Shown here piece by piece: positions 1 through 64,000 of a stretch of 64,000 nucleotides of DNA. The notes beneath the pieces are model-generated. The model ran no database searches. It was not told the DNA's origin and saw only the letters and a list, made by a program, of their open reading frames with translations. The stretch's first letter is position 1. The number at the start of each line of letters is the position of its first letter. Origin of the DNA: Nitrosopumilus sp. (GTDB lineage: Archaea; Thermoproteota; Nitrososphaeria; Nitrososphaerales; Nitrosopumilaceae); NCBI GenBank assembly GCA_965219345.1, contig OZ244732.1, positions 288,001 through 352,000 of the forward strand. Reading direction: 5' to 3'. The translations under genes and the position numbers were made by a program.

Positions 1-6
1 TCTTGT

Positions 7-849
7 ATGGTATCTGAGATGAAGGCAAAGGTCACATATATGGAAATGATAAAAGAAGACCTTGTAATCATACGATTAGTTCCAGAAAATGGGATGCCGC
101 AATACAGAACTGGTCAATTTCTAACAATTGGTCTTCCAATACCAGCAGAAAAAAAGATAGTCAGAAGAGCATATTCAATTGCGTCAAATGCAGAGAATAG
201 AGACTATTTTGAATTTGTAATCAGATGGGTAAGAAAACCACTACCCGGTCGTGTAACAACTGAATTATTTTATCTGAGTGTTGGTGATGAAGTACTTCTA
301 GGAGACCCTACAGGAGCTGCATTACAAATTAGTGAAAAGCTACATAATGGAGAAAAAGACAACAGAAGGATAATTTGTGTTGGCGGTGGAACAGGATTAG
401 CACCATTTATTGCATTTGCAAATCATTTCCACGATACCAATGACAAAAGAGAAGTAATTATTTTGCATGGAGCTAGTTATGTTGATGAATTAAGTTACAA
501 ACGACTCTTGACGGATTTGGAAAATGAAAGCGAGAAAAGAGGAAGAGACCAATGGAACTTTAGATATAGAGCAGCCATTAGTAGGCCAAAAGAATTCTAT
601 AACAGATCTTGGTCTGGTCATGTAGGCAGAGTAGAATCATTTTTCAAGCCTGATAAAAAAACTGGATTATCACCAATGGATGAGATGGTAGGAGAGGAAA
701 TTACACCAGACAATACAATTGTCTACATTTGTGGATACCAAGGTACTATTGATGGGGTAATCGAATCTCTTGGTTCAAGAGGTTTTGTTACAGAACATGA
801 GAAAAATCCTGACGGAAGCTTTGGAATAAAGTTTGAATCTTACGGATAG
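7..849 (+). CDS. Ferredoxin--NADP+ reductase family flavoprotein (paralog 1)
   Basis: RAYSIAS FAD motif, GGGTGLAPF NAD(P) motif, YICG; clear paralog of 14165..15010. Confidence 0.9.
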   Translation: MVSEMKAKVTYMEMIKEDLVIIRLVPENGMPQYRTGQFLTIGLPIPAEKKIVRRAYSIASNAENRDYFEFVIRWVRKPLPGRVTTELFYLSVGDEVLLGDPTGAALQISEKLHNGEKDNRRIICVGGGTGLAPFIAFANHFHDTNDKREVIILHGASYVDELSYKRLLTDLENESEKRGRDQWNFRYRAAISRPKEFYNRSWSGHVGRVESFFKPDKKTGLSPMDEMVGEEITPDNTIVYICGYQGTIDGVIESLGSRGFVTEHEKNPDGSFGIKFESYG

Positions 850-1130
850 TAATATTTTTCAAAAAAATAATTAATTTTCATTTTTGAGATCAGAAAACCA
901 GTTTTTATTAGAAAAGTTAACCCGTGGATTTTTATATCGTAATATTTTTGGTAAAATATGGCAAAACTCAAGTGTGGGGATTATGGTTTTGAGTGTGATT
1001 TTGTAGCCGAAGGGGAGATGGAAGAAGTTATTGAAAATTTTAGGACACACACGGATGATGTGCATGGGATAGATTATTCTAAGGAAGCCGTAATGCAGTT
1101 TCTCTTAAGAAAACAAGGCATTTAATAGAA

Positions 1131-2207
1131 TTAAGCATCAAATCTTTTCATTGTTGCAGATAAAATAGGAACTTCTTTTGTAATAATTTTTTCAACTGCA
1201 GGTACAATGTTTATTCTAGCTTTAACACTTTCTTCATAAATTTCATAAATTTGATCTCTAAACAGTAATTTAATTCCAGGAAGTGCAGTAATGCCTTCTT
1301 CAACAGTTCTAGGATCTGACAAATCTAAAATCAGTGTGCCTTTTTTCTTTTCCTCCATAATCAATCGAATTCTATCATAGGTGATTAAGAAATAATCACA
1401 TGTTGTTGCAACAAAGATAATATCATATTTATCAAAACCGGCCAAAACATCGTTAAAGTCAACAGGATTTCCACTCAATAGTGTTGTAAATCCAGTTGCA
1501 CGATCAATTGTTCTACTCGTTACATCAAAGTCAATGCCTCTTTTTTTCAAAGCTTTTGCAACCATAGCAGCAGGCTCACCAGTGCCAATAATCAATACTT
1601 TTTTCTTGGCATCAAGTCCCGCTTTCTCATCTACTAGTTTTATTGCAACATCACCGAGAGAGGTAACTTCTTTTGCGATTCCGGTTGTATCTCTCATTCT
1701 GAGAGATAATCTAATTACGCTTTCAAATAATTTATTAAGAATTTTGCCAGAGACGCCTGCGCTCTTTGCCTTAGCTAATGAGAGTACAATCTCATCAAAT
1801 ATTTCTTGTTTTCCAATAACAGGAGAATCCAATCCAGATGCTAAACGTAACAGGTGAAGATATACATCATCCCCTTTGTATACTTCAAGAGTTTGATCAA
1901 AATGATCAATATCATTCTGTTCCAGTGAAGACAGAGGTATCCAAGTATCTTTAATTTGATTTAACACAAGAGTTCTTCCTTCAGGCCTCCGTGCATCAGG
2001 AGAATCAGAAGTTTCAACATTGCTTACTAAAAAGATTTCAACCCTACTTGCCGTTTGAATAATGATACATTCATCAACGCCAGAAATTTTTTTGAATTCT
2101 TCAGATGCTGCAATTACATCTTTAAAAGTAAATTTTGCCAATGCATGTAGAGGTACATTTTTGAAAGTGACCCTTGCATTCATTACATCGAAACTTACTT
2201 GACTCAA
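1131..2207 (-). CDS. Glutamyl-tRNA reductase (HemA)-like paralog lacking the catalytic Cys
   Basis: HLLRLASGLDS, Rossmann IGTGE, ILDLSDPR; the canonical TCNR motif reads TASR; C-terminus short. Confidence 0.85.
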   Translation of the reverse strand: MSQVSFDVMNARVTFKNVPLHALAKFTFKDVIAASEEFKKISGVDECIIIQTASRVEIFLVSNVETSDSPDARRPEGRTLVLNQIKDTWIPLSSLEQNDIDHFDQTLEVYKGDDVYLHLLRLASGLDSPVIGKQEIFDEIVLSLAKAKSAGVSGKILNKLFESVIRLSLRMRDTTGIAKEVTSLGDVAIKLVDEKAGLDAKKKVLIIGTGEPAAMVAKALKKRGIDFDVTSRTIDRATGFTTLLSGNPVDFNDVLAGFDKYDIIFVATTCDYFLITYDRIRLIMEEKKKGTLILDLSDPRTVEEGITALPGIKLLFRDQIYEIYEESVKARINIVPAVEKIITKEVPILSATMKRFDA

Positions 2208-2217
2208 ATCATCACCA

Positions 2218-2916
2218 TTAAGATTTTATCTTCTCCCGTCCACCTTTTGCAGTTCGGAAAACATTCATTCCAATGAAAAAATTTTCATGTAACGATTTTA
2301 AATAAATGATATCATTCTCAGTATTTTGGATTTGTTTTTCAGTAGCTTCTGGATCATTTTTTAATTTTTCAAGTCTTTGATTTGTTTCCTCTAAAAAGTC
2401 ATCTACTCCGCGTTCATAATTTGAAACACCAGCATACTCAGGGCTAAGAACATGCTCAGGAATATAATCAGGAGTTACATCCTGGAACTTCTCAGCTTTT
2501 CTTGTAATAGATTCCTGTTCTTCTGCTGAAAGAATTGGCCGTGGGAATCGGTCTTCCTTCTCTAACCAAAATTCTGGTTCGCCCATCTCTCGTCTGAAGA
2601 TTTCCTCACTTTGTCTCTTAAACGTGTGAGCAGGGCCCTTCGCTTCGTCTTCTTTTACTTCATCAGCAATTGCCTTGTATTCTGCTTCTGCTGCAGCTTC
2701 CGCTTTTTCTTTTGCAGCTGCTGCTTTTGCAACAGCTTTTTGTAGCGCAATTTCTGCTTTTTCAGCTGCTTTAGCTGCCGTCTCTGCTTTCGCTGCTGCG
2801 TTAGTTGACACTTTAGTTTCTTTTTTTGTAGTTTTTTCTGTTGACGGTTTTCCGGATGATGAATCTTCGGTAGTTTTTTCTTCTACTTTAGATTCTTTTT
2901 CTTCCTCAGACATCAA
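2218..2916 (-). CDS. Hypothetical protein with Ala/Lys/Glu-rich low-complexity N-terminus
   Basis: 232-aa ORF ending 10 nt before the hemA-like start, likely co-transcribed. Confidence 0.75.
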   Translation of the reverse strand: MMSEEEKESKVEEKTTEDSSSGKPSTEKTTKKETKVSTNAAAKAETAAKAAEKAEIALQKAVAKAAAAKEKAEAAAEAEYKAIADEVKEDEAKGPAHTFKRQSEEIFRREMGEPEFWLEKEDRFPRPILSAEEQESITRKAEKFQDVTPDYIPEHVLSPEYAGVSNYERGVDDFLEETNQRLEKLKNDPEATEKQIQNTENDIIYLKSLHENFFIGMNVFRTAKGGREKIKS

Positions 2917-3056
2917 AATTTACTATTGTTGCCTGAATTTTAATATTCTTGTGTGAAAAATCATTCATCATTTCTTTTTTGAATAATAATATCTGCAAAT
3001 ATCATTCTGATTGGTAGTAAAATGATTTTTAGCTAACTGAATTTTGTAAAAATTAT

Positions 3057-3071
3057 GGCGCCCTTGGTGGG
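3057..3071 (-). repeat. Degenerate att site: copy of tRNA-Asp 3' end
   Basis: ggcgcccttggtggg versus ggcgccctcggcggg at 5830-5844 (13/15 identical, same orientation). Confidence 0.6.
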
Positions 3072-3341
3072 TTCATGTCTTGTAGAATGGCGCCCTGCAC
3101 TAATTATTGTCAAACCAGTTTGATCGCTCATACTTAGTATAGTATAGTGACTGAGCTTTTGATATGGGTTGTGTTTTGGTTATTGTGTGATAACCTGTAA
3201 CATCAAATGTGAATATGCAGACAAAATACAGGGAATTTTTTTTTAGCTGATCCTATAGATCACAAGCTAGTTACATGCATCAAGATTGTTTTTAATATCA
3301 CATATACAATAACAAATCATGTTGCATGACGGTAACATTAC

Positions 3342-4826
3342 ATGAAAGAAAATACAAAATCTCCAGAGCTATTCATCGGACTGACTGGAGCAGTAGGAAC
3401 CGATCTAGATAAAATCTCTAAAATGTTTGATAAAAAGCTGCAGACGTTGGGGTATGCTACAGAAGTTATTGTCCTGAGCAAACTCCTAGGAATGATCAAA
3501 GGATTGGTGAATGATTATGACCTGCAAGACGAGTATGCTAGGATTATGGCACTGATGGATGCAGGGGACAAATTCAGACAAAAAACTGGGACGGGTAATG
3601 CATTGATCAAACTTGCCATACCTTATGTGATCAATATTCGAAACAAGATGAAGGGTTCCAATGACTCCAACTGCAGACAGGCCTACATATTCAAGTCACT
3701 AAAACACGTAAAAGAAGTACAAAAACTGCGCCAGGTATACGGTAAGAATTTTTGGCTTGTCTCTGTCTACTCACCGCACAATATTAGATCCAAACATCTA
3801 GCAGAGAAGATTTCAAACAGTAACAAAAACAATTCTGATGAGTATGTGATGAAACTGATAAAACGTGATGAACATGACAGTACAAATCCACTAGGACAAA
3901 ACGTCAGAGATACATTCTCAGAAGCTGATGTATTTCTCAATATGGAGTTAGATCTTGATGAATCGATTGACAAGTTTGTGGAGCTCTTGTTTGAAAATAC
4001 ACTAAACACCCCAACTACTGAGGAATCTGGAATGATGCACGCCTTTACTGCCTCCATGGCATCCTCCTCATTATCTAGGCAAGTCGGTGCCTCAATACTT
4101 ACAAAATTAGGTGATTTGATATCTACTGGAGTCAACGAGGTTCCCAAGGCACGTGGTGGACACTATGTTGTTGGAGATATCAACGATGCAAGGGAATGGA
4201 AGCTCGGTTATGACTCTAACACACGCAAAAAGACAGAGGCACTTACTGAATTTTTGACTAAGCTAGATGAGGAAAAATGGCTGTCAGATCATGTCTCAAG
4301 ATCGAATATGACTGCAAAGGCCTTGGAATCAAAACAAATCAGAGGTTCTGCATTTCTTAATCTGATAGAGTATGGAAGGGAAGTGCATGCAGAAATGTCG
4401 GCCCTCATGAGTGCACTACGTATTGGAATCTCAGTCAAAGGATGTACGATGTATTGTACAACTTTTCCATGTCACATCTGTGCCAAGCACATAATTGCAA
4501 GCGGGATCTCAAAACTAGTCTACATAGAACCTTATCCCAAGAGTCTGGCAAAAGAACTATACTATGATTCGATTACGGTGGATGAGGACATAATAAGAGA
4601 CAAAGTTCAGTTTAATCCGTTCATAGGAGTATCTCCCAGACGGCATATGGAGTTGTTCAGAATGTTAAAGAGAAAAGATAAAGATGGAAATAGCATAACA
4701 TGGAATCCAGATGATGCAGTCCTCAGATATGTAGAACCCACTGTGCCTTATAACAAAGAGCAACAGGAGGTCAATCAACTAGAAAAAATACTGTCCGATC
4801 AAGGATTAGAACTTGAAGAATATTGA
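3342..4826 (+). CDS. Anti-phage dCTP deaminase (P-loop kinase + Zn deaminase; Dcd/AvcD-like)
   Basis: N-terminal IGLTGAVGTD P-loop; SSSLSRQVGA, GVNEVPK, HAEMSAL, TTFPCHICAKHII, YIEPYPKS motifs. Confidence 0.9.
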   Translation: MKENTKSPELFIGLTGAVGTDLDKISKMFDKKLQTLGYATEVIVLSKLLGMIKGLVNDYDLQDEYARIMALMDAGDKFRQKTGTGNALIKLAIPYVINIRNKMKGSNDSNCRQAYIFKSLKHVKEVQKLRQVYGKNFWLVSVYSPHNIRSKHLAEKISNSNKNNSDEYVMKLIKRDEHDSTNPLGQNVRDTFSEADVFLNMELDLDESIDKFVELLFENTLNTPTTEESGMMHAFTASMASSSLSRQVGASILTKLGDLISTGVNEVPKARGGHYVVGDINDAREWKLGYDSNTRKKTEALTEFLTKLDEEKWLSDHVSRSNMTAKALESKQIRGSAFLNLIEYGREVHAEMSALMSALRIGISVKGCTMYCTTFPCHICAKHIIASGISKLVYIEPYPKSLAKELYYDSITVDEDIIRDKVQFNPFIGVSPRRHMELFRMLKRKDKDGNSITWNPDDAVLRYVEPTVPYNKEQQEVNQLEKILSDQGLELEEY

Positions 4827-4864
4827 CCAAATATTATTATAAGAAACCAGTCTTTCTGTATTGT

Positions 4865-4975
4865 ATGCAGTCATTACAAAAAGGATGGTTGGAAAAAGTA
4901 TTCAAAGACGCAGCCGAAGCAGTGGCAAAAATGCCAAAGGAAGAACGCGAATACTATGAACAGCATTCCAACTAG
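4865..4975 (+). CDS. Small 36-aa ORF (MQSLQKGWLEKVFKDAAEAVAKMPKEEREYYEQHSN)
   Basis: ATG..TAG, TATA-like attattataa about 25-30 nt upstream, amphipathic helix pattern; not in ORF track. Confidence 0.5.
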   Translation: MQSLQKGWLEKVFKDAAEAVAKMPKEEREYYEQHSN

Positions 4976-5027
4976 ATTCTCTGTATTTTAGATTACAATC
5001 ACTGTTTTCTTATGTTTGTTGCATAAC

Positions 5028-5178
5028 GGCTCTGTAGCGTTATGGTGACCTGAAATATGATCTTCTCTGAATTGAAAATTTATTTATTCAGTAGCCTTGT
5101 TCAAAGAAGCATTTTGTATGATCGTCTTCCACTTGTTAGCGTCCTCAACCTCAATCTTTGAGGCCTGCACGGGTGTCT
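5028..5178 (-). mobile_element. IS6-family right-end remnant (transposase C-terminus + terminal IR)
   Basis: Encodes TPVQASKIEVEDANKWKTIIQNASL, matching TPAQASMIEVDGLNKWKTIIQNASL at 43381..43623; IR ggctctgtagcgtta at 5028. Confidence 0.85.
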
Positions 5179-5854
5179 CACCCACTCTAAACGCACCTTC
5201 AAACAAAACCCAGAACATTGCCCTGTCATGTCTGTTTGATATCTGTCCCAGAATTGAAACTATTTCATCTGATGTAAGAAGATCCTGAGATCTTACTGTC
5301 TGCTCGTTTCTGTCAATGTATCTAGACGGTTTTATCCAAGACACTTCTTGCACATACGGGTTCTCATCACGGTCTCCAATCTCTCCGGTCTTGGCGTAAT
5401 GTACAAGACGCAGCATCGTCATGGCGTATGCCTTTTTTGTCTCGCCCTTGTATGATTCATTGGATATTATATCAGACAATACTGATTCACAATCATTCTT
5501 TGTAGCAGCTTCAAGCAGTACTGGCGCATCAAACTTTGTGTTAAACAATCTTAGAATCAGTGTCAGTCTGTCTGCATAGTAGACTATTCTACCGTCTTTT
5601 TTTCCCGCAAGCTTTAGCTTTTCTAGAAATCTGACTGCAACGTCTCCCTGCTGTGTCTGTCCAAGTCTTTTCTTTATGCGACACAGCTTGCCTGCATAGT
5701 TGTGGATATCATCTGGATTTTTTCTAGTCAAAGGTACGGACAAAGATTGATCGGTATTTAAGCCAGTTTTTTTGCGGGATTTCTTTTTTCTAGAACTGCT
5801 CCCTTTGTGGGAACCGGAAAAAATGTCAAGGCGCCCTCGGCGGGATTTGAACAC
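5084..5854 (-). pseudogene. Truncated tyrosine integrase fused to IS6 transposase tail
   Basis: HDRAMFWVLFEGAFRVGE box I with catalytic Arg, then abrupt switch to IS6 sequence; HxxR and Tyr motifs missing; ORF begins inside tRNA-Asp. Confidence 0.8.
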
Positions 5855-5906
5855 GCGTCTCAGCCGTGACAGGGCCGAATTCTAGACCAGGCTATACTAC
5901 AAGGGC
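5832..5906 (-). tRNA. tRNA-Asp (GTC)
   Basis: GCCCTTG..CGAGGGC-G acceptor, loop CT-GTC-AC, TTCAAAT T-loop (one T-stem mismatch). Confidence 0.92.
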
Positions 5907-6002
5907 ACAAGTACTTTGAATCAAATTGCTAGATTAAAAGTTTCGGTCACAACAAAAAATTTTGTAAAAGACTAAATTATACACTCAAAGCATTTTTCAT
6001 AA

Positions 6003-6076
6003 GGGTCTATGGCGCAGCCAGGTAGCGCACCGGACTTTTAATCCGGTTGTCGAGGGTCCGAATCCCTCTAGACCCG
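6003..6076 (+). tRNA. tRNA-Lys (TTT)
   Basis: GGGTCTA..TAGACCC acceptor; CCGGA-CTTTTAA-TCCGG anticodon arm. Confidence 0.93.
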
Positions 6077-6095
6077 CTACTTTTCTTTATAAAAA

Positions 6096-7556
6096 TTATC
6101 GAATTATTTCATTAACCTGTTTTTCCAAGTTTGTAATAGATGAGTTGATTTTATTTTCTCTGTTAGTAATAGTTGTTCTATAGTTGTTAATCTTTTGAAT
6201 TCTATCAGAAATCATTCTTTTTTGTTCATCATATCCTGAGGAACCATATGATTTTCTCTCCTTTAGAGAGGAGGCAACAGTTGTAGAAGAGATAATTTTT
6301 GAAACGATTTTTGGATTAACTTTAGTGCCAACCACAGATTTTTTAATTTCTGTTGGAGTCAGTTTTGAAATAGGTTTTTTTGAGTTATATGCTAATTGTA
6401 CTAATATGCCTGCAATTTTATGCGTCACTCTAAATGGGATTCCCTCTTGAACTAATTTTTCAGTAATATCTAGTGCAATAAGATTACTTGATTCAGTAAC
6501 TTTTTTCATTTGTTTTTCATTTACTTTCAAAGTGAGGAGCATTGATTTTAAAATTAACAATGCACTGATAGATATTTTTGATGTGGACCAAATAGATGAT
6601 TTTATTTGTTGTAAATCACGTCCATAACCTGTTGCCAGACCTTTGATAGTTGTTAGAATTGCTGTCAAGTTTCCAATAACTTCAGCAGTTTTACCTCTTG
6701 TTAATTCTAAAATATCTGGATTCCTCTTTTGAGGCATTACGCTTGAGGGAGATGTAAATTCATCAGACAATTCAATAAAAGAAAATTCAGATGTGGACCA
6801 GAGTACAAAATCTTCAGATATCCTACTTAAATTAGTCATCAAAATTGAAATCATTGCAACATATTCTGCCACAAAATCACGTGTACTTGTTGCATCAATA
6901 GAATTCTCAACAAGATCATCAAAGCCTAACATCTTTGCAGTACTATGTCTATCAATTGGGATGCTTGTTCCTCCAATAGGTCCTGCACCAAGTGGACTTT
7001 GGTTAACTCGTTCAAAAGTTCCATAAAGTCGTTGAAAATCTCTAGACAAAACATCTGCATGTGCCAAAAGATAATGAGAGAAAAGGCCTGCTTGAGCTTG
7101 TTGAAGATGAGTATAAAGGGGCATGATTGTTTTCTGGTGATTTTTAGCCACAGAAACTAGAGTTTCCATAGTATCCAAAAGACAGTTGCAAACAATATTG
7201 ATGTCGTCTCTAATTTTCATTCTAATATCTAAAACAACTTGATCGTTGCGTGATCTTGCAGTATGCATCTTTCCTCCACTAGCCATACCAGCCTTTTTGA
7301 TGACTAGTGATTCAACCAATTCATGAATGTCCTCTGCTCCAGACGATGAATCAAATTTTTCTTTTTTCAAATGTTTTAAAGCTAACAAGATTTTTTTTGC
7401 ATCATTTTTTGTTATGATGTTTTTTTGGTATAACATCAAAGTGTGAGCTTGGCTTCCAATAATATCATAGAGTGCAATTTCAAAATCATCATCCATTGAT
7501 GAAACGTAATCCAAAGTAATACCGCTCAAATCATTTCCAAGACGTGAACGATACAT
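6096..7556 (-). CDS. argH: Argininosuccinate lyase
   Basis: HTARSRNDQ, YTHLQQAQ, SSVMPQKRNPD signature. Confidence 0.96.
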   Translation of the reverse strand: MYRSRLGNDLSGITLDYVSSMDDDFEIALYDIIGSQAHTLMLYQKNIITKNDAKKILLALKHLKKEKFDSSSGAEDIHELVESLVIKKAGMASGGKMHTARSRNDQVVLDIRMKIRDDINIVCNCLLDTMETLVSVAKNHQKTIMPLYTHLQQAQAGLFSHYLLAHADVLSRDFQRLYGTFERVNQSPLGAGPIGGTSIPIDRHSTAKMLGFDDLVENSIDATSTRDFVAEYVAMISILMTNLSRISEDFVLWSTSEFSFIELSDEFTSPSSVMPQKRNPDILELTRGKTAEVIGNLTAILTTIKGLATGYGRDLQQIKSSIWSTSKISISALLILKSMLLTLKVNEKQMKKVTESSNLIALDITEKLVQEGIPFRVTHKIAGILVQLAYNSKKPISKLTPTEIKKSVVGTKVNPKIVSKIISSTTVASSLKERKSYGSSGYDEQKRMISDRIQKINNYRTTITNRENKINSSITNLEKQVNEIIR

Positions 7557-7605
7557 TACCTAAGGTTTTGGAATGGTTATATATAGCATCGACGCTTTTG
7601 CCCAC

Positions 7606-7929
7606 ATGAGTCAAGATATCAAACTACTACGAGTAAAAATCTTCGATAAGCTATCAACGATTGTGGATCCAGAAATTAACACATCAATTGTTGAACTAGA
7701 ATTAATTGATGAGGTTGATATCAATGATACCAATGTTAAAGTTGATTTGCATTTAACTAGTCCATTCTGTCCAGCAGTTTTTGGTTTTAAGATTTGTCAA
7801 GATATTCACGATCATCTTTTGAAGGTAGACGGAGTAGATGATGTTAAAGTAAATGTTTCAAATCACTTTATGGCAGAGCAGATTAACAATCAAGTAAACA
7901 ACAGTCCAAACCCAAAAAAACAGAGTTAA
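7606..7929 (+). CDS. DUF59/SufT-like Fe-S cluster assembly factor
   Basis: IVDPEINTSIVEL and LTSPFCP motifs; ATG at 7606 preferred over 7573. Confidence 0.88.
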   Translation: MSQDIKLLRVKIFDKLSTIVDPEINTSIVELELIDEVDINDTNVKVDLHLTSPFCPAVFGFKICQDIHDHLLKVDGVDDVKVNVSNHFMAEQINNQVNNSPNPKKQS

Positions 7930-8693
7930 CTTCTAAATCCCAACAAATAGCCCCTAAGTAGTTGTATTCCCATCGCAGGATCAACGCCTTTGGGACATAC
8001 TTGACTACAAGAACCAGCAAAGTGGCATCTCCATATTCCATGAGATTCATCAATCATCTTAAGCCTGGAATCTTTGCCCTTATCTCTACTATCTGCGACA
8101 TATCGGTATGCTTGAGCTAATGCTTGCGGTCCAACAAATGAAGAATCTGTTGCCATTGTAGGACATGCAGAATTACACAAACCACATTTGATACAATTAG
8201 CAAATTGGATGTATTGTTCTACTTCTTCAGGAGATTGTAAGAATTCTTTTGTATCAGATTCTAGTTCAGTATCATCTCGGATAAGATATGGCTTGATTTT
8301 ATGATGAGTGTCAAACAATCTTTCAAACTTTACAGCCAAATCACGAATAATTGGAAAGTTGCTCATAGGTTCAACTGTAACAACATTAGAGTTTAGTTCA
8401 CTAATTTTTGTAAAACATGCAAGTCTTGGTTTTCCATTAATCATCATTCCGCATGAGCCACAGGTTGCTTGTCTACAAGAGTGGCGAACTGCTACTGAAT
8501 GATCAAAGTGTTCTTTGACATAAAGAATTGCTTCTAGAACAGTTGTCCATTTCTGATATGGGACAATAAACTCCATTAATACACTTGAATCATCATGTTC
8601 AGGATTATATCTTGAAATTCTAAGTGTGATTGATTTAGAAGAAGATAGTGATGTTGATGCTTGTTCGTCTGCGATGCCAGACACCTGTGCCAT
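7926..8693 (-). CDS. sdhB: Succinate dehydrogenase Fe-S subunit
   Basis: SCRQATCGSC, CIKCGLCNSACP, CHFAGSCSQVCP. Confidence 0.95.
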   Translation of the reverse strand: MAQVSGIADEQASTSLSSSKSITLRISRYNPEHDDSSVLMEFIVPYQKWTTVLEAILYVKEHFDHSVAVRHSCRQATCGSCGMMINGKPRLACFTKISELNSNVVTVEPMSNFPIIRDLAVKFERLFDTHHKIKPYLIRDDTELESDTKEFLQSPEEVEQYIQFANCIKCGLCNSACPTMATDSSFVGPQALAQAYRYVADSRDKGKDSRLKMIDESHGIWRCHFAGSCSQVCPKGVDPAMGIQLLRGYLLGFRS

Positions 8694-8695
8694 TT

Positions 8696-9040
8696 CTATG
8701 CCATCCCCATGTTAACTACAATAATTGTTCTTGAACCGTATGCTATTAATCCAATCATTGCAGCTAGACAACCATAAGAAACAGCTTTTTCATAAATTCT
8801 TCCTTGTTTTAATTCCAATAAAATAACTCTAAGACCATTAAATCCATGAATTGAAAGCAAGACAAGTATTAATTCCAACATTATAGCATACGGAACGAAT
8901 TTGTAGTTGGCAAGAACACTTTCAAACTCCAAGGATTCTGCAAATCCCTGCGTAAGCCGCATCAAAACGTGAACTGCCACTAGGGCTACTGCTGCAATGG
9001 CAGTTCCATAGTGAATTTTCATGATTGTGCTTTCTCTCAT
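8696..9040 (-). CDS. sdhD: Succinate dehydrogenase membrane anchor subunit D
   Basis: Three TM helices, HGFNGLRVIL, operon position. Confidence 0.85.
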   Translation of the reverse strand: MRESTIMKIHYGTAIAAVALVAVHVLMRLTQGFAESLEFESVLANYKFVPYAIMLELILVLLSIHGFNGLRVILLELKQGRIYEKAVSYGCLAAMIGLIAYGSRTIIVVNMGMA

Positions 9041-9041
9041 C

Positions 9042-9473
9042 CTATTCACCAAGCATTACCGCTAGCCCATACATCATTGCAAATGCTGCAAGAACAATTG
9101 CAGAATAGATGCCTATCTTGTGTCTGTAATTTTGTGATGCTGGTTCATATGGATAATCAGGTCTAGCAGGTTTTCCCACACCAACTCCTCCATGTCCTAA
9201 CATCACTCTAATTCCATTAACAGTGTGAAATACACACATTCCAATTACAATTGCCAAAATAGCATGTCCTTCAGTAGTTGACGTCATTTCCATCAGTTCA
9301 TCCCACCCAACTTGTCCTCTCAAAATATTACTTGTTTCATAAATATGAGCTACAAAATATGCCAGTAATCCTAATCCACTTAATCGCATTAGCCAATATG
9401 CAACTCGTTCGATTCCATAGCGACGTGGATTTGCCATCCCTCCAATGCCCTCTTTGTGCTCGTCTTGGGTCAT
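9042..9473 (-). CDS. sdhC: Succinate dehydrogenase cytochrome b subunit C
   Basis: RLSGLGL, FHTVNGIR, TM helices, operon position. Confidence 0.88.
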   Translation of the reverse strand: MTQDEHKEGIGGMANPRRYGIERVAYWLMRLSGLGLLAYFVAHIYETSNILRGQVGWDELMEMTSTTEGHAILAIVIGMCVFHTVNGIRVMLGHGGVGVGKPARPDYPYEPASQNYRHKIGIYSAIVLAAFAMMYGLAVMLGE

Positions 9474-11186
9474 CTAATATTTTCTCTCCACTGGACGGTA
9501 CTTAGTTATTGTGACTGGAAATGTTTTCATGATTGGTTCATTTGGATCATAGTAAGCAAGTGTATGATGTAAGAAGTTTACATCATCACGTTTAGTATAA
9601 TCAGTTCTTGCATGTGCACCACGAGATTCTTTCCTGTTAATTGCACCAATCAACACAACCTCTGCTACTCTAAACATAGAATCAAGTTCCATTACATTTG
9701 AAAAATTGGTGTTATACTCTTTTGCCTTATCATCAACATGTTTCCAAGTCTGCTCTTTAAGATCACGAGTCTTCTTGAGACCTTCTACTAAATCAGTTTC
9801 ATTTCTGTAAACATAGGCTTTTTCATTCATGGTGTCAGTAAGTTGTTGTCGAATTTCATATGGATTTACGTCGCCACTTCCTCTAAAGATTCCATCATAG
9901 ATTCTCTTTTCTTCTGCTTCAACCAAATGATCAGGCCAAGAAACGGATGGAATACCATTTTGGATATATTCCACTGCCAATTCTCCAGTAATTTTACCCC
10001 AAACAATGCATTCCGAGGTTGAATTTGCGCCTAGTCGGTTTGAACCATGAACACTATTACATGCTGCCTCACCTGCAGCCCAAACTCCCAGCATTTGTGT
10101 AGCACCTTGAATATCAGTATGAATTCCTCCCATCATATAATGACAAACGGGTCTAACATCAAGTAATTCTTCGGCAGGATCAATACCAGAAAATTTGATA
10201 GAAATTTCTCTAATTCCACCTAATTTCTCTTTAATCTTTTCATCCCCAATATGCCTTAAATCAAGTTTCATACAATCAACCCCAGTTTCATGTTTGAACC
10301 CTCGACCTTCCTGAATTTCGGTCATTATTGATCTTGATACAATATCACGTGGAGCTAATTCCATTTTACTAGCAGCATAATCTTTCATAAATCGTTCACC
10401 TTTGTTGTTAAGTAGATAAGCACCTTCTCCTCTTGCACCTTCTGTGATCAAAATTCCAGATGGCAAAATTCCTGTTGGATGGAATTGTACAAACTCCATA
10501 TCTTTTAGTGCCATGCCAGCACGAAATCCCATATCCAATCCATCTGGAGTCGATGACAGTGCATAAGTCGAAAAACTATACAATCTTCCAGCACCGCCAG
10601 TTGCAATGATAAGAGCTTTTCCTTTAATTGTGTAAAATGTACCAGAAGATAATTCAATTGCAGTAAGTCCCATGAATCGTTTTCTGTCATGAATGATTGA
10701 TGTTGCAAACCATTCGTTAAGATATTCTATATTTTCATATTTCTGACATGTGTCATACAAAGTTTGCATTTCAAAGAAGCCAACTTTATCTGATGCATAA
10801 GTTGCTCTTGGAAAACTATAACCGCCAAAGTTTCTTTGATCAATTTTACCATTATCTTTTCTAGACCAAGGCATACCCCAATGTTCTAATTGGTAGATTT
10901 CTTTTGGCATTTCTACACAAAGTTTTTCAGCAACATCTTGATCTGCAAGAAAGTCACTTCCTTTTACAGTATCATAAATATGAGATTCAATGGTATCACC
11001 TTCTTCTTCACAAATTACTGCTGCAGTTCCTCCTTCTGCAGACACAGAATGAGAGCGCATTACTTGTAATTTTGAAACAATGCCAATTTTGAGATTTGGT
11101 CCCTTTTTTGCAGCCGCTATTGCAGCTCTTAAACCGGCAAGACCAGAACCACAGATTATTAGATCAAATTCGATGGAATCTGTCAT
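9474..11186 (-). CDS. sdhA: Succinate dehydrogenase flavoprotein subunit
   Basis: GSGLAG, RSHSVSAEGG covalent-FAD His, QFHPT, HGSNRLGANS. Confidence 0.96.
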   Translation of the reverse strand: MTDSIEFDLIICGSGLAGLRAAIAAAKKGPNLKIGIVSKLQVMRSHSVSAEGGTAAVICEEEGDTIESHIYDTVKGSDFLADQDVAEKLCVEMPKEIYQLEHWGMPWSRKDNGKIDQRNFGGYSFPRATYASDKVGFFEMQTLYDTCQKYENIEYLNEWFATSIIHDRKRFMGLTAIELSSGTFYTIKGKALIIATGGAGRLYSFSTYALSSTPDGLDMGFRAGMALKDMEFVQFHPTGILPSGILITEGARGEGAYLLNNKGERFMKDYAASKMELAPRDIVSRSIMTEIQEGRGFKHETGVDCMKLDLRHIGDEKIKEKLGGIREISIKFSGIDPAEELLDVRPVCHYMMGGIHTDIQGATQMLGVWAAGEAACNSVHGSNRLGANSTSECIVWGKITGELAVEYIQNGIPSVSWPDHLVEAEEKRIYDGIFRGSGDVNPYEIRQQLTDTMNEKAYVYRNETDLVEGLKKTRDLKEQTWKHVDDKAKEYNTNFSNVMELDSMFRVAEVVLIGAINRKESRGAHARTDYTKRDDVNFLHHTLAYYDPNEPIMKTFPVTITKYRPVERKY

Positions 11187-11257
11187 TTTTCAGACAAACT
11201 TGCTTTGAGTGTGATAAATATGTAGTAATTTGGAGGCGTGATCCAAAATATTAAAAT

Positions 11258-11283
11258 ATATCACTAGTGATATCACTAGTGAT
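11258..11283. promoter_or_regulatory. Perfect palindrome, probable PadR operator between divergent sdhA and padR
   Basis: atcactagtgatatcactagtgat (11260-11283) is a 24-bp perfect palindrome made of two 12-bp palindromes, overlapping the padR start. Confidence 0.6.
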
Positions 11284-11791
11284 GATTTCAGAGTGGTTTC
11301 AGAGAGTAGGAAGTTCGATTCCTAGAGGGTTTTCGAGATATTTCATTTTAGAACTATTGAAAAAGAAAGAACGTACTGGAAAAGAGATCATCGATTATGC
11401 AGTAGAACAAAGTAATGGAATTTGGAAACCATCTCCAGGATTGATCTATCCATTGTTAGGTAGATTACTAGATGAAGGATTAATTGAAGAAAATGAAGAT
11501 GGAAAATATCAATTAACAAAGAAAGGAAACGAAACAGCATCTGATGTAGATAAGATAAACGATATTGTTAGAAAGCAATTGGAGGTTTTGTTTAGACTAA
11601 GCAACGTAGGAAGATTTGTTGCCATAGATCTATTAGAAAAGATTTCAGCAATGGGTTCCATCCTAAGTTCAAATTTTGCCCATATGACTGATGATGAGAC
11701 AAAGAAATACAAACATTTTCTTGAATCAGAACTAAAGAAAATTCAAGGAAAAGAAGTAAATGACAAAGGCAAAGAAATTAAGATCGAATAG
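11267..11791 (+). CDS. PadR-family transcriptional regulator
   Basis: WKPSPGLIYPLL..L..EGLI, YQLTKKG. Confidence 0.9.
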   Translation: MISLVMISEWFQRVGSSIPRGFSRYFILELLKKKERTGKEIIDYAVEQSNGIWKPSPGLIYPLLGRLLDEGLIEENEDGKYQLTKKGNETASDVDKINDIVRKQLEVLFRLSNVGRFVAIDLLEKISAMGSILSSNFAHMTDDETKKYKHFLESELKKIQGKEVNDKGKEIKIE

Positions 11792-11918
11792 CAATATAGA
11801 AAAATTACTTGAATAGATTTCTATAAAAAATCAAAACCAAAAAAGATCTAATATCTATCAAGTAATATCAGATAATTTTGGATTAAAATCATAAATAATT
11901 CACAGGAAGAACACAATT

Positions 11919-12785
11919 ATGAAAAATTTAAGAAATATGTTAAAATCAAAAAAACCACTTGTTATTCCAGGAGTTTATGATGCATTAGGTGCAAAAATTG
12001 CCCAAAAAGTTGGATTTAAGGCAATGTTCCAAACAGGTTATGGAACATCTGCATCTCTATTTGGAATGCCAGATTATGGATTTATTGGAGCAACAGAAAC
12101 AGTAGATAATGCGAGACGTATATGCAGGGCAGTTTCAGTACCTGTAATTGTAGATTCAGATACAGGGTATGGAAATGCTTTGAGTGTTTGGAAATTAGTT
12201 AAGGAACTAGAATCATCAGGAGCTGCAGGAATTTTTCTCGAAGATCAAAGATGGCCTAAAAGATGTGGACATATGCAAGGAAAAGAAGTAATTCCTCAAG
12301 AAGAATACACTGAAAAATTATCAGCTGCCCTTGATGCAAGAGAAAGCAAAGATTTCATAATTGTTGCAAGAACAGACGCAAGAGCAACTGAAGGATTAGA
12401 TGCAGCTATTGAGCGTGGGAAACAAAATAAAAAAACAGGCGCTGATGCAATATTTGTGGAAGCCCCAAGATCATTAAAGGAAATGAAAAAGATTGGAAAA
12501 GAAATCAATGCGCCATTAGTTGCAAATATGATTGAAGGGGGAGCTACGCCATTGAGTTCAGCTGAAATACTAAACAAAATTGGATTTAAAATAGTTCTTT
12601 ACCCGCTATCTGTTTTGTATGCTAATACATTTGCAACCATGAATATTCTAAAAGAGTTGAAGAAATCAGGGAACACTACAAAATATAAACAAAAAGTTGT
12701 GAATTTTGATCAGTTTAATCATTTGGTTGAACTTCAAAAGTTCAGAAAAATGGAAAAAAAGTACGGATTTTCAAAAAGAGAATAA
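11919..12785 (+). CDS. prpB: Isocitrate lyase/PEP mutase family (methylisocitrate lyase-like)
   Basis: DSDTGYG, EDQRWPKRCGH, IVARTDA. Confidence 0.8.
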   Translation: MKNLRNMLKSKKPLVIPGVYDALGAKIAQKVGFKAMFQTGYGTSASLFGMPDYGFIGATETVDNARRICRAVSVPVIVDSDTGYGNALSVWKLVKELESSGAAGIFLEDQRWPKRCGHMQGKEVIPQEEYTEKLSAALDARESKDFIIVARTDARATEGLDAAIERGKQNKKTGADAIFVEAPRSLKEMKKIGKEINAPLVANMIEGGATPLSSAEILNKIGFKIVLYPLSVLYANTFATMNILKELKKSGNTTKYKQKVVNFDQFNHLVELQKFRKMEKKYGFSKRE

Positions 12786-12810
12786 AAGAAAAATTTCAAG
12801 TAAAGCGCAG

Positions 12811-13323
12811 TTATGCTGTGTTTCTCTTTACTTCAATTTCTATTGTTGAAACGTTTCTGGTTCTACCGTCTTGTGACTCTAATGCTTCTGAGCCAATGTT
12901 AATTTCTCCTATAGAATAGCCTGCACTTTCTGTTTTTCGTGCAATGATTTGAGCTACATCTACAGCACGACCAATGCTCATTCCTCTAGCTTTGATGTAA
13001 ACGGCTGGTAAGTTTGCCAATTGAATTAGTGTGGATGTAACATATGCCATCAATGGTTTCTTACCTATGAATATGGTGTCTCTGCTTCCTCGAGTTTCTT
13101 TAGGTGTAGAAGACTGTTCGTTTTCTGAAGTCTCTTTAGGTGTAGAATACTGTGTGTTTTCTGAAGTCTCTTTAGGTGTAGAAGACTGTTCGTTTTCTGA
13201 AGTCTCTTTAGGTGTAGAAGACTGTTCGTTTTCTGAAGTCTCTTTAGGTGTAGAATACTGTGTGTTTTCTGAAGTCTCTTTAGGTGCAGAAGACTGTTCG
13301 TTTTCTGTTGACATAGCATTCAA
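12811..13323 (-). CDS. Alba chromatin protein with repeat-expanded N-terminal tail
   Basis: IFIGKKPLMAYV, KARGMSIGRAVDVA, NVSTIEI. Confidence 0.92.
   Translation of the reverse strand: MNAMSTENEQSSAPKETSENTQYSTPKETSENEQSSTPKETSENEQSSTPKETSENTQYSTPKETSENEQSSTPKETRGSRDTIFIGKKPLMAYVTSTLIQLANLPAVYIKARGMSIGRAVDVAQIIARKTESAGYSIGEINIGSEALESQDGRTRNVSTIEIEVKRNTA
13093..13308 (-). repeat. 6 x 36-nt coding tandem repeat (TSENEQSSTPKE / TSENTQYSTPKE)
   Basis: Two unit variants in order A-B-A-A-B-A, no spacers. Confidence 0.95.
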
Positions 13324-13428
13324 CTATTCAGGGATAATTTAAATCTAAAAGAATTTTTTTTTGATCTATGAAAATTTTTTGAAAAATTTGAACTATTATT
13401 AACCAGAAAAGAGTGATTTATTCAGAAC

Positions 13429-13965
13429 TTGGAAAATATTTTGAAAATTTTAGAATTAGGAAGTTGTGAAGAAAAAATTAAAATTTTAGAAACTTTAGAT
13501 TGCACAGATAATTCAGAAATTTTAGAAAAAATAATTTTGAAATTAGATGACGATGATATTCAAGTTAGAGGAGAAGCATTTAGTTCACTTGTATTAAATG
13601 AAAACAAAATTTCAAATTTCTTAATTAAAAGTTTAAATTCTGCAAGTAAAAATATCAGAGGTTTTGCATCATTAGTATTAGCAAATAGAAATGAGATAAC
13701 TGCAATTCCAGACATTATAAAACTTGCAAAAGATGAACATTCTATGGTTAGAGCATGCGCAATTGGAGCACTAGGACATCTCAAAGCTCAAGAAGCTAAA
13801 GAAATTTTTCTTGAATCTTTGTTAGATTCTAATTTAGAAGTAAGAAAAAGTGCTATTCAGGCAGTTATTGATCTAAATATCACAATTTCAGAAAAAAAAA
13901 TAATGGAGATTATTAAAGAAAAAGATCCTGAAATAGAAAAAATGCTTTCTCAATTAAAAAAATAG
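13429..13965 (+). CDS. HEAT-repeat protein
   Basis: Repeated D..VR..A..AL motifs. Confidence 0.85.
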   Translation: MENILKILELGSCEEKIKILETLDCTDNSEILEKIILKLDDDDIQVRGEAFSSLVLNENKISNFLIKSLNSASKNIRGFASLVLANRNEITAIPDIIKLAKDEHSMVRACAIGALGHLKAQEAKEIFLESLLDSNLEVRKSAIQAVIDLNITISEKKIMEIIKEKDPEIEKMLSQLKK

Positions 13966-14039
13966 TGGACCGGAAGGGATTTGAACCCTCGATCCGATGC
14001 ATGCCATGCACCTATCCTACCGGACTAGACGACCGGCCC
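13966..14039 (-). tRNA. tRNA-Ala (GGC)
   Basis: GGGCCGG..CCGGTCC-A acceptor with G3:U70; loop AT-GGC-AT. Confidence 0.93.
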
Positions 14040-14164
14040 AATAATCAGAATTCTGATTGAATTACATTTTTCAAATTGGTTATTAACGTTTAGCGGTCTA
14101 AATGAAATACATTATGAAGTTAACACAAAAGATATTTAACTATAATTATCTTGATTGAATCGTT

Positions 14165-15010
14165 ATGGTGGTAGATAACAAAGCAACTGTCACATATGTT
14201 CAATTACTAAAAGAAGATCTTGTAATTATTAGACTGGTTCCAAAAGATGGTCCAGTTCCTGAATTTCAAGCTGGTCAATTCATTACATTAGGATTGCCAA
14301 ATCCTGTAGAAGGTGGAAAGATTGTTAGACGAGCGTATTCAATTGCATCTCATCCAGAAAATAGGGATTTCATTGAGCTTGTTATCAGATGGATTAGGAA
14401 ACCACTCCCTGGCAGATTAACTACACAATTATTTAATCTAAAAGAAGGAGATGAGATTCTTTGGTTAAAGCCATCAGGTAAAGCACTGATGATTAGTGAA
14501 GAACTTCCTAATGGGGAAAAAGATAACAGAAGAATTGTATGTATAGGGGGCGGTACAGGTCTTGCACCATTTGTCAGTTTTGCACAGCACTTGCATGATA
14601 CTGGAGATAAACGAGAGATTATAGTTTTACAGGGTGCTAGTTACGTTGATGAGTTAAGTTACAAAGATTTGCTAACTTCTCTTGAAGATGAAAGTGGGAA
14701 GAGAGGCAAGGATGAGTGGAACTTTAAGTACAGAGCAGCAGTCAGTAGACCTCAAGAATGGTTTAACAGATCATGGGGCGGTCAAATTGGAAGGGTTGAA
14801 ACATTCCTAAGACCTAGAGAAAATAACAAGTCACAACTTGAAGAATTAATCGGTGGTGAAATCACTAAAGAGAATACAATTTTCTATATTTGTGGTTGGC
14901 AGGGAACAATAGATGGTGCAATGGACTTTTTAACACCAAAGGGATTTGTCACAGAACATAACAAACGTGAAGATGGAAGTTTTGAAGTTAAATACGAATC
15001 ATACGGATAA
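14165..15010 (+). CDS. Ferredoxin--NADP+ reductase family flavoprotein (paralog 2)
   Basis: RAYSIAS, GGGTGLAPF, YICGW, C-terminal YESYG. Confidence 0.9.
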   Translation: MVVDNKATVTYVQLLKEDLVIIRLVPKDGPVPEFQAGQFITLGLPNPVEGGKIVRRAYSIASHPENRDFIELVIRWIRKPLPGRLTTQLFNLKEGDEILWLKPSGKALMISEELPNGEKDNRRIVCIGGGTGLAPFVSFAQHLHDTGDKREIIVLQGASYVDELSYKDLLTSLEDESGKRGKDEWNFKYRAAVSRPQEWFNRSWGGQIGRVETFLRPRENNKSQLEELIGGEITKENTIFYICGWQGTIDGAMDFLTPKGFVTEHNKREDGSFEVKYESYG

Positions 15011-15077
15011 AAATTTTAAAAAGAATAATTTTGTGAAAATCAATCATTGAAATATGAGATTTATGTAGGAAATGTAA

Positions 15078-15679
15078 TTGATTACTGCACTATATCTTGC
15101 GCATCTAAATCCAGTAACTGATGCACATATTGAAATTATCTCAGAGTTAAAAAAAGAAGCTGATATTGTTAAAGTCATGCCCGTAGTTTTCAAAGTGGGG
15201 GACAGGGAAGTTAACAGTAAAAGTTTTCCATTTAATTTTGAAACGAGAAAGAAAATGTTAATGTCTATTTTTGGCGATTCAATTCAAGTCACTGATGATT
15301 ATGCATTTTTTGCTCCATTTAAAAAATATCTTCCTCCATTAGTAAGACGAAGATCATGGAAATTAAGAAAACAGATTCTTCAAGGAGTTAAAGGAGATTT
15401 TTTTTCATATACAGGTGACAAGGCTGAAGGTTATATGCTAAAAATGTACAGATTAAAACCAAAATTGGGAGAAAGAAAATCACTTTCTGCATCATCCGTT
15501 AAAGAAAAATTGTTTGATGCTGCACTTGGAAAAGAATCTACTTGGAAAAAAGATGTTCCAGAAAGCATAGCAAAATAATAGAAGAGAATTGGGAAATAGT
15601 AGAGAAATTTGCAAACATTGAAGATGGGACCACAAGAGTTGCAGGAATGAAATTTCCTAAAGAAGGATATTCAAAATAA
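15078..15679 (+). pseudogene. HxGH-type nucleotidyltransferase-like gene with 1-nt frameshift (or sequencing error)
   Basis: YLAHLNPVTDAH motif; one extra A in the A4 run near 15572-15575 extends the ORF through IIEENWEIVEKF..FPKEGYSK* to 15679. Confidence 0.65.
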
Positions 15680-15713
15680 ATAGAGATTAATACACTTCCA
15701 GTAAAAATTTTCT

Positions 15714-16631
15714 GTGAAACTTCCACTTTCAAAATATGTCTGGTTTGACGGAGAGTATGTTCTTGCGGAAAAGGCTCAAGTTCCAATTACTACTCATGCA
15801 ATTCATTATGGAACATCAATCTTCGAAGGAATTAGGGCATATTGGAATGGAAAAAATCTTTATGTATTTAGACTAGATGAACATGTAAAACGATTTAGAA
15901 GATCGGGACAGTTTTACAATATTTCACTTAACTTCTCTGATAAAGTCATTAGTAATGCAATTACAGGAATCTGTAGAAAAAATGAAATCAAGAAATCATG
16001 TTACATCAGACCATTTTATTTTGTAGGGGATTATGGAATAAATCTACATGTAACTGAAAGGGCTCCAACAAATGTTGGAATTTTTTCATTTCTTTTTGGA
16101 GATTTATTTAACAAAAATGGAATTTCAGCGGAAGTGGTGTCTTGGAGGAAATTCTCAGACAAGTCTACCCCCACACAAGCAAAAATGGGCGGTAACTATT
16201 TGAATTCTATTATTGCAACACAAGAAGCAAAACGAGATGGTGTTGATGAAGCAATTTTGCTTGATCATAATGGAAATGTTAGTGAAGCGCCAGGAGAAAA
16301 TATCTTTATTGTTAGAGATGGGCAATTGGCAACACCATCACTAGAGTCATCTGCACTTGAAGGAATTACTCGTGATGCAGTAATCAAAATTGCAAGAGAT
16401 TTGGATATTGATGTCGTTGAAAGAGACATTGCAAGGATGGAATTATCTATGTCTGATGAGATTTTCCTGACTGGAACAGCGGCTGAAATCACTCCCATCA
16501 TATCAATGGATTCAAAAAAGGTAGGTAATGGTAAACCAGGTGTAATAACTAAAAAAATGATGAAAGAGTACACAGACATAGTAATGAACAAAAATGATAA
16601 CTATTCTCATTGGTTAACTACGGTGTATTAG
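15714..16631 (+). CDS. ilvE: Branched-chain amino acid aminotransferase
   Basis: HYGTSIFEGIRAY, AKMGGNYLNS, EAPGENIF, LEGITR. Confidence 0.93.
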   Translation: MKLPLSKYVWFDGEYVLAEKAQVPITTHAIHYGTSIFEGIRAYWNGKNLYVFRLDEHVKRFRRSGQFYNISLNFSDKVISNAITGICRKNEIKKSCYIRPFYFVGDYGINLHVTERAPTNVGIFSFLFGDLFNKNGISAEVVSWRKFSDKSTPTQAKMGGNYLNSIIATQEAKRDGVDEAILLDHNGNVSEAPGENIFIVRDGQLATPSLESSALEGITRDAVIKIARDLDIDVVERDIARMELSMSDEIFLTGTAAEITPIISMDSKKVGNGKPGVITKKMMKEYTDIVMNKNDNYSHWLTTVY

Positions 16632-17567
16632 ATGAAAATCGTTCAAATTGGAGCCGGTGGATGGGGTAAAAATCATACCAGAATTTTATCTCGATTAGGT
16701 GTACTTTCAGCTGTCTGTGATTCAGATTCTGAAAGAAGTAAAGAATATGGAGAAAAATATTCTGTAAATCATTATGAATCATTAGATGAACTACTAATTT
16801 CAGAAGAGTTTGATGGAGCATTTGTAGTAACACCTACATCAACTCACACAGAAATTGCAACAAAATTGTTAGAGGCAAAAAAGCATGTTTTTGTAGAAAA
16901 ACCAATGACGTACAAATCTGAAGATGGTGAAAAACTTGCCAAACTTGCGGAGAAAAATAAAGTGATTCTAACCTGTGGATATATTGAGAGATTTAATTCT
17001 GCCGTAGATATTGTAAAGAAATTTGTCAAGGAAAAAAAATTCGGTGATTTGGTGATGTTAGAATTTCACCGTGAAAATAGAATGCCTCTTCATATCAAAG
17101 ATGTTGGAATCATTTATGATACTTCAGTACACGATATTGATACTGCAAATTGGTTGTTTAATGATATGCCATATGTAGTATTTGCAAGAGCAGGTAAAAT
17201 AAAACACGAACATGAGGATTTTGCAAGCATCATGCTAGGATACAAAGATGACAAAGTTGCGATTATTTCATCAAACTGGATTACACCAAAAAAAGTTAGA
17301 AAATTCAATGCTGTATGTACAGATGCGATAATTTCTTCAGACTTTATCACTCAAGAGATAATTGTAGAGAAAGGTGATGAAACAGAAACTGTTCAAAACG
17401 AAAAACAGGAACCATTGTTATTAGAAATTCAAAGTTTCCTAGGAGCAATTGAAGGTAAAAACGAACAAGTTGTTAAATCACAAGAAGCAGTCAACGTTAC
17501 AAAGATTGCAGAAGCTGCACTTTTATCTAGTCAAAAAGGAATACCAATCTATCTAGATCTAAAATGA
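16632..17567 (+). CDS. Gfo/Idh/MocA oxidoreductase
   Basis: IGAGGWG, HVFVEKP, DTSVHDID. Confidence 0.9.
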   Translation: MKIVQIGAGGWGKNHTRILSRLGVLSAVCDSDSERSKEYGEKYSVNHYESLDELLISEEFDGAFVVTPTSTHTEIATKLLEAKKHVFVEKPMTYKSEDGEKLAKLAEKNKVILTCGYIERFNSAVDIVKKFVKEKKFGDLVMLEFHRENRMPLHIKDVGIIYDTSVHDIDTANWLFNDMPYVVFARAGKIKHEHEDFASIMLGYKDDKVAIISSNWITPKKVRKFNAVCTDAIISSDFITQEIIVEKGDETETVQNEKQEPLLLEIQSFLGAIEGKNEQVVKSQEAVNVTKIAEAALLSSQKGIPIYLDLK

Positions 17568-17833
17568 ATAAGACAATGATGGATATTTTGGCATGCCCAA
17601 TTGACAAGAATCATCCTTTGGAATTATTTGAAATCAAAGAAAAAGACAATATAGTTTCAGAAGGGGCATTATTTTGCTCAAAATGTTCTAGATTTTATCC
17701 AATTATTGAAGAAATTCCAATAATGCTTCCTGATGAATTAAGAGACAAGAAACAAGATTTAGAATTTTTGAAAAATAACAAAAATAATCTGCCAGAGGGA
17801 ATTATTAAAAATGCATCTCCATGGCATCTTTAA
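17564..17833 (+). CDS. Trm112-family methyltransferase activator
   Basis: DILACPIDK..CSKCSRFYPI..IPIML. Confidence 0.88.
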   Translation: MNKTMMDILACPIDKNHPLELFEIKEKDNIVSEGALFCSKCSRFYPIIEEIPIMLPDELRDKKQDLEFLKNNKNNLPEGIIKNASPWHL

Positions 17834-17837
17834 TGAA

Positions 17838-18071
17838 TCATAATTTTAACATTTTATGGAATATACTTTTTTTCATTTTGAGCAATATCAATATCCAAGC
17901 AATTACAAGAATAATTGCAATTATTGTTTTTAATCCAGATGATAAAATCATATCAAGATCGCCATAACCACTAATAGAAATTGGTGCTATAGTAAGGACA
18001 AGTATTGCTCCACCTAAAATCATAAGCATCCACATTACAAAAATAAAAGTGAAAATTGGTAACGCTATCAT
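17838..18071 (-). CDS. Small two-TM membrane protein
   Basis: Hydrophobic 77-aa ORF overlapping the upstream stop. Confidence 0.6.
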   Translation of the reverse strand: MIALPIFTFIFVMWMLMILGGAILVLTIAPISISGYGDLDMILSSGLKTIIAIILVIAWILILLKMKKSIFHKMLKL

Positions 18072-19129
18072 AGTTCTTTAGATGACAGTTGTTCTTCTTT
18101 TACAAGTTTAAATCCCATATCCATTCCTCTAATCCAAAAAAGATCCTTTTCTAAAGGATTGTATTGAGAAAATTCAGGAAGAGTTTCTCCAAAAGCCATT
18201 TTGATGTAATAAAATGGCATATTAGATCCAGCAGTAGAAAAAAAGTTACTAGTTGTAAAAAATCTACCTGCATTTATTTCTGTTATACATGGAATACCTT
18301 CTTTGTTTTCTTTCAAATCAACACAGAAAACTCCAGTTGCATTTTCATCTAAAGATAAAACTGCTTTTGTTGCTATATCATTCACATCATCTCTATGAAC
18401 AGTACACGCTATTGATGGTGAAGAAGTTTGTCCACTGGGGGTTAGATAACCAAAAAGATATTCCACTCTTTCACGTGCTTGTGAGGTAAGTAATTTACCA
18501 TCTTTCCAAATACTTTGAAATGCAAATTCTTTTCCTGGGAGAAATTCACTTACCATGAATTGACCATATCCAATTCCATTCATACTGTTCCAATAATCTA
18601 TCCAAATCTTTCCATGTATTGTATTTTTTATTGGAAGGCTAGCTCTTGAACCAGCTCCCCTTATTGCTCTAAGCCAAACTTTTTCATTATTTTCTAATAA
18701 TTTATCAATCTGATTTGAAAGATTAGTCTCATTCTCTACAATATAAGATTCAGCAGTAGGGATTTGCTTGTTTCTAAGTTTATTTACTAGATCCATTTTA
18801 TTTTGGCAAATCTCTATTGTTTGCTTTGATGGAAGAAATAGCCGAGTCCTAACGTGTTCTCTGTTTCTTGATAAGAAAAGAACTTCAGGATCAGGTTGAG
18901 GATGAACTAAGTCTACCTTTTCTTTTTCAATTATTTCATTAAGTTTTTCCAAATATGTTGGTTCTGACACTGAAGGTAAAATATAGCGAACATCAGCATC
19001 GGCAAGTTCTAAATGAAATTTGTTCGTATCAGTTCCAATAATAAAAAATTCTTCATTAGTACCTCTTAGTGATGCTACAAAATTTGTGGCAGCAGCTCCT
19101 CCACAACCAGTTACAAGAATTTTTTTCAT
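18068..19129 (-). CDS. ATP-grasp amide ligase (CPS large subunit-like/PylC-like)
   Basis: ILVTGCGG, CQNKMD, SEFLPGKE, ITEINAGRF. Confidence 0.85.
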   Translation of the reverse strand: MKKILVTGCGGAAATNFVASLRGTNEEFFIIGTDTNKFHLELADADVRYILPSVSEPTYLEKLNEIIEKEKVDLVHPQPDPEVLFLSRNREHVRTRLFLPSKQTIEICQNKMDLVNKLRNKQIPTAESYIVENETNLSNQIDKLLENNEKVWLRAIRGAGSRASLPIKNTIHGKIWIDYWNSMNGIGYGQFMVSEFLPGKEFAFQSIWKDGKLLTSQARERVEYLFGYLTPSGQTSSPSIACTVHRDDVNDIATKAVLSLDENATGVFCVDLKENKEGIPCITEINAGRFFTTSNFFSTAGSNMPFYYIKMAFGETLPEFSQYNPLEKDLFWIRGMDMGFKLVKEEQLSSKEL

Positions 19130-19713
19130 TTATTTATCACTTCTTTAATATCTGCTAAATTTTTTATTATTTTCAAATTACCATTCCTTTCATTTTTGGT
19201 ACTAAAAAGTATATGTTGGCATCCTGCTTTTTTTGCACATTTCATATCATAAATTCCATCTCCTATAACAAGAATTTTTTCTGGATTAAGTTTAATTTTT
19301 TCTAATGTTCGTTGTATTTGTTCAAATCGATCGTAGCTTTCATCTCGTGTAAGAATATTTGAAAAAAGATCAGTGATACCAAATTTATTCAAAATTTCTA
19401 TTGCTACTTTTCTACATTGCATAGTTACTAAACATAACAAACAATTTTTTGCTTTTAAAAAACTCATAATATCGTTTACTCCCTGCATAGATTCTAAATT
19501 TTGTACTGCAATCATTTCTTGTTCACATATCATTTCAAAGGCTTTATCAATCTTAGATTTATCCCCATTCGCTTTGTCAATTATTGATGGAATTAATGGA
19601 GAGAAAGGTTCATCTATTTGAAAAATATTTTTTAATTTTTCTTGTATTGTTTTATAATCTGTAGGTAGATGTACTAAAGTTCCATCTAAATCAAATATAA
19701 CTCCTTTAATCAT
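19126..19713 (-). CDS. HAD-family hydrolase
   Basis: FDLDGTL, IGDGIYD. Confidence 0.9.
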   Translation of the reverse strand: MIKGVIFDLDGTLVHLPTDYKTIQEKLKNIFQIDEPFSPLIPSIIDKANGDKSKIDKAFEMICEQEMIAVQNLESMQGVNDIMSFLKAKNCLLCLVTMQCRKVAIEILNKFGITDLFSNILTRDESYDRFEQIQRTLEKIKLNPEKILVIGDGIYDMKCAKKAGCQHILFSTKNERNGNLKIIKNLADIKEVINK

Positions 19714-20702
19714 ATTTTTACTCCCATTAAAAATGAGGTAATTACAGCAAGAATTCCAGAAAATATTACAAGTTTGAAAATGACCGAAGCAACTTGTTTT
19801 TCTGAGAGTGGTTGTCCGCTTACAATTAGCCTAACTAAACTGATTGGGGCTTTTTTATCAGTAGATGATTTTAGTTTAAAATCTTCAGTAAGTTCTACTG
19901 GTTTTATCTTTATTTCTCTGTGCTCTACAATTTTTTTCATACTTGATAAAAACAAAAATGAATTAATTATTGCAGGCAATAGTGCTATGGCTGCAATTAT
20001 TTCTACTTGACCTACAATCGCAATAGCTCCATACATTGCCCCCCAAGCCAATGCGCCAGAATCTCCAGGGAATATTTTGCTTGGAATCTTGTGGTATTTG
20101 TAAAATGCCAATGAAACAAAACCTAACGGTAGACTGATGATTGCTATCTCGTAATTTTGTAAGATGAACAATGCGATACTCAATGAAAAACTGGCAATTA
20201 TCATAAATCCACTTGCAACTCCGTTTAGGACATCAATTGAATTGATAGTGTTTCCAGTAATTACAATCATGAAGATAATTATTATAAGATAAAGTATTGG
20301 AATATGTACTTCTCCAAATAATGGAAATGCAAGATCTGAATCATATACCCCCAAGAAGATTATTGGTGTTGCAGCAATAGCTAGTGCAACTGGTTTGAAC
20401 CATCCACCCACAACCTTTCTATCATCTACATAACCAATTGCAAATGCAAGAAAAGTAGTAATCATTACAGCTAAAATTTCATTCATTTGCAAAAATGCAT
20501 ACAATATTATTTCAGATACAATAATTCCGGCAATAATTGATATGCCACCTGGTCTTGCAATCATTACATCACCTTTCTTGAGTATATCCTTTACTGTATA
20601 ATTCCGTTTTTCTAGAAATGTAATCAAGTGAGGGGTCATTAGAAATACGACAAAAAATGCAACTGTACAAGAAGCTAATGCTGGAAGTATTAATTCAATC
20701 AA
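19710..20702 (-). CDS. MraY/AglH-family UDP-GlcNAc-1-phosphate transferase
   Basis: GYVDD, NTINSIDVLNG, IFPGDSG, multi-TM. Confidence 0.88.
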   Translation of the reverse strand: MIELILPALASCTVAFFVVFLMTPHLITFLEKRNYTVKDILKKGDVMIARPGGISIIAGIIVSEIILYAFLQMNEILAVMITTFLAFAIGYVDDRKVVGGWFKPVALAIAATPIIFLGVYDSDLAFPLFGEVHIPILYLIIIIFMIVITGNTINSIDVLNGVASGFMIIASFSLSIALFILQNYEIAIISLPLGFVSLAFYKYHKIPSKIFPGDSGALAWGAMYGAIAIVGQVEIIAAIALLPAIINSFLFLSSMKKIVEHREIKIKPVELTEDFKLKSSTDKKAPISLVRLIVSGQPLSEKQVASVIFKLVIFSGILAVITSFLMGVKI

Positions 20703-22828
20703 TTATCTAACCTTCGTAATTCAGACTTTATGTTATCTGCAAGGGTTGAACCAATTTTATCTATTTCTGCTAATTTATTCACTGGAATCTTTGCCAAATC
20801 ATCCAGATTCTTAATTCTGTGTTTGTATAGGATTCTCGCTCTAACTCTACCTATGCCCTTTACTTTGACTAGTTCAAGTAATTCCTCTCGAATCCCATAA
20901 ACAATTCTTTTTCTTATATTACCAAGTTCCTCAAGCAAATCTGCCCTCTCAACATGTTTGGAAATTTCTCTGAGACAATATGAAAGCCAATTTGCTGTTT
21001 CTGCCATCCTATGCATGTCTCCTGACTCTATTCCAAGGCTATCAGATAGGGACAATTCTGAAGATTCTGTAATCCATGCATGTAAAGCCAAAAGACTTCT
21101 TGAGCAGTCATATTCTGAAATTGGTTCAAGCAACTCTGAAGAATTATTTTCTATCAAAATACTAGCAGATTCATAATCCTTTTTTCGAAGTGAGAATTTG
21201 GGGAAAAATTCCTCACAATTTGAGATCAAATGCAAGAATCCAAATGTATGTTTTCTGTCTTGGGATACGTTTTCAAGAGCATCTCTAAAGTATGTTGCAG
21301 TTAAGGGATCAATATACAACATTGATGTCTTTTTACCAAATTTTGTAGCATTGAATCTTTCACCTTTTTTGATTATCAAATATTCACTGGAAAGAAAGCG
21401 TAAAGAAATATCAATTGCAAATTTAATTGTAGGTTTTCTTGATTGTAGTCCCCCTAATGTTTGCAAGAAAAATTCCAAGATCTCATCTTTTTTGATTCCT
21501 GGACGTGTAACTATCACACTAAGTATATGAGTACGTAAAGATTTGTCATCAGTAATTTTCGAAATTATTGGTTCTGGTTCTCCATTAATGTAATAATCAA
21601 TTAGATCTTCTGTGTTTCCATTTCCAACAATTATTGCTTCTCCATAATTATCATATTGAGGTCTTCCAGCTCTACCACAAAGTTGTTTGTATTCTAAGAT
21701 ACTAATTGGTCTATTTGCACCAACTTTTGCGTTATACCTAGTAATGTTTGAAATTACAACTCTTCTTGCTGGAAGATTAACTCCTGCAGCTAAGGTTGGT
21801 GTGGATGACAATAGCTTGATAGTTCCTTTACGAAATTCTGCCTCTATTGTTTGTCTGCAATTTTGGTTTAATCCTGCATGATGAAATGCAACTCCTTTTT
21901 TTACAAGAAATGCTAATGTCTTAATTAATTCTGTATGTTCATTTTCTGATAGAATTTTTTTTGAGGTTTTTTCTAATTCCATCAAATCTTTTTTTTCTAA
22001 AATTTGAGAGATGATATCTGCTGCTTTTGTTGCAAGTGACTTGGAACGATTTCTGGTCTCTGCAAATACTAGAGATTGGCCTCCTTCTTTCACTGATTGT
22101 ACGCCTAAATCAATTGGAGTTCCACATATACTACGCTCAACTGAAAAGACTTTGCCATCATTCATAGTAACTTCTCCTGCATCACATACTCCTTCTGATA
22201 GAGGTACTGGCCTCCAGTCATTTTTTACTAGTTTGCAGTTAAGCCAATCTGCAATCTCATTAGAATTTGTAATAGTAGCACTAAGACCTACAATCTGTGG
22301 ATTTGTCTCCAATAATTTTAGCTGTGTAAGAATCATCTCAAGTGTTGGACCTCTATTTTCATCTCCAATCAAATGAACTTCATCGGCAATTACAAGTCCA
22401 ATCTCTTCAACCCACTTAGCACCATATCTGATAATAGAATCCATTTTTTCATTTGTTAAAATTAACACATTACTTTTTTCTAAATTCTTTCCAATGTTTT
22501 CATAGTCTCCAGTAGATATACTAACATTGGTATTATTTCCTAGTTCAACTTTTTCTAATTTTTTAAATTCAAAGAATTTCTCAGCAGCTAATGCACGTAA
22601 AGGACTAAGATAAATCACCTTACCTTTATTTTTGGAAAGATAGCTAATCATTGCAAGCATTGCAATCAGAGTCTTTCCACTCGCAGTTGGTGCAGATACC
22701 AGAATACTTTTTCCATCTAGTAATCCAGACTCTACACTATCAGCTTGTGGCGGATATAATTTTTCATATCCTTGTGATTTTAAAAATTCAATTGCAGTAT
22801 CAGAAAGGTCTAGTTTCTCTATTTTCAT
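20699..22828 (-). CDS. hel308: Ski2-like helicase Hel308/Hjm
   Basis: APTASGKT, DEVH, FHHAGL, GRAGRP, C-terminal HhH. Confidence 0.92.
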   Translation of the reverse strand: MKIEKLDLSDTAIEFLKSQGYEKLYPPQADSVESGLLDGKSILVSAPTASGKTLIAMLAMISYLSKNKGKVIYLSPLRALAAEKFFEFKKLEKVELGNNTNVSISTGDYENIGKNLEKSNVLILTNEKMDSIIRYGAKWVEEIGLVIADEVHLIGDENRGPTLEMILTQLKLLETNPQIVGLSATITNSNEIADWLNCKLVKNDWRPVPLSEGVCDAGEVTMNDGKVFSVERSICGTPIDLGVQSVKEGGQSLVFAETRNRSKSLATKAADIISQILEKKDLMELEKTSKKILSENEHTELIKTLAFLVKKGVAFHHAGLNQNCRQTIEAEFRKGTIKLLSSTPTLAAGVNLPARRVVISNITRYNAKVGANRPISILEYKQLCGRAGRPQYDNYGEAIIVGNGNTEDLIDYYINGEPEPIISKITDDKSLRTHILSVIVTRPGIKKDEILEFFLQTLGGLQSRKPTIKFAIDISLRFLSSEYLIIKKGERFNATKFGKKTSMLYIDPLTATYFRDALENVSQDRKHTFGFLHLISNCEEFFPKFSLRKKDYESASILIENNSSELLEPISEYDCSRSLLALHAWITESSELSLSDSLGIESGDMHRMAETANWLSYCLREISKHVERADLLEELGNIRKRIVYGIREELLELVKVKGIGRVRARILYKHRIKNLDDLAKIPVNKLAEIDKIGSTLADNIKSELRRLDN

Positions 22829-24912
22829 ACTCGGTTATAATGACCGGGTTTTGATTCATAAATAGATGCTTCTCTAAGCATTCTTCGGATATAGTCTCTT
22901 GCCTCATCTTGAGTGAATTTATCACTCTTTTCAAGTTCCTGAACAAACGTCTTTTCTTCTACTGGCACCTTGTTATCACCCTCAAGACCTCTGAGAATAT
23001 CCATGAATAATTGCATCTTTGAAACCTCACTTCTTGGTTTTCCTTGTAATACTCCAAGATCTACCTTTCCAGTATTGACATCTACTCCTGCATCCTCAAG
23101 CATACTCTGAAGCAAAAAGATTGCACGTTCAGCATCTTCCAGTTCTACCTCGTCTTTCATAAGTAATCTTGCTCTTGCCGTGGAGAGTCTGATAATTCCT
23201 TCTAGTTGTCTGGGTGTAACTGTAATCATCTCCTCAGACTCTACGTTTCTCATCTGGAGATAATATTCAAGGATCTTTTCTTCAGCCTCTTTTGTCAAGA
23301 TAGGAGAAGAACGTTTTGCATATGAAAGATATTTTGTTAGTAAATCAACATCAATTACAGAACGTTGGTCTGTTCCTTGTGGAGTATGCAATTCAATAAT
23401 ATGTCTAGCAATCTTTTCATCTTTCTCTTTACTTGGAATGTCTCTTACAACAAAAATCAAGTCAAATCTTGTAAGTAATGGAATTGGTAAGTTTACATTT
23501 TCTGTAATATTTTTGAAAGGATCATATTTTCCATACATGGGGTTTGCTGCAGCTAAAATTGAGGTTCTAGCATTTAGTGTAGCTACAATACCACCTTTTG
23601 CAATACTAGCGGATTGTTGTTCCATAACTTCGTGTAAAGCACTTCTGTCTTCTGGTTTCATCTTGTCAAATTCATCTATACATACAAGACCCTGGTCACC
23701 AAGTACAACTGCACCTGCTTCAAGCATCATAATTCCAGTTTTGTCTTTAACTATTGCAGCTGTAAGTCCTGCAGCAGTTGAACCTCTACCAGAAGTATAC
23801 AAACCTCGTGGTGCAATTCTTGAACAAAATTTCAGCATCTCACTTTTTGCAGTACCAGGATCTCCAACTAGAAAAACGTTGATGTCTCCTCTAATCTTAC
23901 TTCCATCACCTAATTGTCGTTGGTTGGCACCTACAATAAGTAACATAATAGCTTCTTTGATTACTGAATGTCCTTGAATGTGGGGAGCAAAGGAGTCAAT
24001 TAGTCTTTGATACACATCAGGACTTTGACTTAATGTTTTGATCATTTCTTCTTCCTCGGGAGAAACTTCGTCTTTTGCTATTTTACGAGATAATTTAGAA
24101 CCATGTCCGCCCAAAAATTCAATATTATTTCCTTCAATTCTTAATCGGTATAATCCACTATGACCTCTCTGAACGCCTGAAACTGATTCTTGTTCTATTC
24201 TTACTATACCTGTAAGGATTATTCTATCACCAGGCCTAGCATTATCTACCAAATCCTGCCTAATTGTGACATCAATATAGTGAGGAAGTTGTCCTGGTGG
24301 CAAATCCTCAGGAAGTTCCTGTAATCGAAGAAGCTGAAAATCAATAAACTTACTTGCTTCAGGTTTTAGATCAAAATCTCTATGTTTACAATTTGGGTTA
24401 TCACATATTACAGGCATCTTTACATCCATTCCTTTAAGCTGAATTACTTTGGTAGGATGATCGTCTGGACAAACAAAGACCAGTTCTTTTGCAAGAGGTT
24501 TTACCTCTGATGCCCTAACTACCATTCCTGAAACACTTGTAATTATTCCAATGGTTTCAGCATTGATTTGTCTAAGGCTTCTCTGAAGTGGATAATTAAC
24601 TAGTCTAACACGAACTTCATCTTTGATTTTTTCAGCATAATCTGTAAATCTTGTTTGTAGTGCTTCTTTGATTGCTCTGGAGAATGCATCAAAGATTCTA
24701 TCAGGGCTTTGAGAAAATAAGTTTCCAAGTTCTGGTTCAAAAACTAAATCATTGTAATCAACGACAATATATTTTGCATTTTTAGCCATCATCTCATCAA
24801 TTGCCTCTACGTACTTGTAATGACCAGATTTGTCTTTGAATCTAGTAAGGAACTCTTTTACTTTATCTGATAATGCAGAATCTGTAAATGTACTAGTTTG
24901 AGCGTTACTCAT
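22825..24912 (-). CDS. mcm: Replicative helicase MCM
   Basis: GDPGTAKS, CIDEFDKM, LLTRFD, Zn finger. Confidence 0.96.
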   Translation of the reverse strand: MSNAQTSTFTDSALSDKVKEFLTRFKDKSGHYKYVEAIDEMMAKNAKYIVVDYNDLVFEPELGNLFSQSPDRIFDAFSRAIKEALQTRFTDYAEKIKDEVRVRLVNYPLQRSLRQINAETIGIITSVSGMVVRASEVKPLAKELVFVCPDDHPTKVIQLKGMDVKMPVICDNPNCKHRDFDLKPEASKFIDFQLLRLQELPEDLPPGQLPHYIDVTIRQDLVDNARPGDRIILTGIVRIEQESVSGVQRGHSGLYRLRIEGNNIEFLGGHGSKLSRKIAKDEVSPEEEEMIKTLSQSPDVYQRLIDSFAPHIQGHSVIKEAIMLLIVGANQRQLGDGSKIRGDINVFLVGDPGTAKSEMLKFCSRIAPRGLYTSGRGSTAAGLTAAIVKDKTGIMMLEAGAVVLGDQGLVCIDEFDKMKPEDRSALHEVMEQQSASIAKGGIVATLNARTSILAAANPMYGKYDPFKNITENVNLPIPLLTRFDLIFVVRDIPSKEKDEKIARHIIELHTPQGTDQRSVIDVDLLTKYLSYAKRSSPILTKEAEEKILEYYLQMRNVESEEMITVTPRQLEGIIRLSTARARLLMKDEVELEDAERAIFLLQSMLEDAGVDVNTGKVDLGVLQGKPRSEVSKMQLFMDILRGLEGDNKVPVEEKTFVQELEKSDKFTQDEARDYIRRMLREASIYESKPGHYNRV

Positions 24913-25423
24913 TTAGATCTCCTCTTATTTGTTTTTCAAACTCTACACTATTTTCATGGATAGTTTTATAGAAGATATTTTCTTCAACAGTTAATTTGTT
25001 TTTGAGTTCAGAATTTAGTTTAATAGAATCTGCTATCTTTACTAGTTTACCTCTTCTCATTCTAAATAATTCTAACATCATACTTTCAACTTTATCAAAA
25101 TCATCACGATTCAATTGTTTCATAGATTCTTTTAGTTTAATGTAAAAGTGAGGATCTAATGTAGAGAGTTGATATTCACCAACCATCTTTTCTTTTGATA
25201 ACGCTTGTTTTAGCTCAGTAATCATATCTGGGGAATCTAATGACGCCAGCTTGTTGTCAGTTAGTATCTTTCCAATCCACTGAGGCATGTTAATCACCTC
25301 ACCTGAAGTTCCTTCAGTCTTTATTCCTGCAACATTAAATTTGAAATCACGATTAACTGTAACCTTAGTATCCTTTAGGCGATGTCCAACTGAATGTACT
25401 TTTTCTATCTTATCTATTTCCAT
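24905..25423 (-). CDS. GINS complex subunit (GINS23-type)
   Basis: MPQWIG, L..LDPHFY, RRGKL; immediately upstream of mcm. Confidence 0.8.
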   Translation of the reverse strand: MEIDKIEKVHSVGHRLKDTKVTVNRDFKFNVAGIKTEGTSGEVINMPQWIGKILTDNKLASLDSPDMITELKQALSKEKMVGEYQLSTLDPHFYIKLKESMKQLNRDDFDKVESMMLELFRMRRGKLVKIADSIKLNSELKNKLTVEENIFYKTIHENSVEFEKQIRGDLNE

Positions 25424-25428
25424 GGTGA

Positions 25429-25525
25429 GATCTGATCCTCCGACAAATCCTTGAAGAATTGGGATCGATCAATTCTTTTTACTATTTGGTGAGATCAATT
25501 GATCCTAATTAATCTCAGGCTGATC
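25429..25525. promoter_or_regulatory. GATC cluster in the divergent gins/mcm - rfcS promoter region
   Basis: Seven GATC at 25429, 25434, 25463, 25467, 25493, 25501, 25522; tggtgagatc occurs twice. Confidence 0.55.
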
Positions 25526-25616
25526 GCACAAAAAATACGGCTGGTCATGATTTTAATTTATGGTATGTCACAATAACCAATTCGGACTTATTAATGGGAA
25601 TTGAACCTAAAGTTTT

Positions 25617-26567
25617 ATGATTGTAACTGGTATGTGGGTAGAGAAATATCGACCAACAAAACTTACAGAAATTATTAATCAGACAGAAATTATTGGTAGT
25701 CTGAAAGCCCTAATTAAAGATCCAACAGATATGCCTCACTTGCTCTTTTCTGGTTCTGCAGGAGTTGGCAAAACCACTACTGCATTATGTCTTTCAAGAC
25801 AAATTTTGGGAGACTATGCTAAAGACTACACACTTGAGCTAAATGCATCAGATGAAAGAGGAATTGGGATGGTTAGAGAAAAAGTAAAGAAATTTTCAAG
25901 ATTTGCAGGAATGGTAGATGTTCCATTCAAGATTATAATTTTAGATGAAGCAGATGAAATGACTTCGGATGCTCAAACTGCGCTTAGAAGGATTATTGAA
26001 GATGCGGCAAAAATTTGTAGGTTTATTCTTATTGCAAATAATGTGTCCAAAATAATAGAACCTATTCAAAGTAGATGTGCATCTTTCAAGTTCACATCAG
26101 TTTCTGAGGATGATGTCATAGTTAGATTAGAAGATATTGCCAAAAAAGAGAAAGTAAAGACAGATAAAAAGGGTCTAAAGGCAGTTTATGAATATACAGA
26201 AGGGGATTTGAGACATGCAATTAACCTAATGCAAGCAACTGCAAGTCTTGGTGGAATCACCGAACAGAATGTAAAGGTATCGGCTGGACTAACAAAAACA
26301 AGTGATGTTGATGAGATTCTAAACATTGCACTATCTGGAAAAGTTGTTGAAGCAAGAGATAAGATGATAGAATTGATCAAAGTTTATGGAATGTCAGAAT
26401 CTGATTTCCTAAAGTATCTCAATTCAGCTGTTTTCAAATCAAAACATGACAATCTATCAGAGATTTTACAAGTAATTGCAAAGTATGATTATAGAATTTT
26501 AGTTGGAGCAAATTCTGAAATTCAGCTATCTGCAATGCTTGCAGAGCTTGCAAAATTAGAAAACTAG
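25617..26567 (+). CDS. rfcS: Replication factor C small subunit
   Basis: WVEKYRP, GSAGVGKT, ELNASDERG, DEAD, SRC. Confidence 0.95.
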   Translation: MIVTGMWVEKYRPTKLTEIINQTEIIGSLKALIKDPTDMPHLLFSGSAGVGKTTTALCLSRQILGDYAKDYTLELNASDERGIGMVREKVKKFSRFAGMVDVPFKIIILDEADEMTSDAQTALRRIIEDAAKICRFILIANNVSKIIEPIQSRCASFKFTSVSEDDVIVRLEDIAKKEKVKTDKKGLKAVYEYTEGDLRHAINLMQATASLGGITEQNVKVSAGLTKTSDVDEILNIALSGKVVEARDKMIELIKVYGMSESDFLKYLNSAVFKSKHDNLSEILQVIAKYDYRILVGANSEIQLSAMLAELAKLEN

Positions 26568-26568
26568 T

Positions 26569-27477
26569 TCAGAAAGCATCTAAAGACTTTAGACTTTTAC
26601 ATCTGTTTCTGATTGTTACCTCAGTAACACCTGCAGCCACAGCAATTGTTTTTTGGGTTATATTCTCGCCAGTTTCCATACTTGAAAGATATAGTGCAGA
26701 TGCTGCCATTCCCATTGGATCTTTTCCAGATACAATTTGTTTTTCTTCAGCTTTTTTGAGAAGTTTTATTGCAAGACGTTTAGTTTTTTCTGATAGACCT
26801 ATCTGACTTGCAATTCTTGCAATGCACTGAACAGAATCCACTACAGGCATCTTCAAGTCTAATTCTTTTACTAACATCCTGTAACAAATTGCAAGGTTTT
26901 TTCTCGTAATGTTAATTGTACTTGAAACATCATTAAGAGTTCGTGGAGTGCCAGATTCACGACAAGCAGCATAAAGTGTTGCAGCTATTAATCCTTGGAT
27001 TGATCTTCCCCTAACAAGTTTTTTTTCCAAAGCTTTTCTGTAAATGTAAGCTGCTTTTTCAACTATGGCATCTGACAGGGATAATTTCTCTTTCATTTTG
27101 AGTAATTCACCAAGTGCAACTTGGAGATTTCTATCAGCAGAATCTTTAGTGCGACTTCGACTATCCCAAATTCTTAATCGCTTAATGGATGATTTCATGG
27201 ATGTAGATAATGGATTTCCAGAAGAATCTTTGTTAATTGGATTGATTATTGTACTTAGACCCTGATCATGTCTAGTTAGTGAAGTTCTATCTCCAGTTCT
27301 TGATTTGTTTGTGTTACTGTCTGAGAATGTTCTTTCTGGTCCGTGATTTTCTACTCTATCAGTAATTACAAAGCCGCACTTGCCACAAAACATTTCACCT
27401 GTTTCTTCATCAGTGATTATTTTGCTTTTACCACATCTAGGACAACTTTGTTTTTTTGATAGTTGTTGCTGTGCCAT
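26569..27477 (-). CDS. tfb: Transcription initiation factor IIB (TFB)
   Basis: CPRC..CGKCG Zn ribbon, RGRSI cyclin repeats, GVTEVTIRNR. Confidence 0.95.
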   Translation of the reverse strand: MAQQQLSKKQSCPRCGKSKIITDEETGEMFCGKCGFVITDRVENHGPERTFSDSNTNKSRTGDRTSLTRHDQGLSTIINPINKDSSGNPLSTSMKSSIKRLRIWDSRSRTKDSADRNLQVALGELLKMKEKLSLSDAIVEKAAYIYRKALEKKLVRGRSIQGLIAATLYAACRESGTPRTLNDVSSTINITRKNLAICYRMLVKELDLKMPVVDSVQCIARIASQIGLSEKTKRLAIKLLKKAEEKQIVSGKDPMGMAASALYLSSMETGENITQKTIAVAAGVTEVTIRNRCKSLKSLDAF

Positions 27478-27551
27478 TGTTATCTTGTTGTATGTAATGT
27501 CTAATAAATCGTCAAAATCCGTGCATTATGAGTCATTATTAAAAATAGAAA

Positions 27552-27635
27552 CGCAGAGAGAGGGATTTGAACCCCCGTATGCTTACGCACACAGGCTCTC
27601 AAGGCCCGCGCCCTACCGAGCTAGGCGACCTCTGC
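27552..27635 (-). tRNA. tRNA-Ser (TGA)
   Basis: GCAGAGG acceptor, loop CT-TGA-GA, long variable arm, G73. Confidence 0.93.
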
Positions 27636-27708
27636 AAAAAATAGTGCAGAAAAGTAATTAAAATCTGTTGAGGTAAAATAGAAAAATAAGAAAAAAGAAA
27701 AAGTTTTC

Positions 27709-28254
27709 TCAATGGCCTGAGTGAGGTCCACCGCCGCCAGTCATTTTCACATATGTACCGTCTGCTTTCTCGTGCCACTCCAGATTAGCTGCTTCGATTA
27801 AAATAGCTCCTTGAGGACAAATTTCTTGACATGCCATACAAATCGTACAATCGTGTTCTCTGATTGGCTGTGATTTATCTGAAGCATCTAATCTTTCATT
27901 TGCTTCTGTAAGACCAGTACCTTCAAAGGTTGCATTAAGACAGTCTACTGCTGGAATATCTTTTTCAGTTCTGTACCATTGAAATGTTTGGACAGGACAT
28001 ACACCAAAGCATTCACCTGCTGCAATACATGAATCCCAATCAACTGCGACAGTTGTTCCATGAATTCCTAGAGGAACCATTTCTTCTCCATGTTCTGCAT
28101 AAGCTGCTTTAACATCGTCATTTGAGAATGCTTTTCCGTTTGGATCTCCTTTACCCCAGATAAAGTGCTTATTCTCACCATCTGAATGGCTGGTTTTTCC
28201 TACCGGCTTTACGTCATTGTGACAAAAGTCTTCAGGTATAACTAAATCTACCAT
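27709..28254 (-). CDS. 4Fe-4S dicluster ferredoxin
   Basis: CIAAGECFGVCP and CTICMACQEICP. Confidence 0.9.
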   Translation of the reverse strand: MVDLVIPEDFCHNDVKPVGKTSHSDGENKHFIWGKGDPNGKAFSNDDVKAAYAEHGEEMVPLGIHGTTVAVDWDSCIAAGECFGVCPVQTFQWYRTEKDIPAVDCLNATFEGTGLTEANERLDASDKSQPIREHDCTICMACQEICPQGAILIEAANLEWHEKADGTYVKMTGGGGPHSGH

Positions 28255-28270
28255 ACTAAGATAATTTTAG

Positions 28271-28290
28271 GATATTATTTAAAGCTAGAC
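28271..28290 (-). promoter_or_regulatory. Promoter (TATA/BRE) identical between the two ferredoxin genes
   Basis: gatattatttaaagctagac identical at 28271-28290 and 28855-28874, each about 17 nt upstream of a start codon. Confidence 0.7.
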
Positions 28291-28327
28291 AAAATTAGTT
28301 GCGACTAAATTTTAGAATTATCAATCT

Positions 28328-28846
<519 letters not shown>

Positions 28847-28961
28847 TCAATTTAGATATTATTTAAAGCTAGACTAGAACCAAAAGGAATTATCAGTCAT
28901 AGATCAATTGCGAAGAAAGATTTCCTTACGTTCATAACGATCTACGATCAATCTTGGAAAG

Positions 28962-29627
28962 ATGGATATTTTCAAATTTGATGTTTATCGGGGGCCAAAC
29001 CTTGGAATCTACATTAGTGTTAACGACAGTCTGGTTATGGTTCCAATGGGTTATGCCAAATCAAAAGCAGAAAAGCTTGCAAAATATCTTGATGCAGATA
29101 TTCTTTATACATCAATTGCAAATACTAGGTTAATTGGAACATTATCTGTAATGAATAACAGGGGAATCTTACTTCCTAAAACTGCATATCAAAATGAGTA
29201 TGATGTATTGAAAAAAGAGACCAATCTTGAAGTTGGTGTGTTAGATTCAAAATTTACTGCACTTGGAAATGTAATCTGTGCAAATGATAAAGGGGCAGTT
29301 GTGTCCCCTTGGTTGTCAGATAATGATTGCCAAACCATTAAAGATGTTCTTGGAGTTGAAATAATTCAGAAAAGAATTGCAGGGTTCAATCAGACAGGAG
29401 TAGTTCTTGTTGCAAACAATACTGGCGCTGCAATCCATCCGGAAGCTGATGAAGAAGACATGAAGACTTTTGCCAATCTCCTAGGCGTGAAAGTAGAGCA
29501 GAGCTCAGTTAATAATGGTACTCCATATGTCTCTTCTGGAATTCTTGCAAATAATCATGCACTAGTTGTGGGATCATTAACTACTGGTCCTGAGATTATG
29601 ATGCTGACTAGGGCTTTTCTAAATTAA
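28962..29627 (+). CDS. eif6: Translation initiation factor aIF6
   Basis: PNLGIY, ALGNVICAND, VANNTGA..HP, GSLTTGPE. Confidence 0.93.
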   Translation: MDIFKFDVYRGPNLGIYISVNDSLVMVPMGYAKSKAEKLAKYLDADILYTSIANTRLIGTLSVMNNRGILLPKTAYQNEYDVLKKETNLEVGVLDSKFTALGNVICANDKGAVVSPWLSDNDCQTIKDVLGVEIIQKRIAGFNQTGVVLVANNTGAAIHPEADEEDMKTFANLLGVKVEQSSVNNGTPYVSSGILANNHALVVGSLTTGPEIMMLTRAFLN

Positions 29628-30888
29628 GAACAGAGTTTGGATCTTCGGTAAGTTTTTCCAAAGATATTACTACTTCTGTTCCATCAATCATATCACGCAG
29701 AACAACATTTCCTTCTTCTAGTTCCTTTGGTCCTACAATAATTGAGAATCTTGCATTTGTTGCTATCTCCATCTGTTTCTTTAGGTTACGCCCTGCCAAG
29801 TCAATGTCAGTTGGGATATTAGCTAGACGCAGCAGTGATGTAATTGAATGTGCAACTTTTTGCATCTCATCATTGATGTATAGTACAGCAACTCTGTTCT
29901 GTTTTAATTCTGGAATGATTCCTTGCTCTTGCATTGTTAGAATGATTCTCTCAACTCCACCTGCAACTCCTGTAGCTCCAATGTCTTCTCTTCCAAATGC
30001 TTTGGTTAGTGAGTCATATCGTCCGCCACCGGCAAGAGCCCCCAATGTAGAGTTTTTGTCAAATACTTCAAAAACTATACCTGAATAGTAATCCAATCCC
30101 CTAACTATTCCAAAGTTAATTCTTACATTTGATACTCCACGATTTTCCAATGAATCTATTAGTTGTTTTAGCTCATCCCAAGACTCTAGTTGTGATGTAT
30201 CGAATGCTTTTTCAACTTCTGTGATGCTTCCTTTGATTTGTGAGAACTCTAGAATTTTTTCTAGCTTGTCTGTTTCATATCTGTCTTTGAATTCCTTTAG
30301 TATCTCTTCTTTGGATTTTTTTGAAATTTTATCTACTGCTCGTAAAATATCAGCCACCAGCTGTGGTTCTTTGGAATCAAAAATTTTGTTAATGTAAGAC
30401 TCTACAAGATTTCTGTGGTTAATGTCAATAGTGATATTTTTCAGTAATAGCGAATCAAATAGCCGAGATGTCAATTCAATGGCTTCAGCCTCAGATTCGA
30501 GGGTAGCCTTGCCGTAAATCTCAATATCCCACTGGTGAAAGTATCGGTATCTTCCCTTTTGAGGTTCGTCATATCTGAATACTCCACCAAAGCTTGAGAT
30601 CTTTGCTGGAAGCTTCATCGACTTTTGAGATGCTGCATATCTCGTCATGCCAACTGTAAAGTCATATCGTAGTGCTACTTCCCTATCTCCTTTGTCTGTG
30701 AAGAAGTAGATTTCATCTTTTATTGCTGGTCCTGATTTTGTCTCCAATACTGAAAGTAATTCAATTGGTGATGGATCCATAAATGAGAATCCATATAGAT
30801 TGGAAAGTTGCTTGAAATGATATCTGATATGCTCTATGTTTACAGTTTCAGACTTTTCAAAGTCTTTCATGCCTCGAGGTAATTCCAA
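29608..30888 (-). CDS. hisS: Histidine--tRNA ligase
   Basis: LPRGMKD, FRYDEPQKGRYR, RGLDYY, GGGRYD. Confidence 0.96.
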   Translation of the reverse strand: MELPRGMKDFEKSETVNIEHIRYHFKQLSNLYGFSFMDPSPIELLSVLETKSGPAIKDEIYFFTDKGDREVALRYDFTVGMTRYAASQKSMKLPAKISSFGGVFRYDEPQKGRYRYFHQWDIEIYGKATLESEAEAIELTSRLFDSLLLKNITIDINHRNLVESYINKIFDSKEPQLVADILRAVDKISKKSKEEILKEFKDRYETDKLEKILEFSQIKGSITEVEKAFDTSQLESWDELKQLIDSLENRGVSNVRINFGIVRGLDYYSGIVFEVFDKNSTLGALAGGGRYDSLTKAFGREDIGATGVAGGVERIILTMQEQGIIPELKQNRVAVLYINDEMQKVAHSITSLLRLANIPTDIDLAGRNLKKQMEIATNARFSIIVGPKELEEGNVVLRDMIDGTEVVISLEKLTEDPNSVLNLEKP

Positions 30889-31001
30889 GATGAATAGTCT
30901 GTCAGGTGTTCTGATTTAGATATTTCTGTGATAATTGCGCCAAACTTGTAATACTGAAAACTACGATCATCTTTAAATTGATCTAGGCTAAAAAATTACT
31001 A

Positions 31002-32105
31002 GTGGTTAATTCACATATTCTTATTTTATTACTGGTTGGAATTTTATCATTAGTTTCTTTTCTATCTGATGTTTATGCTCAAGATGTTTACATTCAAGTC
31101 GATGATCTTCCAGATTGGGCAGATTATGCATCAGATGTAATGTATCTTTCTACAGAAGCATGGAAGGATGCAAACGAAGGATTAGAATTCTATAAAGTAG
31201 AAAGTGGTTCAGATTTCCGAGTTCAATGGGTTCGAGAATTTGGTGTAGAGCATGTGGGTTATGCATATGGGAATCAATTCATCGAAGTAGGTTTAGGTGA
31301 TAGTAATTGTGGAAATCAATGGAATCCCTATTCTGAAAGATACATTTCTCATATCATGAAACATGAAATTGGACATGTTTTTGGTCATGAACATGATAAT
31401 AACCCTGATTCCATAATGTATCCTGTAGCTTTGAATTTGGAATATGATATTGTTAAAGCAGAATATCGTCTTACTGAAGGATATGGACAGTTTATCCAAT
31501 TTTGTACCATCAAAGATTTGACTTCTTATGAGTTTAATATTTCAACAACAGATAAAACCTATGGTTTTGATTACTATATTGTTCCTTCAAGTAATGAATT
31601 TTTAAAATGGAGTGAAGGTAAAACATTTCAACATTATTCAAACAATGAATGTTTTGGAGAGAATTGGTTGAGTATTTCTGGTACGTGTAAGGGAGTTTCT
31701 ACAGGTAGTGGAATAATGGTACTAATGGATAGTGAATTAACATCTCCATTAGTGACAATCACTGTTAAACAATTAGAACAGCCTAACATTGTAAACTCAA
31801 AATCTTTCCTAACCTCAAAATCAACCACACAAGAATATGCCCCACCTGTTTTTGATACAGAACTTCAAGTATCCATGCTTGAGAGTCAGATTAACGGTTT
31901 ACAAGATAAAGTGATTTCTCTAGAGGCATTAGTTGCACAATTAGAACAGGAAAATAAGCAATTCCAAACTATGTCTGCAAAAGAATTAGCAGAACAAAGA
32001 TTAGAAGAAAAGAAACGAGAACTCGGATGGTATGACGAACAAGAAAAATTAGAAGAGAATTCAAATTCTAGTGATAAATCCTGCTTTTTGTTTTGGTGTT
32101 GGTAA
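31002..32105 (+). CDS. Secreted matrixin-type (metzincin) metalloprotease
   Basis: Signal peptide, HEIGHVFGHEH, Met-turn SIMYP, coiled coil, C-terminal CFLFWCW. Confidence 0.85.
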   Translation: MVNSHILILLLVGILSLVSFLSDVYAQDVYIQVDDLPDWADYASDVMYLSTEAWKDANEGLEFYKVESGSDFRVQWVREFGVEHVGYAYGNQFIEVGLGDSNCGNQWNPYSERYISHIMKHEIGHVFGHEHDNNPDSIMYPVALNLEYDIVKAEYRLTEGYGQFIQFCTIKDLTSYEFNISTTDKTYGFDYYIVPSSNEFLKWSEGKTFQHYSNNECFGENWLSISGTCKGVSTGSGIMVLMDSELTSPLVTITVKQLEQPNIVNSKSFLTSKSTTQEYAPPVFDTELQVSMLESQINGLQDKVISLEALVAQLEQENKQFQTMSAKELAEQRLEEKKRELGWYDEQEKLEENSNSSDKSCFLFWCW

Positions 32106-32106
32106 A

Positions 32107-32834
32107 TAAAGTATGTAATAATTATCACAATAGCGTTTGTCTTACTATCCCCAGTTGTTGTTTATGCTGAAAGGAGTGTTTCGAATAATATAGAGATTTT
32201 TCTAAAGTGTTGGCTTGAATCTACATGTACTGATAAAGCATTTTTTGATTTTATGCGAGTTGGAATTAGAGATGGTTTATAGAATGGAGAAATCTATCAA
32301 CATGGAGAGAATAAATATCCTTCATGGGTCAAATTAATCATATATTGGCATACGCAAGATGAATTAACTGATTTAGAAATTACTAATGCGATTCAAAATC
32401 TTTTAGATCGTCAAATGATACGAGTAACTTGTATAGATTCTTGTAATGTAACTATCGATTCATCACAGGAATGTTCAGGTGATGCCTGATGTATCACTGG
32501 AACTGTAACAAAAATTACTGATGGTGATACATTAGATGTTGATGGCCAAGCAATTAGATTTGCATTAGCATCAGCACCTGAAATGAATAAACTCAATGGA
32601 CCAGAAGCAAAAGAATTGATAGAAAGTCTATGTCCTGTTGGATCATCTGTTCTAGTTGATGAGGATGATGGACAAACTGAAGGAAGTTATGGAAGAATTA
32701 TTGGAGTGATTTACTGTAATGGAATGAATCTCAATGAAGAACTAGTAGATTCAGGATTAGGATATTTATCATCAGGATTTTGTGATAAAAGTGAATTTTC
32801 TAGTCATACTTGGACACAAAAACACGGATGTTGA
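32107..32834 (+). pseudogene. Secreted thermonuclease (SNase-like) pseudogene
   Basis: VTKITDGDTLDVDGQAIRFALASAPE and SYGRIIGVIYC; in-frame stops at about 32280 and 32488. Confidence 0.75.
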
Positions 32835-33308
32835 TGAATCAATCATCTTGGGTTAAAGCAGTTGATAGCACTACAGTAGTGTAGCTTGTCATATTCATTT
32901 TAGGATTTTTTGCCTTTGATACTGATTTGATAGGAATAGAGTCAACAATTATCACATTTCCTGAAGAACTAGAACTTCCTTGGTTTATCAGGGTATAAAG
33001 CATACAAGAAATCAAAGAGGTTCAAAAAATAGATCAAATTTTTTTCGTATCTAGTGCAAAGTTATGATCTAAAGTGATAATCAATGAAAAATTACATGAA
33101 CAGTATGGTCGACTCAAGATGTGAGCATTATTGGATTCCAAATGGAGCTTATTTTTGCATACATTGTGAAGCAGGCAGTGATACAACGCCTGTTAAAACT
33201 ATGCAGAACTAGGCAGTTTTTTGGATATTTTTTTAATAAGAGCTGTATCTAGTCTGATTGAAAAGACTCCTCATAACTAATTACTGAAAGAAGCGGTTGT
33301 ACTAATTC

Positions 33309-33784
33309 ATGTCTGAAACAGATTCAAAAAAAGGTGGACCTTACACAGAAAAAGAACAAGAAGACCGCAGAAAACAAGTTTATGAACTTCATTTTGAGAA
33401 AGGATTCTCCGCAGTAAAAATTGGGGAGATGTTAAAGGTAAATCGCAATCTGGAATAATGGCTGACTAATCCGATACACGTTCTTTGGTAAAAATTGGGG
33501 AGATGTTAAAGGTAAATCGCAATACAATAAACAAGAACATCAGAGAATGGTATGCAAAAGTTTCTGAAGAATTACCAGAGTATAATGCATTGTTATTGTT
33601 AAAACAGATCTACAGACTAGAAATGCAGCAAGCAAGACTGTTGGAAAAATTAGATGAATGCACAGATATGAAGGAGGAAATTGCCATATAAAAATTACTG
33701 TATGGGGTTTATTCAAAAATGACAACTGAAACTAGCAAGATTATATTTAATCGAAGTGACGTGCTTAGAGTATTACGAAATTAA
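33309..33784 (+). pseudogene. HTH-domain protein disrupted by a 74-nt repeat-spacer insertion
   Basis: MSETDSKKGGPYT..GFSAVKIGEMLKVNRN|TINKNIREWY; removing one repeat plus the spacer restores the frame; additional stop at 33689-33691. Confidence 0.75.
33414..33523 (+). repeat. 36-nt direct repeat x2 flanking a 38-nt unique insert
   Basis: gtaaaaattggggagatgttaaaggtaaatcgcaat at 33414-33449 and 33488-33523. Confidence 0.95.
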
Positions 33785-33923
33785 TGAAATAACCAAGATG
33801 TTGGCTTCTTGTTGCTATATGAGAAAGTTTGGGATTTGAAAATAGCCAAGATTTGAACTCAAAAGACAAATCTATATTAGAAATTTAATGATCAAATCTC
33901 AACAGATTTGAACAATTTTTAAT

Positions 33924-35351
33924 TTATTTATTTTTTCTAAATGAAAAGCCTAACCTATCTTTAATTGATTTTCCTTTCTTAGATTCCTTTAATTCTTGAG
34001 AAGCATGATCTTTACAGTAACACAAATCTTGTTCATCCACAAAGATATCGTCTTCACATTTTGCAATACCACATGTTTCACATACTGCAAATGTATGCTT
34101 CTTTCTCAATAGATGTTTACATTCAGAAATCTCATCAATTAATGTAATATCAGATGCAGGCAAAAGCTTTCTTACATAACTATAGTCTTTTGAATCAAAA
34201 ACAATCTCTAGTTTTGGAACATGTGTTATTTTTGATTGTAATTGGATAGAATTATAGTTTGGAACATGAGTAAATTCTTTTTCTACCTCTTCTTCTCGAG
34301 ATTTTCTCACACAATATGGAATTATGGCTTTGTTATCTTCTATGATCTTTTTCTTAACTGTAAATTCAACATCTTTTTTATTCATACTTGCTTTATGAAC
34401 AACTACATTAGAATTGTCTATTTTTTGAATTTCTACGATTTTATAAGGTTCAATATTCATCAAATCTTCAATAACTTGTTTTTGTTCAGAATTTTTTTCA
34501 TAAAATACATCACCATTATCATCTGAACAATACAATATTTCTCTAGTTAATCCATCTACTACATATTGACCAGAATTAAATTGTGAATGAATCTGTTTAT
34601 CAGGAGTTTTGAATTGTTCTCTAAGAGTAAATTGTATTATGTAATACGGATGAAAAATTAAATCTCTTCGAGCAATTCCAACATTACTTTTATTTTTTAG
34701 TAGGATTTCAGAGTAATTCTCCAATGTGTCTCGAGGATTAAGACAATCAGGGATTTTAGTTAGTTGTCCACTTGTTCTTCCTAAAACAGTTGCTTGAAAA
34801 TTTTCTGTTAGTTTATTTCCATTCCACAAGTCAATTTGTTTCATTTGAGGATTATTCATTGCCCAGCCAATTGCATCTTGAGAAAAAGTCGATGATGTAA
34901 TGAATAGTCCTCTTTTGATATCTAAATCATCTAGCTTTGCACTAAAATCACGAATTTCTTTAATTCCAACTTTATTTGATTCAGCATAATTTTTACATTC
35001 GACTGCTATGACAATTCTATTTCTCTTTGCAATTATGTCAATTTCATTTAATTGTCCAGAGGTTCCTCGAAGTTTTGTTCTAGATTCAGTAGAAAAACCT
35101 CGATCTTGTAGAATCTTTTCTGCCATATCTTCCAAATTTGTTCCAAGCTCTCGGGTGGTTTTTGCTACAAGAGGTTCTTCTAATATATTCTCATCAAATA
35201 TTGATTCTTTAGAAATATTATTTTCAACCACAATTTCTTTTTCTATCTCTTTCTCAATTTCTTGAGTCAATGTGTTAATATTAAATCCACATTCAGGACA
35301 AAATTTTGTACTCCCTTTTAGATCTCCACCACATTCTGCACAGAATTTCAT
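33924..35351 (-). CDS. Zn-ribbon + Mrr-type restriction endonuclease + C-terminal Zn finger
   Basis: CAECG..CPECG; LED, EIDIIA, VECKNY, VGIKEIRDF, FITSSTFS Mrr catalytic motifs; CETC..C..C..CKDH. Confidence 0.8.
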   Translation of the reverse strand: MKFCAECGGDLKGSTKFCPECGFNINTLTQEIEKEIEKEIVVENNISKESIFDENILEEPLVAKTTRELGTNLEDMAEKILQDRGFSTESRTKLRGTSGQLNEIDIIAKRNRIVIAVECKNYAESNKVGIKEIRDFSAKLDDLDIKRGLFITSSTFSQDAIGWAMNNPQMKQIDLWNGNKLTENFQATVLGRTSGQLTKIPDCLNPRDTLENYSEILLKNKSNVGIARRDLIFHPYYIIQFTLREQFKTPDKQIHSQFNSGQYVVDGLTREILYCSDDNGDVFYEKNSEQKQVIEDLMNIEPYKIVEIQKIDNSNVVVHKASMNKKDVEFTVKKKIIEDNKAIIPYCVRKSREEEVEKEFTHVPNYNSIQLQSKITHVPKLEIVFDSKDYSYVRKLLPASDITLIDEISECKHLLRKKHTFAVCETCGIAKCEDDIFVDEQDLCYCKDHASQELKESKKGKSIKDRLGFSFRKNK

Positions 35352-36523
35352 GATTCATCTTTATCCTTTTTTTTCTCTTTTAAACCCAGATCTACTTCTA
35401 AATCAGTAATCATATTACTACATGCAACAGTGATTGCTTTTGAGTTATTTTTGACAGTTTTTACAGTTACTAGATGAGTACTTAATGTATTTTGTAATTT
35501 GGTCAATTTTTCATTTAGTTCTATATCTACTACATCATCAGCTTTAATCCGTTGTAATGCCCAACTACAACCAAGTCGAATCATACGTTGTTGAGCTTCA
35601 TGTGTGTCAGACTCAGATAATGTAATGAATAGAATATCCTTAGATAGTTCATTAAACATCCCAGCTTCAGGAATGGTAAAATCATCACTGTCACAATAAA
35701 TATAAACACAATAACTCGCAGCCCGATTCTGAAGAGCAATACGAGAATATTCTAAAATTTGTTTAGTGGTAGGATCTTTTGACAAATTTTTAGCTTCAAT
35801 AACAATTTTTTTGTTGGTATCTTTTTCAGTTAATACAAAATCTCCTTTTTTAGAATTTTTTGCACCGCTAATACCTGAAATACTGCTAGTGTTTTGAAAA
35901 TTACAATTAAAGAAGGGAGAGGAATCTGCTAATATTAATGCCACATAATCTTCAAATTTAGCTCCTTTCTGTGTTGATTTTTCTTCAACTTTTTTCATTC
36001 CTTCTTGGATAGCCATAAAGGTTGAAACAGTGTTAAATTTTTCTTCAAGAGATTTTTCTAATTTTCTAAAAGGACTATTTTCATTTTCATGATCTAGCAT
36101 TGAATCAATTTGTTCCCGATATTCTTCCATCAACTCATTAATTTTTTGACTGTATGCTCCATCAGTACCAAATGTTTCTAACAATTCTTTTGTAAAACTT
36201 CCATCTGCACCTAAAAAATCATCAATTTTATCTTTCATGGATGTAGAAAAATCAAATTCGATTTGATGTTGTAGATCTTGTTTTAATTTACTAAAGCTTG
36301 ATTCCACATAATCCACTTTCTTATCAATTTTTACTGAATTGTCTGCCAGATATCCAAGAAATAATAAATGAATAATTTTATCACGTAATTGAGATGAATT
36401 TAGATTTTGTTTTTCTTGTAATTCAAGAAAATATGCTAATAATTTTTCATCATCAATCAAAAAATCATTTATTGTAATGCCAGTAGGTTCCACAATGACA
36501 CTATTTTTATGGGCATATTCCAT
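35348..36523 (-). CDS. Coiled-coil PD-(D/E)XK nuclease-like protein (RmuC/DUF2130-like)
   Basis: KGAKFED..KGDFVL..IVIEAKN; 4-nt overlap with the Mrr-type gene. Confidence 0.65.
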   Translation of the reverse strand: MEYAHKNSVIVEPTGITINDFLIDDEKLLAYFLELQEKQNLNSSQLRDKIIHLLFLGYLADNSVKIDKKVDYVESSFSKLKQDLQHQIEFDFSTSMKDKIDDFLGADGSFTKELLETFGTDGAYSQKINELMEEYREQIDSMLDHENENSPFRKLEKSLEEKFNTVSTFMAIQEGMKKVEEKSTQKGAKFEDYVALILADSSPFFNCNFQNTSSISGISGAKNSKKGDFVLTEKDTNKKIVIEAKNLSKDPTTKQILEYSRIALQNRAASYCVYIYCDSDDFTIPEAGMFNELSKDILFITLSESDTHEAQQRMIRLGCSWALQRIKADDVVDIELNEKLTKLQNTLSTHLVTVKTVKNNSKAITVACSNMITDLEVDLGLKEKKKDKDES

Positions 36524-36979
36524 AATAAGTTGTGAAGAACATACTAATTAATTAAAGAGATCACAGCATAAAGAATTTTTCTCATTAAATATATAATACT
36601 GAGTAATACAACATAAAGAAAAATAAGATAACAGCAAGAATTGGATTATGTTTACAAGTGGAGTTGTAACAATTTCAAGTGAGTTAGCTTTATCTAAACA
36701 ATTAACAAATTCTAGCCCATACATAATTTGTGGATATGGTATTGTGTCAATAGTAATTTCATTATTATTTCTCAATCAAAACTATCAGAAACCCAAACCA
36801 CATGAATTAAAGAAGAAATAAAAGCAACAAACTAATTCAAACTGTCGAAATTCTGGGAGAGGGAATCTAGATAATCTATACAAAATTATTCATTGAATCA
36901 TTTGGATTTACATTACCAAGATTTGAACTAAATTACAATAATTATGATAAAGTTAATGTATTAGAATATTACATTATAA

Positions 36980-37255
36980 TTGATGAATAAAGATACAATC
37001 GTTGGAGAAATCGAAGCTCGTGTTATGTCTGAAAATCATAAAGATTACACGATATGGACTATTGGGGTAACCGATGACCCAAATACTCGTAAGAGCAAAC
37101 ATGAAAGTGACGGTAAAAACGTTGATTTTTGGACTCAATGGAATGCAGATAATGAAAAAGATGCAAGAGATATTGAATCATGTTATCTAGAACAGAAAAA
37201 AATGAAAGGTGGAACAGAAGGCCCTGGAACCGCAGATTATGTCTACATTTTCTAA
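36980..37255 (+). CDS. Small protein with GIY-YIG-like motif
   Basis: WTIGVTDDPNTRKSKH..ARDIE..MKGG. Confidence 0.6.
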   Translation: MMNKDTIVGEIEARVMSENHKDYTIWTIGVTDDPNTRKSKHESDGKNVDFWTQWNADNEKDARDIESCYLEQKKMKGGTEGPGTADYVYIF

Positions 37256-37267
37256 GAATCAAAATTA

Positions 37268-37740
37268 TGGAAAATAAATTAGAAAATACGTCTGATGTTC
37301 ATCATTGTAGATGTTTTAAGATATCTGAAAATGATATTAAAACTTGTAAAACTAAACTTGAAGAATTAGGTTTTGAAAAACAACCTGTCGGTGAACAAGA
37401 TCATGGTCAAGTTTTTGGATTAAGATACAGACTAAAGAAATTATTACAAATACATTGGAAAGTACTACCAACAGGAACAATTGAATCTGAAATGGAGCCA
37501 CCACCAGAATATCCAGGAGCACATGTAAATCCAACTCATAGTTTCCCTCCTCATAAAATAGTTGAAGAATTATTGAATAAAATGAAAATTAAATGTGATA
37601 TACTAACCCCTGTACCTAAAACATGCATAGAGCCTGAAATTATTGAACCGAATCATCCTCTTGAATGGCAGAAAATGTTAATTTTAGGACTATTAGGTGT
37701 TGTAGCAGCATTCATTATTATCAAAGCAGCAAAGGGATAA
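37268..37740 (+). CDS. Hypothetical tail-anchored protein
   Basis: ATG near 37267-37269 after the upstream stop; C-terminal TM helix followed by basic residues. Confidence 0.6.
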
Positions 37741-37821
37741 AATGTTTCTTTTGTATTGGTTTTACGAAACTAAGTAACTTTAGAATAATTCAGTCTATAC
37801 TTAGAATCAAAATATTAATTT

Positions 37822-38313
37822 TTACAAAGAATATTTCTTTCTAAATTTAGATATTTTTGTTAAAGCCAAAATAACATCTTTTCTTGAGAACTGAGGTTTC
37901 TCTTTAAACATAATAGATACAATTCGTTCTCTTTCATTTTTTGAAATTTGACTTTTAGACATCAAATACCATAATGATGCACATAGTTCTAAGTAAGAAG
38001 GATTTTTGATGTTTGTTCCTAACAACATATGAATTCTTTTCTGAATATCTATTTCAGAGTCAGATAATTTAGGAGGTTTTTCATAGGTCCCTTTTTCTTC
38101 ATGGAAAAATAATGTTGAAGCCAATTTTGAAGAGTACGGGCCTTTAACATACCACGAAAAATAATATGGCTCAGATTGTTGAATTTTTTGAATCAAGAAT
38201 CCAAGTTTTTGTAGAGATAAACGATCATTGAAATCATTTAGTTTTATAGTTTTGATATTACTTATTACTCGTAATAACGAGTCAGAATTCTCCAATTTAA
38301 TATTTAACATCAT
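37822..38313 (-). CDS. YwgA/SocA(DUF4065)-like winged-helix protein
   Basis: RLSLQKLGFLIQ..YYFSWYVKGPYSSKL, LELCASLWYL. Confidence 0.75.
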   Translation of the reverse strand: MMLNIKLENSDSLLRVISNIKTIKLNDFNDRLSLQKLGFLIQKIQQSEPYYFSWYVKGPYSSKLASTLFFHEEKGTYEKPPKLSDSEIDIQKRIHMLLGTNIKNPSYLELCASLWYLMSKSQISKNERERIVSIMFKEKPQFSRKDVILALTKISKFRKKYSL

Positions 38314-38317
38314 AATA

Positions 38318-39580
38318 TCATTTATCCTTTTTCATGTGTTGTTTTATCACCATTTGTAAATGTTGAATGAATTTATTTTTATCATCAAACATGGTCACGC
38401 TTGATCCAAATGGATGGGTGGTATTTCCTTCATCAATATGATCAATTTTAGGATGATAAACAACTACATCACTAAAATTATCATTTGCTCTTCTAATTTC
38501 GGCTTCTACACCTTTAGATAATTTACCATTAAAATATGGCCTATACACTGCAAGATGAGTTGCTGTGTCTACCAAAGTATAATCACGTGATTTTATTTGA
38601 TTGCTAATATCATTGCCAACTTCCTCTATTTCCGATGAGGGAATTTTTATAGGCCATTTTACTTTCTTGGCATTCAAATTTGTAATATTTAATGGCCATC
38701 GATCTTTCTCTTTAAAATCGAGTTTCGTAAGTTTTTTATTTTTTTCTTTTTGTTTTTTTAGTGCAAAAACCATTGCTAATTCATCAATTGCTACAGGATC
38801 AAATATCACAGCATTTTCTTTTTTTCCAAAAGCATGCATAGATTTGCGAAATTGATTAATCTCATCAATACCTTCTTTAGTTTTTCTAGACTCAGATATA
38901 TGATATGAAAGATAAATTCTAGATTTAGAATCTTTGAAGATTAAATTATGGAAAGTTTCATGAGGATGTCTTATTGACACCATCAAGTGATTGGCACGTT
39001 GACTTCCTTCTTCAGAAATGTTAACATATTCTTTTAGTGCTTCTCCGTGTAAAAATTCTAATGAACGCCATACCAGAATTTCTCGTAAACTAAGTTTGGT
39101 ATTTAGAAATCCTGCAGAAGTCTCTCTATCCGATATTTTTTTCGATATAACAAAAATATCATCAATGAGTGTAACTATTCGAATTTTTGAATTAGGTAGT
39201 TGTGCAAAAATTTCTTTGAAATACAGAGGTATGAAAGGTGGATAAAATTCACTATTTTTATAATAACTTAGATGCATGTTCAAAAAAATTTCTGTTATGG
39301 AGGTTTTTCTTTCACGAATTTTTTTACCAATCCAACTAAAATTACTTGAAAATACTTGGAGTTTTAATGCACCATTAGGACTGTTTAAGAACGTGGGGAT
39401 GTTCGGGATAGGATTTCTAAGACCGCGTTCTTCTTTGATCAACTCATCTTCAAAATTCAATACCAAAACTTTTCCATCCATTTTAGATTTTTTGATCAGT
39501 TTATTGAGAAAATCTTTTTTATCAATCCCGCTTATTCCAGTAAAAATTGTTATTGTAGGATTTTTTGTTGTTGACATCAC
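38318..39580 (-). CDS. P-loop NMP-kinase-like domain fused to nucleoside 2-deoxyribosyltransferase-like domain
   Basis: IFTGISGIDKK P-loop, IVTLIDD; C-terminal IYLSYHIS..FDP..RDYTLVD..SKGVEAEI. Confidence 0.6.
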   Translation of the reverse strand: MMSTTKNPTITIFTGISGIDKKDFLNKLIKKSKMDGKVLVLNFEDELIKEERGLRNPIPNIPTFLNSPNGALKLQVFSSNFSWIGKKIRERKTSITEIFLNMHLSYYKNSEFYPPFIPLYFKEIFAQLPNSKIRIVTLIDDIFVISKKISDRETSAGFLNTKLSLREILVWRSLEFLHGEALKEYVNISEEGSQRANHLMVSIRHPHETFHNLIFKDSKSRIYLSYHISESRKTKEGIDEINQFRKSMHAFGKKENAVIFDPVAIDELAMVFALKKQKEKNKKLTKLDFKEKDRWPLNITNLNAKKVKWPIKIPSSEIEEVGNDISNQIKSRDYTLVDTATHLAVYRPYFNGKLSKGVEAEIRRANDNFSDVVVYHPKIDHIDEGNTTHPFGSSVTMFDDKNKFIQHLQMVIKQHMKKDK

Positions 39581-39705
39581 AAGTTGAATATATTTTTGAA
39601 TTAATTAACTTGTTTCTTAAATGATGATAGAGTAAAACTATGATTAACATAATATTAATGGAAATAAATCAAAAGGGAATTTCCAAATAAACCTTAAATA
39701 GGTAT

Positions 39706-40347
39706 ATGAGTTTCATATCATATCATATGGGAGATTGGATACTTGATTGTGATTGTTGTAAACAACAAATTAAAAAAATAAAAAATCAAGATTTTTCTTA
39801 TACAAACTATAATCTAGATGATACTGAACATGAAAAACATTTGAAAGTATGGGTTGCTTCTGTAGCAAGTTTTTTTCACTTTGATAAAACATTTAAAAAA
39901 TTAGATCCTGACTCGAAGGTAGGTGGGTTAACAATTGAGGACCTTGATTCATGGATAGAGTTTAAATTGAATTTGAAATTTGGACAATACTATCATGGTC
40001 AAAGTGAATTTAATGAAATTTGGCTCCCTCCAAAGAAATTCAATCATAAGGGGATTGATTATTTTATTTCTGGAAAGGTAGATGGTGTAGAAGATGATGT
40101 TTTAATTGAATTAAAAACAACATGGGTTTCTAGCAAAACAAAAATGCAAGGAGTTATTGAAAAAGCTAAAACTCAATCAGACATTTATGCATGGATAGGA
40201 AATTATAAAGAAGCAAAAATCATTGTTAAAAACATGGTAAAGCCAGAACTGGATGAAACTGTAGCATATCGTCCAGATACATCACGAGTAGAAGAAATGG
40301 TTGCTGTATATATTGATGAAAATAAAAGTTCGATCAATAGATATTAA
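39706..40347 (+). CDS. Cas4/RecB-like PD-(D/E)XK nuclease (solo)
   Basis: ISGKVDGV..IELKT..QSDIY motifs II, III and QxxxY. Confidence 0.7.
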   Translation: MSFISYHMGDWILDCDCCKQQIKKIKNQDFSYTNYNLDDTEHEKHLKVWVASVASFFHFDKTFKKLDPDSKVGGLTIEDLDSWIEFKLNLKFGQYYHGQSEFNEIWLPPKKFNHKGIDYFISGKVDGVEDDVLIELKTTWVSSKTKMQGVIEKAKTQSDIYAWIGNYKEAKIIVKNMVKPELDETVAYRPDTSRVEEMVAVYIDENKSSINRY

Positions 40348-40431
40348 TAATTAAAAGACATCTTGATTTTGGTTACTCAAACATTAGAATATTTTGTGTT
40401 ACAATAATACATGTTTTAAAAGAAAAAAAGA

Positions 40432-41919
40432 TTAGATTGCAGGAACTACTATTCCTCTATCTATCATCTTAAGTGCAGTATCTGCTTTTAGGCACATAGC
40501 TACACCGTTTGATGCTTTCATTACAAGACTAAATCCTTCACGACATTCAATGTCTGCAGCATCAATACCTGCATTCATTTGGTGACGTGGTGAAATCCAA
40601 GCTAGTTGGAGATCTTTTGCCTTTTCAATGAATTCTGCCCTAAGTTCTTGTTTTTCCTCGTCTGATAGTTCTGATGATCTCTCACGAAGTTCCATCTTGA
40701 AAGCCTTCATCTCTGCTACTCTATCTTTGATTTCAGATTTGCGCTCATCAGATATTTCGATCTTCATTAAAGCCATATGGTTTTTGAACTTTATTTTGAG
40801 GTCTGACTTTTGTTTATCAGTCCAATCACCGTGCTTTTCTTGGTATTTCATTCTGATTTCATCTGTTCTGTCATCTGAGATATCATGCTTTTCCATGATC
40901 ATTGCCTTTAGACGTGGAGACATGTCAGACATCTTCATCTTGTCATGAACTTTGTCTTTCATGGTATCATGATGTTTCATCTTGTATTCCTCTAGCTCTT
41001 CAGGTGTCATATTACACCATTCTGAGAGTCTATCAAGTTTTGCAGAGTCTGTAATTTCTGCTGCTCTATCAGATTCAGCTAGTCCACATAGTCTATCATA
41101 ATCCATATGTTTTTTGTTTGTCATAACATCACGCATTTTATCTTTCATGTAATCTCTGTATTCGTCTCTGTGTTCAGCGATAAAGTCTGCTTTGTCAGTT
41201 TCATTTAGAGTACAAAATCTGTCCATCTTTGCTGCTTTGTCTGCAGTTTTATCATGTTCAGCTATGTATTTTCTTTTATCTTCATCAGACATTTCACAGT
41301 ATCTATCCAGTTTGTGTCTCATGTCTTTGTTAATATTCATTATGTATTCGTGTTCATGTTCATCGATGTATGCATCACGTTCATCTTCAGACATTTCACA
41401 GTATGCATTCATTCTATCAACATGTTCTTCAGTTTTTTCATGTTCAGCAATTAGCTCTGCTTTTTCCTCGTCAGTCATCTCACAGTATCTATTTAGTTTG
41501 TCTTCAAGAACATCATCATAATCTCTTTCTTTAGGGAAATGTTCTCGCATAAATTCGTCAATTGCGCCGTCTCTTTCATCTTCAGATAATTCACAATGGT
41601 GTACAATTCTCTCTCTGAATTGTTCAAGTCTTGGATGATCTGCAAAAAATTGGCGTTTCTCCTCGTCAGTCATATTACAGAAAGCTTCTAGTCTGTCATC
41701 AAGTCCATATTCATCGTTATCGTCTTCTCGTTCATCGTCTTCTGTAGTTTCATCAGTGGCATCATCCATAGTATCTTCAGAGTCTTCTGCTGTGTTTACA
41801 GTAACTTCTACTGAATCAGATACACCAACATCGTCTGTTTGTGCATATGCAGAACCTGCAGATACACCTAATACCATGATTAGAGATAAAACAATACTTA
41901 GAAGTTCTCTGCTTCGCAT
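40432..41919 (-). CDS. Secreted Cys/His/Met/acidic repeat protein with thaumarchaeal C-terminal domain
   Basis: Signal peptide; about 8 repeats of D/N-x-Y/F-C-E-M-S/T-D-E; C-terminal SPRHQ..IECREG..CLK..TA.KM..RG. Confidence 0.8.
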   Translation of the reverse strand: MRSRELLSIVLSLIMVLGVSAGSAYAQTDDVGVSDSVEVTVNTAEDSEDTMDDATDETTEDDEREDDNDEYGLDDRLEAFCNMTDEEKRQFFADHPRLEQFRERIVHHCELSEDERDGAIDEFMREHFPKERDYDDVLEDKLNRYCEMTDEEKAELIAEHEKTEEHVDRMNAYCEMSEDERDAYIDEHEHEYIMNINKDMRHKLDRYCEMSDEDKRKYIAEHDKTADKAAKMDRFCTLNETDKADFIAEHRDEYRDYMKDKMRDVMTNKKHMDYDRLCGLAESDRAAEITDSAKLDRLSEWCNMTPEELEEYKMKHHDTMKDKVHDKMKMSDMSPRLKAMIMEKHDISDDRTDEIRMKYQEKHGDWTDKQKSDLKIKFKNHMALMKIEISDERKSEIKDRVAEMKAFKMELRERSSELSDEEKQELRAEFIEKAKDLQLAWISPRHQMNAGIDAADIECREGFSLVMKASNGVAMCLKADTALKMIDRGIVVPAI

Positions 41920-42100
41920 TACAAAATTTCAATTCCTTTACATATAAAGAATATTGAAGAAGGTTCTGTAACATCTTCGGGTGTTATCGCTTAAATATGA
42001 ATTTTCTTCAAATTGGGATTGATGCCTAGGCCCTCACATAGGTTCTGTGTAGTCTTCGAGTGGTAAACATGTATTTTCTCCAAATTGAGGCTTTGCCAAG

Positions 42101-42247
42101 TTATCGGGGTGTAAAACATTTTTTAACATTCCACAATTTTGTTTTACATTTAGGGCATATTATTGGAAGCGGAGCATCCCTTGTTCTGGATGTCCATTCC
42201 CAATAACATCTTTCACATTTGTAACCCTGTATGTTGATTATCCCCAT
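42101..42247 (-). CDS. Small Zn-finger protein within the IS left arm
   Basis: MGIINIQGYKCERCYWEW..PIICPKCKTKLWN (48 aa). Confidence 0.65.
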   Translation of the reverse strand: MGIINIQGYKCERCYWEWTSRTRDAPLPIICPKCKTKLWNVKKCFTPR

Positions 42248-42442
42248 TACTGATATGGTGATATTTATCCAAATAAAAGACTTTACCTTAAAGGTAATGC
42301 ATATGTTATGGATTGCCTTTAAGGTAAATATGAAATATGCAATGATGAAAAATAAAATCAGAGGCATGGGAGTGCCAATGATGGACTTGTTACGAACTGA
42401 GCATACTTTCATCTCCCACTTTATAATTTTTGAGGTATTACC

Positions 42443-43623
42443 ATGAACGCAAGACACAGAGAGCCAAACAGTAAGCGGTAGGTGAAGCATCATTCTTTCT
42501 GATTAACTCTAAAGCAACCTTGACGTGCTTGCAGTCGGATTTTCTTTCCTGGTGATCCGAACACTCACAGACCAGACCGTTATCACTTCTTGAAATTATG
42601 TATGATTTTGTAGGATCGGTTTGTGATTTTATTTTGATTTTGTTGTTTCCAATGAACTTTGCAAAGTCTGATAATTCCATAACCTGTTTGGCTCTCTGTG
42701 TTCCTGCGTTCATAGATACTTGTTTACGTGGCAACACTTGGTGGTCAAAAGCAGGCATTCAGAATCATGGAAAGATCACTGATCAGGGTCTGCAAGTCCT
42801 GTGATTCAGGCAGTATTGTCAAAGCTGGACTAGAGAAAGATAAGAACAGGACTTTGCAGAGATTCAAGTGTCAGGACTGCAAGAAAGGATTTGCCACTAA
42901 TTTTGGATTTGAAAAGGTGAGGTCAAAAGATGTTATCGTAACTAGAGCCTTACAAATGTATTATCAAGGATTGAGTGTCAGAGATATTGCAGATAACCTT
43001 GAACAAGAAGGAATTGAAATATCCCACATGACAATATACAGATGGATTGACAAATATTCCAAACTAACTTCAAAATATCTCAATGGTATAGTTCCAAGAG
43101 TAGGCAACTGGTTCAGGGCAGACGAGGTATGGGTAAAGATTGCAGGAAAGCAGAATTACCTGTTTGCCTCAATGGATGATGATACCGAGTATTGGCTGGC
43201 TTCTGATATTGCAGAAACTAAATTCCAGCATAATGCAGACAACTTATTACAGTTAACCAAAATACAAGCAGGAAAGAATCCTAGAAGTTTCATTACTGAT
43301 GGATTACAAGCCTACAAGAAATCAAGTAAGTCTTTGGTACAAAAACTAACCACGTCAGACATATTTACATTCAAAGAGACATGAACAATAACAAGATGGA
43401 AAGATTGAACGGTGAAATCAGGGACAGGGAAAAAGTCTTCAGAGGCTTGAAAAGAATGGACACAGGCATTTTAGATGGCATGAGAGTTTACTATAATTTT
43501 ACAAAGAAACACGGAGCCTTGAAAGGCAAGACTCCTGCACAGGCCTCAATGATCGAAGTGGATGGTTTGAACAAGTGGAAGACCATAATTCAAAACGCCT
43601 CGTTAAGCAAGGATTCTCAATAG
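42443..43623 (+). pseudogene. IS6-family DDE transposase pseudogene (N-terminal SWIM segment inverted, frameshift near 43330)
   Basis: CKSC..CQDC Zn ribbon, GLSVRDI HTH, WFRADEVWVK, FITDGLQAY, NNKMERLNG; SWIM CECSDH..CKH on the minus strand at about 42490-42713. Confidence 0.88.
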
Positions 43624-43701
43624 ACACAAAAATCAATTTGAATAAAATTCATATTTCATGTCCATATCCCCATAACGTTACAGAACCCTTGATCGATATG
43701 G

Positions 43702-43722
43702 TTATTTACCACCCCCCCCCCC
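43702..43722 (+). promoter_or_regulatory. TATA-like box followed by a C11 homopolymer upstream of the surface-protein gene
   Basis: ttattta (43702-43708), C11 (43712-43722), GTG start at 43734. Confidence 0.55.
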
Positions 43723-43733
43723 GTAGATAGTAA

Positions 43734-45086
43734 GTGACACTAAAAGAGAGAGACAGCACTATTGCGGCAGTCCTGATGGCTGTAGCGATAGCAGCAACAA
43801 TGACTGCAGGCTACTATGCGTATGGCCAGTCAGTCAATGATGCTGACGTGGAGATTCTTCCAACACTGAGATACGATGTCGAATATGGTACGATTGCCCA
43901 TGATCTGTCCCTGGTAACAGAACGAGTTAACTTTATTCCTATACTTCATAATGCTATTGGTTACAATGTCACTGGAAATCCCTGGATTGCCGTATTTCCC
44001 GACCCCCTGACCACTGAAGAGGGCGGCAGCCTTGTGGCATCCGGAGATCCCATAAAACCGTACGATTACAGCAATGACGCTAATCCCGAACTTGCCATAA
44101 CCTGTAATACGAATGACTTTGGCCACGACCCCACAATGCTTGCCGAATTTGACTACATCCCCGGTGCCACATATACGGGCATCGATACGTTTGACATTGT
44201 CATAAAAGAGTTCACCTATACCGGTAATGCCGGGAATGCGACCTGTACTACTACCGGGGCAACCAAGACCATACCCGTGGAGATTACGGTAGGTGAAAAG
44301 CCATCCGTAACGTTCAGGGATGACTTTACAAAGTTCTCCAACAGTTCCGGCGTAGTCGTGCTTGACCGTGATGATGACCTGATTGGTTTGCAACCTCCCG
44401 GTGATGGCTTCTTCGACTTCGCGGTTCCATTTCCCTCCTTTGATCTCCCTGTAAGTAATGCAATAGTCGGACTTGACCTTCCTGAGACGACAGATGACGG
44501 ATCAGCCATAACTCCCGTAACCTTGGAAAATGGTACCAAATATTATGTCATCAGAGGCGTGTTTAGTAATGACTCTTTTTCATACAATGCGACTGCCAGT
44601 CTGCCTTACGGTACCGTTGCTGCAAACGGCACTATCGTAGGGTCCCTAAACGAGATTGCATCAAAAACAATTGACGTCACGCTGGATGCCTCTGGCGCTA
44701 CTGATGTTCCTATATGCTCAGCTGACATAATATCAGGTGATCTGGACTTTGGCAGCCTGGCATATGGCGATATTTCGGATACAAAGAGAATTGTATCCAA
44801 GAATACTGGCACTACTTATGCTGTTATGTTAATATCTGGCACTGACTGGCTGGACAGTCATGATACCCCAATCATGGATGTGGGGCAGACAAGGTACACT
44901 GATGACCTGGACTTTGCATACGCGAATATACTATCAATATCTGAAACAGACACAGTGTTTACCAGTTTTGTCATTCCTGACAATGAAAGAGTCCTCTGGC
45001 TGCAAGTTCAAATTGGTGGCGACATCAGTCCAGACTTTACAGGTCAGATTACACAGACTGTGACTATATCTGTGTTCTGTCCCTAG
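43734..45086 (+). CDS. GC-rich secreted/surface beta-sandwich protein (cadherin/Ig-like)
   Basis: Signal peptide; FDYIPGATYTGIDTF Ig-like motif; Thr/Asp/Gly-rich; visibly higher GC than host genes. Confidence 0.75.
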   Translation: MTLKERDSTIAAVLMAVAIAATMTAGYYAYGQSVNDADVEILPTLRYDVEYGTIAHDLSLVTERVNFIPILHNAIGYNVTGNPWIAVFPDPLTTEEGGSLVASGDPIKPYDYSNDANPELAITCNTNDFGHDPTMLAEFDYIPGATYTGIDTFDIVIKEFTYTGNAGNATCTTTGATKTIPVEITVGEKPSVTFRDDFTKFSNSSGVVVLDRDDDLIGLQPPGDGFFDFAVPFPSFDLPVSNAIVGLDLPETTDDGSAITPVTLENGTKYYVIRGVFSNDSFSYNATASLPYGTVAANGTIVGSLNEIASKTIDVTLDASGATDVPICSADIISGDLDFGSLAYGDISDTKRIVSKNTGTTYAVMLISGTDWLDSHDTPIMDVGQTRYTDDLDFAYANILSISETDTVFTSFVIPDNERVLWLQVQIGGDISPDFTGQITQTVTISVFCP

Positions 45087-45354
45087 CCTTTCTTATTTAT
45101 TTTGTAAAAATCCGTCATTGTGAATTAAAAGGGATGCCGGCTGCGTAGCCATTGTCTCTGGCATCATTATGTATCGGCCTTCGCTACTGCTGCTGTTGCT
45201 GCTGCTGCTGCCACACGGTACAGTGGTGATTTTCCATTGGATGAAAGGCCGCAGCGGGGATTCCCGGCATCAAAGACTATTGGCATGGATTGCTGACTTG
45301 CAATGCTTGTTACTGTTTACCCACCATGTAGACTCTGGCATCTGCTATTGGCTT

Positions 45355-45816
45355 ATCTGCTACCTTGCAGCAGAAAGAAAGGGCAGAAAATAGATAGGCT
45401 GCGACATATCAGAGAGGACCTATTTGCTGATTGAGCAAAGGCTCAGGAAAGATGCAGGGATTGCCAAGTTTATCATAGGGGCATCGGATATGGTGATGCC
45501 GGAGACCGTAAGGGTCAGGAAAGATGCAGGGATTGCCAAGTTTATCACAGATGCGGGTAAAGTCATACAACGAACGGACATACCAAAAAGAAAAGGCGTT
45601 AGATCCAAAAACATCAAGCACGTCTTGTATGGTATTCAGCAGGGGTATTGCAATGGTTGCAAATACCACTGCCAGTTCAAGGATCTTGAGGTTGACCATA
45701 TAGTACCCAGAATAAAAGGCGGGCTTGATGATGACAAGAACCTCCAGCTGCTTTGTGGCAATTGCAACAGGAGAAAGGGGGCAAGCTTACAATGTCCGAA
45801 CTGCATGCACTGTTAA
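45355..45816 (+). pseudogene. Remnant of N4/N6 DNA methyltransferase-HNH fusion
   Basis: CYLAAERKGRK*IGCDISE (MTase tail, Trp codon to TAG) in frame with CNGC..EVDHIVPRIKGG..NLQLLCGNCNRRKG HNH. Confidence 0.75.
45443..45547 (+). repeat. 33-nt direct repeat x2 flanking a 39-nt unique insert
   Basis: tcaggaaagatgcagggattgccaagtttatca at 45443-45475 and 45515-45547. Confidence 0.95.
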
Positions 45817-46077
45817 TCAGTGAAGGCATGAAGTTTGGCAAAGGTAGATCCAATTAGTAAATTTTAGACATGAATTTGATTTTGGAGAAGTTCCATATCT
45901 CACCACCCGAAGATGCAACAGAACCAGATTTAGTTAATCTTATATTGCTATTTTTGTAAACTTAATACAGTCATATGCGGATTGTCTCCTCATTTGACTA
46001 AATTGTCTGGCTAGAGGCAAAACTCTGTGAAAGCTCGTCAGGCTTCATTTTATATTAAACAGCATCTTGGTATAACC

Positions 46078-46162
46078 GCAGATGTAGCTCAGCCAGGTAG
46101 AGCGATTGCCTTCTAAGCAACAGACTTTCACAGGTTCGTAAGTTCAAATCCCGCCATCTGCG
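46078..46162 (+). tRNA. Atypical/degenerate tRNA with TCT anticodon and long variable region
   Basis: GCAGATG/CATCTGC acceptor, intact D arm, TTGC-CTTCTAA-GCAA, TTCAAAT loop with two A-C T-stem mismatches; TATA upstream. Confidence 0.65.
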
Positions 46163-46194
46163 CCTCCTAGCACCCAACAACGTTACAGAACCCA

Positions 46195-47792
46195 AATTAT
46201 ACATTTCAGCGAAGAAAATCTCATTCTAATGTTGCCTCTCAATACATTCAACACGATTATGACCTTGCAACTATGCAATCTGATTTTGAAGAATTACTAA
46301 ACAAATTCTCAGATGATTATAAGATAGTTTTTATCATTGATGAACTTGATAAATTAAAAAACCAAGTGGATTTTGTACTAGCTATTAAAATGCTGATTAA
46401 TCAAAGCAATGCACGATACATCTTCATTTCTGACCCAACTATGTTGCCCGCAATCACCGTGCCCAAATCTAAAGAATCCACACTTTTCTCTCAATACCTC
46501 TTCTTAAAACACCCAACATTTGATGAAATAGACGAATTTCTAAACGAGATTATAAGCGATACGAATTTTGATACAAATGATTCAGATTTCGAAATTTTTA
46601 AGAAATTTTTATTGTTTGAATCCCGTTCTCATTTCTTTTCATTATACGCAGTAATTCGAGATCATGTACACAAAACTACTGGTGATGGAAAGCCAGTACT
46701 TGAATTTGAAACCAATCAAAGTATAACAATTAAAGCAAACCTCCAAAAATCTATTGAATGGATATATGATAGGCGTAAATCACCTTATAATTCCCAGTGG
46801 GAAGAAAACAATACTCTTCTTACACATTTGTATGAAATTGCCCACGAGTTGACTGCAACTCCCACTGGAACAAATTTTACTGTTGAACGTGGTTCTGTAA
46901 AGCTTGGAAGAGACATATCTCTACTGGTGCAACATTGACGATGCAAACTGCTTGTTCTGACTTTTTGCAATTCCTAGTCCCACAGGGCTATATTAAAAGC
47001 ATTCAAGAAAATAATACCTATTCAACAGTAGGAGAATTCAATAAATTCAATCCTAAACCAGGAGGCATATTTATCAAAGAACAAAAAGTCTTTGCAAAAC
47101 ACTATGAAGAATTAATTGAACTGGCAATTAATTTTGTAAATATCTTTAATTATTATCATAATGAAGCTGGAACAGTTTTCGATTTAGACAACATACATTC
47201 AAAGTGGGAGGATGCATAGAATATCAATGGCCATATTCCTTTTAATTCCTACGCTGCATGTCGCGACATGTATCTAAATATCAAAAAAGATTCTTCAGCA
47301 TACTATACATTAGCAGAGCTACAGCCTAAAATCTCAGAATTGCAAAATTTTTCATCAGAGTTACAAAATAATTTGTCAAACATAATGTACACGGTATTAT
47401 CTAAACAAATACCACATGTTGGTTATTCAATTTATCCCGATACCAATTCTAGCCCCATATTGAATTCCATAGGAATGCCTAATAGAAATTGTAATCATTT
47501 TGTAATGGATTTTTCATCTGCCAAGCCTTTAAAAATAGACCGAGCCGTTTTTGTGATAAATCCAGATTTGGATTTGCCTAGATTGATCAAAAACTCTTCA
47601 TTACAGAAAACATTAGTGATTTTCTTATCAAAAAAACCGTTTCCTGTTTCACATATCCATTCATCAGTAACAAAATTAAAACAGGCATTAAAAGCACGTG
47701 AATCGTCAAATTATTATCTGAAGATGAAAATCCCAATTGATTTCAATGAGTTTGACAATCTAATTTCAATCATAACTACTATAAGCACCTAA
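46195..47792 (+). pseudogene. KAP-family-like P-loop NTPase fragments, 5'-truncated by the IS end
   Basis: Walker B IVFIIDELDKL without Walker A; frame open from the IS end; broken into three ORFs. Confidence 0.6.
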
Positions 47793-47948
47793 CTTAACAC
47801 CAAAAGCGCCTAAATTAACAGGCGTGTGAAAAGTGATGGAGATTGAACAGAGTGAAAAATTGTACAAGAATATAACACAAGGAAACAGATCGATAAAATT
47901 GCTCTAGATTTTTTTAATTATATGTTTTGGTTTAATATGAATTCCTTT

Positions 47949-48332
47949 CTAAAATTTTACTTTCCATAATTCACTTAATTTATTTCTCATTGATTGAAGT
48001 TCTTCAATTCCTTTTATTTCATTATTAATTAAGATGTCAAGTGCCTTCTCAAATTCAATTCCCTCAAATTTTGTGGGATTACCAGAATTAATGATGACTA
48101 TTCCTTTATTTTGTAATTCATTCAATAAATGATAAGTTTGGGTCCTAGGAATTTTTTGACTTAGAGCAATTGTTTTTGCTTTTGTTGATCCGTTCCTATT
48201 AAGATAGGCGTATACCTTTGATTCATTTTTTGTTAATCCCAATTTCCTTGGGATCTCTTGTACTGAATTTGAAATCTTTGCAGATCTATCAATATTGTCA
48301 TCATCTAACTTTGAGACGTTCATTATTTGCAT
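47949..48332 (-). CDS. TrmB-family HTH regulator (N-terminal domain only)
   Basis: LGLTKNESKVY..IPRTQTYHLLNELQNKG. Confidence 0.85.
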   Translation of the reverse strand: MQIMNVSKLDDDNIDRSAKISNSVQEIPRKLGLTKNESKVYAYLNRNGSTKAKTIALSQKIPRTQTYHLLNELQNKGIVIINSGNPTKFEGIEFEKALDILINNEIKGIEELQSMRNKLSELWKVKF

Positions 48333-49416
48333 GATTAGTGTAAGTTAGATTTTGACATAAAGATCATGGAATTTTATGCGTAAGATCGGATCCAAAATGG
48401 AAAATGCCCAATATTGGCACTATTCAAAGCCATAGGAATTTGAGCAGAAATGCCTGAAACACAGACAAGATCAAACAGTCCATATCATATGTAAACAATA
48501 TAGATGAATGAACAAATAATGAAATTTATACAAAAAAACACACAGATGTTAGTTTGTTATTGGATCTAGTTTATTATTGAATTTAGCATAATGTTAATGA
48601 AGACTGAGGCAACATATTCCCCCAGAATATTCCACTATCGTGTTGCGTGGTACCGGCTCTTTCGTATTACGTAAAGGATGGTTACAATTCTTCAGTCTTC
48701 TAAATTTCTTTAATGTTTACTAAAAGAAGATATACCTGATTTTGGACATTCTAATTATGAAACCACAAGAAATCACCAACATCTTTTATGGCATTCTTGG
48801 AATAGGGATTCTGATATACGCAATAAATCATATTTCAACATGAACATTCATTGGCCTATAGTCAATTAATCAAACCACTTGAAAATTATAACTAATGCTA
48901 CTACTCCCAGCATTACTGGTAGAAAAAACCATGGAAGATTCCTAGGCTTCACAGAAGAGAATATAGAATCTTTTGTTGTATCTGGTTTCATACCATTATT
49001 TAGTAAGAATAATCTTTAACATTTTCTAAACTCTTTTTGTTTTCACTATAACCTAGTCTTTCAGCATTAATCTTTCCCGGTAATTATTCTCATGATTTGT
49101 AATATGTTAGGGTGTAATACTGAAGCTTATACTCAGGTTATGTTCTACCACTTTGAAGAGTGGAGTCGAAATTCCTACTGTAAACAAATCATGAGGTTTT
49201 GTGTTAACCATACTAAATTGATTTGTAGGAATAGGAGTTTTGTCAGGATTCAGGCGTTAAATTGAGAGAGATTGAGGTTAGAGTCAAGGACATAGACTAT
49301 TTTGATTTTCTCTCTATTTGTATCGAAGAGGAACTCTCAGTGGAAAATAAACTCAAAAATATCATTCGATATCATTTGATAACTTATGGAAATAGAAGAA
49401 AAAGAAGAATGAGAAA

Positions 49417-50094
49417 TTACTTTGATTTTTGGTAAATTCTGGGTCGGTTGTTTCTTTCAGTTTTTATAGAAAGACAATCAGGACACAAACCTTGGCAATT
49501 ATTTAGATCATTATTACTTTTATCCCCATCAAAATAGTCATATTTCCACTTCGGAGGTGAAGTAAAGCACATATTGCATTTATCATATTGTCTGTTTCTT
49601 ACTTGTTCTTTCTGAATACTAGTCCAACCTCGTCTTTGAAAAATTTCTAATTTTATCTTCTTTGAAAGTACACCAATAATACTACCAACAATTCCAATTA
49701 AAGCAAGTGTGATGATTCCAATAATTGTAGTTTGGTCATCATTAAGGATTATTTCTTCTGTTTCTGGAATAGTTATCCAGGAATCTGATTTAGTTTTCTC
49801 TGAATCCAAATCAATAATAATTGCTGATTCAGGTTTTAGAATTTGGTTGGTTAGAATATCTCTACATGCTTCATTTCCTTGATTATCCAAACCGTGGTAA
49901 GCACCTTTTGGACAGTCAAATTTAACAAGATCAGATTGAGCAAATGCTTCTACGACAAAGTATGAAAAACAACTTGCAATAAGTAATGACAGACCAAGAA
50001 TAATCGCTACTCTGTCCATTCTCTTCTGAGACTTTTCAAGGATTTTCTGTGATTTCTCATCAAACTTCATACAGGTGGCCATTTCTACCAACAA
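49417..50094 (-). CDS. Membrane-anchored protein with degenerate HNH domain
   Basis: Signal/TM segments, CNMC..YDYFDGDKSNNDLNNCQGLCPDC (catalytic His positions substituted). Confidence 0.65.
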   Translation of the reverse strand: MLVEMATCMKFDEKSQKILEKSQKRMDRVAIILGLSLLIASCFSYFVVEAFAQSDLVKFDCPKGAYHGLDNQGNEACRDILTNQILKPESAIIIDLDSEKTKSDSWITIPETEEIILNDDQTTIIGIITLALIGIVGSIIGVLSKKIKLEIFQRRGWTSIQKEQVRNRQYDKCNMCFTSPPKWKYDYFDGDKSNNDLNNCQGLCPDCLSIKTERNNRPRIYQKSK

Positions 50095-50191
50095 TTTATA
50101 CCTATTGGTAATGAATGGTAATGATAGGTTACAAATGCCAATGTTTATAAAATGAGGCCAATTGCACTCCTCATGGGTTCGTATGGGGCTA

Positions 50192-50451
50192 GATGCAGAC
50201 TGTGTCAGATCTACTAGTAGCTACAGAGCAGTCAGGACTAGGGAATCAAGACAGCACATCTTCTGACAAAAGCAAATCTCTCACATTCAAGATTAACAAA
50301 ATTTATTGAAAATTTGACAGGTGCTGGTTTGATAAACAAAATTGAATTCGATGGAAAAAATACCTCTGTGATTACACCAAAGGGTAAGCAATACTTGGAG
50401 TCATATGAAAAATTCTCTAATTTAGCTGGATCATTTGGATTAGAACTCTAA
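50192..50451 (+). pseudogene. Winged-helix regulator, frameshifted
   Basis: LLTKANLSHSRLTKFIENLTGAGLINKIEFDGKNTSVITPKGKQYLESY, out of frame with upstream MQTVSDLLVATEQSG. Confidence 0.65.
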
Positions 50452-50797
50452 ATCATTCTAAACTCTTTTTGTTTTTCTAAAAATGACCAAAATGGACTAG
50501 AAAATATAAGGAAAATTCCACTCTTCTTATGTTTCAAACTCATATAGTTAATGTACGAACGTCCTAATTCGTAAAGAATATTCGTTGGACAGAATAGAGC
50601 GTGTTTCAACGATGGCCTTTTTTCATATAATCAAGTATATTGATTATGTAACCATTCGTGAATTGTGATTTTTGGCATTATACATGGTGTTGTGATACAG
50701 TTGAATGTTTCAAATTCATCTATTAACGGAACAAAAAATATTACAATTAATGCAAAAATTACAGTTCCAATGATAATTACTATATTTCTGTTCATAA

Positions 50798-51331
50798 TCA
50801 AAGCCCCATGGCTTCACCAAAGTAATATCCAGACAGAATTGTTCCAGCGGACCAAATACAGGAACCCGCAAATGTGTACATTACAAACTTTGGAATTCTC
50901 ATTTTTAGCAGCCCCGCTGGAACTGAAATCATTTCTCTCATTACTGGAATCATTCTCCCTACAAAAACAGCTTTATCTCCATATTTTTCAAACCAGATCT
51001 CAACTCGTTCGAGTTTTTTTTCTGATACCTTGACATTTTTTAGATAACGAAGTAAAACTACTCTTCCAAGTTTTAGTGCTATAAAATAAATTGCTGAAGT
51101 TCCAATGGTAGCGCCAATTCCACCAAGAATAATCATAGGGATTACACCAATTAATGATATCCCTTGTTGTGATGCCAAGAATCCTGCTGTTGGAAATATA
51201 GCAAGAGTAGGGATTGGCGGAATTATTGTTTCAATTAAGGCAGCTAAAAAGATTCCTTCGTAGAGATGTTCACCTAAAAATTCCGTGACCCATACCAAAA
51301 ACGAATCAAATGGTTCCATTTCTTCTGGCAA
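50798..51331 (-). CDS. DedA-family membrane protein
   Basis: ETIIPPIP, WFEKYG..FVGRMIP..SVPAG. Confidence 0.9.
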   Translation of the reverse strand: MPEEMEPFDSFLVWVTEFLGEHLYEGIFLAALIETIIPPIPTLAIFPTAGFLASQQGISLIGVIPMIILGGIGATIGTSAIYFIALKLGRVVLLRYLKNVKVSEKKLERVEIWFEKYGDKAVFVGRMIPVMREMISVPAGLLKMRIPKFVMYTFAGSCIWSAGTILSGYYFGEAMGL

Positions 51332-51450
51332 TTAGATCCTACTAAATTACCTTGTGGGTAGAAACTCATACAGATTAGTTATATTTTATGCCTAAGGATT
51401 GGGGTTTAATTTGGTAAATTTGATATATACTAATTTCATATGGCACAATC

Positions 51451-52140
51451 ATGAACAAGTCTTTACCAATTATTGCAGTTATAATAGTTGGAGCAATTTC
51501 TGCATATGCACTTTCCCCATACTTTACTGAATCAACAATAGATGAAGCAGTTCCAACTGGCGCCCTCATTCACTCAGAGATTGAGGAGGCTATGGAGGAA
51601 ACTGTGATGGAGGAAACTGTGATGGAGGAAACTGTGATGGAGGAAACTGTGATGGAGGAAACTGTGATGGAGGAAACTGTGATGGAGGAAACTGTGATGG
51701 AGGAAACTGTGATGGAGGAAACTGTGATGGAGGAAACTGTGATGGAGGAAACTGTGATGGAGGAAACTGTGATGGAGGAAACTGTGATGGAGGAAACTGT
51801 GATGGAGGAAACTATTCCAATATCTTATGCTGGAACATTCATCGGTGTTGGTGATGGAATTCATGATGCACAGGGAGACGCATATACAATTCCATTAGAA
51901 GACGGAAGTACTGTACTAAGATTAGAGAACTTCCAATCAACTAACGGTCCAGACTTGTTTGTCTACTTATCAACAGATGATAATGCATCAGAGTTTATCA
52001 ATCTAGGAGAATTAAAAGCAAACAAAGGAAACCAAAATTATGAAATTCCAGACAATGTTGATCTTGGCAAATACGACAAAGTTCTGATTTGGTGTAAAGC
52101 ATTTAGTGTTTTGTTTGGAAGTGCAGAATTATCAACATGA
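51451..52140 (+). CDS. DM13-domain secreted protein with (MEETV)n linker
   Basis: LRLENF..NGPDLFVYLS..LKANKGNQNY..IWCKAFSVLFG. Confidence 0.9.
   Translation: MNKSLPIIAVIIVGAISAYALSPYFTESTIDEAVPTGALIHSEIEEAMEETVMEETVMEETVMEETVMEETVMEETVMEETVMEETVMEETVMEETVMEETVMEETVMEETVMEETVMEETIPISYAGTFIGVGDGIHDAQGDAYTIPLEDGSTVLRLENFQSTNGPDLFVYLSTDDNASEFINLGELKANKGNQNYEIPDNVDLGKYDKVLIWCKAFSVLFGSAELST
51592..51813 (+). repeat. Perfect 15-nt VNTR (atggaggaaactgtg) x about 15
   Basis: 14 identical MEETV units plus MEETI. Confidence 0.97.
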
Positions 52141-52433
52141 ATAAAATATATAGTCTACAAAAATGCGAATAATATGGCAGAAGCAGGAATTGCGGCGTTT
52201 AGTGCAACAGTGGGAGTTGCAATTTCATTAGCAATTGTTTGTTTTGTACTAAGAGGTAGAGGACATGCAAATGGAACTCATAATCATGATTATGATAAAG
52301 TTACAACAGATGATTCTCATGTACATGTTGATAAATAGATAAAGAATTAGAAGATCTGTTACAAATAATTTGGCATAATATGGCAAAATAATTCCGTCTA
52401 AATTAATAATCAGAAAGATCCCAAAATCTACAA

Positions 52434-52850
52434 TTGAGCTACAAGTTTCTAGATCATGCAACTGATGCAATAATTGAGGTTACAGCAAAAGACCTGAAAG
52501 AAGCATTTTTAGTCACAGCTGATGCAGTGATAAATCTAACACTTGATCAAAACAAAGTAGAAGAAATAGATCAAAAAGAGTTTTCTGCACAAGGAAAAGA
52601 CCTGAGCTATCTTCTATTTAGTTGGCTAGAAGAGATTACTTTCGTTCTAATCACTGAAGGATTTGCAATAAAGAGAATTGAGTTAGATATTGAGAAAGAT
52701 GAGATCTATAAAATAATTGCAAAGGCATATGGCGAGCCTCTTGATTTTCACAAACACAATTTTAAAGTGGAAATCAAGGCACCAACATTTCATGATATGG
52801 AGATTAGGCAAGAAAAAGGCGTTTTTATGAGATTTTTGCTTGATTTGTGA
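52434..52850 (+). CDS. Archease
   Basis: YKFLDHATD, EIKAPTFH, C-terminal LDL. Confidence 0.92.
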   Translation: MSYKFLDHATDAIIEVTAKDLKEAFLVTADAVINLTLDQNKVEEIDQKEFSAQGKDLSYLLFSWLEEITFVLITEGFAIKRIELDIEKDEIYKIIAKAYGEPLDFHKHNFKVEIKAPTFHDMEIRQEKGVFMRFLLDL

Positions 52851-52928
52851 TTTTAGTGAATTATTCTTTGCAATAAACAAGAAGAAGTTATACGCGTTTT
52901 TTAAAAATGAACTCTGAGAATTAATATT

Positions 52929-54545
52929 GTGCGAACAAAAATAGGATTATTTGCGATATTTTCGTTATTTGCATTAATGATATTACCAGTCTATGCAGAG
53001 GTTACTACACTCACTTTGGAAAAAAATTTTTACATTGTTAATGAAAAGATTTCATTTTCTGGAACAGAAAATGAGGGAAGAAAAATAGTCACAGTAATTA
53101 TAAAAGATAATAATGGAAATACACAACTGCTTGGTGGTTTTTCAGATTCTGAAGGAAAGTATGAGACAATCCCACAAAGTGTAGGAAGTATTTTTTCAAT
53201 AAATGGAATTTACAATGTAACAGCATTTGATACAGAAGATAGAATTGAAGAAGGAGTATCAATGCAACTAGAGTTTGATGGAGAGAAAGTTTTTGAGGCT
53301 CCTGACTTTGTGTTACAACTAAGAGTAATTTCAGACTATTCAGTTGAAGTAGAAAAAACAATTACATTTACAGCTAGTCTTGTAGATAGTTCAGTTGAGG
53401 ATGCAGTATTTAGTTTAGATAAAGCACCTTCAGATGCTACAATAGATCCAAGTTCTGGAAAATTTGTTTGGGCTGTATCTAAATCATATGGAAGTTTCAA
53501 AGACCAGTCATATTCTTTTGATATTGTTGTAAACAGTGGAGCTCAAGAAGATAGAGAAAATATCACAATTACTGTAAAGCAGACATATGTTGAACCAAAA
53601 ATAACAGAGTCTGAACCAGAAACAAAAGAATTACAAGTTCCAGCTCCATTTGTTGATGAAACAAAGGAACCACAGAGCTATGTTGATAGATACAACAATG
53701 AGGCAAGTTACAAAAAGTGGTTTGATGATAATTATCCAGAATATGCCTCAATTTATGAGGCTGTAGGGTTAGAAGAACCATTACAAGTTCCAGCTCCATT
53801 TGTTGATGAAACAAAGGAACCACAGAGCTATGTTGATAGATACAACAATGAGGCAAGTTACAAAAAGTGGTTTGATGATAATTATCCGGAATATGCCTCA
53901 ATTTATGAGGCTGTAGGGTTAATACGACCATTACAAGTTCCAGCTCCATTTGTTGATGAAACAAAGGAACCACAGAGCTATGTTGATAGATACAACAATG
54001 AGGCAAGTTACAAAAAGTGGTTTGATGATAATTATCCGGAATATGCCTCAATTTATGAGGCTGTAGGGTTAGAAGAACCAATAATTGAAGAACCAGAGTT
54101 TGGTGAATGTGGTGAAGGAACAAAGCTAATTGATGGTAAATGTACAGTTGTTGTAACAAAAAGTAAGGGAGGAGGTTGTCTAATTGCAACTGCCGCATAT
54201 GGCTCCGAGATGGCACCACAAGTTCAATTCCTCAGAGAAATTCGTGACAACCAGTTAATGAATACTGATTCTGGTGTATCGTTCATGACAGGTTTCAATC
54301 AAGTCTACTATTCTTTCTCACCAACAATTGCTGACATGCAAAGGGAAAACCCAATATTCAAAGAAGCAGTAAGGATTGGAATAACCCCACTATTATCATC
54401 ACTGTCAATCATGTCACATGCTGAATCTGAGTCAGAAGTTCTAGGATATGGTATTGGTGTAATTTTGATGAACATTGGAATGTATTTTGGAGTACCAGCT
54501 ATGTTGTTTTACGGAATTAAAAAAGTTAGACGAGTTAAGTTTTAA
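52929..54545 (+). CDS. Surface protein with CFI-box C-terminal domain and 50-aa repeats
   Basis: Signal peptide, Ig-like region, GGGCLIATAAYGSE..LREIRD, C-terminal TM. Confidence 0.88.
   Translation: MRTKIGLFAIFSLFALMILPVYAEVTTLTLEKNFYIVNEKISFSGTENEGRKIVTVIIKDNNGNTQLLGGFSDSEGKYETIPQSVGSIFSINGIYNVTAFDTEDRIEEGVSMQLEFDGEKVFEAPDFVLQLRVISDYSVEVEKTITFTASLVDSSVEDAVFSLDKAPSDATIDPSSGKFVWAVSKSYGSFKDQSYSFDIVVNSGAQEDRENITITVKQTYVEPKITESEPETKELQVPAPFVDETKEPQSYVDRYNNEASYKKWFDDNYPEYASIYEAVGLEEPLQVPAPFVDETKEPQSYVDRYNNEASYKKWFDDNYPEYASIYEAVGLIRPLQVPAPFVDETKEPQSYVDRYNNEASYKKWFDDNYPEYASIYEAVGLEEPIIEEPEFGECGEGTKLIDGKCTVVVTKSKGGGCLIATAAYGSEMAPQVQFLREIRDNQLMNTDSGVSFMTGFNQVYYSFSPTIADMQRENPIFKEAVRIGITPLLSSLSIMSHAESESEVLGYGIGVILMNIGMYFGVPAMLFYGIKKVRRVKF
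53631..54080 (+). repeat. 3 x 150-nt near-identical coding repeat
   Basis: LQVPAPFVDETKEPQSYVDRYNNEASYKKWFDDNYPEYASIYEAVGL starting at 53631, 53781, 53931. Confidence 0.95.
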
Positions 54546-54569
54546 TCACAATACTTTTTGATTGTCATT

Positions 54570-54716
54570 ATGGGAAGACTAGACAAAAATCTCCGAATTT
54601 GTGGTGAGTGTGGTATTGTATATACTTCTGTTAGCTTTACAAAATACATTAATCAGTGTCCCATGTGTAAATCAAGAAGATTTGAGGCAGTTATTAGAAA
54701 ATCAGATAGTGATTAA
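54570..54716 (+). CDS. Small Zn-ribbon protein
   Basis: MGRLDKNLRICGECG..QCPMCKSRRF (48 aa); not in ORF track. Confidence 0.65.
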   Translation: MGRLDKNLRICGECGIVYTSVSFTKYINQCPMCKSRRFEAVIRKSDSD

Positions 54717-54760
54717 TTTTTTAACATAGATTTTTTAGTATAACTGATTTTTGAGATATA

Positions 54761-55162
54761 ATGTCCGAAGATCCAGAAATTGAGAAAATAAAGCAGAGAA
54801 AACTTGAAGAGATGCTTAGACAGCAGAATCAGCCAAGAATTGAGCCTGGAATAGTAGATTTGAATGACTCCAATTTTGACCAAATAATATCAGCTGAGAA
54901 TCCAACATTGGTGGATTTTTGGGCAGAGTGGTGCGGTCCATGCAAGACGATGCATCCAGTTTTTGAGAGTCTGTCAAAAAACTATCCAAAAATTAAATTT
55001 GCAAGAGTCAATGTTGATAATAATCAAAACATTTCAATGAAATTTGCAGTTCAATCAATTCCTACATTTATCATGTTCAAGTCAGGACAGGTTGTAGATA
55101 AAATGATGGGAGCAGTTGGAGCACCTGGAATTCATATGATTTGTAAAAAGTATTCAAACTAA
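54761..55162 (+). CDS. trxA: Thioredoxin
   Basis: DFWAEWCGPC. Confidence 0.95.
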   Translation: MSEDPEIEKIKQRKLEEMLRQQNQPRIEPGIVDLNDSNFDQIISAENPTLVDFWAEWCGPCKTMHPVFESLSKNYPKIKFARVNVDNNQNISMKFAVQSIPTFIMFKSGQVVDKMMGAVGAPGIHMICKKYSN

Positions 55163-56940
55163 TAGGCATATGCCGGTTCTTTTTCTCGTTGAATCCTAAC
55201 TATTTCATTTAGAATTTTTTGTTCTTCAGGATTTAGTTTATGCATGAATCTGTTGAGTAGTTGTCTTGCCTCATGTGATGGTGGAAATGTATAGTATACT
55301 TCTTCTTCAAAGATTTGTCTGCCGATTGTGACATCTTGAACGGAACAAGCAACCTCATCTCCTGTTTTTGCAGTACTTACTGTCTTTTTATCAAGCTGAA
55401 GCTGATGAATACTTCCAACCTTTCTTCCAGCCATATTCATAAATGGGATTTTATGCTTTAGAGTTCCTACATCCACACGAATTCCAAAGACTGCAGGATT
55501 ATTATTTCGAAAAACCATTCCTTTAAGGAAAGTAAATTTTGAGATTGGAATTAATTCTGAAAAGATTGCATCATCTTCATTTGCAGTGTCTTCTTCAACC
55601 CAAGCAGTATAATTGTCAATTAAACTATAGATAACTTTGTCTTCAAACACTTTGATATGACTATCTTCTGATTCTTCTTTTGCATTAGGCAGAACCTTTA
55701 CATTAAATGACAAAACAACTCCAAGATGCCTATCTTTTTCTTTGATTGCTTTTGCCTCTACTACATCTCGTCTATTAACAGGACCAATATCGGCTTTGGC
55801 AACAGGAACTTGGGAGCGTCTAAGCATCTCGAGTATAGCTTCAAGTGAGCCTATAGTATCACATTTGAGGATAATACCATCAGTTTCAGTGTCAATAAAC
55901 ATAGATTTCATCTCAGATTCGATGAGTTTGGTAAATTTTTCAATCTCTTCATCATTTGATGCAACATAAAGAGTACTTCCTGGAAGAACTCCTTCAAGAT
56001 CAGGGGATGCAATTTTGAGTCCAGCAGCTGCATCTACTTGTGCAACTGGTTTGAATTTGTCCCGAGGATCTCGCATCTCATCAAGAGGTTTTGGTAAAAG
56101 TAACGCCTTTGGTTTTATAACAACTACCGAATCTCTTTTAGCTACAACAATGCTATTTTCTTTTTTGACTGTTCCATCAATTAGAATGATATTTGCCGTT
56201 TGCCCTAATCCGACCTCATCCTTTACCTCTAAGACAATGCCGCGTGGATCTTTTTCTTCTTGGTTGAGTCTTTTTTGAAGATACTGTTGTGTCAGTCCTA
56301 CTAGCACACTAAGCAGTTCTGGAATTCCAACTCCAGATCGTGCAGAAATTGGAACTATTGCAATTTCTGATTTAAAGTCCTTAACACGATAAAATGCTTC
56401 GGATTGATATCCCAAAATAGAAAGGGTACCCACTACATCGTAGATCTTTTGATCAAGATCAGCTTGAATTGATGCATCTTGGTCTTTTATTGCCTGTGAG
56501 ATAAACAAAGATTCAGATTTTCTCCACCCAGAAATTTGATCACATTTGTTAAGTGCAACTACAAATGGAACTTTTCTATTCTGTAAAATTTTCAAGCTTT
56601 CATTTGTTTGTGGTTGAAATCCGCGATTAACATCAACTACAAGAATTGCAATGTCAGCTGCTGAACCTCCTCTGGAACGAAGATTTGTAAAAACTTCGTG
56701 TCCAGGAGTATCAATAACTAAAATTCCTGGAACCTTGTTTTCAGATTCCTCAAGTTTCTTGTATAAAATACCACATGTTTCTTTGATGGTTTCAGTTGGA
56801 AGAAAGCTAGCACCAATATGTTGGGTTATTCCGCCTGCTTCTCTACCTTGAACTCCCGTACCACGGATTCTGTCTAAAAGAGATGTTTTACCAGAGTCTA
56901 CGTGACCAAGAACTGCCACTATGGGCTGACGAATTTGCAA
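55159..56940 (-). CDS. infB: Translation initiation factor IF-2/aIF5B
   Basis: GHVDSGKT, EAGGITQHIGA, DTPGHE, NKCD. Confidence 0.96.
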   Translation of the reverse strand: MQIRQPIVAVLGHVDSGKTSLLDRIRGTGVQGREAGGITQHIGASFLPTETIKETCGILYKKLEESENKVPGILVIDTPGHEVFTNLRSRGGSAADIAILVVDVNRGFQPQTNESLKILQNRKVPFVVALNKCDQISGWRKSESLFISQAIKDQDASIQADLDQKIYDVVGTLSILGYQSEAFYRVKDFKSEIAIVPISARSGVGIPELLSVLVGLTQQYLQKRLNQEEKDPRGIVLEVKDEVGLGQTANIILIDGTVKKENSIVVAKRDSVVVIKPKALLLPKPLDEMRDPRDKFKPVAQVDAAAGLKIASPDLEGVLPGSTLYVASNDEEIEKFTKLIESEMKSMFIDTETDGIILKCDTIGSLEAILEMLRRSQVPVAKADIGPVNRRDVVEAKAIKEKDRHLGVVLSFNVKVLPNAKEESEDSHIKVFEDKVIYSLIDNYTAWVEEDTANEDDAIFSELIPISKFTFLKGMVFRNNNPAVFGIRVDVGTLKHKIPFMNMAGRKVGSIHQLQLDKKTVSTAKTGDEVACSVQDVTIGRQIFEEEVYYTFPPSHEARQLLNRFMHKLNPEEQKILNEIVRIQREKEPAYAY

Positions 56941-56946
56941 ATCAGA

Positions 56947-57348
56947 TCACTCAAATGCTACCCTCGATTCGTGATCAAAACTTTCTTGTGAATCTGATGC
57001 ATGAATAATATTTTCGCTAAATCCTAGTCCAAAGTCTCCCCTGATGGAACCAGGTTCTGCTTCAAATGATTTTGTTGCGCCAACCATAATTCTAGTTGTA
57101 GCAATTGCATTATTTCCTTCAATGATTGCTGCAACTACAGGTCCCGATGTGATATATGACATCAATTCACCAAAGAATGGTTTGTCTTTGTGAACATCAT
57201 AGAATTTCTCTGCCTGTTCTTGAGTAAATGTAAACATCTTCAGTTTCAAAATTTTAAATCCTTTTCTTTCAAATCTTGAGACAACTTTGCCAACTAGATT
57301 TCTATCTACTCCATCCGGCTTTACAATGAACAGGGTTTTTTCAGACAA
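56947..57348 (-). CDS. ndk: Nucleoside diphosphate kinase
   Basis: VKPDG, PGSIRGDF, NIIHASDS. Confidence 0.96.
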   Translation of the reverse strand: MSEKTLFIVKPDGVDRNLVGKVVSRFERKGFKILKLKMFTFTQEQAEKFYDVHKDKPFFGELMSYITSGPVVAAIIEGNNAIATTRIMVGATKSFEAEPGSIRGDFGLGFSENIIHASDSQESFDHESRVAFE

Positions 57349-57350
57349 TT

Positions 57351-57551
57351 TTACTTCTTTCTAATTCCGCCTTTAACGTGTTTTTTGGTCCATTTTAATT
57401 TTCTTGGATCACGTTTTAGAACTAGTGCGTTTTTTTTGCATTTAGAAGAACAAAACCACAAAACAGTTCCATCATTTTTAGCAAGCATAGTACCAGAACC
57501 TTTTGGAACTGGTTTGTCACAGAAATTACAAGGTTTAGCTAAAAGACTCAT
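57351..57551 (-). CDS. rpl24e: 50S ribosomal protein L24e
   Basis: CNFC..FCSSKC..PRKLKWT. Confidence 0.95.
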   Translation of the reverse strand: MSLLAKPCNFCDKPVPKGSGTMLAKNDGTVLWFCSSKCKKNALVLKRDPRKLKWTKKHVKGGIRKK

Positions 57552-57559
57552 CTGTTCAC

Positions 57560-57772
57560 CTATTTGATCTTCTTTGCTTCTCTCTCTGTTTCTCTTAGCA
57601 TTAGAATCTCTCCTTCTCTAACAGAACCTTTGACATTTCTTGTAAGAATTCGTCCTTTATCATTTCCTGTAAGAACTTTGACTCTAACTTGAATTACTTC
57701 ACCAGCAATACCAGTTCGTCCAACAATTTGAATAATTTCAGATTGAACTACCTGATCAGTTGTAGAACTCAT
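57560..57772 (-). CDS. rps28e: 30S ribosomal protein S28e
   Basis: [19 protein letters not shown]. Confidence 0.95.
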
Positions 57773-58155
57773 TGATCAGTCTTGCCACCTTTGATTTTAG
57801 AAATTGTTTCTACAATTTGATCTACTATGTGTTGTGCATCACCAGCATCCAAAATAGCTGCAGCCGCTGAAGTAATCTCAATTCCTAATGAACTACCTAA
57901 TTCTTGCTTAGTTGGAACAAATACAAATGCTGCACCCTGTTCCTCACATAGAATTGGAAGATGAGCTACTACCTCAGGTGGTTCAACGTCTTCGGCTATA
58001 ACAATCAGTTTGCTTGAACCACGTTCGATTGCTTTGGTGGCTTCATTGGTTCCTTTTTTGACTTTACCGCTGGTAGCTGCTACTCTAAGTGCCTCTAAAA
58101 TTGGACTTACAAGGTCCTCTGGCGTCTCAAATTTAACGTAATAAGGTTTTCCCAT
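57769..58155 (-). CDS. rpl7ae: 50S ribosomal protein L7Ae
   Basis: [22 protein letters not shown]. Confidence 0.96.
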
Positions 58156-58216
58156 ACTTCGTCACCCTAGGGTTCATTCTCCATTCCATTCATCGATTCG
58201 TTTGGTATTAAAAGTG

Positions 58217-59575
58217 TTATCTGGAAATTATAGACTTTATCTTGTTGAGATATTCAGACATCAAAGTGTCTAGTTGCTCTTGACTTTCAGCTTCTGCATA
58301 AATTCTAACAATCGGTTCTGTTCCGCTAGGTCTAATCATTACCCAATTTTTAGGATCAGTTGTAATTTTGATACCGTCAGTTGTATCGGAACTTGGGAAT
58401 TCTTCTTTTAGTGAGGAAATCAGTTTTGAAACATTTTCAGGAGAACATGAAACCTTGTCTTTGGTAGTGAAAGAAGGAGGCAAACTGGCAATTTCATCGG
58501 ATAGAGATGTTCCTCTAGTCAAAAGGTCAAGCATTAATGCCAAAGTCATACAACCGTCTCTAACTTGATTGTGCCTTCCATACATGTAACCGCCATTTTC
58601 TTCAAATCCTATTAACGCATCAGTGTGAATCATTTTTCTTGATACTTCAACGCTACCTATTTTGGTGCGAATAACTTTTGAATTAAATTTATCAGCTAAA
58701 ACTTCAATATTAGAACCTGAATTCAAACAAGTAACAATCAAAGAGTTTTGATTTTTCTTTAATATATGCTGAGTAAGAACAAGTGCAGATTTATCGCCAG
58801 TTAATATATTACCTTTATTGTCACAAAAAATACTTCGATCTCCATCTCCATCAAATGCTATTCCAAAATCAGCATTGTTTTCTGTTACAGTCTTGGAAAG
58901 TTCAGAAAGATTTTGTGGTGTTGGTTCTGATCCACGTCCTGAAAATTTTCCATCAATACTCTGATTGACAAGAAGGGTTTCACATTGCATCATTTTACAA
59001 AAATCAGGTGCAGAAACTGCCTGTGCACCATTTCCTAAATCCAAAACAACTTTGAAATTTTTTGATTCTATTAATTTAGAATCAACTTGAGATACAATTC
59101 CTTTTAGATACGTTTCAATTGCTCTTTCTTCTTTTCCTGTAGTACCCCAATTTTTGGTATTCTTAATCCAACTTTTTTGCAGATAGATATCTTCAATTAT
59201 TAATTCATCTTCTCGTGAAATCTCAACCCCATCTTTGGCAGCAGGTTTGATTCCATTGTATTGAGGAGGATTGTGAGAAGCAGTAATCATAATTCCACCA
59301 GAATATCCCAGAGTCTTTACTGCAAATTGAAGACAGGGTGTTGGAATAATTCCTGTAACATTACAATCAATTCCTATTGAACTAAGAGCAGAACTTACAA
59401 CTTTGGAAATTGCTGGACTTGATTCTCTTCCATCAAAACTAATCAGTACTGGTCCCCTTTCAAAATAGGTTCCAATAGCTAGAGTCATATCATGAACAAA
59501 TTCTAATGTAAAGTCTTCAGAAAATACTCCACGAATTCCATTAGTTCCAAAAAATTTTGCCATGATGTTACTCAA
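58217..59575 (-). CDS. glmM: Phosphoglucosamine mutase / phosphohexomutase
   Basis: FGTNGIRG, TASHNP, DGDGDR, RPSGTEP. Confidence 0.85.
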   Translation of the reverse strand: MSNIMAKFFGTNGIRGVFSEDFTLEFVHDMTLAIGTYFERGPVLISFDGRESSPAISKVVSSALSSIGIDCNVTGIIPTPCLQFAVKTLGYSGGIMITASHNPPQYNGIKPAAKDGVEISREDELIIEDIYLQKSWIKNTKNWGTTGKEERAIETYLKGIVSQVDSKLIESKNFKVVLDLGNGAQAVSAPDFCKMMQCETLLVNQSIDGKFSGRGSEPTPQNLSELSKTVTENNADFGIAFDGDGDRSIFCDNKGNILTGDKSALVLTQHILKKNQNSLIVTCLNSGSNIEVLADKFNSKVIRTKIGSVEVSRKMIHTDALIGFEENGGYMYGRHNQVRDGCMTLALMLDLLTRGTSLSDEIASLPPSFTTKDKVSCSPENVSKLISSLKEEFPSSDTTDGIKITTDPKNWVMIRPSGTEPIVRIYAEAESQEQLDTLMSEYLNKIKSIISR

Positions 59576-60238
59576 TAATAGATAAATTTGTGGGTATCTA
59601 TCTAGACCATATAACGTTAAAAAAATGGCGCCAAGTACATCATCAGTTTTTATCCACAGGTAAAAAATGCCAAGAATCCTGATGTAGTACTTTTCAGACT
59701 GACACTTTCAAAAGACGGACTAAGGAGACTCTCAAAGATTGCCTAGTCAGACGATGTTGTGGTAATTGAGTAGTTACAATAATCAGATAAGAGGAGTTAA
59801 GGTACTATGAAGCAGAGTTTAAAATATCATCAATTATTTTTACATAAATCAGTCGATCTGTAGCATAAGAAGAAATCAATCGAATACGTAGCAAAACTAT
59901 ATTTTTCATATTTAGGGTCATACTAAGGTCAGCAGTAAGGTGTCGATGGTAAGAAGTAAAAGAATTACAAGCACAGTTACAAGCAAATGAAGAAAAAATG
60001 CAAACCCAGGAAGAGAAAATGTAGGCAATGGGAGATGAGAAGAAAACTCGTGACGATAAAGAAAAACACGAGATGGCCGCAAAGATCGCAAATTATGAAA
60101 AAGACTCTAAGAAAATTTTACAAAATAATTGGGAAAAGATTAAATCTGAATATCAAACTCAATTAACAGAATACAACAAGGAATATTTTTACAGTTAACT
60201 AGCATAGAATTGAACAAGTAAATCATTCATGATTTAGA

Positions 60239-60454
60239 TTACAATAATTCAAGAAACTCTTTTTTTGTCAATCTACAATCAGAAATTATTTGTAATATCA
60301 ATCCCTTTCCAAGTTCTTTTTTTCTGGGAACTGAAGCTCATAACCCATTACCATTTTCAACTATAATGTGACTTCCAGATTGTCTTATAGGATAAAAATC
60401 TCTTTTTCGTAATGCTTTGAGTATCTCTCTGTACTCAATAACAGGAAGACTCAA
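60239..60454 (-). pseudogene. hicA: HicA toxin with internal TGA
   Basis: TTG start overlapping the hicB stop; LPVIEYREILKALRKRDF..RQSGSHII..GL*ASVP..LTKKEFLELL; stop at 60338-60340; not in ORF track. Confidence 0.8.
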
Positions 60455-60660
60455 AGTGACACGGTGACTAATTTTGAAGCCAAATTTTTCTTCTTATCTT
60501 CAAGATATGACTTGCACAATTTGATTGCCTTTTTGGTATCTATAATTGCTTCTTGTTTTGTGCCGCCTTGTCCTCTAGCTTGTGTAATTTCCAGACAGTA
60601 ACCAACATAAAATTCCCCATCTTTCTTGACTAGAATGTTGCAATCCTTCTTTTTACTCAT
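60451..60660 (-). CDS. hicB: HicB-family antitoxin (short form)
   Basis: DGEFYVGYCLEI..GQGGTKQEAI..AIKLC. Confidence 0.75.
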   Translation of the reverse strand: MSKKKDCNILVKKDGEFYVGYCLEITQARGQGGTKQEAIIDTKKAIKLCKSYLEDKKKNLASKLVTVSL

Positions 60661-60771
60661 ATTTTTCATACGGCTTTTAATTATGTAAAATAGATCTGAA
60701 ATCCGTATTAAAAATTTGAGTTTAACTATTGTCTCACAACAGTTAACTTTGTGTTTAATGGCATGTCCGTT

Positions 60772-60856
60772 GCGGGAGTCGCCCAGCCTGGTCAAAGGCG
60801 TAGGGCTTAGGACCCTATCTCTTAGGAGTTCGTGGGTTCGAATCCCACCTCCCGCA
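60772..60856 (+). tRNA. tRNA-Leu (TAG)
   Basis: GCGGGAG..CTCCCGC-A; TAGGG-CTTAGGA-CCCTA; long variable arm. Confidence 0.95.
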
Positions 60857-60911
60857 CCTTTCTGATTTCTGTGAATGATTAATAATGAGAAAATATCCAA
60901 CAAACAAGGTC

Positions 60912-61754
60912 ATGAAAAAGACAGTAATTGGAATTACAGTAGTTGGGAAAGACAGAGAAGGAATTGTAGCTGCATTTACAAATTTTGCATTTTCAAAAAG
61001 TGGAAACATTGAGAAAGTAAACCAAAATGTAATCAAAGGTCTTTTTGGAATGTATCTGGAAGTATCCTTTTTAAAAACAGTTAACGTAAAGAGATTTGAT
61101 GCTGAGATACAAAGTTTAGCTAAAAAAGAAAAGATGGATGTAAGTACACATCATGAAACAAATTCACAGAAAAATATTGCAGTATTTGTAACTAAAGAGA
61201 CACCTTGCCTTAAAACAATTCTTGGTAATGCAAAATCACTCAAAGGAAAAATTTCAGTAATAGTTGGTACAGAAAAGACACTTGCGCCATTAGCAAAGAA
61301 GGCAAAGATTCCATTTATGGTAATACAAGAGAGGGATCAACAAAAGGCAGAAGAAAAAATTATTGAAATTTGCAAAAAATATGAGATCGATTTGATTTCA
61401 CTTGCAAGATACATGAGAATTCTTAGCCCTAACTTTGTTTGGAGATATCCAAACAGAATAATCAATATTCATCCAGCATTATTACCTGCATTCCGAGGAG
61501 CACTGGCATATGAACAAGCTTACGAAAGAGGTACAAAAATTGTTGGGGTAACTGCTCATTATGTCACAGAAAACTTAGACCAAGGACCAATTATATTCCA
61601 AGATTCGTTCAAAGTGGATCCAAATGATTCGTTAGAAAAAATCAAGGCAAAAGGACAAAGATTAGAAGCAGATACATTGCTTAAGGCAATGAAGATGCAT
61701 CTGGAAAACAAACTAGAAGTTCGTTGGAGAAAGGTTCACATCAAATCTAAGTGA
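60912..61754 (+). CDS. purU: Formyltetrahydrofolate deformylase
   Basis: ACT domain GKDREGIVA, LARYMRIL, INIHP..LP, LDQGPII; ATG at 60912 preferred. Confidence 0.9.
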   Translation: MKKTVIGITVVGKDREGIVAAFTNFAFSKSGNIEKVNQNVIKGLFGMYLEVSFLKTVNVKRFDAEIQSLAKKEKMDVSTHHETNSQKNIAVFVTKETPCLKTILGNAKSLKGKISVIVGTEKTLAPLAKKAKIPFMVIQERDQQKAEEKIIEICKKYEIDLISLARYMRILSPNFVWRYPNRIINIHPALLPAFRGALAYEQAYERGTKIVGVTAHYVTENLDQGPIIFQDSFKVDPNDSLEKIKAKGQRLEADTLLKAMKMHLENKLEVRWRKVHIKSK

Positions 61755-61759
61755 ATTAA

Positions 61760-62482
61760 ATGGTAGATATTCAAGCCCAATTTGATCCTAATCTTAGAAA
61801 ATCAATTAAAAAGAAAAAACAAGTGGCAGTAATTCCAATTGGTTCAATAGAACAACATGGTCCACATTTGCCCATATCAACTGATTCAGATATTATAACT
61901 GAAGTAGCAAAAAGACTATCTGAGACGAATGGATTTCTTCTCCTTCCTACACTTACCTATGGAGTTTCGTTTGAGCACGCACCATTTTTTAATTTGAGTA
62001 TCAAAGAATCAACCTTACGTGCTATTCTAACTGATTTGTGCTCGTCACTTTTAGCAAATAACATCAAAACAGTTTTCATAATTAATGGACATCATGGAAA
62101 TCTAAAATCAATCAAAAATATCGATCTGAAACTCCAAAAACTCTCAAAAAACAAGCTCAAAGTGTTTCCATTATCATATTGGCATTTTATGAACAGAGAA
62201 TTTGATCATGCAGGATTTGTAGAGACATCACTAATGTTGGCAATTTCAAAAAATGTCAAAATGAAATCAGCAAAAAAAGGATTAATCACTGATGGAATGA
62301 CAAAACAAGAAATCAAAACACTTGGAAAACTAGCTAATCAATCATTTCCTAAAGCTACCAAAAACGGAATTTGGGGAGATCCTACAAAGGCTACAAAAAA
62401 GGATGGGCAGGTAATTTTAGCTGAAATCCTTAAAAATCTGGGAAGAAAGTGTCAAACTTGCCTTACTGAGCGAAGCTCATAG
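61760..62482 (+). CDS. Creatininase/ArfB-family amidohydrolase
   Basis: GSIEQHGPHLP..D, NGHHGN, DHAGFVETS. Confidence 0.88.
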   Translation: MVDIQAQFDPNLRKSIKKKKQVAVIPIGSIEQHGPHLPISTDSDIITEVAKRLSETNGFLLLPTLTYGVSFEHAPFFNLSIKESTLRAILTDLCSSLLANNIKTVFIINGHHGNLKSIKNIDLKLQKLSKNKLKVFPLSYWHFMNREFDHAGFVETSLMLAISKNVKMKSAKKGLITDGMTKQEIKTLGKLANQSFPKATKNGIWGDPTKATKKDGQVILAEILKNLGRKCQTCLTERSS

Positions 62483-62539
62483 TTTCACCAATGAATGTTT
62501 AATATAATCCCTCAATATCAAAGCCAATAAGTGAAATAG

Positions 62540-62776
62540 ATGTCCGTTGATATGGCAGTAAAAGTATTGGATGAGAGTATCAATCAAGTTGTACTGATAA
62601 AACTCAAAGGAAGTAAGACAATTAGAGGTAATCTGCTTGGTTTTGACCAACACATGAACCTGCTACTCGACTCTTCAGAGGAGATCCCTGCTGAAGGCGA
62701 TTCTAAAGGCCTTGGTACCATTGTAGTAAGAGGAGACAATGTAGTTATGATATCTCCCCCACCGCCAGAGAAATAG
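62540..62776 (+). CDS. Sm-like (LSm) RNA-binding protein
   Basis: [14 protein letters not shown]. Confidence 0.94.
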
Positions 62777-62786
62777 GTGATTTGAG

Positions 62787-62954
62787 ATGGTTAAAGGTAC
62801 AACTTCGATGGGTGGTTTTACAAAGAAAAAAGTTCACATCAGATGCAGAAGATGTGGTAAAAACTCGCTTCATAAACGTCACCACCAATGTGCAAGTTGT
62901 GGATTCCCAGAGGCTAAACGCAGAAAGTATTCCTGGATTAAATGGTATACATAG
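62787..62954 (+). CDS. rpl37e: 50S ribosomal protein L37e
   Basis: [24 protein letters not shown]; missed by the ORF track (overlapping 62782 ORF is a shadow). Confidence 0.95.
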
Positions 62955-63914
62955 ATGCAAGAAATTGTCCTTATTCTTAGTTCATTAGCTGGAGTAGCTA
63001 CAGCCGTTGCTGCACGAAAAATGCCAAGAGGTAAAAATCAATTACTCAGCCTTGGAGCTAGTTCACATATTAGAAGCCAAATTAATTCCCTAAAAATTGA
63101 AAAAGACATTCTAACTAAAACAATTACAAGACTGTACCAAGCAGACTCTGAATTTTCTAAAATTCAAAAGGATAAACTGTTACTAAGATATCAACATCAA
63201 CTAGGAATTGTTTTAGCTAAACTAGAAAAACTTGAGCAAGCAAGTGAACATCCAGATTTGGGTCCAGTAGGTGATGGTTTGATTACCTTGATGGATCAAA
63301 AATTATCAAAACTAGATGATAGATTATATGAGATATCATCAAAGATGGCAAATACAAAAACTGAAACATCAAAGACAAAAGAATCAGGAGTAAAAAATCA
63401 AGAATCAAAACCATTCAACTTTGAAAAACCAAAAGAAACAAAGATGGAATCAATTTCAATTCCTCCAACAAAATCAGGACAGTCATTTGAATTAACTACT
63501 TTGACAAATATTTCTAAAAAGGAATCAAAATTCCCATTATTGATTGATGTAGAATCAAAACAAGAGATTGTAAATCCAATGCCACAACCAAAGGTAATTC
63601 AGTCTGAAATAACTAAACCAAAAGAAGAGATTGTACAAAAAATTATTCAACCAAAAACAAAAGTTGAAGGTAAAATTGAGACTATTCAGTCATTTACACC
63701 AAAACCAGAACCAGTATTAGAAACCAAGCCTGACATTGACAAAGAAGTTGCAAAGATTACAGAACACAAAGCACTTCCAGAACCAGAATTAGAACAAAAA
63801 TCAGGACCAATAGCATTAGATGATGACTTTGATGATGATGCAGATGATTTAGATAAAATTAAAGAAAACATTATGAAAGTTATGTCAAAGCTTGATCAGG
63901 CAGAGGTGGAATAA
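62955..63914 (+). CDS. Membrane-anchored coiled-coil hypothetical protein
   Basis: N-terminal hydrophobic anchor, coiled coil, P/E/K-rich linker, C-terminal LDQAEVE. Confidence 0.75.
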   Translation: MQEIVLILSSLAGVATAVAARKMPRGKNQLLSLGASSHIRSQINSLKIEKDILTKTITRLYQADSEFSKIQKDKLLLRYQHQLGIVLAKLEKLEQASEHPDLGPVGDGLITLMDQKLSKLDDRLYEISSKMANTKTETSKTKESGVKNQESKPFNFEKPKETKMESISIPPTKSGQSFELTTLTNISKKESKFPLLIDVESKQEIVNPMPQPKVIQSEITKPKEEIVQKIIQPKTKVEGKIETIQSFTPKPEPVLETKPDIDKEVAKITEHKALPEPELEQKSGPIALDDDFDDDADDLDKIKENIMKVMSKLDQAEVE

Positions 63915-64000
63915 TTGTCCTATGATAGTGCCATTTCGGCATTATCAAATAATGCACTAAAACTTGTTAAGGATGATTACGTTGTTGGGTTGGGCAGTGG
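63915..64000 (+). CDS. rpiA: Ribose-5-phosphate isomerase A (partial, runs off window)
   Basis: TTG..ALKLVKDDYVVGLGS(G) N-terminal motif. Confidence 0.7.
   Translation, partial: MSYDSAISALSNNALKLVKDDYVVGLGS

Follow-up and report, generated by a model that had tools for sequence, protein, structure and literature searches.

Downstream of an intact anti-phage dCTP deaminase gene in a Nitrosopumilus sp. genome lies a gene for a 36-aa protein which, judged by its conservation from archaea to bacteria, is a second and so far unnamed component of dCTP-deaminase defence. The locus lies in a stretch of 64,000 nucleotides (contig OZ244732.1, positions 288,001 to 352,000), referred to here as the window, and is best explained as a two-gene virus-defence module that was left behind by an integrative element at a tRNA-Asp gene. 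We put the probability that the small protein is a regulatory and probably inhibitory partner of the deaminase, taking the role that the AvcI RNA has in AvcID systems, at roughly 45%. The features of the locus, in window coordinates, are:

3058-3075, no strand assigned: att repeat at the far boundary of the island, an 18-nt degenerate copy of the tRNA-Asp 3' end (both island ends were aligned with an empty site).
3342-4826, plus strand: anti-phage dCTP deaminase, 494 aa (NF041025, PADLOC PDLC02373, Pfam PF00383, invariant HAE and PCxxC).
4835-4843, plus strand: TATA-like box TATTATAAG, by its sequence the putative promoter element of the small gene.
4865-4975, plus strand: 36-aa small protein with the core GWL..x12..P (conservation, position, dN/dS, predicted binding).
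5084-5854, minus strand: truncated tyrosine integrase, 256 aa, the N-terminal part without the catalytic domain (homologs with PF00589).
5830-5906, minus strand: tRNA-Asp (GTC), the integration target (ARAGORN; Rfam tRNA, 43.1 bits).

The limits of the island were determined by comparison with relatives. Homology on the argH/tRNA side begins exactly at window position 5830 in 25 other genomes of the genus, and in seven compared loci the hemA side (about 1574-3071 in the window) directly abuts the sequence from 5830 onward. As the hemA side is joined to the tRNA side in these relatives, the inserted segment spans about 3072-5829 (2.8 kb). The G+C content of the insert is 0.37-0.43, compared to 0.30-0.37 in the flanks. 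Alignment with the empty site of a genome of the same genus showed that 15 of 18 bases are identical between 3058-3075 and 5831-5848, and this comparison revealed the degenerate att repeat, which a repeat search with a seed of 10 had missed. The features of a tRNA-integrated element are therefore present, namely an integrase beside the tRNA gene and, at the far border, a repeat of the tRNA 3' end that is absent from the empty site of relatives.

The integrase ORF overlaps the 3' end of the tRNA-Asp gene. The ORF itself has no Pfam, PHROGs or NCBIfam match. Its homologs, some of which are named site-specific integrase of Nitrosopumilus, are 49-83% identical to the first part of the query, over about 70-79% of its length. 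Of the 31 homologs, 29 carry PF00589, and these 29 are 247-444 aa long (374-444 aa in 26 cases). The original prediction described the integrase of this island as destroyed and the enzyme next to it as intact, and both descriptions hold: the 256-aa ORF corresponds to the N-terminal part of integrases of 374-444 aa and has lost the catalytic half. The element is presumably immobile because its integrase is truncated.

The deaminase gene has an open, full-length frame. The enzyme scores 445.6 bits against the NCBIfam profile NF041025 ("anti-phage dCTP deaminase"), which has a curated cut-off of 400, and residues 9-443 align with positions 1-434 of the 437 in the profile. It is also matched by the PADLOC dCTPase model PDLC02373 (E = 5.8e-146), and by Pfam PF00383 over residues 228-395 (E = 3.6e-17). 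An N-terminal kinase-like domain is followed by a C-terminal zinc deaminase domain, with the HAE motif at residues 349-351 and the PCxxC motif at residues 376-380. In an alignment of 11 sequences (the window enzyme and ten archaeal homologs) H349, A350, E351, P376, C377 and C380 are invariant, and both motifs also align with T4 dCMP deaminase. The prediction of an intact, full-length kinase-deaminase with all zinc ligands was thus accurate. A glycine-rich motif near the N-terminus, GLTGAVGTDL (residues 13-22), which we take not to be a canonical Walker A motif with lysine, has G19, D21 and L22 invariant in the same alignment.

The kinase-like domain has a weak sequence match to a Sulfolobus adenylate-kinase-related protein. 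A PDB sequence search found no solved structure of a full-length relative of the deaminase. In the AF2 model of a bacterial relative (pLDDT 91.6) the C-terminal half resembles dCMP deaminases (Foldseek E about 2e-7) and the N-terminal half resembles the adenylate-kinase-related structures 3h0k and 3lw7 (E 6e-5). Within the family, 11 of the 401 genomes have a full-length homolog of the deaminase, and of the 98 other genomes in the genus, 4 have one. All Nitrososphaerota deaminases form one group (support 98) among bacterial sequences in a FastTree phylogeny, which is midpoint rooted and therefore makes no claim on the direction of transfer. The profile scores and the intact residues indicate that the window enzyme is a true and, apart from its host, ordinary family member; on this evidence it adds a new archaeal representative to a known defence family. 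From what its characterised relatives do, the enzyme would be expected to convert dCTP to dUTP.

The small ORF runs from an ATG at 4865 to a TAG ending at 4975 and is nested in a 50-aa frame with a TTG start (4823-4975). The longer frame is closed two codons upstream of the ATG in a close relative, which indicates that the 36-aa form is the conserved one. Comparison of the window peptide with six diverged archaeal copies gave dN/dS values of 0.08-0.22 (dS was saturated for two further copies, and very close or intermediate pairs were noisier, with values of up to 0.8). By these measures the ORF is a real, conserved coding gene under purifying selection. As an indirect check on the earlier description of the ORF as unannotated, the exact 36-aa sequence is absent from a collection of 15 billion proteins. 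The TATA-like box that had been predicted ahead of the gene is present about 22-30 nt upstream of the ATG, and in 11 of the 12 archaeal copies inspection by eye showed a similar T/A-rich box at this distance from the start codon. A spacing of 22-30 nt between box and start codon is that of an archaeal promoter for a leaderless mRNA. The spacing suggests that the small gene probably has its own promoter and a leaderless transcript.

A short ORF with a shared pattern (G-W at positions 7-8, P at position 24, 34-43 aa in length) is located behind the deaminase in 11 of 16 archaeal loci, including the window. These ORFs start 38-243 nt past the deaminase stop codon. There is no such ORF behind the deaminase in L033, L040 and L046, and the small ORFs at this position in L002 and L003 do not show the pattern. 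We searched the 401 family genomes in six frames using a profile built from 12 archaeal copies of the peptide. The deaminase is present in 11 genomes, the peptide in 14 (three of these matches are weak, E = 1.5e-5 to 0.005) and both are present in 10. In G015, the eleventh genome with a deaminase, the deaminase gene is interrupted by a stop, and in G410 the peptide occurs alone, with no deaminase.

Peptide genes were also found in several copies and beside decayed deaminases. Behind one deaminase of G390 the peptide gene occurs three times, in tandem repeats of 601 nt with 96% identity; this array was missed by TRF, with its longest period of 500, and was found by a separate repeat search. A Cenarchaeum genome and G093 have arrays in which a 3' fragment of the deaminase is repeated together with the peptide. 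Intact peptides are located behind deaminases with internal stops in G119 and at the second locus of G390, and behind mere deaminase fragments in G061 and G409. Most peptides that appear to be orphans sit behind deaminase fragments; no deaminase remnant was detected near the orphan copies L080 and L084, which speaks against an inhibitor. ORFs of 333-350 aa that are convergent with orphan peptides were considered as integrases and rejected, as Pfam assigned them to housekeeping genes or gave no match and none resembles the integrase fragment in the window. Peptide copies outnumber enzymes and intact peptides are kept beside broken deaminases, a pattern resembling that of an antidote; against this, a 108-nt ORF is a small mutational target and its survival beside decayed deaminases may be chance.

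To cover the wider family we used the best 80 of 561 confirmed deaminase relatives, which come from Nitrososphaerota and at least ten bacterial phyla. The archaeal-only peptide profile matches 25 of these 80 loci, 11 of them bacterial, and all matches are on the deaminase strand, either directly behind the gene or in arrays behind it. After four rounds of profile iteration 54 of the 80 loci were matched; the iterated profile was trained on its own matches, so this count is not independent, whereas the first-pass count and the empty controls are. Using the iterated profile on equal-sized windows, we found 53 of 80 loci matched downstream on the deaminase strand, compared to 0 of 80 downstream on the opposite strand, 0 of 77 upstream on the deaminase strand and, 1.5-2 kb further downstream, 3 of 74, all of which are tandem arrays. 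The iterated profile has no match in the other 26 of the best 80 loci, seven of which have a divergent version that was seen by eye and is without a formal count. The peptide is absent from the deaminase loci on plasmids of E. coli, Klebsiella and V. coralliilyticus.

The bacterial peptides are 42-79 aa long and consist of the conserved helix at the N-terminus followed by a polar tail. Most relatives have WPxWK[RK] in place of the lone P, giving the core WL..x12..WPxWK. The start codons of the bacterial peptide genes range from 145 nt upstream to 161 nt downstream of the deaminase stop and mostly lie no more than about 30 nt from it, positions as in coupled operons. The gene is divergent and upstream of the deaminase at L113 and L166. 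In three bacterial loci of a single clade (L118, L132 and L159) the motif is fused in frame to the C-terminus of the deaminase by a linker of about 20 residues, and the tail helix of a fused deaminase was modelled by AF2 with a pLDDT of 92-95. Such fusions are unlike a free, rapidly degraded antitoxin and are compatible with an autoinhibitory tail. A word-index search for fused or longer forms found none among 8000 candidates, which is weak evidence. Conservation of the peptide next to deaminase homologs had been set beforehand as a check on the original prediction, and it was found in archaea, in at least ten bacterial phyla and in the fusions.

A profile search of 1.84 billion representatives identified 774 clusters of mini-proteins at E values of up to 0.001. 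Most of these proteins are 42-100 aa long and begin with the motif, and in a few the motif occurs twice in tandem; the mini-protein family has a size range of 34-79 aa. Pfam gave no significant family among 65 mini-proteins scanned, apart from unrelated long proteins, and NCBIfam gave none for any of 18 scanned. No PADLOC or PHROGs model matches the peptide and the Protein Atlas had no usable match. The PADLOC dCTPase model stops short of the fused tail, so the peptide motif is not hidden in that model. Where mini-protein genes are annotated they are labelled "hypothetical protein", and the peptide ORF on a RefSeq Vibrio nigripulchritudo plasmid is unannotated. Cultured bacteria with the pair include Thalassospira tepidiphila and Reyranella sp. 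A full-text search of openly readable papers returned no description of a protein partner of dCTP deaminase or AvcD.

An AlphaFold-multimer-type check of peptide plus enzyme had also been proposed, and it was passed. The predicted complex scored 0.72 (0.71-0.74 over three runs) compared to 0.01 for the best control. The 0.72 mark is reached by 116 of 157 solved complexes and by 2 of 215 mismatched pairs, counts that are roughly valid with the custom alignments used here. At least 95% of contacts are shared between runs, and the pLDDT of the partner is 81-82. The predicted contacts involve peptide residues 1-35, centred on 9-20, and on the enzyme they involve the kinase-like domain (residues 41-51, 94-102 and 131) and the C-terminal helix (residues 470-481 and 491-494). 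This placement agrees with the natural fusions, in which the motif follows the C-terminus of the enzyme. A PDB sequence search found no similar solved complex. The modelling suggests that the peptide probably binds the deaminase. The predicted interface is away from HAE and PCxxC, and not at the deaminase active site, which implies that the peptide, if it has an effect, would act allosterically and might activate the enzyme or simply stabilise it.

The peptide might accordingly be a bound subunit that does not inhibit, in effect a detached extra C-terminal helix with a structural or activating function. It might be needed for the enzyme to fold or to assemble into oligomers, for the kinase-like domain to sense nucleotides, or for a viral trigger to be recognised. 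We regard this as rather unlikely, but it accounts well for a predicted contact with the kinase-like domain and the C-terminal helix, for natural C-terminal fusions with a confidently modelled tail, and for the overlap of bacterial peptide genes with the deaminase stop, an arrangement like that of operons encoding two obligate subunits. According to the passages of the preprint drawn on here, the kinase-like domain is needed for defence by the E. coli enzyme (Tal et al., bioRxiv 10.1101/2021.04.26.441389), which would also suit a partner bound there. Extra and orphan copies, and peptides behind broken deaminases, are unexpected for an activator, however, and whole clades, including the tested E. 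coli enzymes, are without the peptide. Section 5 of that preprint reports that the E. coli enzymes defend when cloned with their promoter regions. As these relatives work without the peptide, it is not a universal requirement for catalysis.

A regulatory, probably inhibitory partner is the reading that we prefer. The 36-aa gene would be read from its own TATA box as a leaderless mRNA, and the peptide, folded as an amphipathic helix, would dock onto the kinase-like domain, alongside the C-terminal helix of the enzyme. The docked peptide would keep the enzyme off in healthy cells, its loss or displacement during infection would release the deaminase, and the released enzyme would convert dCTP to dUTP and so starve viral DNA synthesis. 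Inhibition, lability, the trigger and enzyme activity in this archaeon are the steps that we infer. The archaeal peptides are without the long polar tail of the bacterial ones and thus their sequence does not suggest lability. Slightly more tentatively, the mini-protein family as a whole may serve as the matching protein off-switch in a large subtype of dCTP-deaminase immunity that comprises two genes and occurs in both bacteria and ammonia-oxidising archaea. One lineage would then rely on an RNA for control and others on a micro-protein, and cells would adjust safety through tandem amplification of the peptide gene.

The original prediction allowed for control by a small protein instead of, or in addition to, an RNA. 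The small-protein part gains from the conservation of the peptide and its predicted binding, while the additional RNA found no support. The 266 nt upstream of the deaminase have no alignable counterpart at the closest homolog loci and do not fold more stably than shuffled sequences (z = -0.57), and in an Rfam search of 2800-6200 only two tRNAs pass, although relatives of AvcI may be too divergent to show and could escape detection in this way.

It is improbable that the small gene is an independent part of the mobile element, encoding for instance a factor for DNA binding or maintenance, and is carried along with the deaminase while its product makes no contact with the enzyme. The module does occur in integrated elements and plasmids, one long protein (P0139) has the motif ahead of a TnpB-like transposase, and several peptide copies in G409 and G061 are kilobases away from an intact deaminase. 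In G409, however, the copies are parted from the intact enzyme by an IS transposase and restriction-modification genes, and most of the apparent orphans follow deaminase fragments. The fixed position right behind the deaminase across phyla, with zero matches elsewhere in the 7.5-kb loci save for arrays, argues against an independent gene, as do the fusions and the predicted binding. It is very improbable that the ORF is untranslated and marks a conserved DNA or RNA element, for instance a terminator, an att site or a small RNA, at the deaminase 3' end, since tandem arrays of the 3' fragment and ORF could arise at a recombination site but the amino-acid motif is kept across very different base compositions with flanking DNA that is not alignable, dN/dS is low, the length and start of the ORF are conserved, the region folds no better than shuffles (z = +0.33), and gene callers predict the 774 clusters of such proteins.

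dCTP deaminases have so far been listed either as a single-gene defence or as an RNA-controlled toxin (AvcID). A conserved protein partner would provide a concrete, testable control element for a large share of the deaminase family. The partner was missed by annotation because it is tiny, and catalogues of defence systems undercount components. The window locus also documents a bacterial-type nucleotide-depletion defence, together with its partner, in nitrifiers of global importance, a group in which defence against viruses has received little study. If the off-switch reading is true, the same enzyme is under RNA control in some hosts (AvcI; Vibrio, E. coli) and under micro-protein control elsewhere.

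Type II toxin-antitoxin pairs in which the toxin gene comes first have a higBA-like order. The locus shares with such pairs a small protein gene directly behind a potentially toxic enzyme, predicted direct binding, extra or orphan copies of the antidote, and its survival beside decayed toxin genes. For the feature that characterises a type II pair, an adjacent small protein that binds the toxin, we found adjacency in 53 of the best 80 of 561 relatives, with zero-match controls, and binding in silico only. The peptide differs from type II antitoxins in that it has no recognisable DNA-binding domain, is only 34-79 aa long across the family and exists in fused forms. Considering the island itself, the cryptic integrated elements of Thaumarchaeota, as presented in the parts of Krupovic et al. 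2019 (PMC6563490) drawn on here, share integration at a tRNA 3' end, a short direct repeat and a tyrosine integrase adjacent to the tRNA. The window island differs from them in being a 2.8 kb remnant with a truncated integrase, and the word "deaminase" is absent from the main text of that paper.

The anti-phage dCTP deaminase system (Tal et al., bioRxiv 10.1101/2021.04.26.441389; NF041025; PADLOC dCTPase) shares with the window locus the two-domain enzyme, intact catalytic residues and a mobile, sporadic distribution. It has been described and modelled as a single gene, and section 5 and the consulted passages of the preprint mention no partner gene, whereas the enzyme of the window, like most of the best 80 of 561 relatives, is followed by a conserved mini-protein gene. 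The host of the window system is, in contrast, an archaeon. AvcID is a type III toxin-antitoxin system comprising the AvcD deaminase and the non-coding small RNA AvcI, encoded 5' of avcD (PLoS Pathog 2023, PMC10511110). As set out in the portions of that paper relied on here, a related deaminase is held inactive until infection and its unstable inhibitor is lost when host transcription stops, and we propose the same logic for the window locus. The inhibitor in AvcID is a 5' non-coding RNA, whereas the neighbour of the window enzyme is a 3' protein-coding gene.

A homolog of the window's 36-aa peptide gene is repeated in tandem immediately 3' of the dCTP deaminase in G390, a genome of the same genus as the window. 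Every unit carries the peptide gene with its own TATA box, and the rest of each unit (~480 nt) contains no convincing ORF.

L078 5815-7316, G390: three tandem 601-nt units, 96% identity

Two loci of genome G061 have further features beside the deaminase and peptide genes.

L079 3418-4464 and 8077-9121, G061: direct repeat of 1047 nt, 93% identity
L082 5634-6392, minus strand, G061: DUF3800 gene

The two copies of the direct repeat, which comprises parts of FG-GAP and F420-ligase genes, flank the deaminase-peptide segment of L079 on both sides, and short repeats of 60-97 nt lie 5' of the deaminase and 5' of extra peptide copies. At L082, an N-terminal fragment of the deaminase lies on one side of the DUF3800 gene and an intact copy of the peptide gene on the other, an arrangement that looks like replacement of most of the deaminase by the DUF3800 gene. 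This defence gene family is amplified to an unusual degree in G112 (titled uncultured Cenarchaeum sp., 3.2 Mb), where the peptide gene occurs at least 19 times alongside many copies of the deaminase (loci L085, L086, L088, and L089). Its arrays have a period of ~700 nt and very G+C-rich spacers, and some units contain 3' fragments of the deaminase.

Some proteins recovered with the peptide-family profile contain two tandem motifs (P0003, P0012, P0032, and P0074). In P0139 (557 aa), the motif is N-terminal to a TnpB-like (OrfB_IS605) transposase, a joining that may reflect gene-calling read-through.

Two other ORFs of the window are notable.

958-1125, plus strand: 55-aa ORF with a high content of Cys, His, Asp, and Glu, flanked by a ferredoxin-reductase-like gene and hemA
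2218-2916, minus strand: 232-aa ORF

The product of the former presumably resembles a small metal-binding protein. The latter, whose N-terminal half is low-complexity and Ala/Lys/Glu-rich, had no significant Pfam match; it keeps the same position in same-genus genomes, adjoining the empty tRNA-Asp integration site.

Deaminases without the peptide on E. coli and Klebsiella plasmids are immediately preceded by ORFs annotated as hypothetical, which are similar to each other in their C-terminal halves.

L185 906-1091 and L188 124-306: 60-61-aa ORFs

These upstream ORFs may overlap the region of AvcI, the 5' non-coding RNA antitoxin of AvcD, or may represent another small partner.
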